From Octopus vulgaris (lineage: Eukaryota): a DNA stretch of 64,000 nucleotides. Below are positions 1 through 64,000 of the stretch, piece after piece. The position numbers were made by a program, and so were the translations under genes. Under the pieces are notes generated by a model. It saw nothing but the letters and a program-made list of their open reading frames with translations. It made no database searches and had not been told where the DNA came from. Location: contig OX597834.1 of NCBI GenBank assembly GCA_951406725.2, positions 27,528,001 through 27,592,000 of the forward strand, in the 5' to 3' direction. Each line of letters starts with the position of its first letter. Positions within the stretch are counted from its first letter, which is position 1.

Positions 1-77
1 ATACATATATATATACATATACATATATACACATGTATTTTTATCTATGTATATTTATGCATATGCATACGTATATG

Positions 78-108
<31 letters not shown>

Positions 109-139
109 ATATATATATGTGTGTGTATATATATATATG

Positions 140-170
<31 letters not shown>

Positions 171-242
171 ATGTAAATGTTTGTATGCATATATGTATCT
201 ATGTGCATCTTTATATGTATGTACTTATATATAACATGTATG

Positions 243-317
<75 letters not shown>

Positions 318-436
318 TCTGTGTATAAACGATATATATATGTATAAAAGATATATATATATACACACACATACATACATAAATAATACATATATGTATA
401 TATATATATATATATATATACACATACATACATACA

Positions 437-471
<35 letters not shown>

Positions 472-482
472 GTATATATACA
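1..482. repeat. Compound (TA)n/(TG)n/(CATA)n microsatellite
   Basis: Direct reading; source of the YI/CV/HT ORFs. Confidence 0.95.
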
Positions 483-1354
483 CATGATGTTGGTACTGGA
501 TCTGCGTCGTGCGACGATGAGGATACTCTTGTGTGATCAGCTGACCTGCTCCTAAATTAATGTGCTTGTTTGTAATACAAGTGCAATCCGCTCGGAAGGC
601 TTGTCTACAGTTTCTGTCCACCTAATTTCACTCACAGTATATGGGTTGAGTAGAGTTCATAGAAAATGACATTTACCCAAGATGCCACGTTGTGGGATTT
701 TGTACAAAGATTACGCACATAAGCAAGGAAATTTTAACAGGGCTGCCTGTATATTAAAGAGCGGGGCCGATCTTGTAGAAGTTGCACGATATGTATCTTT
801 GTTTCTAAAGAAAGTGCATTTTCCATCGCCTGTACAATTTCTTAGGAAGTCCCACAGAAAAAATACAAATGAAATAAAATGCCCGGATAGGTATTATCAA
901 CGGAGTGTATAACTATGAAATCGTCAACAGGGTAAACTTGACGTGTGCAAGATGCGTCGAAATATTTTGATTTCTTCTATGTTATTAAGAAAGAAAAAAA
1001 AGCGGCAAATGTGGGTGAACCGGAAGTGAGATAAGCGCCATATTTCAAAAAAGTTCACGCTGAATATATAGAAAGTATTTAAGGAAAAATTTGGAAAAAA
1101 ATATATAAAAAAGAGTGGATCGAGGACTATATTATTGGGGTATATCAAGAAGTATCGTGGTAGGCTGGTAAGATGGAAGGTAGGTAGGTAGGTAGGTAGG
1201 TAGGTAGGTAGGCCTGTGGGTAGGGAAGGAAAGATGAAAGGCTGTCGGAGTAGCATGTAACTCCTGTTGACAGCAATGACGGACAAATATGTAAACAACG
1301 TTCATATATTTGTCCTGGATGACTTCCCTTGTTGTGTCATTCTCTCGAAATAAT

Positions 1355-1393
<39 letters not shown>

Positions 1394-1713
1394 TGCATAT
1401 GTATTTGTATACATACGCACATATATGCATGCATGTATGCATGTGTGTATGTATCTGTTCTTACGTACAGACATATTCTTGTACGCACGTATAGAGAAAG
1501 AGAAAGATATTGAAATAGATAAAGATATATATATATATATATATATATAGATAGATAGATATATATAGATATACATACATATTCGAAACGTGTACGTGTG
1601 CTTATGGCTATACATTTCTGTGTTTAGAATATTCGTATACATACATACATACATACATACATACATACATACATACATACATTCATTCATACATACATAC
1701 ATACATACATACA

Positions 1714-1747
<34 letters not shown>

Positions 1748-1864
1748 CATACATACATACATACATACATACATACTTATATGCACATGCGCACACACAC
1801 ATATACTCATATATGGGTATGTGCTTGTGTATTCTTACACACATGCCTTCATATGTGTATATAT

Positions 1865-2270
1865 TCTCTTGCTTGTTTCAGTCATTTGACTGCGGCCATG
1901 CTGGAGCACCACCTTTAGTCGATCAAATCGACCCCAGGACTTATTCTTTGTAAGCCGAGTACTTATTCCATCGATCTGTTTTGCCGAACTGGTAAGTAAC
2001 GGGGACGTAAACACACCAACATCGGTAGTCAAGCGATAGTGAGGGACAAACACAAACACACAGACACATACATACATACATACATACATACACACACATA
2101 TATATATATATATATAAGATAAGCTTCTTTCAATTTCCGTCTACCAAATCCACTTACAAGACTTCGGTCGGCCCGAGGCTATAGTAGAAGACAGTTGTCC
2201 AAGTTGTCACGCAGTGGGACTGAACCCGGAACCGTGTGGTTGGAAAGCAAACTTCTTACCACACAGCCAC
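1865..2270 (-). mobile_element. SINE family A (tRNA-derived, CORE-like, internal microsatellite)
   Basis: Reverse complement matches the 48352-48790 copy: GTGGCTGTGTGGTAAG head, GGTTCAGTCCC B-box-like motif, tail GCCGCAGTCAAATGACTGAAACAAG. Confidence 0.9.
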
Positions 2271-2579
2271 ATTGATGGAGTCTCTCGTTGTGAACGACAA
2301 TTGCGGGTTCAGTAAAATATAGCGGTAATCATGTTCTATGGACACGAATGGGATTTTTGTGCCCTGCAGGTGCTTTGCAAAGTTGAGGAATGAGTTTGGT
2401 GGAGTTCTTGAAGATCATTTCTAGTGGAGTCGGACGTAAGTGCTAATATATGATTTATAAAATCATGTGACATTAATATATATCTGTAAATATAAAACTA
2501 TCCAAATTACTGAGTACCTTATTTCTTCTTTATGATACCTGTACATCATCTCCAAACCTTTTAATATATGTATATATAT

Positions 2580-2784
2580 TTCCGTATGTTGACCTCGTGA
2601 AGACCACTTGCATTTTTTCCCTCTGTCCTCCCACCTCGGGATCTTTCTTTCTCCTATGTTTCCGACGAAGAGCTCCGCTCGAAACGTCATACCCTCCTTC
2701 TTCCCTTCTTTCCTGAGCGTCCAATAATACATTATTTGTTCCACATCCTCGCGTTGTTGTCTTTTTGTTTTCTTGTTTGGATTA

Positions 2785-2790
<6 letters not shown>
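2580..2790 (+). mobile_element. Family F short repeat with hammerhead-like motif (Penelope-like pLTR fragment)
   Basis: CCGACGA-A-GAGC-tcc-GCTC-GAAA-CGTC at 2662-2688; homologous to 5706-5925 and 21980-22190; ends at (TA)n. Confidence 0.7.
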
Positions 2791-2862
<72 letters not shown>

Positions 2863-2864
2863 CA

Positions 2865-3097
2865 CGATCAAGGTCGAAAAGTAAACAGAAAAAATGAGAA
2901 ATGGTTATATACTGACCCTTCTGAAGCTCCAAGTGTCATGCATACAAAATTTCCTGCAACTGTCATGATTTTAGGGCTTGTCAGCAATGAAGGACATCTG
3001 ATGCCTACTTTTACGCCTGCATTGAGGTCATGGAAATAATTGTTAAGCCCTAGATAAACATTGTATGCAATGGTAGGCCATATGTGTTTCAGTAAGA
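2865..3097 (+). pseudogene. Tc1/mariner superfamily (maT/DD37D-like) transposase fragment
   Basis: KVNRKNEKWLYTDPSEAPSVMHTKFPATVMILGLVSNEGHLMP, then VKP*INIVCNGRPYVFQ* after a deletion. Confidence 0.8.
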
Positions 3098-3160
3098 AAC
3101 ACATATGCGTGTGCGTGTGTGCGTGTGGGTGCTCGAGTGCATGCGCACGCACATGTATAT

Positions 3161-3368
3161 GGGGCTAAACACAGAGGGGACAAACAAGGACAAAGGATTA
3201 AGTCGATTACATCGACCCCAGTGCGCAACTGGTACTTAATTTATCGACCCCGAAAGGATGAAAGGCAAAGTCGACCTCGGCGGAATTTGAACTCAGAACG
3301 TAACGGCAGACGAAATACAGCTACGCATTTCGCCCGGCGTGCTAACGTTTCTGCCAGCTCGCCGCCTT
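3161..3368 (-). mobile_element. SINE family C
   Basis: Reverse complement GGCGGCGAGCTGGCAGAAACG...GAGTTCAAATTCC...GTCGACTTTGCCTTTCATCCTTTCGGGGTCGATAAA; multiple copies in the window. Confidence 0.9.
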
Positions 3369-3380
3369 TAAATATATATA

Positions 3381-3454
<74 letters not shown>

Positions 3455-3727
3455 CATGTGTGTGTGTATGAGTGTGTGTCTGTGAGTGTGAGTGTATGTC
3501 TGCGTGTGCGTCGGTGTAAGCAGACATCATGTCTAAAGACAGGAATCACATCCCCACCAAAATTCTTGACCACGCCTTCACACTTGACTGCCATAGCCAG
3601 CCATCACAGGTCTTCCCTTACTTTAGGGCCTTCAAGTCCAATGCCACAACACCCAATCATCTACGTTAGATCCTTGTATTTTTATTTTTATTATCAATCG
3701 CATTTTGCTCACAAGTACCTTCACTTC

Positions 3728-4112
3728 GTGGAGGCGTAATGGCTCAGTGGTTAGGGCAGCGAACTCGCGGTCGTATGATCGCGGTTTCGATTCCCAGACC
3801 GAGCATTGTGAGTGTTTATTGAGCGAAAACACCTAAAGCTTCACAAGGCTCCTGCAGGGGGGGGGGGTGAACCCTGCTGTACTCTTTCAACACAACTTTC
3901 TCTCACTCTTTCTTCCTGTTTCTGTTGTACCTGTATTTCAAAGGGCCAGCCTTGTCACTCTCTGTGTCACGCTGAATCTCCCCGAGAACTACGTTAAGGG
4001 TGCACGTGTCTGTGGAGTGCTCAGCCACTTACACATTAATTCCACGAGCAAGCTGTTCCGTTGATCGTATCAGCTGGGACCCTCATCGTCGTAACCGACG
4101 GAGTGCTCCTAC
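3728..4112 (+). mobile_element. SINE family B (tRNA-Arg-like head) with 12-bp TSD
   Basis: TGGCTCAGTGG A-box, CTCGC anticodon-like loop, GTTTCGATTCCC B-box; TSD TACCTTCACTTC at 3716-3727 and 4113-4124. Confidence 0.92.
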
Positions 4113-4344
4113 TACCTTCACTTCAACAATGTGTGTTAACTACTAGCAACATCATCTAACTTGGAGTCAAATGTAAATCGTATAACTTTTGAAGTATGTT
4201 ACGTCACCTGATGATGCGTACTGCACAGTGCGATGCATCTGATGTCATCACATCGTTCTTTACCCACTAGAGAGCAGCGCAGAAGGTAACCGAAACGATT
4301 GTTGTGCTAAATAAAGCTTCTATTTACACTCCATTTCCGTATCT

Positions 4345-4570
4345 ATTTCTTTATTGCCCACAGGGGGCTGAACATAGAGGGGACAAACAAGGACAGACAA
4401 AGGGATTAAGTCAATTACATCGACCTCAGTGCGAAACTGGTACTTATTTAATCGACCCCGAAAGGATGAAAGGCAAAGTCGACCTCGGCGGAATTTGAAC
4501 TCAGACGAAATACGAAATACGGCTACACATTTCGCCCGGCGTGCTAACGTTTCTGCCAGCTCGCCGCCTT
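4345..4570 (-). mobile_element. SINE family C, near full length
   Basis: Homologous to 3161-3368 and 27361-27592. Confidence 0.9.
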
Positions 4571-4789
4571 CGTATCAATCATTTAAAACATACCCCACGT
4601 GCACCCAGGATGTAGATCTAGTGACGAAAGCGCAATAACATGGATGACGCACGGCAGCCATAAGTGGTGAACGTGCTCAGCAGGTAAGTTACCTGGGAAT
4701 TACCCGAAACGAGGTTTGGAGACTGCATTTAACGCCTCCTTTCTAAACTTTAATTTTTTATTTTTAAATTTAGCTTACATATATACACT

Positions 4790-5060
4790 TATGTATGTAT
4801 GTATGTATGTATGTATGTATGTATGTATGTATGTATGTATGTCGGTCTGTCTGTCTATATGTATGTATTTATGTATGTGTGTATGTATGTATGTATGTAT
4901 GTGTGTATGTATGTATGTATGTATGTATGTATGTATGTATGTGTGTATGTATGTATGTATGTATGTATGTATGTATGTATGTATGTATGTATGTGTGTAT
5001 GTGTGTATGTATGTGTGTGTGTCTGTGTGTCTGTGTGTGTATGCTTGTGTCTATGTATGT
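4790..5060. repeat. (TATG)n microsatellite
   Basis: Direct reading. Confidence 0.95.
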
Positions 5061-5179
5061 TTGTATAAAGATTTCTACCTAATGAATCAGTTGTGAATTA
5101 TGCACATTAGCACACAGATATGTATATGCGGATAGTATGTATCTATGTGTGTGTGTGTATATGTGCGTATGTGTGTTTG

Positions 5180-5214
<35 letters not shown>

Positions 5215-5436
5215 GTGTATGTGCATGTGTGGGACCTACGACCTTGAAAGGCCTCCCAGTTTGACATGTACACTACATGACTGTCAGCTAAGAAAATATG
5301 AGCTGAAACATACCAAAATATGACGGATATATAAACTAACACCCACCTACAGACCCACAAATATTTCTACTAGCGCCCTCTCCTGTTGTTGCTTTTGCTT
5401 TGGGTACATTTATAAACATTCTTATATTCATATATA

Positions 5437-5474
<38 letters not shown>

Positions 5475-5482
5475 ACAATATA

Positions 5483-5603
<121 letters not shown>

Positions 5604-5612
5604 CATATATAT

Positions 5613-5705
<93 letters not shown>

Positions 5706-5710
<5 letters not shown>

Positions 5711-5925
5711 TAATCCAAACAAGAAAGCACAAAAAAAAACACAACAACGCGAGGACGTGGGACAAATATAGTATTATTGGACGCTCAGGAAAGAAGGAAA
5801 GAAGGAGGGTGTAACGTTTCGAGCGGAGCTCTTCGTCGGAAACATAGGAGAAGGAAAGATCCAGATAAGGGAAGACAGAGGAAAAAAAAATCGCCAACAG
5901 TTCACACGATGTCACATTTTGATAT
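5706..5925 (-). mobile_element. Family F hammerhead-motif repeat
   Basis: Inverted copy of 2580-2790; motif at 5813-5839; same GGATTAACTT-(TA)n junction. Confidence 0.7.
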
Positions 5926-5942
5926 ATGTATGTATACATACA

Positions 5943-6001
<59 letters not shown>

Positions 6002-6084
6002 TCACACACATATGCATATATAGATTTATGTATATTTGTGATATATTACTATGTATGTGTATATATATGTGTGTGTATGTGTGT

Positions 6085-6127
<43 letters not shown>

Positions 6128-6150
6128 GAGAGAGAGAGAGAGAGAGAGTT

Positions 6151-6370
6151 AGAGGGATCCAATGGTTACAAATAAATTTATATTCCGAAAGTATACTAAT
6201 GTAAACCTTATTGTTCTCCGAAAACCCTGACGATTTCCCTCATAAGGTATTTAAGATGCAAAAATATTTTTAAAACGCTTTGCAATTTTAATCTGATTTG
6301 AGAAATGAAAGAATTGTTGGTTAATATGTTGATTAATTAATTAATTAATTTGTAACCATTAGATCTCTCT
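6151..6370. repeat. 220-bp segment bounded by ~28-bp inverted repeats
   Basis: AGAGGGATCCAATGGTTACAAATAAATT (6151-6178) pairs with AATTAATTTGTAACCATTAGATCTCTCT (6343-6370). Confidence 0.65.
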
Positions 6371-6528
6371 GTTTTCTAACTCAATGACAATGTCTGATAC
6401 CTTACAATATACCATATAATATATTCATTAAAGGATTTTTTCTTCAAAATTTAATATATTAAACTAGTGTATCTTGGATTAATATCCCTATAAGAGGTTT
6501 GAATATCCTCAGTGTGACTATATATATA

Positions 6529-6840
6529 ACGGGAAGCTTTAGGAAAATAAAAAAAAAAGACGAAGGCAGGTGGAGTACAAACAAACAATTGTATTAGTAT
6601 GGCGCTCAGGAATATAAATAAAACAAGTCTTTTACGTTTCGAGCCTACGCTCTTCAACAGAAAGATACACAGAAAAGAAACACGGAGAGAAACAAGGAGA
6701 GAAAAAAAATGCGTGCGGAAGCTAGCGATTCAATGGCGATCTGATTCTGGCCAGAAGTCAGAGATCAAACGTGAGACGCAAGAGCGAAAATAGGGGAGAT
6801 AACAGGGTCAAATGACTTCGCCCCAACATAAGGGTGCGTG
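6529..6840 (-). mobile_element. Family G hammerhead-motif repeat
   Basis: Minus strand TCTTT-CTGTTGA-A-GAGC-gtag-GCTC-GAAA-CGTA-AAAGA at 6628-6665; homologous to 24148-24260 and 39525-39712. Confidence 0.7.
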
Positions 6841-6874
6841 TGTGTATGAGAGAGTATGTGGTGCGTATGAAAGG

Positions 6875-6907
<33 letters not shown>

Positions 6908-6908
<1 letters not shown>

Positions 6909-7247
6909 GAGCAAAACGATCCCCGTCCAATGGACGGTGCTGAGTTGTCAAACATTTAAACCAAATTTTCACAAAACAACTTGTCCGACAGTCCCATAGG
7001 CCTCCCCTTTGGGAAACACTGATTTAACCTAAATTTCAGACACCGACTTTTTTTCTATTTCAAAGAAAAACGATTTTATTCACTTTATCGATCGCATTCT
7101 CACCTGGAATCGATTTTTGTAATTTTTTCAAGACTTATGCACGTCGGTATCTACATATCAAATTTGAGCACAATCGGATGAAGGATGCCCGAGATCCTAG
7201 AAGACATACAGACAGACAGACAGACAGAACGGATTTTATATAATAGA
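6908..7247 (-). mobile_element. Non-autonomous Helitron, family 2
   Basis: Minus strand A|TCTATTATATAAAA...(CTGT)n 5' end; hairpin CCGTCCA-T-TGGACGG (6923-6937) followed by CTCG|T, a CTAG variant. Confidence 0.7.
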
Positions 7248-7384
7248 TATATACACTTTGTTTTTGTATCTGGTTTACAAGATTCTATATATGAATTTGT
7301 GTATTTTGTTGGATCTGGGGAGGGTCATATTGTCTTAATACCTTATTATATAACACGCTCGTTGGTTAAATTTCCACTCATTTA

Positions 7385-7510
<126 letters not shown>

Positions 7511-7714
7511 ATGAAAAGGGACACTATACAAATATTCTTTTAAAAAGACTTTTCTTTAAATTTTTCTAAATTTAATCATTTAATTGTTACAGTTGAAAAG
7601 GTCTCAAATGGCCGAAACCGGTACTGAAATATTCTTTATAAAATTATTTTAGCATTTTCTATCTTGACTTGTTTTTTCATATATATATATATATGACTAG
7701 TTTAGCGAGTCGTG

Positions 7715-8150
7715 TCCTGTCTTGCCTTCGAAACACGCTGGAGCCGAAGTAGTGACAGCTGATGATAGGGGATTTTTCCTTGCGTAGTATGTCCTGTACT
7801 TGTTTTTTCTGTTGTAAAAAATGGTTTTTCCGTTTTCGTTTCTCGTTGAGTTCTACGTCTCTGTTTTTCTGTTGTAAAAAATGGTTTTTCCGTTTTCGTT
7901 TCTCGTTGAGTTCTACGTCTCTGTTTTTCTGTTGTAAAAAAATGGTTTTTCCGTTTTCGTTTCTCGTTGAGTTCTACGTCTCTGTTTTTCTGTTGTAAAA
8001 AAATGGTTTTTCCGTTTTCGTTTTTCGTTTCTCATTGAGTTCTACGTCCAGTTGTGGTGTCCTGTACTCACGTGTATATATATTTATATGTACATGTAGA
8101 TGTAGGTACGTACATATATGTTTGTATGTATGCATATATTTTATTTATTA

Positions 8151-8152
<2 letters not shown>
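7715..8152 (+). mobile_element. Family H repeat (pLTR-like) with internal 60-bp tandem expansion
   Basis: Homologous to the reverse complement of 60345-60606; about four copies of a 60-bp unit at 7801-8048. Confidence 0.7.
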
Positions 8153-8181
<29 letters not shown>

Positions 8182-8555
8182 CCAGGCAATATATTGTCAT
8201 ATATTGTATGTTAAAACAGGTTTGAAATAAATATACTTCGCTGTAAATATCTGACTGTAAGTACGTATACATTATATTATCTCCAAATCTCCGTCCTTTT
8301 GTTCCTCTCCCAATATCTCTCTAACTCTTTGACAAACACACATAAACATATACATATTCTATAGCGTATACACACACACATACAAACATAAACACAAACA
8401 CACATGCGCACACACATATATACATATGTACCTATCTATACACTTATCTATACATATACATATAAGCCCATATTTTAACGCCTAATTTTGTAGATACACT
8501 CACAATTATATATGCATACACATATTCTCTCACACACACACACACACACATATAT

Positions 8556-8676
<121 letters not shown>

Positions 8677-8852
8677 GCAGTTTATTACACACATATACAC
8701 GCGCACACACACACTCATATACACTCACACATACATATATAAGCTAAATATAAACAAACATTCACGTAGGCAAGTTTATTTGTCTTTTGATTTGTGTATA
8801 TAACTTTACTTGCCTGATAAAATCATTCATAAACACACTAACGCGCATGTAT

Positions 8853-8925
<73 letters not shown>

Positions 8926-9473
8926 TATGTGTCCATATATGTCTATATAAATCTCTGTGTGTATACACACTTACACACTCATATACACACACACTCATAT
9001 ATATATATATATATATATATATACACGTTTACTTATATATAGCATACACCTGAGGAAACTAAATGGCGCTAAAACGAAGAACGTTCGAATGGGAAAGAAA
9101 TAAGAACCACATGTAACAATAGACTGCTGTGGTTCTCACCATTTTCTATTCCCTTCTTTTGGACCCCCCACTGGAAATATAGATAAACTATAAGCACAGG
9201 CATGGCTATGTGGTTTCGAAGCCTGCTTCGTAACCATGTTGTTTCGGGTTCAATGTTACTGCGTAGCACCTTACGCAGCCGTCATCTCTCGTGGCCACCG
9301 GCGTAACCAATGTTTTGTAAGAGGGTTTAGTGGACGGAAAGATGCATACAGGCCTGCTTTATTTGTGTTTGTTTGTAGCATGCGCTCGTGTCTGAGACTG
9401 CGTGTGTATGTGTATGAGAGTGAGTGTGTCTGTGTGTATGAGAGTGCGTGTGTGTGTATATGAGAGTTCATGC

Positions 9474-9504
<31 letters not shown>

Positions 9505-9581
9505 CTTGTGTGTGTATCTGTGCATATTTATAGGTATCTATAGGTATATTTATATACATATATATATATAGGTGTATATAT

Positions 9582-9995
9582 AGGAGTGGCTGTGTGGTAA
9601 GTAGCTTGTTTACCAACCACATGGTTCCAGGTTCAGTCCCACTGCGTGGCACCTTGGCCAAGTGTCTTCTACTATAACCTCGGGCCGACCAAAGCCTTGT
9701 GAGTGGATTTGGTAGACGGAAACTGAAAGAAGCCCGTCGTATATATGTATATATATATATATATATGTGCGTGTGTGTGTTTGTGTGTGTGTGTTTGTCC
9801 CCCTAGCATTGCTTGACAACCGATGCTGGTGTGTTTATGTCCCCGTTACTTAGCGGTTCGGCAAAAGAGACCGATAGAATAAGTCCTGGGCTTACAAAAG
9901 AATAAGTCCCGGGGTCGAGTTGCTCGATTAAAGGCGGTGCTCCAGCATGGCCGCAGTCAAATGACTGAAACAAGTAAAAGAGTAAAAGAGAAAGA
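9582..9995 (+). mobile_element. SINE family A
   Basis: Near full length with AAAAGAGT-type tail; an older degenerate head lies at about 9196-9355. Confidence 0.92.
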
Positions 9996-10214
9996 GAGAG
10001 AGTATATATATGGTTAGGGCAGAGGACTCGCGGTCGTAGGATCGTAGTTTCGAGTGTTTATTGAGCGAAAACACCTAAAAGCTCAGGAGAGCGTTTGAAA
10101 AACTAACTGAATGTAGAACCGAGAGCTAGGAAACTTATGACTAAAGAAGTTGAGGAAATGTTCTTTATTTTTGCCGGATACAGATAGTAACGGCAATATT
10201 AAATGTTTAAAGAT

Positions 10215-10590
10215 AAGACGGCAATCTGCCAAAATCGTTAGCACGCCGGGTAAAATGCTTGTCAGCAGTTCGTCTGTCTGCGATCTGAGTTCAAATCCTA
10301 CTGACTTTGGCTTTTATCCTTTCGGGGTCGATAAAATAAGTACTAGTTGATCACAGTAGTCTATGTAGTCGAGTTCTTCCCTCCCTCAAAGGCGGACGAT
10401 CTGGCAAAATCGTTACGCGTTGGGCGGAGTGCTTAGCAGCATTTGCGTTCTGAGTTCGAATTCTGCTGAAGTCGACTCTACCTTTCATCCTTTCGAGGCT
10501 CGATAAAATAAGTACCAGTTGAGCAATGAAGGCGATGTAATCGATTTAACCCCCTCCTCCGAAATTGCTGGCCTTGTGCCAAAATTTGCA
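10215..10590 (+). mobile_element. Two old, diverged family C-like SINEs in tandem
   Basis: Two sets of GAGTTC(A/G)AAT...ATCCTTTCG.GG.TCGATAAAATAAGTAC. Confidence 0.7.
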
Positions 10591-11049
10591 TGGTAAATTA
10601 GATCTTTACGGTGGGAGAGACTATATACTAGATATTGCGGAGTAGAGTGTACGGGAAGGATAGAAGAGTACAAGGTGAGTGAGAGCGCGACTCGGTTTGG
10701 AGACGTGTGTATGAGATTAGAAGAACTGTTGTACCCAGGAATGATGGCCTGGATCTTCCGGGGTGCAGCTCTCACAACCGATCGATTCTACCCTCCATGA
10801 AAGAATTGTGACATTCCTTTAGTTATGGAGGTGATGCGTAAGTATGTACGTTTTACGTATGTATAATTGTATGGGTGGACGAATGTGTGTATGTATATTA
10901 GCTTATATGTAGATAATTATGTATACACGTGTATATACATACACACTCACAGCTGCTCACACAGAGATGCAAACATGTAGATATGAATATGACAATGTTG
11001 TGTATACATACATATAAATGTGATATATATTTATATATATATATATATA

Positions 11050-11087
<38 letters not shown>

Positions 11088-11772
11088 AAGATAGATAGAT
11101 GAATAGATAGACAGATAGATAGATATATAGATAGGTAGATAGGTAGATAGATACATGCATTTATAAGTGCATGTATGTATATGTATAAACATGAATGCAC
11201 ATATATATTTGCATATTATATACACACATGCTCACACGCTTATGGATATATACATACATATATATGTATATATATATGTATATATATATATATATATATA
11301 TACATATACACATATATATATATTATACAGATGTGTGAGTACAACAAACAGAGAGTGCGAGATGGAGAGTGAGAGAGAAAACGAAAGAGAGAGAGAGAAG
11401 ATGTGTGTGTATGTGTGCGCACGATAAAGAGTACCAGTACTAGTGCTAGGGGCCACGTTACATAAGTACTTTAGGACTGGAGATATATACTTCCTCCTCA
11501 TAATCTTGCAAAATCGTTCGTGTTCCCTCCCAATATTAATATCCATCGGATAAAAGTGATATATCACGATTATCAAATTAACAGAAATGCTTCCTGTTTC
11601 ACCGGAAGCTATGGAGTAGAACAATGTCAGTCTATTGCATGCAGACGCGCATAAACACTTTCGCACACACATACATACAAACGTGTATAAGCACACACAC
11701 ACACACACACGCATAAAGACACACACTCACGCACACGCACACACACATATATATATATACATATACACACAC

Positions 11773-11809
<37 letters not shown>

Positions 11810-11985
11810 CATACATATATATATATATATATATACACACACACCACAGCTTATATGTATATGAAAAATTATTTTTAAGTATATGTTGTTATATATGTAT
11901 ATATATATATATACATATACATATGTGTGTGTGTGTGTGTAGATATACACATGCATATTAAGAGGGATGGATGGATATATAAGCG

Positions 11986-12095
<110 letters not shown>

Positions 12096-12324
12096 CATAT
12101 TTGTGTGTGTGTGTGTGTGTGTGTGTATCTGTGTCTGTGTGCGTGCGTGTATGTGTTTGTACATAGATACATTTAGACAAAAGCAAGCACAGGCGCATCT
12201 GCATCCAACCTTCTAATTACTGGTGTCAACATGCAAACATATGCAAACATGTGCACAATAAATGCACCCTTCTGTGTACGCCTGCCTATATACACAAACG
12301 TACATCCATACACACATGCAACGC

Positions 12325-12357
<33 letters not shown>

Positions 12358-12358
12358 T

Positions 12359-12414
<56 letters not shown>

Positions 12415-12579
12415 GGCAGGCAGGCAGGCAGAAAGACATACAGACAGACAGACAGACAGACAAATAAACAGACTGGAAAAGAATCACACGTATTTATACA
12501 TAGAACGAGAGTCAGATCCGACTGGAGTAAACAAAACACAGACAACACGCAAACCCACACAAACAAGAATGCAGACAAC

Positions 12580-13126
12580 ACGCATACATACATACATACA
12601 TACATACATACATACATGCATACACGCACACATGCATACACACATACACGCATACATACAATCATACATACATGCATACATACATACATACATACATACA
12701 TACATACATACATACATACATACATACATACATACATACATACATACATACATACATACACACATACATGCATACATACATACACGCATACATACATACA
12801 TACATACATACATACATACATACATACATACATACATACATGCACACATACATACATACATACATACATACATACATACATACATACATACATACATACA
12901 TACATACATGCATACATACATACATACATACATACATACATACATACATACATACATACATACATACATACATACATACATACATACATACACGCATACA
13001 TACAATCATACATACATGCATACATACACGCATACATACAATCATACATACACGCATACATACATACATACACGCACCCATGCATACATACATACATACA
13101 CGGATACATGCATACATACATACACG

Positions 13127-13157
<31 letters not shown>

Positions 13158-13317
13158 GCATACATACACGCATACATACATACATACATACATGCATACA
13201 TACATATATACACGCACACTTGCATACATACATACATACCCGCATACATACATACATACATACATACATACACACACATACAAACACATACATACATACA
13301 TACATACATGCATGCAA

Positions 13318-13350
<33 letters not shown>

Positions 13351-13533
13351 CATACATACATACATATATACATACATACATACATGCATACATACATACA
13401 TACATACATACATACATACATACATACACGTACACGATACATACACGCACACTTGCATACATACAGCATACATACATACATACAATCACACACATACAAA
13501 CACATACATACATACATACATACATGCATGCAA

Positions 13534-13566
<33 letters not shown>

Positions 13567-13630
13567 CATACATACATATATACATACATACATACATACA
13601 TACATACATGCTTACATGCATACATACATG
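12580..13630. repeat. ~1 kb (CATA)n microsatellite with variant units
   Basis: Direct reading; explains the 350-470 aa MYVC/HTYI ORFs. Confidence 0.95.
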
Positions 13631-13674
13631 CCACACGTCAGATATCGAAGTGGTCACACAGAACCTACTGAGAT

Positions 13675-13750
13675 GGAGCGTCCATGAATCGAAACCACCA
13701 TCTCGCGATCGTGAGTCCCACACCCAGTCCACTAGGCCGCGTGCCTTCAT
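13675..13750 (-). mobile_element. tRNA-like SINE head fragment (family D-like)
   Basis: Minus strand GAAGGCACGCGGCCTAGTGG...CTCACGATC...GGTTTCGATTC. Confidence 0.6.
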
Positions 13751-14258
13751 ACATATACACATAAACACATACATATACACATACATAAACACACACATGT
13801 CTAGAGACATACTCACAAGAAAAAACACAGAAGAAAGAGAAGCTGTTATGCAGTAACTGTGTCTGTTAGAAATAGCAGGTGTAAATTATACCCTACCTAC
13901 CAAGTATAAACAATGAAGAATACAGTATCAAGAAAGTGTTTTCCGCGTTTATTGAAGGCTGTGATCTGAAGGAAATTAAGTTACTATTTCTGATAAATCA
14001 ATCAACATTTTAAATGCTTTGCCTTTTTTTTTTTTTGCTTTGTGTTGGCCATTATCAGTTGAATTCGATCCCGTCACTCCTCTCTTTTGGATTGAATTGC
14101 AGATGAATGTATGGAATCGTTTGAGCATTGACCCACTTGACCACAGAAATTCGATTCTGCTGATGGGTCCTTACGAACCTGTAACTTCTTGGTTGCCTTA
14201 TTTGCTTTGGCCAGATACATTCTGAAATTAATTTATCTTTCCTTTTTATTTGTTTCAT

Positions 14259-14440
14259 TTAACCCTTTAGCATTCAGATTACTCTGTCAAATGTAAAGCC
14301 TGTTTAATTACATTATTTTAAATTAATTGTACGGCATCTTGTAACTCTGAGATTTTGATGTTGTCCCTGTTTATTTTTAGAATGACTTTGTAGGGTAGGT
14401 GTGAGAGGTCAGAGCTGGCTGGTTTGAGAATAAAACAGGA
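14259..14440 (+). mobile_element. piggyBac-like non-autonomous element end
   Basis: TTAA|CCCTTTAG start typical of piggyBac termini; no matching other end found. Confidence 0.45.
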
Positions 14441-14562
14441 AACTGGCTCAGTCTCTTCACCTGTATGAACCTACCTCTCGTTAATCTAAGTATGGTAAGC
14501 TTTGTTGCCCACTTCTATCGTCCTGAACAATGAGTCATATCCGGATCTGTAAATACGTGTGC

Positions 14563-14613
<51 letters not shown>

Positions 14614-15429
14614 TGTATGTGTGCGTGTGTGCGTGTGTGCGTGCGTGTGTGTGTGTGTGTTAAAAAAACAAAAAGAAGAAAGTGCTTTGAAAACTTTATC
14701 GAGGATGAAGGTGAGTAAGCACTTACATTCTTACCAAAACATGCCACCAGTTTCAACCGCTTTAAAAAGACCATTTAGTCATTCTGAAATAAAAGGAGAA
14801 CTAAATTTTAATAAATTAAATTGAATTAACCACATCAGTTTTTGAAGTCCACATACTTTTCATACAAAGATCATCAGCTAATGATATTAATAAAACACAA
14901 CTAAACGTTGTGTTTACATTATTATTATTATTATTATTATTTGATTTAAACGCTCACCTTATTTTGCTGGTTAAGATGGAATGTGTCAACGGTCCATAGC
15001 CATTAGACTAAGATCACACCTGTTTACTGGTCATGCTTCAAGGGCCCTATGAAGGATTCTTGCAGTTCCAAGTCGTCTTCATATTCTGAGTTCAAATTCC
15101 TCTGAGGTCGACTTTGACTTTCATCCTTTCGTGATCGATAAAGTAAAAGTTATTAACTTGCTAAACTAAAATCAGAAACCAATTGGTCCAGGAAATTAGA
15201 TGGTAAAATGTTTTAATTTTTATTTCATGCCTGTCGATTTTATCCCTAATTTTGTGGTTATAGAACCTAGCTGTTCTTTCTAGCGTGTTGAATCCATTAG
15301 TGGATTCCTTATGTGTTTAAATGTACACTGTATTTTATGACTAATACATAGTCTTTGGGCTAAATCTTTACACGTTAGGCCACTGGAAATGAAAATTTCT
15401 ATTAATTTTCCATTTCCCTTTGATATGAT

Positions 15430-15486
<57 letters not shown>

Positions 15487-15764
15487 AGGTATGTATACAT
15501 ACCTACATAATACATACATGTGTGTATCACGTAAGACTAGAGATGAGAACGATGATTTCCCCTCTCAAAAACTAACCAGACACAGGCATTGTGTCGTGAG
15601 CAAACTGGATGAGATGTGCTCCTGGGGCTAAAAACAACACTAGCATCGTCCTCTATAGGATCACCACATTTACTTGGGAAATTATATTTCACGATTCCGT
15701 TCTGCTACTGTTTACTTCTCGCTCAGAGAGTTGATATTGCTATATACGTGTGTGTGTGTGTGTA

Positions 15765-15799
<35 letters not shown>

Positions 15800-15829
15800 C
15801 ACTTCACTTTCACTTTGACCGACCAGTCC

Positions 15830-16055
15830 GTCAGGCGCCCATTTGACACCGCTGGTCACAGCACGCTGTCCACTCCTCTCTGGATCGCGCCTTTCTCATT
15901 CACGTGATCCCGATCGTCCTGCTGAAATCGTAATTCCACCGTCGTGGAGGTATTCCGGGTGGTCTTTTCCGCCCACGCGGGTACCACTCGACAACTGCGT
16001 GCGTCCACCGATTATCGGTGAGCCGGGCGACGTGTCCAGCCCATCTATGCTTGCT
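15830..16055 (-). pseudogene. RTE-clade LINE ORF C-terminal fragment
   Basis: KHRWAGHVARLTDNRWTHAVVEWYPRGRKRPPGIPPRRW, the typical RTE C-terminal motif. Confidence 0.85.
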
Positions 16056-16549
16056 GCGTATATATATACACATACGACGGCTTCTTTCAGTTACCAAATC
16101 CACTCACGAGGATTTGAGCGACCTGAGGTTATAGTAAAAGACACATGTCTAAGGTATCACGCAACAGGAATGAATGTGGAACCATGTAGTTAGGAAGCCT
16201 ACACTCTGTTTCTTTATAACCTTCGAGATTATCTGAGAAATACTACACCAGTCCTCCAATGAAAATTCATAACATCCCATGGCGTGAGGTCTGGCGAAAG
16301 AGATTTGCAGACACATTTCACTTATAGCTTTTGTTGTTACTCAATGCAGGATGGCTTCGTTGGCCATAGCTGACAATAGGCCGCATCCGACCACATATTT
16401 TGGATTCTATAAGGCGGCGAGATGGCATGGCCGAATCGTTACCGCGCCGGGCAAAAATGCTTAGGGGCGGCATTTGATTCGCCTTTAAGTTCTGAGTTCA
16501 ACTTCCGACCCTGGTCGACTTTGTCTTTCATCTTTCCGGTCCGGCATCG

Positions 16550-16954
16550 ATGAGGAAGAAGAAAGAGTAGAAGAAGAAGAAGAAGATGAAGAAGAAGAAG
16601 AAGAAGAAGAAGAAGAAGAAGAAGAAGAAGAAGAAGAAGAAGAAGAAGAGGAAGAGGAAGAAGAAGAAGGAGAAGAAGAAGAAGAAGAAGAGGAAGAAGG
16701 AGAAGAAGGAGGAGAAGAAGAAGAAGAAGAAGAAGAAGAAGAAGAAGAAGAAGAAGAAATTATAATGATGGTGATGACGTGGAAGAAAAAGAAGCAGAAG
16801 ATAATAACAACGATGACGACGACTATGGGGACGGTGAGGATTATAATGATGATGATGTGGTGGTGGAGGAGGAGGAGGAGGCAGAGGGTAAGCATGGAGA
16901 TGAGAATGATGATGTTTATGAAGGTAATGATGGTATGAGGAAGAAGGGGTGGGG

Positions 16955-17019
<65 letters not shown>

Positions 17020-17036
17020 GATGATGGTGATGATGG

Positions 17037-17085
<49 letters not shown>

Positions 17086-17223
17086 GATGAGGATGATGGT
17101 GATGATGTTGGTGGTGTTGGTAGTAGTGGTGGTGGTGGTGGTGGTGGTGATGATGATGTGTTAATGATAAAGATGATGACGATGAGGCAATGCTGATTAT
17201 GATGATATTGATGTTGACTACGG

Positions 17224-17269
<46 letters not shown>

Positions 17270-17713
17270 AACGACGCTGTAGTGTTACCATTGTTGTGAA
17301 AGCGAAGGATGCCACAACAGCGACTTTTTGCCAAACTCTGCCAGAGTCCACACCACGTGATGCAGCGTGTTCATTATTCTCTCGCCAAGACACCACACGC
17401 ACCAATCAGAACCTAGAGCTATAGCGGAAGTAAACCGTACAGCGACAACAGCAACATCAACACCGAGAACAATAAAAATATGAATTGGTATCGGCGAGAG
17501 AAAACAAACCGAAACCGACTCATGCAGTTCCAGAACCAACCTCCACCACCACCAACACCACCACCACCACCACCACCACCACCATCATTATAATCATCAT
17601 CATTATTATTATCACCATCTCTTTTCACTACTACCACCGCCGCCAACACCCACCACCACCATCATCATCATCATCACCATCTCTTACACTACTACCACCG
17701 CCGCCACCACCAC

Positions 17714-17746
<33 letters not shown>

Positions 17747-17853
17747 TATCATCATTACCATCTCTTACACTACTACCAACACCACCATTATCATCATCAT
17801 CATCATCATCATCATCATTATCATCATCACCATCTCTTACACTACTACCGCCG

Positions 17854-17902
<49 letters not shown>

Positions 17903-18050
17903 TATCATCATCACCATCTCTTACACTACTACCACCACCACCACCATTATCATCATCATTATCATCATCACCATCACTTACACTTCTACCACCATCATCA
18001 TCATCGCCATCGCTACAACCGTGTCGATGATGACGACGACGACGACTACG
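16550..18050. repeat. (GAA)n, (GAT)n, (CAC/CAT)n tracts flanking a unique island (about 17280-17540)
   Basis: Direct reading; 17610-18000 is a higher-order unit anchored on CCATCTCTTACACTACTACC. Confidence 0.9.
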
Positions 18051-18549
18051 ATGGCAACGACGAAGATAAGGTTTGCTGTCTCCGTCATCAAAAACCAACA
18101 TGGCTACTGCGATAGCTACAACGTATGCACGCATGCGTACATACATACACATACACACAATATTTTCCGTAAACATCGTTTTTATCATTGCTACCGAAAT
18201 ACCTTCACAAGGCACGAAAATACCTTCACATTCTCTACGCTCACCACCAAGTGAGCGTGTATATATCTGCGCGTGTGTATTAATACGGATAAATATATAT
18301 ATATATATAAATATATATATATATATGATTGTCCACCAGTCTCTCAATCTCTCTTCCTCTCTCTTTCCCTCTCCCCTTTCTGTCTCCCTTTATATATATA
18401 TATATATATATAGATTCATATGTTTGTATGCAATACACACACACACACACATATACATATCTAATATCTAAATAGACGTGCGCAGACAGAAACACACGCA
18501 CATATGTATATAAATGCATCGTAGAGAAATATTCAATTGTGTATACTAC

Positions 18550-18608
<59 letters not shown>

Positions 18609-18629
18609 CGTACACACAGACGCACACAC

Positions 18630-18669
<40 letters not shown>

Positions 18670-19037
18670 TTATTTATATATATACATACACACACACACA
18701 CAATAAACAAATATATAGTAATATATACGATTAAAAACAAATGCAAAATATACATCTGCCGATTATTCTAATTTACTCTCTAAAACTCGAATATCAAAGT
18801 GCCAGAGGAGGAGGACATTGGCAGGAAGAGAAGCTTAACCATTCCAGTAAATGCATGGCAGAGCAACAATGGTAACAGCAGGAACTATAGTTGGAACAGC
18901 GTGTTTCCAGAAATCCGGAGCATTCTATCAGATGGCTCCTGTAATAGGTGATACCATATTAGGAAGACTATTGTATAAAGACTGAATATCGGGAGTGATG
19001 TAAGAGTGGATATGCGGGACAGAAGGCAGATTATATA

Positions 19038-19451
19038 TTCTCTTTTAGCTCTTTTACTTGTTTCAGTCATTTGACTGCGGCCATGTTGGAGCACCGCCTT
19101 TTTTTAGTCGAGCAAATCGACCCCGGGACTTATTCTTTGTAAGCCCAGTACTTATCCTATCGGTCACTTTTGCCGAACCGCTAAGTGACGGGGACGTAAA
19201 CACACCAGCATCGGTTGTCAAGCAATGCTAGGGGGACAAACACAGACACACAAACACACACATATATATATATATATATACATATATACGACGGGCTTCT
19301 TTCAGTTTCCGCCGACCAAATCCACTCACAAGGCTTTGGTCGGCTCAGGGCTATATTAGAAGACACTTGTCCAAGGTGCCACGCAGTGAGACTGAACCCG
19401 GAACCATGTGGTTGGTAAGCAAGCTACTTACCACACAGCCACTCCTGCGCC
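19038..19451 (-). mobile_element. SINE family A, full length
   Basis: Ends ACTCCTGCGCC (minus-strand start GGCGCAGGAGTGG). Confidence 0.92.
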
Positions 19452-19778
19452 TTATTCATCTTTAATAAAATGTTCTTATGCATCTTTAATAATATTAATC
19501 TAAAAATATTTAAATCTAAAATAATGGCTGGCTATGTTCATTTTATAAAATCAAATAATAAAATCTATATATTTTAAGAATTTATGGTGCAGTAGGAAAT
19601 ATAATTTTTAGAATTTCTATACACTATTATTAAAAAATAGATTAGCTATATTTTATTCACATACGAAACTCATTAAAACTTTTTTTTAATCAATGATTCA
19701 TTAATTCTAAAGTTTCTGCTAAATACGCAGATTATTATAAGCTATACTATTTCTTACATAAAATAATATATAAATAAA

Positions 19779-20176
19779 CTAGCAGTATCGCCCGGCGTTG
19801 CTCGGTTTTGTAAGGGAAATAACTATATAAGCATTTTTAGAGAGTTATAGCCAAAAAATAGCAAAAAAAAATGCATTAAAAATGGGAAAAAAATGATGGT
19901 AATTTTTTTTTTTAATCGTTGACTCATCGTAGACATTTTTAGAGAGTTACTTCCCTTTTTTAATAGCGAAAAATGCATTAAAATGGAAAAAATGATGGTA
20001 ATTTTTTTTTTAAATCGTAGACTCATCGTAGACGCGCGCTAATACCCAGAAGGGCTCGATATGAACCACGACTATAAGATACCCGGTTTTGGTTAAACTG
20101 CACCGCAAAATGTGGGAGTATTAAGGAATCCAAATCGTAGGAGACAGACACACAACTTGACTTTTATATATAAAGA
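19779..20176 (-). mobile_element. Non-autonomous Helitron, family 1
   Basis: Minus strand A|TCTTTATATATAAAAG ... CCGAGCAACGCCGGG hairpin ... CTAG|T; no TSD. Confidence 0.88.
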
Positions 20177-21048
20177 TTATCAGAATTTTACTTAGTTTTA
20201 CAGAAGAAAATAAGTAAGCCAATAGTTTTTTTTTTATTTCTGTAACTAGAAGTTCGAAAGAACGTAATATTATGATATATACTAAATATCATAGGGTCTA
20301 CAAGAAATATTCAAATATGCATAATTATTCAAAAAGATATGTAATTATACTTAAGGATAATTCTAATCTATTTATGCGAACTAATATATACATTATTCTT
20401 AGTAATTAACAAGTCAAAAACACAAATTTACTTCGCTTATGAGAGGAAAATAACGACTGTAAATCAATGTTTATGATTTTATACATTCATTGCTCACGGA
20501 AAAAATAACCGGAAACACGCACTTACAATAGAAATGAGTTTAATTACCATAGGGCTGTTTATAAAATCATTTATATACTATCGTTATTAAATTTAATTTA
20601 TACATTTATAATCATTTTCTATAAAGATGGTAGTATAATTAAAACAAATCTTAAATTTAACTACGAATATAATGATATAATTGGCACTTAAGACAAATAT
20701 ATTATGCTGATTAATACTAAATTTCTTTAATTAATCCACTGAAATATTATAAATATCTTGATTGATATACTAATTAAAAGCTACACATCATCGGTTTAAA
20801 TAAAAACGTTAAAATCATTCAGTATTAATTACAAAATTTGCACTTAAATACAATTACGTTAGGGAAAGTTGTCGAATAAAGTTTGGGTAAATATCACAAG
20901 GAAAAACATTCTGTTCCCGTCATCGTCTCTAACTTTTACCACAACCTTATGCACCTATTGATTTTTAATTAAAAACAAAGATAGTATCACTTTATTTATT
21001 CATCCATTAATTTATTTATCTATCTATTTATTTACATGTATACAAATT

Positions 21049-21069
<21 letters not shown>

Positions 21070-21084
<15 letters not shown>

Positions 21085-21528
21085 TGTTGTTGTGTGAGTG
21101 TCTGTCTCCTACGATTTAGATTCCTAACTCCTCCCACATTTTGCGGTGCAGTTTAACCAAATTCGGGTATCTTATAGTCGTGATTAATATCGAGCCCGTC
21201 TGGCTATTAGCGCGCGTCTACGATGAGTCTACGATTTTAACAATAATTTAATATCATTTTTTATTATTTTATGCATAATTTTTCGTGTGTCAATGGCGGC
21301 GGAGTTGGCGTCCACGCTCAAACACCTGCACCTGTGTTTGCTTCTCCCCTTCTTCCCTCCCTCGTGAATGTAGTTTATCAACGTCGTAATGCGTTGTCAA
21401 GGAGACCAGCGTTCTTTTAGAACGACTTCATGAAGACACCAAAACAGAAATAAGAAAGCCCGAATATCTATAAAGGAAGTAACTCTCTAAAAATGCTTAT
21501 ATAGTTATTTCCTTACAAACCCGAGCAA
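21070..21528 (+). mobile_element. Helitron family 1, long variant, truncated inside the 3' hairpin
   Basis: Colinear with 63040-63553; stops at CCCGAGCAA followed by (TA)n. Confidence 0.85.
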
Positions 21529-21546
21529 TATATATATATATATATA

Positions 21547-21944
21547 TCTTTATATATAAAAGAGAGATTGAGTGCTGTCTGTCTCCTACGATTTAGATTC
21601 CTAACTACTCCCACATTTTGCGGTGCAGTTTAACCAAAACCGGGTATCTTATAGTCGTGATTCATATCGAGCCCTTCTGCGTATTAGCGCGCGTCTACGA
21701 TGAGTCTACGATTTAAAAAAAAATTACCATCAATTTTTCCCATTTTTAATGCATTTTTGGCATATATAAGGGAAGTGACTCTCTAAAAATTTATTATTAA
21801 ATCTCAGAACGTAAAAAGCTACAGTAACACCCCCCTCCCTTTGTGGTTAGCCATATTAAAATGGCTATTATACTTTACATCTCTAAAAATGCTTTTATAG
21901 TTATTTCCCTTACAAACCCGAGCAACGCCGGGCGATACTACTAG
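21547..21944 (+). mobile_element. Non-autonomous Helitron, family 1
   Basis: A|TC start, CCCGAGCAACGCCGGG hairpin, CTAG|T at 21941-21945. Confidence 0.9.
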
Positions 21945-21979
<35 letters not shown>

Positions 21980-22190
21980 TCAATCCCAACATGAACAAGC
22001 AAGAAAAAACCACAACGTGAGGACATGGAGTAAGTACAGTGTTATTGGACACTCAGGAAAGGAAAGAAAAGAAAGAGGACTTCACGTTTCGAGCAGAGCT
22101 CTTCATCAGAAGTATAGGAAAAAGTCCAAAGAAGGGAAGACGGAGAAAGAAAATCGCCAACGATACACACGCGGTCACATATTGAAATGA
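21980..22190 (-). mobile_element. Family F hammerhead-motif repeat
   Basis: Minus strand ACTT-CTGATGA-A-GAGC-tct-GCTC-GAAA-CGTG-AAGT at 22079-22113. Confidence 0.72.
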
Positions 22191-22249
22191 CCAGAATATT
22201 TGAATATATGTACATATGCACACTTATACAAATATACATACATATGCAC

Positions 22250-22362
<113 letters not shown>

Positions 22363-22384
22363 TGGTGTGTGGTGTGTGTGTGTC

Positions 22385-22642
22385 AAGGTGCGTGATTAGG
22401 ATGTAACACTCACGATCGAAAGATTGTTGGTTTGATTTTCTGATTGGAAGCCGCGTTGTGTTCTTGAGAAAAACACATAATTTCACATTACTTCAGTCCC
22501 CCTTCGATCAAGAGCGAATGTTGGATTGCTCGCCTAGTTACCGGGGTGGCATCATTTGAAGGCTAAAACAATGCAAATACGCATTGTGGCCAACGATGTG
22601 TATAACGTCTGATAGCTTGGTCGGTCACGTAATCACGTGATA
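22385..22642 (+). mobile_element. Old diverged SINE (family D-like head and central domain)
   Basis: CTCACGATC loop and GTTGTGTTCTTGAG...TTTCAC shared with family D. Confidence 0.55.
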
Positions 22643-22710
22643 TATATATATTCATGTTATATATAATATATATAGACACACGCACATACACATATATATA
22701 TGATATATAT

Positions 22711-22792
<82 letters not shown>

Positions 22793-22798
22793 AAAATA

Positions 22799-24072
22799 TA
22801 GGGTCGTCCGATAAATAATGCGGGTTTTTATACTTTTATTTTTTTTAAATTAAGATAAATGAAGTTCTTTTTTAATCTAAATTATTCGCTCCTTCATTTT
22901 CTACAATGTTCTTCCATCTATAGACCTGCAAGGCCCCTCTCCCAAAATCTACTTGTCCGTGACGAAAAATACTCCTCCAGTAAATTCTGACATTGTCTAC
23001 AGAATTCATATTTTTTTACGTCCAAATGATTTTATAGGCTGCGGAATAAATGATAATTAGATGGGACAATGTCCGACATACATGGTGGGTGAGGTATCGT
23101 TGCCTATTCAAGCTGTTCCAGCTTTTATAATGTCATCTTCGCTGTATTAGGTCCGAGCATTATCCTGATGGTAAAACACCTTTCGTCTTGGAACCAAAGA
23201 TGGTCGTTTTTCTTGTAGTGTTCACTTAAAGCCGCCCAAGCTGCTCACAGTGGATCTCCTTTGTTATTGTTTGGTTTGGGTTTAAAAGTTCAAATTGGAC
23301 TAAACTTTTCATATCCCATCAAACAGATAACAACACTTTACGTGGGTGAAGAATTTCTCTATCCTGGGATGCCCTTTCCCTCCCCACTGTCTTCGGGGGT
23401 TGACATTTTTATAGAGAACACATTTCTCGTCACCAGTCACTATTCGGTCCCCGGAAAAGGTTCATTCATGAGACGTGACAGCAAAGAAGAGAACACATTC
23501 ACTCTCTGCTCGTGATTAGACTTGGAACATTTGTGAGGAACTCATTGACCCAATTTTCTGGTTTTACCGATGGCACACAGGTTTCGATGAATGATTGAAT
23601 GACCAAATCCAAGCTTCTCTGCTAGTTCCTCAACAGTTATCATGGGACTTTGTTCCACTAGGGTTTGCAGGGCGTCCTCGTCGAGATCTACAGATCTTCC
23701 AGAATGAGGTTCGTATTCCAGGCTGAATTTTCCGGCTCGAAATTTCAAGAATCACCGTTGACATTGGCTTACGCTTATTGTCCGATCCCCATATATTGCA
23801 TTAATATTCCTCGCACTTTCCGTTGCGTTTTTGCCTTTTTTAACTCTTAAAGCAAAATATGTCGAATACGCTCCTTTGTCACTTCCATTATAGCTTCGAA
23901 AGAATAACTGTTGAGATCGAAATACACACTTCAGACCTTGTACTAAGAATAGAGAACAAGGTAAAATTACAACCTGCTTTTATAGCAAGTTGATACAGAT
24001 AGTTTATCCCGTTCCCCTCCATGTTTAACTTCATGGAATTGAAAAAAAAAACGCATTATTTATGGGATGACC

Positions 24073-24075
<3 letters not shown>
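22799..24075 (-). mobile_element. Full-length inactivated mariner transposon (~1.28 kb)
   Basis: TIRs TAGGGTCGTCCGATAAATAATGCG and CGCATTATTTATGGGATGACCCAA in TA context; ATG at 23888; motifs *VPH, VTGDEK, HQDNAR, HPPCMSDIVPSNYHLFRSL; multiple stops and frameshifts. Confidence 0.93.
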
Positions 24076-24147
<72 letters not shown>

Positions 24148-24151
<4 letters not shown>

Positions 24152-24260
24152 AGGCTCGAAACGTAAAAGACTTTTTCTATTCCTGAGCGTTATACTAATA
24201 CATCTGTTTGTTTTGTACACCACCTGTCTTCGTCTTTTGTTTTTTTCATAAACTCTCCCT
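24148..24260 (+). mobile_element. Family G repeat, 5'-truncated within the hammerhead motif
   Basis: GCGTAGGCTCGAAACGTAAAAGAC... ending in (TA)n. Confidence 0.7.
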
Positions 24261-24689
24261 ATATATATATATATATATATATATACCGAGAGAGAGAGAG
24301 AGACAGAGAGAGACAGAGAGACAGAGAGGCAGACAGACAGACAGGCAAGCAGTATTCTATGAATGCATACACGTGTATAAATACATATGGTGTAGATACA
24401 TGTGCGTTTGTTGCATGTGTAAACGTGTGACCTTCAAGATTTTGTAGGCGAGCATTCATATAATACATTAGTTTATGCATACTCCATCCAGAACAGATAC
24501 ACTTGTCGATGGCCACGAGGCACCACCCTAGAAGTATGTCCACACATCCTTATGTCACCTTCTTTCATGACACCCACGTTAATTGGCTGTCTTTTGCTCA
24601 CGTGTCTGCATCGATTGTTCCGGAAGTTACTTCACTACGTAGGCTGTCTCCCGTGTCATTGAACTCTTTGTTGTTGTTGTTGTTGTTGC

Positions 24690-24729
<40 letters not shown>

Positions 24730-24760
24730 CTTGCTGCAGCAGTTGTTGTTGGACTTCTTT

Positions 24761-24813
<53 letters not shown>

Positions 24814-24851
24814 TATCGTCATCATTTTCTTACCACAACCAAAATCACCCC

Positions 24852-24928
<77 letters not shown>

Positions 24929-25067
24929 ACTACTATTACTACTACTACTACTACTACTACTACTACAAGTAGTATTCATAGTACTAGTAGCAGTAGTACA
25001 ACCACTATACGCATATGGGATTATATATACATGTATATATATATAAACACACATATATGTGTACACA

Positions 25068-25105
<38 letters not shown>

Positions 25106-25193
25106 TTTCATTTATACATATATACATACATATACAAATCTGTATATGTATACATATTCATACATTCATATATATTTTTTCATATATTTATAC

Positions 25194-25285
<92 letters not shown>

Positions 25286-25498
25286 GTATATATATATATG
25301 TATATATATGTGAGCAATAAGAAATTTCTGAACGAGGTATATATATATATGTATATGTGCATATACATATATTCGTTATATACATGTATATTATATAAAC
25401 ACACATGTATATGTATATATAATATACATAAGCATATTATATATATAATATTAAATTTTATATACATATATATACATACATGCATACATACATATATA

Positions 25499-25614
<116 letters not shown>

Positions 25615-25887
25615 CTTATATATATGTAAGTGTTCTGTAGGTTTTCCTCTTGTAAGTCATCTTTCAACTGTCATCATGATGGAAGAGTTGATTCATTGAG
25701 ATTTTTAGCAAGAGATCAACCAGCAGCAGCAGCAACAGCAGCAATAGCACCAGCACCAACTACCACCACCACCACCACCACCACCACCACCGCCACCACC
25801 ACCACTACTACTACCACTACTACTACTACTACCACCACCACCACCACCACCACAACCACCACCATCACCACTACCACCACCACCACC

Positions 25888-25929
<42 letters not shown>

Positions 25930-26249
25930 TTAACATCTGCACCAATAACAACAACTAGATTGTCAGTAACAGCAGCAACAGCAATAAAAACGTTCACAGC
26001 CATCAAAATAACTACAATGAATTAATGCATGCATTTTATTTTATATAAGTAACTATGTACAATAGCGTCGTCATTTATCGGTTTTTTAATATTTGAAGAT
26101 GGTTTTACTAATGGTGTATTAGTATTTCGGGTTTACTTCCTTACACAAGCATACATTTCTTTTGCTGGTCTTTATGCTGGTCCCTTACTCTTACCGTTCT
26201 TGGAGGTTCTGTAAACGTTCATGGGCATCGCTGTTTCTCCTGACTAAAA

Positions 26250-26372
26250 GTGGTTAGTAGCTTGCTTCCCAACCCCAACGTGGCAACTTGGGTAAGTGTC
26301 TTCTACTATAGCCTCGGGTCGACCAAAGCCTTGTGAGTAGATTTGATAGACGGAAACTGAAAGAAAGCCATC

Positions 26373-26416
<44 letters not shown>

Positions 26417-26640
26417 GTATATATTTGTCTGTGTGTCTCTGCTTGTCCCGTCCCCCCCACCTTTGCTTGACAACCGATGGTGGTGTGTTTACGTCCCCGT
26501 AACTTAGCGGTTCGGCAAAATGCACCGTTAGAACAAGTACTAGGTTTACAATGAATGAGTCCTGGGTCGATTTGTTCGACGAAAGGCGATGCTCCAGCAT
26601 GGCCGCAGTCAAATGTTTGGAACAAGTAAAAGAATAAAAG
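26250..26640 (+). mobile_element. SINE family A with deleted head
   Basis: Homology to other A copies; followed by an older A-like head at 26644-26780. Confidence 0.85.
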
Positions 26641-27027
26641 ATTTGGCGCAGGTATAGCTGTATGGTTAAGAAGCTCACTTTCAACAACGTGGTTCAGGGT
26701 TCAATGCCTTTGTGCGTCCTCATTGGCTAAGGTTTTCTTCTAAACACCGAGGCCGACCAATACTCTGTCAGTGGCACCAGGTTGGTTGCAGGGGCTGCCG
26801 GATTTCTTTGAAGGTTGTCTCCTTTCCGTAACCTTTGATAAGGGCCCATACCGGGTACTGTCAGCCGGAACCAGCTGAGCCCGGGACTCGTGTCAGGCAG
26901 GGTCGTCACTCCCTGAAGTAGTGAAGAAAATCGCTACCCACTACCTATATATTTATATATATATTATGTATGTGTGTTAAATGCGTGTTTCTCTATGTAT
27001 GCATATATTTTTTTTTTATTCCTTTTA

Positions 27028-27351
27028 CAAATCGACCTCAAGACTTATTCTTTGTATGCCTAGTACTTATTCTGTCGGTGTCTTTTGCCGACCCACTAGG
27101 TTACGGTGACATAAACACGCCAACATCGGTTGTCAAGCGATGGTGAGGGACAAGCAAAGACACACAAATACATACATATAGATAAATAGACACGACGGGT
27201 TCCTTTCAGTTTCCTTCTACCAAATCCACTCACAAGGCTTTAGTCGGCTCAGGGCTATAGTAAAAGAAACTTGCTCAAGATGCTACGCAGTGGGACTGAA
27301 CCCGGAACCATGTGGTTGGGAAGGAAGCTTACTACCACACAGCCACTCCTG
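27028..27351 (-). mobile_element. SINE family A, 3'-truncated
   Basis: Homology to other A copies. Confidence 0.85.
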
Positions 27352-27360
27352 TATATATAT

Positions 27361-27592
27361 ATTTCTTTACTACCCACAAGGGGCTAAACACAGAGGGGAC
27401 AAACAAGGACAGACAAAGGGATTAAGTCGATTCCATCGACCCCAGTGCGTAACTGGTACTTAATTTATCGACCCCGAAAGGATGAAAGGCAAAGTCAACC
27501 TCGGCGGAATTTGAACTCAGAACGTAACGGCATCCGAAATACGGCTACGCATTTCGCCCGGCGTGCTACCGTTTCTGCCAGCTCGCCGCCTT
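27361..27592 (-). mobile_element. SINE family C, full length
   Basis: Head GGCGGCGAGCTGG through tail GGGTAGTAAAGAAAT. Confidence 0.92.
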
Positions 27593-28631
27593 ATATATAT
27601 ACTCCTGTATATATATGTATGCTTTTGTGCGTATGTATGTATTTCTATTGTATGTCAGTTTGTATTATTGTATGTATTTATGTATTTATGTATGCACGCC
27701 GTGTTTCTGTTTATCAAAATGTCACTGAAAAAGACTTGCCCAAGGTGTTGTTCACAGTGGGATTCTACCACCCGGAATCTCGTGGTTGCAACGCGAAATT
27801 CTTGATCACGCTGCCATACCAATCCCTTTAATTGCATCAGGCTCCATAAATTAAAGTAATTAACCAAGCTATCAAGTAATTGCTTTATAAAATACATGTA
27901 GACTTATAATTTGACTGATAAAATAGAGGAAGCGAGAGAGAAAGAAAGAGAGAGAAAGAGTAGAGAAAGGTGAAAGTGAGGTTAAAAGGGAATGAAGAAT
28001 GTGTATGTATGCATGTGTATGTGCATATGTGAGTGTATGTATGTGTATGTGTGTGCGTGTGTGTGTGTGTGTACGTATTTATGTATGTATGGATGTGTGT
28101 TATTATGCATGTATGTATATGAGAGAAATAGGGAAAGAGAGATAGGAAGTAGGTCGAGAGGTAGAGAGTAGATAATAAGCTGCGTTGATAAAGGATGAAG
28201 GAGAGAGAGAGAGATAGAGAGAGAGTGAGATGGAAAGAAAGGTGGAGAGAGAGACGATGAGAAAGAGAGAGAGAGAGTGAGGGAGAGAGAAAAAGAGAAG
28301 TATATAGATAGGAAATGAAAGGTAGAGATGGTGGTAGAAAGGGAAGTAGTCAGGGAAGCAATGAAGAAAGAAAGAAAGAAAGAAAAGAATGAGTGAATGA
28401 ATGAATGAAAGACAAAAAGAAACAGCGAAAGAAAGAATGAAAGAAAAAGACGGAAGAAGAAAGGAAGAAAGAAACAAAGAAAAGTTGAAAGAAAGGAAGT
28501 AAGAAAGAAAGAAGGAAAGAAAAGATAAAAGAAAGAAAGAGAGAAAGAAAGTAAAGAGGATAAAAAGAAGAAAGGATGGAAGTAAGAAAGAAGGAAAGAA
28601 AGAAATAATGAAATGATGAAAGAAGAAAAAA

Positions 28632-28671
<40 letters not shown>

Positions 28672-28876
28672 AATAAGGAAAAGAAGGATGAAAGAATGAA
28701 AGCGAGCACGAAAGAAAGATAAAGCTATACAGTGAAAGGGTACATTCACGACCGGAAGACCTCAATCCGATTATTGTCGCAATATTTATCAGGCCTAACA
28801 ATGCTTAAATCTCCCTTTCTCTCCTTCCTCTTCCTTTTTTCCCTCCTCATCATCTCTCACACACCTCTGTCTTTCA

Positions 28877-28935
<59 letters not shown>

Positions 28936-29287
28936 TTATCTCCCTTTCCGTCTGTCTCTCTTTATCTCTCTCCGTCATCATCTCATAAATATGTACCGGA
29001 ACTTCTCATTGTCCAGGCAATGATGTACCGGAAGTGCTAATAATTTACATAATACACCTTAATTATATCACAAACCAAAGGAAACAGTAAAAACCTTTTC
29101 CATGGAACGACAAAAGTCACGTATTCTCTAGCCAATCCCGAGATCTTTAGCCAACTTACTCTCATGCATTCAATAGTACCCATCCATATTCTATTGTTGT
29201 CCCATATTCTATATGTGCAGTTATCACAACCAGCCGTCACTCGCAAGCAAGCGTGACTTGGGAGCATGTACCATACTTTCACCAAAA

Positions 29288-29890
29288 ACTTAGATAACTT
29301 AGATATGTTTCGACCAAAGATTGGTCCAGGCCATGTCTAACTTAATAGCACCACCTGATAGGATTATTTGAATCCTGTTTAAGTCAAGTTTTGTTAATGG
29401 TCCATTCAAGTAGTGAGTTTTTGTTGGGTGAGTTGTATCCAATTATGGGTGGCTTATCTGGTATTCCTTGAAGGAATCTATCCAGACTCCGTTTAAAGTT
29501 GATGGGATCCTTTTCCTCTTTGATCTCTTTCGGGACAATGTTAAATAGGGCAGGGCCTGTTGAGGAAAAGAAATTATGTTGCAGTGTACATGTATGCTGT
29601 GATCTTGAATTGGGCAGGGGGCGTATGGCCCGTGGTCCCAGTCTTGGATGAACCTTGAAGCTAATGTTCAGGTCGTTTGGGCAAAGTTTGCGGTATATTC
29701 TCCACATCGTACAAATGATGTACCGCTCACGGCGACGCTGGAGAGAGTAGAGTTTCAAGGCTTTAACACGATCCCAATAATCGAGAGCAGCCATGCCTTC
29801 AATTCGTTTAGTGAGTGCCCTCTGGGGTGATTCAATCCTCGAGATGTTTTGTCTTGTATGGGGAGACCACAGTGGGCAGCAGTGTAGTCA
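29288..29890 (-). pseudogene. CR1-group LINE 3' end (ORF2 C-terminus, 3' UTR, short-repeat tail)
   Basis: DYTAAHCG/WSP region then LDYWDRVKALKLYSLQRRRERY...FKRSLDRFL; (TATCTAAGT)2 tail. Confidence 0.88.
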
Positions 29891-29960
29891 TAAGCGGATG
29901 AAAGCATCCACTAGGTTTTCTAACCTTTGACCCAGAAGAACATCAATGACTCGAGACCTT

Positions 29961-30016
<56 letters not shown>

Positions 30017-30378
30017 CACCTGTATCAGGTTGGTACTCGTTATAGGTAAGTAAAAGGACAATGGAAAAATAAAGTGCTTGCTCAACGACACAACCTGTGA
30101 GTTTAAGTCCTGTTCAGAAATTGAACCCGAGAACTTGAAGTCAAGAGACAAAAATACTAAACAACGTACGCAGTCGAGGATTGAATCATACCTGTTACAA
30201 TGAATGGTGCCTCCACATCGTCGTTAGTGACCTGTTAGAAACAGCAGTGAAAGCTGTCCTCAAAACACAGCTTAGCTTTAAGAAAGAAGGATTAATTTGA
30301 CATTGCTTGGTTCCGCTTTCAATCCTTGGCAAGTGCCGTCTATTATGGCCTCGGGCCAACAAACCCTGGTGAGGATTT

Positions 30379-30774
30379 GATGGGATGGATGGAAGCACTC
30401 CGTCGGTTACGACGATGAGGGTTCCGGTTGATCCGAATCAACGGAACAGCCTGCTCGTGAAATTAACGTGTAAGTGGCTGAGCACTCCACAGCCACGTGC
30501 ATCCTTAACGTAGTTCTCGGGGATATTCAGCGTGACACAGAGAGTGACAAGGCTGGCCCCTTGAAAATACAGGTACAACAGAAACAGGAAGTAAGAGTGA
30601 GAGAAAGTTGTGGTGAAAGAGTACAGCAGGGATCACCACCATCCCCTGTCGGAGCCTCGTGGAGCTTTTAGGTGTTTTCGCTCAATAAACACTCACAACG
30701 CCCGGTCTGGGAATCGAAACCGCGATCCTATGACCGCGAGTCCGCTGCCCTAACCACTAGGCCATTGCGCCTCC
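30379..30774 (-). mobile_element. SINE family B inserted into an old family A-like SINE
   Basis: TSD TGAGGATTT at 30370-30378 and 30775-30783. Confidence 0.9.
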
Positions 30775-30865
30775 TGAGGATTTTATAGACGTGTAAAACT
30801 TTATAACTCAAATTAGCAAATGAAACACGTGTAATGAAGAATAAATAATAATGTGTGTATTGCTA

Positions 30866-31149
30866 TATTTCGGGATGGTCAGTTTTTTAAACTCTTTTGT
30901 ACCAAATAAACACACGCATTATATATTTTCCCACGTTTATTACTGTTCTCCTTAGAAGAACAGAATGGAGTGTAAGTGGAGCAAGAACACACAGAAAAAA
31001 CGAAAAGTGTCGCTGAAGAGGTCACAGATGTGTAACGAAAGATTTCCGGACAATGGGCGTAAAATAAATAAAAGCGCCAATAAACGAGTGAAGAAAAGAT
31101 ATGTAGTGCGTGTGTTTATTTGGAAACAAAAAATGACCGTCCCGAAATA
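30866..31149. repeat. Inverted repeat (~55-65 bp arms) enclosing a degenerate hammerhead motif
   Basis: TATTTCGGGATGGTCA...CCAAATAAACACACGCA pairs with TGCGTGTGTTTATTTGG...TGACCGTCCCGAAATA; CTGAAGA at 31013, GAAA at 31037. Confidence 0.6.
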
Positions 31150-31212
31150 CAACATGTTTCAACACACGATTTCACGTTGGGAATCTTGCAACACGAATTG
31201 ATAAACTTGTAT

Positions 31213-31482
31213 CCCCCACCCCTACCCCTGACACCAACACTACCACTGCCATCATTACCACCACTCCTACCACTATCACCAGCCCTACCACTGCTACCAC
31301 CACCTCTACCACTGCCACCATCACCACCACCCATACCACTGCCACCACCACCATTACAACTGCCACCAATGACCCTACCACCACCCATACTACTGCCACC
31401 ACCACCTCTAACACTTCCACCACTACCCCTACCACTGCCACCCACAACCCCTACCACTGCCACCACTACCCCTACCACTGCC
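31213..31482 (+). repeat. (ACC)-rich minisatellite unit duplicated at 33528-33933
   Basis: Shared CCCTACCCCTGACACCAACACTACCACTGCC... and identical ending CCACTGCCGTAT. Confidence 0.85.
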
Positions 31483-31527
<45 letters not shown>

Positions 31528-31630
31528 TAAATGAAAGAATGGAGTCGAACGAAGATGTTAAAATTTCTTTACTCTCGACACTGAAGGAATTTTCCATGCT
31601 GACGATAAACATAGGATAATTCATTCACCT

Positions 31631-31814
<184 letters not shown>

Positions 31815-32186
31815 TTGAAAAAAGATTAGTTATCTACACAAATCAATTTTTTATATAGAAAAAAGATGGAGGGAATTTAATAAAAAGGATTTTAAAAATC
31901 AGATAATTTTAAAAAATCAAATGACAGAAAGAAGATGAAAAAACGTACAATTACCTACATAAATATCTATGTAGTTATAGATATATATTACATTATATAT
32001 GTATGTGTGTATATGTATGTATGTATATACGTATGTATATACGTATGTATCTAAGTTTATAACTATTTGTTTGTACGTGTATATGTAGTTATAAGTGTGT
32101 ACACGCGTGTTCATGTGTAGGTTATATATGTGTATATAAATGTATACACACACACATATATACATACACACAATATATATATGATA

Positions 32187-32301
<115 letters not shown>

Positions 32302-32864
32302 TATACGTGTATATGTATTTATACATCTATACATATAGATGTAAATATTTTCATGTAAATGTTTTTATATGTTTGTGTGTGTATTTGTGTGTGTGTGTGT
32401 GTGTGTGTGTGCTTGCGCGTGTGTTTATCTTCTGCAATATAGCAAAGAATCAGTTCCTCAACTGACGTCTCAACTCTCATGTGTAGACGTAATCACGTTT
32501 CGTGCGAGACTTCTGCCTACGTCATCTTCTCCTCTGCGACCCGTGACACACTTGTCATTCCAGGAACAGGAATCCATAAAAATTTTTAAGACGTTATGAC
32601 GTCACTACCGCTGCTCTGCTCTGCTGTAATGCACTGTTAGTGGTGCAGCGATGAGGCGATGAAATGCTACGCCATGCTATGCAGTTGATGTCATCGCCTC
32701 GTTGAGGCTGTCATTCAGTGTCGATTGTGGGTGGCGGTAGTGGAGCGCCGTGCTGGAGGTGATGATGGTTAAGAAACAGAAGAAATAAAAGAAATGAAAG
32801 GATAGAAAAGAAAAGAAAGAAAAATAATCGTTGACATCGTCGTCGTCGTTGTCATTATTGGCGA

Positions 32865-33933
32865 CTACCACCATCACCACCACCACCACCACCACCACCA
32901 TCATCACTACCAACACCACCATCGCCACTACCATTGCTACTTTCAACACTACAACTTCCACCAACACCATCACTACCACCCCCATCACCACCATCATTAC
33001 TATCAACACCACCATCACCACTACCATTGCTACTTTCAACACTACCACTTCCACCAACACCATCACTACCACCACCACCATCACCACCACCACCACCACC
33101 ACCATCATTACTACCAACACCACCATCGCCACTACCATTACTACTTTCAACACTACCACTTCCACCAACACCATCACTACCACCACCATCAACACCACCA
33201 CCATCACTACCACTACCATCAGCTCCACCACCACAAGCATCAACACCAGCAACACCACCAATCAGACGATTGTCACCACAACCACTACCATCATCACCAC
33301 CACCATCAACACCACGAACATGACCGCCACCATCACTAGCACCAACACATCCGTCAGCACCACCATCAACATCTCCATCACACCACCACCACAGCCACCT
33401 ACACAACCATCCCTACTGCCACCACTATCACCACCACCACCTCCCCTAAGACGGCCGTCACAACCCCTACTACTGCCACCACCATCACCACCCCTATCGC
33501 TGCCACCACCACCCATACCACTGCCACCACCACCCCTACCCCTGACACCAAACACTACCACTGCCATCATTACCACCACTCCTACCACTATCACCAGCGC
33601 TACCACTGCTACCACCACCTCTACCACTGCCACCATCACCACCACCCATACCACTGCCACCACCACCCCTTCCCCTGACACCAACACTACCACTGCCATC
33701 ATTACCACAACTCCTACCACTATCACCAGCCCTACCACTGCTACCACCACCTCTACCACTGCCACCATCACCACCAGCCATACCACTGCCACCACCACCC
33801 CTACAACTGCCACCAATCACCCTACCACCACCCATACTACTGCCACTATCACCACCGCTAACACTTCCACCACTACCCCCTACCACTGCCACCCACTCCC
33901 CCTACCACTGCCACCACTACCCCTACCACTGCC
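32865..33933. repeat. (ACC/ACT)n cryptic minisatellite
   Basis: Direct reading; explains the 382-aa Thr/Pro-rich ORF. Confidence 0.9.
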
Positions 33934-33958
33934 GTATGTGTGTGTGTGTGTGTGTATG

Positions 33959-34449
33959 TTAATAGAGATCATAAAGTGACAAAGGGTACTGACTATAAAC
34001 CGCTTTTGCTAAAGATAAGAGTTAAACTAACTCAAGGCCATAAATGCACTGTCTTAAGTGACTGACAAAGGGAGGTAAATATCCAGCATATATAACCGGA
34101 TCGCGATTTCGGATTTTGATGTTGACCATCTTAAGCCTCATCAACGACTCTTAACACCTAGAGTTAAACCCAACTACCTTTGTCAGTCTTATAAGAAAAA
34201 GCGTTGAAAACTTGTGCTGATTTCCAAAACGATAAAAGTGAAAACTACAAATTAAAAAGATTGGCTTATCAGCAATTAAAACCTAAAGGGAAAATCCGAA
34301 ATCGTGATCCAGCTATGTACACTGGAGACTTATCTCCCTTTGTCAGTCACTTAAGACAGTGCATTTGTGGCTTTGAGTTAGTTTAACTCTTATCTTTAGC
34401 AAAAGCAGTGCTAGTCAGTACCCTCTGTCACTTTTGTAACCTCTATTAA
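33959..34449. mobile_element. Fold-back element with ~160-bp inverted arms
   Basis: 33959-34117 is the imperfect reverse complement of 34291-34449; both ends are TTAA. Confidence 0.85.
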
Positions 34450-34520
34450 TTTTACCTTTGGTTCTAACTGCTAAATCATCCTTCTTCATTTTTTAAACAC
34501 ATATATATATGAAAAAGGGT

Positions 34521-34857
34521 AAAGAACCCCTTCGGTCATGAATGACCATGGGATTGCACCTAGAAAGTTACCCTCCTAGACACAAGTCCGGGCAAGGTTG
34601 TTTATGGAAGACCAGCAGTCGCCCATGCATACCAGCCTCCCCTCTCCATGCCACCAGTGTTATCCAAGGGAAAGACAAAGGCCGATACAGCTTGGCACCT
34701 GTGACGTCGCAACTCATTTCTACAGTTGAGGGAACTGGAGCAACGTGAAATAAAGTGCCTTGCTCAAGAACACAACACGCAGCCCGGTCCGGGATTCGAG
34801 CTCACAACCTCACGATCGTAAGCTCGACGCTCTAACCACTGAGCCATGCGCCTTCAC
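34521..34857 (-). mobile_element. SINE family D (tRNA-Arg-like head)
   Basis: Minus strand GTGAAGGCGCATGGCTCAGTGGTTAGAGCG...TTACGAT...GCTCGAATCCC then GTGTTGTGTTCTTGAGCAAGGCACTTT. Confidence 0.88.
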
Positions 34858-35131
34858 TCTTATATATATATACACACACACACACATAGAGTGGATGAGA
34901 GAGATAGACGAATATATATAAATATATATATATATATATTTAAGTAGATGAATGAATTATCCTAGTATGGATAATTCTGTTAATCGATACCTGGGTAGCA
35001 AATTCACTTCAGTAAAACACGGTTGAAGTTACATGCCAAGTGCTGAACCCCGTGTTCGTGTGTGGAAATTTGTGTGTTTTTTTTATATGAATAAATGAAA
35101 AGTATGGAGTCGAACGAAGATTTTATCAAAA

Positions 35132-35230
35132 TTCCTTTGCTTTCGACATATGTTTCGAAGACTGCATATTCTTAATTCCGAAGGAATGAAGGTTGCATTA
35201 TGCCGTCTTCTCATCAGGAAATACAAGGAA
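35132..35230 (-). ncRNA. Type I hammerhead ribozyme, canonical core
   Basis: TTTC-CTGATGA-GAAGAC.GCATA..TATGC.GTCTTC-GAAA-CATATG-TC-GAAA; GUC triplet; stem I extends TTCCTT/AAGGAA. Confidence 0.85.
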
Positions 35231-35319
35231 CCTCTATCAGCCTCAAGACGAACAAAAGCTTCTTACCGTCTGCCTACATGGTTTCCATATATATATATAT
35301 ATGTACATATATATATATG

Positions 35320-36436
35320 TCAATCGTTTCAAATTACATTTGTTTACTTTCGTATGTCCACTCTACTGTTTCGTTTGCTTGAACCCTAATTCTCCGCAAA
35401 TTTTGCGGGTTTCGCCGATATGTCAAATTCTCAGTTTTTATCGTTAAAGACATGAAACTGTGTATTAGCATCTCGGTCGATAACTGATGAAGAATCAAGG
35501 TCCTTCTGTGTCTTATGTGGCCGTTTTGTAGTATTTCATGCATTTTTCATTTATTGAGTAACTGAAGGCCCCGCATCCCGACTTTTGCTAATAGTAAATT
35601 TTTTATAGATTTTTTGCGATTCTATCTTCTTTCATTCTCTCTCATTCTCATACTCCTTTTCTAGCATCCCAGCTTCTTCTCTCGCGTCTTCTCACTTCCC
35701 CTATTCTTTCTCCCCCTCTCTCATCCTCCTTTCCCCTTCTATTTACTGCCCACACTCTCTGCCTTTCGCCACCGAACGCTTAGCTTGCCGGTCAATATTT
35801 ATCACCACTCTTGCTATTTCTCTTTCTGTATCCATTCAGGATTTCTTCCAGGCGTTACCTATCATTCTCGTCTGTTTGGCCGAAAGCCCCTATTCATTCC
35901 GTCTTCGTAAATCGTTTTAAATTACATTTGTTTACTTTCGCTCATCCACTCAGTATTGTTTTCTTTGCCCGAGTTCTAATTCTCCGGAAATTTTGCAAGT
36001 GCCGCCGATATGCGAAGTTCTTAGTCTTCTAGTTAAAGACATGAAAGGTAGGAGAGTTCAGTTTGCTGGACATTGTTGTAGAGCTGAAAAAGAAGTAATT
36101 TCTACTCTTCTCCTCTGGAAGCCATCTACTCGCAATACCAGAGGGCGCACACTCTCCTACCCTGATGTAATCTCCAGGGATACAGGCATCCAGCAACAGG
36201 ACCTCTGAATTGCCATGATGGACCGTGAAGTCTGGCGTAGCATGGTAAATTCCATTGTCTCGACCACGGTCGAACAATGATGATGAAAGACATGAAACTG
36301 TGTATTAGTATTTCGGTCGATAACTGATGAAGAATTAGGGTTCTTCTGTATCTGTCCTACGTGTAAGTTTTTAAGTGTTCAAAGCATTTTTCAATTATTG
36401 ATAGTAACTCAGTGTCACGCATCGCGACTTTTGTTA
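35320..36436 (+). repeat. Direct duplication of a ~275-bp unit (35320-35595 and 35908-36436)
   Basis: AATCGTTT.AAATTACATTTGTTTACTTTCG...GCATC.CGACTTTTG.TAA in both copies. Confidence 0.85.
36047..36285 (+). mobile_element. 5'-truncated RTE-like LINE with (TGA)n tail and 12-bp TSD
   Basis: RRVQFAGHCCRAEKEVISTLLLWKP...MMDREVWR; TSD AAAGACATGAAA at 36035-36046 and 36286-36297. Confidence 0.92.
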
Positions 36437-36464
36437 ACATATACATATGTATGTATGTATGTAT

Positions 36465-36631
36465 ATATACGACAAGCTTCTTTCAGTTTCCGTCTACCAA
36501 ATTCACTCACAAAGCTTCGGTCCGCCTGAGGCTATACTAGAAGACACATGCCCAATGTGCCACGCAGTGAGAGTGAACCCGGAACCATTTTGTCGGAAAG
36601 CGACTTACTTACCATACAGCCACTTCTGCGC

Positions 36632-36632
<1 letters not shown>
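36465..36632 (-). mobile_element. SINE family A, 5' half
   Basis: Diverged homology to A copies. Confidence 0.8.
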
Positions 36633-36671
<39 letters not shown>

Positions 36672-36739
36672 CAGTGTGTGTGAACACATGTATATATGTA
36701 AATTCATGCATATGTATGTATATATATATATATATATGC

Positions 36740-36914
<175 letters not shown>

Positions 36915-37396
36915 CATAGATGATAGACAGACAGATAGGTAGTCAGAAAGAAAATCGACAGACAGAAAGAACAAAAGAAAGGGAGAGAGACAGACAGAAA
37001 GGATTCTACAGAGAGACTGAATGAAGTCTGATGTGAGTCGGCGGATACGGAGAAGGTTGCCTCTTGCAGTATAGTGAATAATTCAAATGGCAAACACTTG
37101 CGTCAGCGAGCGTCCATAGTGAGGCAGGTCACACGCACCGGAAGTCGTTTTCAGGGCAGCGCCTTGCAACGCTTGCCAATTGCAGGGTTTTGAATTGTAG
37201 AGCATGTTAATAAATGCCGGAACACAGAATGGAAAATCCGCTGCTCCGGTCATTCTCATTATGTGATTTACAATTTTTTTTACAACACGCACACACAGAC
37301 ACACACACAGACACACACACACCCACACACACACATTCACATGCATATAAACACAAACAAACACACACATGCAAACACACAAAGACACACACACAC

Positions 37397-37467
<71 letters not shown>

Positions 37468-37478
37468 CATATATATAT

Positions 37479-37517
<39 letters not shown>

Positions 37518-37550
37518 TATATATATATTTATATATATACATATATATAT

Positions 37551-37583
<33 letters not shown>

Positions 37584-37586
37584 CAT

Positions 37587-37645
<59 letters not shown>

Positions 37646-37965
37646 TATATATATATACACGTATATGTGTGAGTTCGTATGTCTACATTTTTGTATTGGA
37701 TCATTTTTCCTCTCTCTCTCTCTGTGCGCCTGCGTGCGCGTGTGTGTGTATGTGTGTGTGTGTGTGTGTGTGTTTGTGTGTGTGCGTGCGTGCGGATGTA
37801 TGTTTGCGTGTATGTATAAGTTCGTATATAGAAATATATGCTTTCATGACGGAATATACATATACATACATATACACATATATGCATATATAAATCATAT
37901 TTACATATACCTATGTATATATATGTATATATATACGTACATACATGTAAATATGTATATATATG

Positions 37966-37997
<32 letters not shown>

Positions 37998-38502
37998 TAT
38001 ATACATACTTATATATATTCATACCTACACAAACACACACACATATTGTGGTTTTTAAATCTACATTCTTACATCCTTCTGGTGGAGAAGCCACAACGGT
38101 GCTTGTTGTTGTTGTTGTTGTTGTCGTTGTCCATGTCTTTTTTTTTGTTTGTTTGTCGTTGTTGTAGTTGCCGTTGATGATGCAATTATTATTATTTTTT
38201 TTTTTTGTGTTGTCATAAAAATTCTTGTGCTTATTCTGCTGGTCTTTTGTGATGAAGTAATGGCGGCGCTGGTGTTGTAGGTATTGGTGGGGTGGGAGCA
38301 ACCAGGAGACATAGATAGAAGAAAAAGAAAAAAAAATAAAGAAAATGAAGGACGCGAGATTGAGGAAGGAGAGGAATTCGGTATTGTTGGGAGTGAATGG
38401 CTAGCACGAGATTTCTTCTACTAGTTGCATTGTAAAGACCAGAAGAATGTAGTAATTGGAACTTATATACATACTTAACGGTGATATGATTGTGTACGTG
38501 TG

Positions 38503-38575
<73 letters not shown>

Positions 38576-38584
38576 TATATATAC

Positions 38585-38660
<76 letters not shown>

Positions 38661-38895
38661 GTATATATAAATGTGTTTTTGTACGTATAAGTATTATACA
38701 GGTTTTTGCGAGTACAAGTGTATATGTATATGTGTGTGTGCGTATAGGTATTATATATGTTTGTGTGTGTATGTGAATGTATATATAAATATATATAATA
38801 TATATATATATATTATATATGTATATATATATAGGTTTGAATACAAGCACACAATCATATATACACACACATATATATATATAATACATATATAT

Positions 38896-38932
<37 letters not shown>

Positions 38933-39346
38933 GTTTGAATACAAGCACGCAATCATATATACACACACATATATGTATATACTTACGTGCGTATGTATGT
39001 ATATGTATATAAATGTATATATGTGTATATATATTTATATATATATAAATATATATGTATACAAACACTCACTTATATATACACACATATATATGTATAT
39101 ACTTACGTACGTATGTATGTGTATATAAATGTTTGTGTGTGTATGGGTGTGTGTGTGTGTGTGCGTGTGCATGCGTGTGGAAAGATTACACTGCTTACAC
39201 AGGAGGCTTGATTACCGCAGAAGATGCTACAGCTTTCCGTTTGCAATATCAGATATCTGTGTACGTGCGTGTGTCAGTAGGTGTGTATACATACACGCAT
39301 ATATATGAATATATATATATGATTACACACACATATGTACATATAA

Positions 39347-39404
<58 letters not shown>

Positions 39405-39524
39405 GTATATATACGCAAATATATATAAGCTTATTTAAATATGTGTGTTTGTGTGTGTGTATATATATATGCATATATGTATACACATAAATATATCCAT
39501 ACATACAAATATATATATATATCG

Positions 39525-39710
39525 TTAGCTCCTACACGCATTTTTTCACTCCTTGTTTCTCTCTTTGTTTATTTCTGTGTATCTTTCCGTCGAAGAGCGT
39601 AGGCTCGAAACGTAAAAGACTTTTTTTCTATTCCTGAGCGCTATATTAATACATTTGTTTGTTTGTACTCCACCTGTCTTCGTCTTTTGTTTATTTTCGT
39701 AAACTTTCCG

Positions 39711-39712
<2 letters not shown>
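39525..39712 (+). mobile_element. Family G hammerhead-motif repeat
   Basis: TCTTT-CCGTCGA-A-GAGC-gtag-GCTC-GAAA-CGTA-AAAGA at 39582-39619; flanked by (TA)n. Confidence 0.7.
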
Positions 39713-39775
<63 letters not shown>

Positions 39776-39992
39776 ACTTCATCCTATATTGTTAGTAGTA
39801 AACTCAATGCTTGTTACAAGGGGACCGGTAACCATTACAATATGTAGCGGCGATAGGTCAACACGTTGTTCTGAGACTGACGAAGGAATTTTTATTTTTA
39901 GATATAAATGATGTACTTAAATGTAGTTGTGTTTTTAGCTTCTACTTTTTCCATGATCACATGTGAGTATTTTATTTATATTCCCTCGTAAG

Positions 39993-40053
39993 CTCTACTG
40001 AAGAAGAATGTATCCTTTATAGGGATTAATTCCGAAATTGATTCAATATAGAG
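39993..40053 (+). ncRNA. Type I hammerhead ribozyme candidate
   Basis: CTCTA-CTGAAGA-aGAAT..ATCC/GGAT..ATTCc-GAAA-TTG att CAA-TA-TAGAG. Confidence 0.7.
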
Positions 40054-40181
40054 ATAACGAAATTTAAATTTTCTAAAGGTTAGTTGCCCGCTTTCAGTTC
40101 AATTTTCCTGTAACAAGTTGATTATAAGTGGATAAATCAGTGTATTGGCTTTAGAATAACCTTCTTTAGCCCTTAATTATA

Positions 40182-40243
<62 letters not shown>

Positions 40244-40484
40244 ATAAATTCAGGGTGAATACTTGATAATTGTAAGCACCTGTAGGATTCAGCGGTACAT
40301 AAGTTTCGGGCTTTTTTTAGACGGATTGCTAACAATGCATAATGTGTGTCTATGGCGAGTGAGAGACGAGATGGACGCTTCGTTTTTGTGCTGGTGCCCC
40401 ACCCTGTCGTACGCGACTGTGAAGATTTGCACCCCCAACGTAAAACTTATAATGTAATACATGTCCTTGAAGTAGTAATTGTAC

Positions 40485-40562
40485 GCGGCTGAAGAAGGCC
40501 ATAGTCACACATTATGCATTGTTATAAATCCGTCTAATAAAGGCCCGAAACATATGTACCGC
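40485..40562 (+). ncRNA. Minimal type I hammerhead ribozyme candidate
   Basis: GCGG-CTGAAGA-aGGCC...GGCCc-GAAA-CATATG-TA-CCGC; inverted partial copy at 40284-40356. Confidence 0.75.
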
Positions 40563-40595
40563 TGAATCCTTGGCATCTTTTTTTATTTTGATTAA

Positions 40596-40650
<55 letters not shown>

Positions 40651-40687
40651 ATGTATGTATGTATGTATGTATGTATATATGAGAATA

Positions 40688-40970
40688 ATGAAGGTATAAG
40701 GCTTTGCAGTTAGGGCATTCAGTTGACGTTGAGTCCTTGAGCAAGACACTTTATTTCACATTGCGCCACTCCACTCAGCTGGCAAAAATGTGTAGTACCT
40801 GTATTTCCAAGGGCCAACTTGGTCACATTCTGTGCCACGCTGATTCTCTCTGAGAACTACGTTAATGACACACGTGTTTGTGGCGTGCTCTGCACCTTAC
40901 ACGTAAGTTTCACGAGCATGGTGTTCCGTTGATCGGATGACCACCTGGAATCCTGGTCGTCATAATCGTA
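40688..40970 (+). mobile_element. Old SINE with D-type centre and B-type 3' half
   Basis: CTTGAGCAAGACACTTTATTTCAC (D) joined to GTACCTGTATTT...GAGAACTACGTTAA...GTTCCGTTGATCG (B). Confidence 0.7.
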
Positions 40971-41079
40971 ATATAAAATTAATATAACTTTAGGATGGAC
41001 AAAATTAGGCTTTAATGATATATACCGCAACATTTATTTCTGCACCTCACATCAGCTTTAAGTTGCTGTATTTATACTT

Positions 41080-41206
41080 AGTTCCGGGTTCAGTCCCACT
41101 GCGTGGCATCTTGGGCAAGTGTCTTCTACTATAGCCTCGAGCCGACCAAAGCCTTGTGAGTGGATTTGGTAGACGGAAACTAAAAGAAGCCCGTCGTATA
41201 TATGTA

Positions 41207-41295
<89 letters not shown>

Positions 41296-41540
41296 TGTAT
41301 GTGTGTGTGTGTTTGTGTGTCTGTGTTTGTCCCCCTCAACATCGCTTGACAACCGATGGTGGTGTGTTTACGTTCTCGTAACCTAGCGGTTCGGCAAAAG
41401 AGACCGATAGAATAAGTACTAGGCTTACAAAGAATAAATCCTGGGGTCAAGTTGCTCGACTTAAAGGCGTTGCTCCAGCATGGCCGCAGTCAAATGACTG
41501 AAACAAGTATAAGAGTAAAAGAGTAAGAGTAAAGAGTAAA
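41080..41540 (+). mobile_element. SINE family A, 5'-truncated
   Basis: Homology to other A copies; (AAGAGTA)n tail. Confidence 0.9.
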
Positions 41541-41657
41541 GTGGACCTGGATGGGATTTGAAGTCAAATCGTCGTAAAGAACCGGTTGGGAATGGAAACC
41601 GCGATCCTCCGACGCCAGTTCAGCAATACAACAAGAATTGAATATTGATAGTCAAAT

Positions 41658-41979
41658 TCTATTATCTATGTATGCGCCCTCTTCAAGCCTAGCCAGGCTC
41701 ATGGGCCCGGTTTCCCGGTTTCTGTGGCGCATGTGTCCCCACCCCAGCTGGACGGGATGCCAGTCCATCGCGGCGTTACTCAAGAAACAGGAAGAAAGAG
41801 TGAGAGGAAGTTGGGGCAAAAGAGTACGACAGAAGTCGCCACCATTCCCTGCCGGAGCCTCGCCGAGATTTTAGGTGTTTTCGCTCAATAAACACACACA
41901 ACGCCCGGTCTGGGAATGGAAACCGCGATCCTCCGACCGCGAGTCCGCTGCTCTAACCACTGGGCCATTGCGCCTCCAC
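41658..41979 (-). mobile_element. SINE with family B head and a different 3' half; 14-bp TSD
   Basis: TSD ATTGATAGTCAAAT at 41644-41657 and 41980-41993; tail GCGATGGACTGGCATCCCGTCCAG...GAAACCGGG. Confidence 0.88.
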
Positions 41980-42131
41980 ATTGATAGTCAAATATTGAGT
42001 CTAAAACGTATTTGAATTTTTGATGTGTAACTTCGTTTGTAACAGGAATTATCTTAACGACGCGTATATATAAAGTATTTTTCGCATTTAACAGCTTTTC
42101 ACTCTTATTAGACAGGGACGAAGTTTTGTTA

Positions 42132-42543
42132 TACTCTTTTACTGTTATTCTTTTACTTGTTTCAGTCATTTGACTGCGGCCATGCTGGAGCACCGCCTTT
42201 AATCGAGCAACTCGACCCCGGGACTTATTCTTTTGTAAGCCCAGTACTTATTCTATCGGTCTCTTTTGCCGAACCGCCAAGTTACGGGGACATAAACACA
42301 CCAGCATCGGTTGTCAAGCAATGCTAGGAGGACAAACACAGACATAAACACACACACGCATATATATATATACATATATACGACAGGCTTCTTTCAGTTT
42401 CCGTCTACCAAATCTACTCACAAGGCATTGGTCGGCCCGGGGCTATAGCAGAAGACACTTACCCAAGATGCCACGCCGAGGGACTGAACCCGGAACCATG
42501 TGGTTTGTTAGCAAGCTACTTACCACACAGCCACTCCTGCGCC
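42132..42543 (-). mobile_element. SINE family A, full length
   Basis: Homology to other A copies. Confidence 0.92.
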
Positions 42544-42978
42544 TATATTGATATTGAATCGAAAAACAACTGTCATATTAGATTTTCTAATAGGGGTGCC
42601 GTGGATTTCTGAAAGGCTTGGCAAGGGTGCCTCGAGGCAGAAAAAGTTGGGATACTGTGGTCCAGACATATCTAGGTTAAGAACCAGAGACACACATCAT
42701 TGAGTGCTGGTGTGGTGAGAGCGGACGGGTTATTATGTCTCAGTTATGTCTCTCCTCAGACTCCGCCTCTCTATCCACGACTACCCCATCTAATTACCTA
42801 CTCAACAAATATTCCACTTCTTTTTCTTTCTTTCTTTCTTTCTTTCAAGACACACTTCTTCTCTTCCTTTAAATCTCTTTTCGTCTCCCATTCAGGAGCA
42901 AAAATCTCTCTCCTCTCGCTTTTTTTCTATCTTTCTCACTCTCTCTCTCTCACTCCTTCAAACACACACTCATGCACA

Positions 42979-43021
<43 letters not shown>

Positions 43022-43304
43022 ACACGCGCACACCCACACACAAACACACGCACACACAAGCGTACACCAACAGCATTTGTCTGTCTTCAAATTTTCTTTT
43101 TCTTATTTTTTCTCAATCTCTCTCTTATACGCGCTCCCTTACTTTTTCATTCGCTAATATTACCCTCTCTTTTTCATTCCCGATCCTTCTTTCTCACCTT
43201 CCCTCTAGATATTCCTAGATCTTTCTCGCTACTACATAGCCTTTTTCTTCTCTCTCACTATCTCTCTCTTTCTTTCTCTCTCTCTCTCTCTATCTATCAA
43301 TATT

Positions 43305-43615
<311 letters not shown>

Positions 43616-43701
43616 TATTATTGTTATCGATGTATCTTTCAATTTATCTCTGTTTCACCTCATTGTCTAGATCTTCAAACCCTCTCACCACCAAATCACT
43701 C

Positions 43702-43772
<71 letters not shown>

Positions 43773-43828
43773 CCTACCTACCTACTTACCTATCCCTCTC
43801 TAACCACTCAGCCGAAGTTCTCCATTCA

Positions 43829-43885
43829 ATGACGACGTGTCTTTTTTATATAAAACAGCAAAAACCGTGGACCGGAAGTTATTGG
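43829..43885 (+). promoter_or_regulatory. Candidate core promoter/enhancer motifs
   Basis: TGACG half-CRE, TATATAAAA at 43847-43855, ACCGGAAGT (ETS) at 43871-43879, ATTGG; motif evidence only. Confidence 0.3.
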
Positions 43886-44265
43886 AACGAGGCTTCCCTT
43901 AGCTTTCACTATCGTACCCTCATTCCTGATTGCTTACCGTGTCACCATACCAATTCCGCTCGTCTCAGACACCATAGCTTTCAGATTTCTTCTTACCTAA
44001 CTTTCGCAAGCCGAAAACTGCGACTTTTCTTCCCTCCGCCTCTTGTTGTTGTTGTTGTTGTTATTGCTGTTGTCGTTGTTGTAGCTATTGTTGTAGTTAT
44101 TGTTGTTACTGTAGCCGTTGTACTGTGTATATTTTGCAGGTATGCATTTTTGTATTTGTATGTCTATAAGTATGCAAGAATAAATGTATACCTATGTAGA
44201 GATAACGTGTATGTGTGTCTGCGTGTGTGTGTGTGGAAATATATCTATTTATGTATATGTGTGTG

Positions 44266-44353
<88 letters not shown>

Positions 44354-44435
44354 CATATATGTATGTATGTGTATATATATATATATATATATCATCATCA
44401 TCGTTTAACGTCCGCTTTCCATGCTAGCATGGGTT

Positions 44436-44475
<40 letters not shown>

Positions 44476-44735
44476 TATACATATGCATTTGTGCATATGT
44501 GTCTACATATTTTTCTCTATATAAACATGTATGTATGTGGGAGATGAATAAATATGTATGTATATTTATACATACACAGTTATGTGTGTGAGTATGTGTG
44601 TAAATGCATGTGTATAGCATTTCTGGGGTTTTTTTCTGTTCGTTTTTCATACCATTTTTATTAATAATGAATGACATTTTATAAAAACTTTTCCAGTTTC
44701 GTCGTATTAACATATCGACCCTAAAATACACGTCT

Positions 44736-44767
<32 letters not shown>

Positions 44768-44854
44768 GGACACACATATTCACACTCTTACATGTAGACA
44801 CACTTCTCTATATTTCCGTACACATGCATACATCTATACATACATATGTGTGTG

Positions 44855-44968
<114 letters not shown>

Positions 44969-45028
44969 GAGATAGAGAGATAGATATACATACATATATT
45001 CATACATACATATACACACATATATATG

Positions 45029-45060
<32 letters not shown>

Positions 45061-45098
45061 TATACACATATCTTTATGTACATACATATACAGACATA

Positions 45099-45178
<80 letters not shown>

Positions 45179-45526
45179 TATTATCATATATATGTATGTA
45201 TATGTATGCTATAAATATGTGCATGCACAAAAACAGTTGGATGGTATGAAGCAGGAATGCACATGCACATTGCACATCTTCAATGCACCTACTCCATGCA
45301 TGGACAGATGCATAAAATTCCTAATTAATCAATTCTATTTCTTTACATTTATTTACTTTTTTTGCCATTCCAACCTTATGAAGACTTCTTTTCGTTACTT
45401 GAACTTATATACACTCAGATATACACGTGTTTTTTTCGTTATTTTTGTCATGTGTGAGTCCTGCGTATGTGACCTGTGTGTGAGTCCTCTGTGTGTGTGT
45501 TCTATGTGTGTCAGTGTGTCTGTGTC

Positions 45527-45560
<34 letters not shown>

Positions 45561-45778
45561 TGTGTACAACCGATTTTTTTCTTAAATGTAGGGAGAAATT
45601 TTTTCAAAAAAACCTGTTTAACAGAGACAATTATATAATTACATATACACAAGCTGATATAAGTGTGTGTGTGTGTGTGTGTATGTGTCTGCTTGAGTGT
45701 GTGCGTAAGTGTGGCAATATAGTTTTTATTCGATGATAGTGCTGAAAGATATCTATGCATATGAATGTATATACATAG

Positions 45779-45809
<31 letters not shown>

Positions 45810-45904
45810 CATATATATGTATACACACACACACACACACAGACACACACACACACACACAGACACACATATATATATATATATATATATACATATATAT
45901 ATAC

Positions 45905-45980
<76 letters not shown>

Positions 45981-46015
45981 CATACATATGTATATGTTCA
46001 TATATATGTGGCTCT

Positions 46016-46052
<37 letters not shown>

Positions 46053-46953
46053 TATTTGTTTATATATGTATACACACATATATATGCATTAAAATTTGTT
46101 TATATATATATATATATATATAGACATACACATACACATTCATACACAGACATACACATTCGCATGCACACACACACACACGCACACACACACACACACA
46201 CATACATACACATATTCACACACGTAGGCATTCATTCAATATTCGGTCGGACATATTTCGCAACAGTACTTCTTTCACTAAAATCTGTGTGATTGTTTTT
46301 TGTCTTCTTTCCCCTTCTTCAGCGAGTGCAGCTGCGGTCCCTACCCCAGACAACGATCACATTCACGTTTCTTCTTCTTCTCATTTTCTTCTTTACTTTC
46401 CCTTTTTTCCTTATACCTGTTCCTAGGACGGACTGGTGGGAAGTTCCGTGGAATATTCCAAGCAACGGCTTCCCATTAGATCCCTTTTTACAACACGCAA
46501 AGAGCTGAGCCTCTTTTTGCCATTATTACAAATCAGCAAATCGAGGTTGAGTTGTTACGGAATCTGGCTGGTACCAACAATGGGTTACTCAAATGTCACG
46601 CATCTTACAGAGCTGGAACCTGGTGATTCTAGCACCAATTGACAGCTGTAGACATACATACCTACCGTACCGGCCTACCTGCTTACCTACCTTTCCTATC
46701 TGCCTATCGACGTGCTTAGCTCTCCCCAACATTCTTACAACCCAAACACTTTTTCCTACCAACCAACAAACCATCCTTCCTACCTACCATTCCACCTACT
46801 TACCTACCAATCTACATACCTTCCTATCTCCACCTTTGTACGGGAAATGAATTTCTACACGCATGGGTATATATATTAATATATATATAAATGTGTACAC
46901 ACACACACGCACACACATACGCACACATTGTATATATATATATATATATGTAC

Positions 46954-46997
<44 letters not shown>

Positions 46998-47052
46998 TAT
47001 GTATGTATGTATGTATGTATGTATGAATGAATGTGTGTGTGCCTGTATAGAT

Positions 47053-47084
<32 letters not shown>

Positions 47085-47108
47085 TATATTTATATAATCA
47101 GCTCTCTC

Positions 47109-47150
<42 letters not shown>

Positions 47151-47210
47151 TATGTGTATGCTGTTATTACTCCATATATATGTGTGTGTAGTTATAAATG
47201 CATATATATA

Positions 47211-47245
<35 letters not shown>

Positions 47246-47377
47246 GAGCACGTGTATTATCTGTGATGCGTATACGCGTTTGTGTGTATGTTTGCGTGCG
47301 CATACTCATGTGTGGGTAAGTTTGTATACGTACATGCGTCAGTAAATTTGCACGTTTTTTATTGCGTATCGTTATGA

Positions 47378-47425
<48 letters not shown>

Positions 47426-47587
47426 ACATACATTTATAAACACACTCGTATATATAGATACATATGTACGTATATATGTATATGTATCCGTCAACCTATC
47501 TATCTGTACATGGATATCATTATTGTGTATATACACGCACGCGCATATACAGAATGAGAAAGAGAGAGAGAGAGGGGAGAGAGAGAC

Positions 47588-47633
<46 letters not shown>

Positions 47634-48099
47634 GCAGAGAGAGACAGAGAGAGAGAAACGGACAGAGAGACAGAGAGACAGACAGAGAGTGACAGACAGA
47701 CTGACAGACAGACAGAGAGTGACAGACAGACAGAGAGTGACAGACAGAGTGACAGACAGACAGACACACAGACACACAGAGGCACAGAGACAGAGAGAGT
47801 GGTGTGTGTGTGTGTGTGTTGTTTATATTTATGTTTGTACTTTTTAATTTTTATTATTTATATCTGAACGTTTCGGCCATTTAGTGCTGATAAAGCATTT
47901 CAGCATATTTAACTCTTCCCACCACTAGATGGCAGTCTAGTCATCAGTTCTTCTTGCAGGAGGCTGATACAACACATCGACTGTTCATGTTGTCCTTCCG
48001 AAAAGAAAATCGGGAAGACGTACAAAAATCGGAAAAGGAGAAGAAGAAAGAAAAAAAAAGGGAAAGAGGTGAGAAAGGAAGATAGGAATAAAAGAGAAT

Positions 48100-48147
<48 letters not shown>

Positions 48148-48206
48148 CTATATAAGAGAGATAGAATAAATGAAACGAGGAACGATGGAGAGTGAGATTG
48201 TAGAAA

Positions 48207-48264
<58 letters not shown>

Positions 48265-48273
48265 ATTATTATT

Positions 48274-48323
<50 letters not shown>

Positions 48324-48351
48324 TAATAATAATAAGGATGATGAATAATAA

Positions 48352-48516
48352 GGCGCAGGAGTGGCTGTGTGGTAAGTAGCTTGCTAACCAACCACATGGT
48401 TCCGGGTTCAGTCCCACTGCGTGGCATCTTGGGCAAGTGTCTTCTGCTATAGCCCCGGGTCGACCAATGCCTTGTGAGTGGATTTGGTAGACGGAAACTG
48501 AAAGGAGCCTGTCGTA

Positions 48517-48569
<53 letters not shown>

Positions 48570-48790
48570 ATGTATATGTTTGTGTGTCTGTGTTTGTCCC
48601 CCTAGCATTGCTTGACAACCGATGCTGGTGTGTTTACGTCCCCGTCACTTAGCGGTTCGGCAAAAGAGACCGATAGAATAAGTACTGGGCTCACAAAGAA
48701 TAAGTCCCGGGGTCGATTTGCTCGACTAAAGGCGGTGCTCCGGCATGGCCGCAGTCAAATGGCTGAAACAAGTAAAAGAGTAAAGAGTAT
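48352..48790 (+). mobile_element. SINE family A, full length
   Basis: GGCGCAGGAGTGGCTGTGTGG head through AAAAGAGTAAAGAGT tail. Confidence 0.93.
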
Positions 48791-49049
48791 GATGATGATG
48801 ATGATGATGAGGAGGAGGAGGAGGAGGAGGAGGAGGAGGAGGAGGACGACGACGACGACGACGATGACGGTGCAATACCAGGCACTGGCTCTCATGGCTT
48901 CTGGTCTTAATTGATTGGAAGTGTTATGATATATATCTTTTGACATGGGCTTTAGCAAATATTCTGCTGGTCGCACTTCCCTGCCACTAATCCTCTATAA
49001 ATTTCTAAAGCGGAACATCTACCGATTCCATTGCCTGACTGGTAGAGAG

Positions 49050-49560
49050 CTGTGAGATCCTGACGACATTCTAGCTGTAAGGCACCCAGTCTCGGTCTTT
49101 TTTTTTCAACCAGGACTGCAGCTCCGTCAAGGAGACGAGTCGCGGTAAGACAATCCTCACAAACGGAGCCCCCAACCGCTCATTGTCTAGAAATTGTTGC
49201 AGATGGAGTAAGCTGGGTGCGCATCTGCGCATTAGGGACCACGGCATACATAATCCGCCACTCAGAGGATGCAGGCAACAGACTGACCGTCTGACCATCG
49301 GAACGTGGCCCTTCCACAAGAATTTAAATAAGAGACGCTACAACTTGGTCAAGTAGTAACCGGGACAATGTACGACGGTCAGGCGATAAATGATAACGGA
49401 GGCGATGCAGGTATTCGCCACCTCTGACTGACTTTTCAGATACAGCTTCCTCTGGGACCATATCTGGATAAGAGTGGTCACCTAGAGGTCAGGACCAAAC
49501 CGAACCCTGAGCAGTTTAACTGGTCCGTGGATCCACCGTCCGACGACGCCGTCGGTTATG
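49050..49560 (-). pseudogene. L1/Tx1-clade LINE ORF2 fragment
   Basis: GPVKLL...IWSQRKL...IASVIIYRL...FKFLWKGHVPMVRRSVCCLHPLSGGLCMP matches the post-RT W..R.L / FLW / GGLG.P pattern. Confidence 0.75.
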
Positions 49561-50699
49561 CATCGCAGAAGCCACCAAATGTCTAGTCCTGGTGGGATTC
49601 TAGAAATGCAGACACGCGCTGTACGTTTCCCTATGGTATGACTTTACTGGTTTTGCAGGGGGTCATTAAATGTTTCATAACGAGGGCTTCTGACTTAAAC
49701 ATCACCGAAATGGTGCTGTATTGTTTCCCTTCGCTATGTATTCTATGTCATTTTTGATACACCTCAGCGCTGCCTTAATATCTACTTGGGCTATTAAAGC
49801 CGTCTGCTGAGATGCATCTGAAAAGCACCGTTCTTCTCTCCACTGCTTCAGTTGCCTCTGATGGGATTGTCAGGTTGGCCCGAGTCTTCTCTTGTTTTAT
49901 TAGTTTCCATGCCTGTGGTAGCATCTACTCCTTATTTTTGAGGTCTACGGTAAAATGTTGTTTGTTCTTCGCTGCTGCTCCTGCTGTGAACGTATTTTTG
50001 TTATTGGTATTGTTCTCGTTGTTGTTTTTGTTGCTGTTACTGTTGCTGCTGCTGCTGTCACTGTTGTTGCCGTTGTTCTTATCGATAATTTTGGTATTGG
50101 TTTTGTTATTGTTGCTGTTGTCACTTTTGCTCGGCTGTTGTTGCTGTTACAGTTGTATTTTTCGTGGTTATTGTTGTTATAGCTACTGCTACTGTGGCTG
50201 TCACTGCTGCGGCTGCTGCTGCTGTTGTCATTTCTACCACTGTTAGTGTTTCTACTACAGTAATTGTTGTTACTGTTAGTTGAAATTTGTACCATGACAG
50301 TCATGTTTTTCTCCTCCTCCTCTTTCCCTGTACTGTTGTTCCTAATAGAAGGAAGGGGAGGGAAATCTACCATATTTGTAGGAAGGGTTGGTTTGTTTTC
50401 CCTGAACCCTTTCAAGACGCGCTCCGCCATCTTGTTGAGTTCTGTTTGATTCAATTTGATTAACACCCATCGAAATTATTCGGTAGGCCGAACATCGCTC
50501 CTCTGGGGGGTTAAACAACCATAGAAAACCAGTAACATGTTCCTGATGTATATATTGAAAAACCTGGAATAAAATAATTATTGCAAAAGGACACCAATCC
50601 GGGTGTAAATAGATATTTTGAACCGAACTTTCTTGGAGCGTTCGAAAAGACACGTATGATCTGTTTCGCAGCAAATATAATTGATAATAATAATAATAA

Positions 50700-51063
50700 A
50701 CTTAGATAAACTTAGATATGTTTCGACCAAAGATTGGTCCAGACCATGTCTAACTTAATTGCACCACCTGATAGGATTATTCGAATCCTGTTTAAGTCAA
50801 GTTTTGTTCAAGTAGTGAGTTCTTGTTGGGTGAGTTGTATCCAATTATGGGTGGCTTATCTGGTATTCTTTGAAGGAATCTATCCAGACTCTGTTTAAAG
50901 TTGATGGGATCCTTTTCCTCTTTGATCTCCCTCGGGGCAATGTTAAATAGGGCAGGGCCTGTTGAGGAAAAGAAATTATGTTGCAGTGTACATGTATGTT
51001 GTGATCTTGAATTTGGCAGGGGACGTATAGCCCGTGGTCCAAGTCTTGGATGAACCTTGAAGC

Positions 51064-51066
<3 letters not shown>
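50700..51066 (-). mobile_element. Second, shorter copy of the CR1-group LINE 3' end, within (AAT)n
   Basis: Near-identical to 29288-29665 apart from an 11-nt deletion. Confidence 0.9.
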
Positions 51067-51129
<63 letters not shown>

Positions 51130-51131
<2 letters not shown>

Positions 51132-51545
51132 TTTTCTACAATAAGCACAAGGCTTGAAATTCTGGGGGAGGGGGATAGCCGACCAAAGTGCGACTATCAA
51201 CTCAGAAAGGATGAAAGATGGAATTTGAACTCAGTAAAGAGTCGAAAGAAATACCTCAAGTGTTTCAAGGCATTTTGTCCGATGCCCTAAAATATCTGCC
51301 AGCTCTGCAGCTTAAAAATACTCTCAACTACAGGGATAAAGCCTGAAAATTTAGGGGGACAGAGTAGGGGGATAGCTGACTGCACCGACCCCAGCGTTTA
51401 AGTGGTACTTATTTTATTTTCCTCGAAATTATGAAGGGTGAATTCGACATCGGATCACATTTGAACACGAATTGTGAACCGGAAGAAATGCCCCCTAAGC
51501 ATTTTGTCCGGCTGATTAACGATTCCACCAGCTCGTCGCCTTAAT
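51130..51545 (-). mobile_element. Two old family C-like SINEs in tandem
   Basis: GGATGAAAG...ATTTGAAC...CCAGCTC motifs twice. Confidence 0.6.
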
Positions 51546-51659
51546 AATGTATTTTCATTTAACAGTTCAAAATGTATTTTTCTTTAACTTTGAAAAACGA
51601 AAGTTTGATAACGAAAATAATTCAGGATGGTGTGCTAACAACGAAGATGTTGGTGTTAA

Positions 51660-54392
<2,733 letters not shown>

Positions 54393-54990
54393 GCGTATCA
54401 GGGTTAAGTTGCAACAAATTTAATGATCTATTATTATTTGTGCGAATTAAAGAGAAAATTGAAAAAGAGAAAAAAAATTAGCTGAAATAATTAAATAATT
54501 AAATAAATAAATAAATATATATGGAAGACTCGAAATAGATTCCTTTTTTTAAAACCAGAATTCAAAAGATACAATCTCCGAGAACTGATTTTTTTTTTGT
54601 AATTTATCTGGAATTATGGTGATAGGCAACCCACTGCCTTCAAAATAACACACACACACACACAAGCACACACAAGCACACACATACACACATACACCTG
54701 TGCGCGTGCAGTCATACGTACATATTTACAGGTAAATACATTCGTGAATCCACACATGCAGGTATATACATACATATACCTTCTTCCGTGCACTCACATA
54801 TAAACATACCTACAGTCACCTACACCTGTATACACGTATACACGTATACATGCGTGATTTTGAGTATGTGTGAATGCAGGTGTGTGTGTGTATGTGTGTG
54901 TGTGTTTGTGTGTGTGTGTATGTGTTTGTGTGTGTTTGTGTGTGTGTGTGTGTCTGTTTGTGTATGTGTGTGTGTGTGTGTGTCTGTTTG

Positions 54991-55025
<35 letters not shown>

Positions 55026-55113
55026 GTGTTTGTTTGTGTGTGTGTGTGTGTGTGTGTTTGTGTGTGTTTGTGTGTGTAGAAAAAAAAACTTCGTTTTAGC
55101 AATGCTGAAAAAC

Positions 55114-55156
<43 letters not shown>

Positions 55157-55321
55157 GTTATGATGACGAATGCGATGACGTTGATGGTGATTACCACGAT
55201 GGTGACGAGAACAGATATTGGTTTCAAATTTTGGCACAATGTCAGCAATGGGAGTAGAGAGAGGGTAAGTCGCTTACGTCAACTCCAGTGTTCAACTGGT
55301 ACTTATTTTAGCGTCCTAGAA

Positions 55322-55736
55322 GGCGGCGAGCTGGCAGAAACATTAGCACGCCGGGCGAAATGCGTAGCCGTATTTCGTCTGTCGTTACGCTGTGAGTTCA
55401 AATTCCGCCGAGGTCGACTTTGCCATTCATCCTTTCGGGGTCGATAAATTAAGTACCAGTTACGCACTGGGGTCGATGGAATCGACTTAATACCTATGTC
55501 TGACCTTGTTTGTCCCATCTATGTTTAACCCCTTGTGGGCAATAAAGTAATAGGTATTTCATCTGCCATTACGTTCTGAGTTCAAATTCCACTGAGGTCG
55601 ACTTTGCCTTTCATCCTTTCGGGGTCGATAAATTAAATACCAGTTTCGCACTGGGGTCGATGGAATCGACTTAATACCTATGTATGTCCTTGTTTGTCCC
55701 ATCTATGTTTAGCCCCTTGTGGGTAATAAAGAAATA
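55322..55736 (+). mobile_element. SINE family C dimer (full unit plus headless unit) nested in an older C-like copy
   Basis: Flanked by near-identical GGTACTTATTTTAGCG.CCT.GA at 55298-55320 and 55737-55759. Confidence 0.85.
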
Positions 55737-55860
55737 GGTACTTATTTTAGCGGCCTTGAAAGTATGAAAGGGAGAGTCGTCGCTGGTGGCATTTGAACTC
55801 AGACCCTAAAGCCGGACGAAACGCCGCTAAGAATTTTGACCGGCGTGCAAACGATTCTTA

Positions 55861-56525
55861 TTTTTTTTTACTGCCCACAAGGGGCTAAGCATAGAGGGAA
55901 CAAACAAGGACAGACAAACGGATTAAGTCGATTATATCGACCCCAGTGCGTAACTGGTACTTAATTTATCGACCCCGAAAGGACGAATGGCAAAGTCGAC
56001 CTCGGCGGAATTTGAACTCAGAACGTAGCGGCAGACGAAATACCTATTTATTTATTACCCACAAGGGGCTAAACATAGAGGGAACAAACAAGGACAGACA
56101 AACGGATTAAGTCGATTATATCGACCCCAGTGCGTAACTGGTACTTAATTTATCGACCCCGAAAGGACGAATGGCAAAGTCGACCTCGGCGGAATTTGAA
56201 CTCAGAACGTAGCGGCAGACGAAATACCTATTTATTTACTACCCACAAGAGGCTAAACACAGAGAGGACAAACAAGGACAGACAAACGGATTAAGTCGAT
56301 TATATCGACCCCAGTGCGTAACTGGTACTTAATTTATCGACCTCGAAAGGACGAATGGCAAAGTCGACCTCGGCGAAATTTGAACTCAGAACGTAGCGGC
56401 ATACGAAATACCTATTTATTTACTACCCACAAGAGGCTAAACACAGAGGGAACAAACAAGGACAGACAAACGGATTAAGTCGATTATATCGATCCTAGTG
56501 AGTAACTGGTACTTATTTAATCGAA
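55861..56525 (-). repeat. Tandem array of headless family C SINE units, period 184 bp
   Basis: CCCACAAG recurs at 55874, 56058, 56242 and 56426. Confidence 0.92.
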
Positions 56526-57714
56526 CTTTTTTTTGCAAGCAACAGATCTCACCCTTTTTTCATAGCAAACAAATCTATTCTAATCGTCAAAACTCAAGTC
56601 TTCTACTTATAACTTACAGATCGACCCCAAAATATCAGTAATTGGTCGTCATCACGGTAAAGTCCACTACTCTACAATGTCAAAGCTTACCTTTTCTTCT
56701 CCACTCAGTGTAGCGTACCAAAGAATCAAATCTCTTGTCCCCTTTCGACACATGACATTTGCTCTAAAATTCAGTAAAAACCCGTTTTCGCAACTCACAG
56801 AACTGCTCCAAAAAGCCTCTACTTACCTTTTGTCGCGGCACATATAACTGCGTCAAAATACAACATTTCCTTCTCCATCGTAACGTCTGTTTCGTAACGT
56901 CTGTGCACACATCTCCTCACAGCACAAAGAACTGGTTCAAATCCTCAAAACTCACCCTAATACAGTATGTAGTAATTTGAGGGTGATTTGAACGACGACT
57001 TAAGGGCTTTTCCCTCTAGTTCCTATGTGTTATTCAGCATCTCTCCATCATGCCAGACCTGATCAAGCCGACCTATGCACATAGGCGTGCCAGTCATGGC
57101 CAACGCGTCTGCTTAAGATGAAGAGTATCTATCAAAACGAGATTCCTCAAACGCATCCTTCATTTTTATTTAAGACAATGAAGTGTGTGAGCAGAGGAAG
57201 ATTTGGTTGTTATTTCTAGCCCGTACAAACGTTTCACTGCTTGGCCCTTTCTTTGGCTCACTGCGTTTGTGCTTGTTTATGAAAGCCGTCGGAGGAATCA
57301 CCCACCCGCATTCTACCGGTACAGCGGTTTAAACATACACAATAGGTGGCGTTTATTTATCCAAGGTAGATGTCTAGAACAGGGGGGTAGATAACGAAAG
57401 AGTAAGAGAGCAGTGGGAAAGGGGGAGAATTCGATAAATAACGTAGCAACAGGTACAGGGTTCGCTACTACTCTAGTTAATCGACAGAGTTTGGAGGGTA
57501 TATGTTGCTGAGAAGGAAGAAAAGGCGGAACAGTCGGAGGAAGAATGAGAAGGATAAGGAAGAGGCGTAGGACAATAGGTTGAGATATACAACAGAGGAA
57601 AATATTACCAGATGAGAGAGAAAATGAACAGCATGGCGACAGCGGCAAGCAAATGGCGAACGAACGAATTTTTAATATTTGTCAGATGGTGTGTGAAATA
57701 TATACACGTGTGTG

Positions 57715-58336
57715 CATACATACATACATACATACATACATACATACATACATGCATACATACATACATACATACATACATACATACATACATACATGCA
57801 TAAATACATACATACATACATACATGCATAAATACATACATACATACATGCATACATACATACATACATACATACATACATACATACATACATACATACA
57901 TACATACATACATACATGCATACATACATGCATACATACATACATACATGCATACATACATACATACATGCATACATACATGCATACATACATAAATACA
58001 TACATTCATACATACATACATACATACATACATACATACATACATACATACGTGCATACATACATGCATACATGCATACATACATACATACATACATGCA
58101 TACATACATACATACATACATACATACATACATACATACATACATACATACATACATACATGCATACATACATGCATACATACATAAATACATACATTCA
58201 TACATACATACATACATACATACATACATACATACGTACGTACATACGTGCATACATACATGCATACATGCATACATACATACATGCATACATACATGCA
58301 TACATACATGCATACATACATACATACATACATACA

Positions 58337-58371
<35 letters not shown>

Positions 58372-58392
58372 GTACATACATACATACATATA
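57715..58392. repeat. (CATA)n microsatellite
   Basis: Direct reading. Confidence 0.95.
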
Positions 58393-58394
58393 TA

Positions 58395-59200
58395 CAGGGT
58401 GCGGCAAAATGACCTGACATATTTGTAGGTTTAATAAAAGCAAAATAGAGCAAAAAATGAAAATTATGTTGTTATTTTCGAAACGATTCTTATTTTTTTA
58501 CTGCCCACAAGGGGCTAAACATAGAGGGAACAAACAAGGACAGACAATCGGATTAAGTCGATTATATCGACCCCAGTGCGTAACTGGTACTTAATTTATC
58601 GACCTCGGCGGAATTTGAACTCAGAACGTAGCGGCAGACGAAATACCTATTTATTTACTACTCACAAGAGGCTAAACACAGAGAGGACAATGCCATTTTA
58701 TTTCATTTGATTTTAAAAATTAAATCAGTCAAGTGGGTGCCGTCAATGTTCACATACTCTCGAAGGCGTTCACAAAAGTTGTCCATAACTCGACGGGTCA
58801 TTTCATGTGGAATAGCAGCAATTTCTTGATGAATGACATCTTTTAAGTGTTAATTAGATCGAGGGCGATGAGTATATACCTTTATTTTCAGGTATCTCCA
58901 CAGAAGAAAATCGCACGGGTTCAAATCAGGTGGTCGGGCGGGCGGGCCAACCGATGTCATCGTGCATTGAGATTAAATGACTGGGGAACATCTCCATCAA
59001 AATCTCCATCGCACGTCGAGAAGTGTGGGCTGTTGCCCCAACCTGTTAAAGACAAACATTGTCCCTATCGTCAAGTTCCTTCAATTTGGGTTTCAGAAAC
59101 GTTTCTAGCATCACACAATATCGATCAGAGATCACAGTCACTGTAATATTGTCTTCGAAGATGTACGGACCACAAATACTGAATTACAACCGATTTTCTT
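58395..59200 (-). mobile_element. Tc1/mariner superfamily (maT/rosa-like) element 3' part
   Basis: TA|CAGGGTG terminus; minus strand F*QVGATAH and WPARPPDLNPCDFLLWRYLK; interrupted at about 58481-58689. Confidence 0.8.
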
Positions 59201-59201
59201 G

Positions 59202-59575
59202 AATGGCCCAGTGGTTAGGGCAGCGGACTCGAGGTCGGAGGATCGCGGTTTCGATTCCCAGACCGGGCATTGTGTGTGTTTATTGAGCGAAAACACCTAA
59301 AGCTCCACGAGGCTCCGGCAGGGGGTGGTGGTGAACCCTGCTGTACTCTTTCACCACAACTTTCTCTCGCTCTTTCTTCCTGTTTCTCTTGTACCTGTAT
59401 TTCAAAGGGCCATCCTTGTCACATTCTGTGTGTCACGCTGAATCTCCTCGAGAACTACGTTAAGGGTACACGTGTCTGTGGAGTGCTCAGCCACTTGCAC
59501 GTTAATATCACGAGCAAGCTGTTCCGTTGATCGTATCAGCTGGGACCCTCATCGTCGCAACCGACGAAGTGCTTC
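59202..59575 (+). mobile_element. SINE family B
   Basis: Homology to 3728-4112. Confidence 0.92.
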
Positions 59576-60265
59576 TATTACTCTTGAAATTTTATACACA
59601 GATGGAATATGCACTAAGGATGGGCTCAAACAAATAAATTTTTACCTAGGCCACTCAAGCAAAGCACAAGAGAATTTTTGATTAAATGATTAACGAAATT
59701 TGGCCTAAGTTGTTGCGGGGTAAAAATGTTCATCAATTATTTCTGCATTCTCAGCTAGCTGTAACGTATTTTCTTAACATCGGCACTTAAAATTACCAAT
59801 TCTAAACGTTGCAGCGTTGTGTGCTAAATTATGTAACATATATTTACTTATCACCTGCACTTAAAATTGTCGGTTCTAACCGTTATAATCGATATTTGAT
59901 TTTCACGATCAGTGGAACTATATCCATGAAACACAGTTGTCAAATTAAGTGTCTTTTTTCTAAATAATTTTTTGTTTACTTTTCGAAATTTTATGTTATT
60001 TTTCTTCATAGCACTCCTTTACAATTCCCTTCTTGATGTTTCCATTGATTATATATTTGCAGCTTTCCACTCAGCTGACCAAACGATTGCCATTTTCCAA
60101 TTCCACACGTATTTATTTGTATTATTGTTTCGTGAATGAATTTGCTTACGTCTTCTATTATCTGTCCTATGTTCTAATTTCATTTTTCGTCTGACAGAAA
60201 TTAGGCATTGTAATGGGTACTGGGAATACATCCCCGCTCCCGGGTATTACTCGGTAATTCAACTC

Positions 60266-60344
<79 letters not shown>

Positions 60345-60348
<4 letters not shown>

Positions 60349-60606
60349 TAAATTAAACATATGCATATATATATACATATATGTACGTACCTACCTCTAC
60401 ATGTATATATATACGCATATATGAGTACAGGACACCAAAAAAAACGTCGAACACAATGAGAAACGAAAACATAGACACAAACCCAAGGAACTGGACATTT
60501 CTCTTAAACAACAAAAAAGAAAAAAAAATAGAGTACAGGACAAATAACACACGGAAAAAAACCCTTCTTCAGTCGCCATGGTTTCATCTACTCTACGTTT
60601 CGAAGG
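60345..60606 (-). mobile_element. Family H repeat
   Basis: Homologous to 7715-8152 but without the tandem expansion; abuts (TA)n. Confidence 0.65.
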
Positions 60607-60833
60607 GTGCGGCTGGAAAGCTGCCCCGATTTCAAATGTTAATAAAAAACAAACACGTGAAGATGCAAAAAAAACTTTGTATTTCTCTGAAGTTCAATAT
60701 AAGTAATTTTGTTTTTCTGTTTCAGGTCGTACCCACTATGGCCTGGAGTGGAGAGCATCGTTTTTCTTTTCTTGTATCTTCATATGCTTGTTCTTTATCA
60801 ACCTTTGAAATCAGGCAACCTTTCTGCCGCACG

Positions 60834-60870
<37 letters not shown>

Positions 60871-61108
60871 CCTTAATAAATCTCCGAACGAGATGTAAAC
60901 AGTAACCGCTCGACAACGTAAAGTGTAAAAGCCATCTGAATGTGGCTAGCCACTGGGGGTGGGTGTTACTGACGCTTTTAGCCCCAGGAGATCGACGTCT
61001 CCAGCTGACCTTAGACACAATTTCTGTGCCCTTATGATATTTGCAAAGGGAGGTCATCCTCCCTCGAAAACCTAAGTGATACATACAGACTATAGTTTCA
61101 AGGTTTTG

Positions 61109-61179
<71 letters not shown>

Positions 61180-61579
61180 AATATTCATATATATACGACG
61201 GGCTTCTTTCAGTTTCAGTCCACCAAATTCACTAACAAGGCCTTCGTCGGGTCGAAGCTACCATAGAAGACACTTACCACACAGTCATACCTGTATGTAT
61301 ATATTTCAAAATGGTCGCCTTAGTTGTCCGTAATTAAGATATTCATTTAAATGCATTCATCAATTGTTCTATCGCTGTAATTAAAAAATTCAAACGTATT
61401 TATATCTTTTAAAACAATTGTTATTTCCAGATATCTCGGTTTGCGTGCTTCTCACGCAAAATAGTAGAAATAGAAAAAAAGATGTATGCAAACATACATA
61501 GATACACACACACACTCACACACACTCACAAACGCACTTACACACACATACACAACACACACATGCACACATATATGTA

Positions 61580-61615
<36 letters not shown>

Positions 61616-62259
61616 TGCGGGTGTTTACATATATACGTATATATATTTATATAAATATATATCTATATATATATATATATATATATATATAAGCACATAA
61701 GCATTCACATATGTATATTACATAATTACATTAATGTATATGTATGTGTCTGTAGAGTAAAGCACATATGAATATCTTACATAGATAAATATATGATGGT
61801 ATATATATGCGTATATATATATATGTATATATATAGATATATATGTGTGTGGGTACATATACATATATATATATATGCATGTGTGTGGCGTGTGTGTATA
61901 CATATACAGCTATATTTATCTCTCTCTATATATATATGGTAATGTATTCATAAAGAGTTGTATGATACATATATATATATACACATGCATAAGATATATA
62001 TGTGTGTGTATGTGTGTGTGTTTGTGTGTGTGTGTGTGTTTGAATGTATGTATATCTGATGCGTAGCTATTGTATACACTCACGTATCCCTACTTATTTT
62101 CAGCATCATTTACGTATTTCACAGCATATCTGTGAAACCTGACAAATTCTCCATAATTCCATTGTAAACCCGCTTATCATTGCTCAACGACAAATTAATC
62201 AGCGGCCATATTTAGTTGAAAAGTCACGTATCGATACACACACACACACACACACTCAA

Positions 62260-62295
<36 letters not shown>

Positions 62296-62347
62296 GTATG
62301 CACGCACGCAGACACACGTATAATATATGTGTGTATCTTTGTGTATC

Positions 62348-62391
<44 letters not shown>

Positions 62392-62525
62392 GAAGCAACC
62401 ACTGGATTCACTCTGTATAGTGTGTTTATGGTTAATACCGGTATGTAGACATTTGTGTACATATTCATCCGCTGGTGTCTGTACGTGTATTTGTGTTTGT
62501 CTACATATATACATACATACATACA

Positions 62526-62558
<33 letters not shown>

Positions 62559-62601
62559 TCATATACATATGTTCATACAAGAATACGCGCACATGCACAC
62601 A

Positions 62602-62632
<31 letters not shown>

Positions 62633-62757
62633 CAAACACAAACAAACAAACACACACACACACACACACAAATATATATATGCACAGAGAGAGAGAGGGG
62701 GAGAGAGAGACAGAGAGAGTGTTAGATTTTTAATAGAGGAGAAATGACAGCGACATA

Positions 62758-62785
62758 GACGTTTCGGCCCTCTAGCCTTCATCAG
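62758..62785 (-). ncRNA. Minimal hammerhead core (stem I not evident)
   Basis: CTGATGA-A-GGCT-agag-GGCC-GAAA-CGTC. Confidence 0.5.
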
Positions 62786-63039
62786 ACGGTTTGACGAACG
62801 ATAGCAGGCCGAAACTTCAAAGTCACAATTAGTCGTCTGGTAAAACATTGGTAACCATGCTCTCTAATTCTTCAGTTAAATGTCAAATTGCTTTTATATA
62901 CCACATGACACACATGGACACGGAAACACACACACACACACACACACACTCACACCCATCCACTCTCCTCGTACTTACACGCACACATACATGTATACAT
63001 CATTTGAAAGATACACACACACACACACACACATATATA

Positions 63040-63553
63040 TCTATATATATAAAACTGTAGTTGTGTGAGTGTCTGTCCCCTTCGATTTAGATTCCTAACT
63101 ACTCCCACATTTTGCGGTGCAGTTTAACCAAATTCGGGTATCTTATAGTCGTGATTAATATCGAGCCCGTCTGGGTATTAGCGCGCGTCTACGATGAGTC
63201 TACGATTTTAAAAATAATTTAACATAATTTTTTATTCCATGTTAATGCATAAATTTTTCGTGTGTCGATGGCGGCGGAGTTGGCGTCCATGGTCACACCT
63301 GCACCTGTTTGCTTTTCCCCCTTCTTCCCTCCCTCGTAAAGCTGTGGGGAAAGGAGTGTAAGGAAATCAATGTCGTAAAGCGTTGTCAAGGAGACCAGCG
63401 TTCTTTTAGAACAACGACTTCATGGCTTGAAGACACCAAAACAGAAATGGCTAAGAAAGCCCGAATTGGCATCTATAAGGGAAGTAACTCTCTAAAAATG
63501 CTTATATAGTTATTTCCCTTACAAACCCGAGCAACGCCGGGCGATACTGCTAG
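63040..63553 (+). mobile_element. Non-autonomous Helitron, family 1, long variant
   Basis: A|TCTATATATATAAAA ... CCCGAGCAACGCCGGG ... CTAG|T. Confidence 0.9.
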
Positions 63554-63944
63554 TATATATATACATATACATATATATATAAAACATATATGATATATGT
63601 AAAAAACACACATAGGTAGTCAGAGAGGGAAAGACAGAAAGAGAGAAAGAGAGAGAGAGAGAGAGAGAAGATCGTAAACTTCTTTTAACTCCTCTTAAAA
63701 TTTTTCAAAACGATAATTGTATTTTTGTGTATAATTAGTTAACCGCATTGTATTAATTCAGAAATATTGCCGCTTCTACGTTCCTAGGTCTTCATATATT
63801 GCTTCTCCAGTCTATACAACCGCAGTATCTTTTCCATTAGTGACATTTCGTACGTTCTTTTCCAAATGAGATATTATACATGTGTGTGCGAGATATAGAG
63901 AATACCAAACGAGTTCCCTATGGATACCGTATTTATTACAACGA

Positions 63945-64000
63945 GTGGCTTGTAAACGTATCTAACGAGCGAAAGCGAGTTAGATACGTGTACAAGCCAC
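63945..64000. repeat. Palindrome, probably the centre of a palindromic MITE running off the window
   Basis: GTGGCTTGTA.ACGTATCTAAC-GAGCGAAAGCGA-GTTAGATACGT.TACAAGCCAC. Confidence 0.75.

Follow-up and report, generated by a model that had tools for sequence, protein, structure and literature searches.

Type I hammerheads are known from the pseudo-LTRs of animal Penelope-like elements (PLEs), reportedly also a subject of 2017 work by Lunse, Weinberg and Breaker.

The PLE hammerheads in the available text of Cervera and de la Pena 2014 (PMC4209133) have a long helix II and a palindromic helix III, need to dimerize and have low activity. As far as that text and the accessible part of a review (PMC6765202) describe them, they do not cut as monomers and are weak as dimers, and molluscan minimal hammerheads are already included in the 2014 supplement. 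Craig 2021 (PMC8557442) describes PLE copies as 5'-truncated or inverted, with (TA)n as the target and a tail at one of the two ends. For the Poseidon element of Anolis, Frangieh 2024 (PMC11167929) reports that copying starts at either of two internal sites, that the template is uncut and that the ribozyme is assisted by protein. The Anolis hammerhead needed the element's own protein, was dispensable for insertion in vitro and gave no RNA-seq reads ending at the cut, and the open frame of the element starts near the core AUG (same paper). A 2026 preprint (10.64898/2026.07.22.740005) makes the case that the retrozymes of animals arose from PLE ends and are often solo monomers; its available text makes no mention of octopus or molluscs. 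Octopus vulgaris carries 31 recently active Penelope-like families according to an extract of PMC13282606, and 235 matches to Rfam Hammerhead_1 were counted in the giant squid genome (PMC6962438, in extract). Literature searches returned no paper analyzing such motifs in octopus; one paper gives the giant squid count. Dimer-type hammerheads at PLE ends are already published for many animals, molluscs included, and the motif described here adds one family.

The window, a stretch of 64,000 nucleotides of O. vulgaris DNA (contig OX597834.1, positions 27,528,001 to 27,592,000), is AT-rich animal DNA with many TA, CA and other simple repeats as well as dispersed repeats. Its minus strand contains at 35132-35230 a real type I hammerhead with all core residues, referred to below as the 35-kb motif or copy. 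The parts of the motif are as follows, in window coordinates:

35218-35230, minus strand, stem I 5' strand, with six distal pairs, an internal loop and four proximal pairs
35211-35217, minus strand, core CUGAUGA (C3-A9), followed by zero extra nucleotides before G10.1
35157-35210, minus strand, stem II and its loop, with six pairs, a G.A mismatch, five pairs and a 30-nt loop containing a further hairpin
35153-35156, minus strand, core GAAA (G12-A15.1)
35147-35152, minus strand, CAUAUG, which with its neighbours makes the 8-nt palindrome ACAUAUGU
35146-35153, minus strand, palindrome ACAUAUGU, helix III, with two pairs in the monomer and eight intermolecular pairs in the dimer
35144-35147, minus strand, GUC triplet (35147-35145) and predicted cut (35145/35144)
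35132-35144, minus strand, stem I 3' strand

The sequence CUGANGA, GAAA, an NUH triplet and the pair G10.1-C11.1 are all present, and helices I, II and III are arranged around the core with the open end at helix I, as in type I hammerheads. Stem II is formed by 35210-35199 with 35157-35168, interrupted by the G.A mismatch at 35204/35163 and closed by G10.1-C11.1, and its pairs have probabilities of 0.87-1.0 in the predicted fold. Stem I consists in order of four pairs, a 3x3 internal loop and six pairs, and helix III is predicted to be stable between two molecules only. The original prediction had announced a minus-strand hammerhead with an intact core, composed of CUGAUGA, an 11-bp stem II with one mismatch and a G-C closing pair, together with GAAA, the palindromic CAUAUG, GUC, a cut at 35145/35144 and an internal loop in stem I. 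Every one of these features is present in the sequence.

A strict descriptor matched only once in the whole window, at the 35132-35230 motif. The same descriptor gave three matches with stems II and I of at least four pairs in 200 dinucleotide-shuffled windows, and a stem II of at least six pairs was reached in 0 of the 200. With a relaxed descriptor, the score of the 35-kb motif was reached in one of 300 shuffles, and six hammerhead-like motifs were detected in the window versus 0.28 expected. The plain fold z-score of the motif is modest (-1.97, with 8 of 200 shuffles equally good). Rfam identified no hammerhead or ribozyme family, either in the whole window at the gathering threshold or in 34500-36000 at E up to 10; descriptor-type matches with a long stem II need not match an Rfam model. 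The motif resembles the giant squid matches, as far as the extract of PMC6962438 describes them, in being a type I hammerhead in a cephalopod genome, and differs from them in being missed by Rfam. Two pattern scans each for relatives in viral contigs (0 and 0 matches, with the gap of the first scan too short for the stem II of the motif) and in metagenome contigs (0 and 0) returned none. Prokaryote genomes gave 10 matches of an 18-mer against approximately 17 expected by chance from the size of the collection, and were dropped.

Like the PLE pseudo-LTR hammerheads in the available text of PMC4209133, the 35-kb motif is of type I with G10.1-C11.1, a long helix II, a short proximal helix I and a small helix III that is palindromic (15.2-16.2 plus loop 3) and dependent on dimerization. 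The setting is also similar, with mostly solo copies of truncated elements, nearby inverted pairs and many families per genome. Its predicted mode of action is that of the dimer-type hammerheads in PLE pseudo-LTRs and amphibian retrozymes. Unlike the PLE minimal hammerhead of that text, the 35-kb motif has no extra nucleotide between A9 and G10.1 and so falls short of the textbook form; five other motifs in the window carry the extra base after A9. Further differences from the hammerheads described there are a longer helix II (11 pairs and a 30-nt hairpin loop), a 6-pair distal stem I and the lack of a linked PLE open frame, the 35-kb motif being known from a shortened copy.

The motif belongs to a high-copy repeat. 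All or part of the stretch was found in 20 of the 24 runs listed, which come from 10 studies under four organism labels and are represented by contigs throughout; five of these 20 contain at least half of its words. Four of the 24 runs, compared with the 341-bp stretch at 80% likeness, yielded 1705, 377, 178 and 156 contigs. Summed depth over the hammerhead in run X1 is mostly 150,000-310,000, with single contigs at 28-115, and points to thousands of copies; summed depth is not a copy number.

Variation within the family was assessed from 40 of 62 variant rows, unphased and drawn from four runs. Among the rows listed, 16 variants fall inside 35132-35230, at 15 positions. None of these affects any of the 14 fixed positions of the core, a pattern that is weak by itself (P = 0.08), and one is at the free position N7. 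Eleven of the listed variants are at paired positions, where seven keep or create a pair, two match the variant of the partner and two break a pair. The partner variants change A-U to G-C at 35206/35161; unphased as they are, their frequencies agree in runs X9 and X13 and not in X1 and X17. The sole palindrome variant among the rows listed leaves the dimer duplex intact by way of G-U pairs. Family variation thus appears mostly to keep the fold. Loose ends behind 35162 and before 35175 indicate subfamilies that have another loop II and a common proximal stem II, core and stem I.

The 35-kb copy itself deviates from the family at six positions between 35100 and 35232, or approximately 4.5% (35103, 35126, 35139, 35188, 35193 and 35222), where an own substitution is one at which at least 93% of the depth differs in at least three of the four runs. 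At 35222 the copy has A, while about 96% of the family depth has C or U, which would give a fifth proximal stem I pair with G35140 that is absent here. Because of these six substitutions the copy appears to be aged, and the differences may also be strain differences or assembly errors.

The hammerhead lies within a larger element, the parts of which, together with the second copy in the window, are as follows:

35287-35318, no strand, (AT)n tract on the 5' side, a likely target
35231-35286, minus strand, upstream remainder of the element, 5'-shortened at a TA tract, while other copies continue beyond about 35261
35084-35131, minus strand, downstream part, ending at the first 3' end (about 35086), as marked by the 31.5-kb copy and by loose ends before 35084 and 35099
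34941-35085, minus strand, extension to the second 3' end, about 145 nt, structured (z -3.1) and more decayed in the 35-kb copy
34911-34939, no strand, (AT)n tract on the 3' side, a likely target
31524-31634, minus strand, second copy (31.5-kb copy), between perfect (TA)n tracts, with the catalytic core lost

The fragment at 34941-35286, approximately 345 bp, sits between the two AT tracts. Loose ends behind 35261 and 35257 indicate that other copies extend upstream, and since these continue past about 35261, the 35-kb copy is shortened at its 5' side. Near 35086, the first 3' end, other copies terminate in TA-like repeats; the second 3' end, near 34941-34960, is found in both window copies and by loose ends before 34967. 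The hammerhead is near the 3' end, and its cut precedes the first end by about 60 nt and the second by about 205 nt. Insertion in TA microsatellites was observed for both window copies (2/2) and by loose ends, in which copies terminate in TA-like repeats at both ends, and the point is weakened by how common TA tracts are in the window. Among the four joints listed, none is head-to-tail and two, both in run X1, are inversions with the joined parts on opposite strands, from 35012 to 35198 and from 35197 to 35261.

Both window copies carry the extension, which likely belongs to the same element as the hammerhead. It may also be a second, separate element with the same target, because its summed depth exceeds that of the hammerhead part (up to 800,000 in X1) and none of the contigs listed has 31 letters on both sides of 35086.

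Just upstream in other copies (35262-35283, minus strand, from loose ends), a near-duplicate of the stem II 3' strand is followed by a second palindrome. The loose-end letters there include a complement of the core, which could be what is left of a second hammerhead half, or else a strand that does the masking. Close to the second 3' end, the family has CUGACGA and then UAAACAUAG in a hairpin (31599-31622, plus strand), resembling a hammerhead without stem II. The 35-kb copy is without those 12 bases, and the combination of CUGACGA with UAAACAUAG is possibly a relic or a product of chance.

The second copy was described in the original prediction as a related sequence at 31523-31580 that keeps the downstream part and loses homology just past the cleavage site. 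The copy is real and does keep the downstream part; its homology in fact extends past the scissile bond by four bases on the 5' side. It is composed of the inverted end of the extension (31591-31634), a 10-nt junction and a retained part (31524-31580) that begins with those four bases and finishes at the first 3' end, and 31520-31580 is 86% identical to 35084-35148 over 65 columns. The proposal that genomic copies start at the cut finds no support: this copy is an inversion that retains sequence on the 5' side of the cut, and the summed contig depth has no step there in any of four runs. Depth in X1 is equally high upstream (35149-35220) and downstream (35101-35136), and in the other three runs it peaks across the cut. 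No common start or end is listed among the contigs, which are poor at showing these. The 31.5-kb copy retains the GUC triplet and the base preceding it, and the letters of its junction are similar to hammerhead sequence from further upstream, so it was likely copied from an uncut template.

Predicted folds indicate that cutting would depend on a second molecule. Helix III of the monomer, with two pairs around four bases, has a predicted probability of 0.013-0.016, and the active monomer fold is predicted to lie 2.3 kcal/mol above the minimum. The eight-pair duplex of ACAUAUGU has a predicted energy of -7.0 kcal/mol. For two 99-mers, the unconstrained minimum-energy fold is a double hammerhead at -53.6 versus 2 x -23.1 kcal/mol, with stem I swapped, both stems II formed, an 8-pair helix III and the cores unpaired. 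Because helix III hardly forms in the monomer and the dimer folds into the active shape, the motif is predicted to be a dimer-type ribozyme that would cut only when two molecules pair. The natural flanks are predicted to disrupt stem I, the pairing of which falls from 0.87 in the 99-mer to 0.12 with the 5' end moved to 35283, to 0.05 with the 3' end moved to 35086 and to 0.03 or less in three longer stretches; the upstream 35231-35286 is predicted to pair with the stem I 5' strand and the core. The earlier statement that the motif is predicted to self-cleave is partly supported: the core is intact, but only the dimer is predicted to take the active shape, with a helix III probability of about 0.015 in the monomer and natural flanks that are predicted to reduce stem I pairing. 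The accompanying advice that a dimer be tested was apt. As a dimer, the trimmed 99-nt RNA may well cleave slowly, while a natural transcript of the 35-kb copy would probably undergo little cleavage. Contigs over the motif are present in two runs guessed to be RNA, including one that covers the cut and 31 letters to either side of it; they may be DNA, and contigs do not reveal RNA ends.

What is directly observed comprises the motif itself, its membership of a repeat, the TA tracts on either side, the pair of 3' ends, the inverted junctions and variation that mostly keeps the fold. In our judgment these are probably explained by an aged copy, shortened at its 5' side, of a repeat present in many copies, which carries an intact type I hammerhead. 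The repeat is likely a PLE pseudo-LTR or a non-coding derivative of one, and the hammerhead is predicted to be active only as a dimer through ACAUAUGU. We favor a PLE origin because the published signature of PLEs combines truncation at the 5' side with inversion, a tail at one end and insertion at TA. Truncation or inversion was found in the 31.5-kb copy, in two of the four listed joints and at the loose ends behind 35261. According to the available text of PMC8557442 and PMC11167929, PLE insertions share 5' truncation, inversions, (TA)n, two 3' ends past the hammerhead and copies of uncut RNA with this family. They differ in the tail, which is 30-40 nt in the review text, whereas the two ends here are about 145 nt apart with a putative membership of the extension. 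No Pfam match to a reverse transcriptase or GIY-YIG domain was obtained in 300 of the 402 open frames of the window, the copy being 5'-shortened. Coding by the open frame of 43 codons with its AUG in the core is unsupported, no longer relative having been found.

Transcripts of a master element, arranged in tandem or as pairs, would bring two palindromes together in the 8-pair helix III, and the double hammerhead so formed would cut after GUC and trim the RNA of the element. The endonuclease and reverse transcriptase of the element would then nick TA repeats and copy the RNA, starting from either of two internal sites and mostly on uncut RNA. The outcome would be shortened and inverted copies such as the two in the window, of which the 35-kb copy is likely a neutral relic.

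A different origin, as a solo monomer of a non-LTR retrozyme in which a tandem unit is cut into monomers, circularized and re-inserted, is unlikely. Non-LTR retrozymes (PMC7229834 and 10.64898/2026.07.22.740005, both in part) have type I hammerheads, low GC and a length of a few hundred bases, and the fragment here is about 345 bp, with contigs in two runs guessed to be RNA. The lack of an extra nucleotide and the extended stem I with an internal loop would also fit, as would a helix III of one or two pairs with a palindromic loop, found in the axolotl HHR_Amex1, and weak palindromic helices III are a property of amphibian retrozyme repeats (PMC7229834, available text). Mussel retrozymes lack the classic loop contacts (same text), and solo monomers are common among retrozymes derived from PLE ends in the accessible part of the bioRxiv preprint 10.64898/2026.07.22.740005. 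The family departs from those descriptions in its lack of a tandem unit in the window or contigs (a monomer could exceed the stretch compared), its helix II of 11 pairs rather than 4 and its inverted junctions, and it does so further in that 0 of 4 listed joints are head-to-tail versus two inversions and that copies have fixed end points within TA repeats. No tandem having been observed, we do not assign retrozyme status. As retrozymes are argued to derive from PLE ends, the retrozyme and PLE readings both lead back to PLEs.

Quite improbable, in our view, is a PLE-derived cephalopod family in which a retrozyme-like hammerhead has its core masked by an upstream complement until a partner RNA or the protein of the element opens it, with an unusually long tail of about 145 nt in addition, so that thousands of copies could cut host transcripts pairwise. 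The hammerhead in this reading would be the one with no extra nucleotide, an extended stem I and an 11-pair stem II. Loose ends of two runs have letters complementary to GAUGA about 45 nt upstream, and the flank of the 35-kb copy is likewise predicted to mask the core. The end of a hammerhead-bearing SINE-like element (cf. the Schistosoma Sm-alpha repeats) that has lost its Pol III head is very unlikely: the repeat is of high copy number, non-coding and dispersed, and SINE-like repeats are abundant in the window, but the inverted junctions and the two 3' ends are characteristic of PLEs, the window yielded no tRNA gene and the 30-letter loose ends show no head. We give hardly any credence to a host-kept ribozyme that cuts a host transcript, despite a core wholly intact amid six nearby substitutions, as at about 4.5% divergence 14 core bases survive by chance approximately half of the time. 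Furthermore, the 35-kb copy differs from the rest of the family in one stem I pair, its flanks are predicted to disrupt stem I and no host gene was identified in the window by Pfam in 300 of 402 open frames, which gave only a helix-turn-helix remnant and low-complexity matches. A chance match has a negligible probability and is already refuted by the shuffles (0/200 and 1/300 reaching the motif) and by the pairs kept across family variation, notwithstanding the missing Rfam match and a fold z of just -1.97.

Placement in a probable PLE-like element, a setting that the original prediction did not give, makes the motif ordinary. The sequence family is new within the literature searched, its kind is well described and the copy is decayed. 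The family is of modest use: with its many copies, natural variation and strong 8-pair dimer helix, it lends itself to the question of whether PLE hammerheads cut in vivo, and for what purpose. The only points that might raise its significance are two candidate features, the long extension and the possible upstream masking of the core.

Several other elements and hammerhead-like motifs are present in the window. The CAUAUG palindrome recurs, together with a long loop II, in a second hammerhead family, which comprises 40489-40557 (plus strand) and 40284-40356 (minus strand). The pair is inverted and 85% alike, the forward copy terminates in a TA tract and stem II is damaged. Four more hammerhead-like motifs of other families are found at 62785 (minus), 46322 (minus), 31013 (plus) and 22109 (minus), the last with decayed relatives at about 5814-5921 and 2620-2753. 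Directly upstream of the 35-kb copy lies another repeat in two copies about 80% alike, 35319-35591 and 35907-36437, with a plus-strand CUGAUGA and an inverted 12-mer around it; the second of these copies is split by an insert of about 230 bp (36046-36286) bordered by a 12-bp direct repeat. A MITE-like element with a 158-bp inverted repeat (87%; 33960-34117 and 34291-34448) lies close to the second 3' end. A remnant of a mariner (Mos1-type) transposase helix-turn-helix is located at 23755-23979 on the minus strand (Pfam HTH_48, E 4.8e-08). LINE-like open-frame remnants at 29306-29887 and 50719-51063 are 93% alike over 356 bp, and the LINE remnant has 135 protein relatives, including one from a mantis shrimp.
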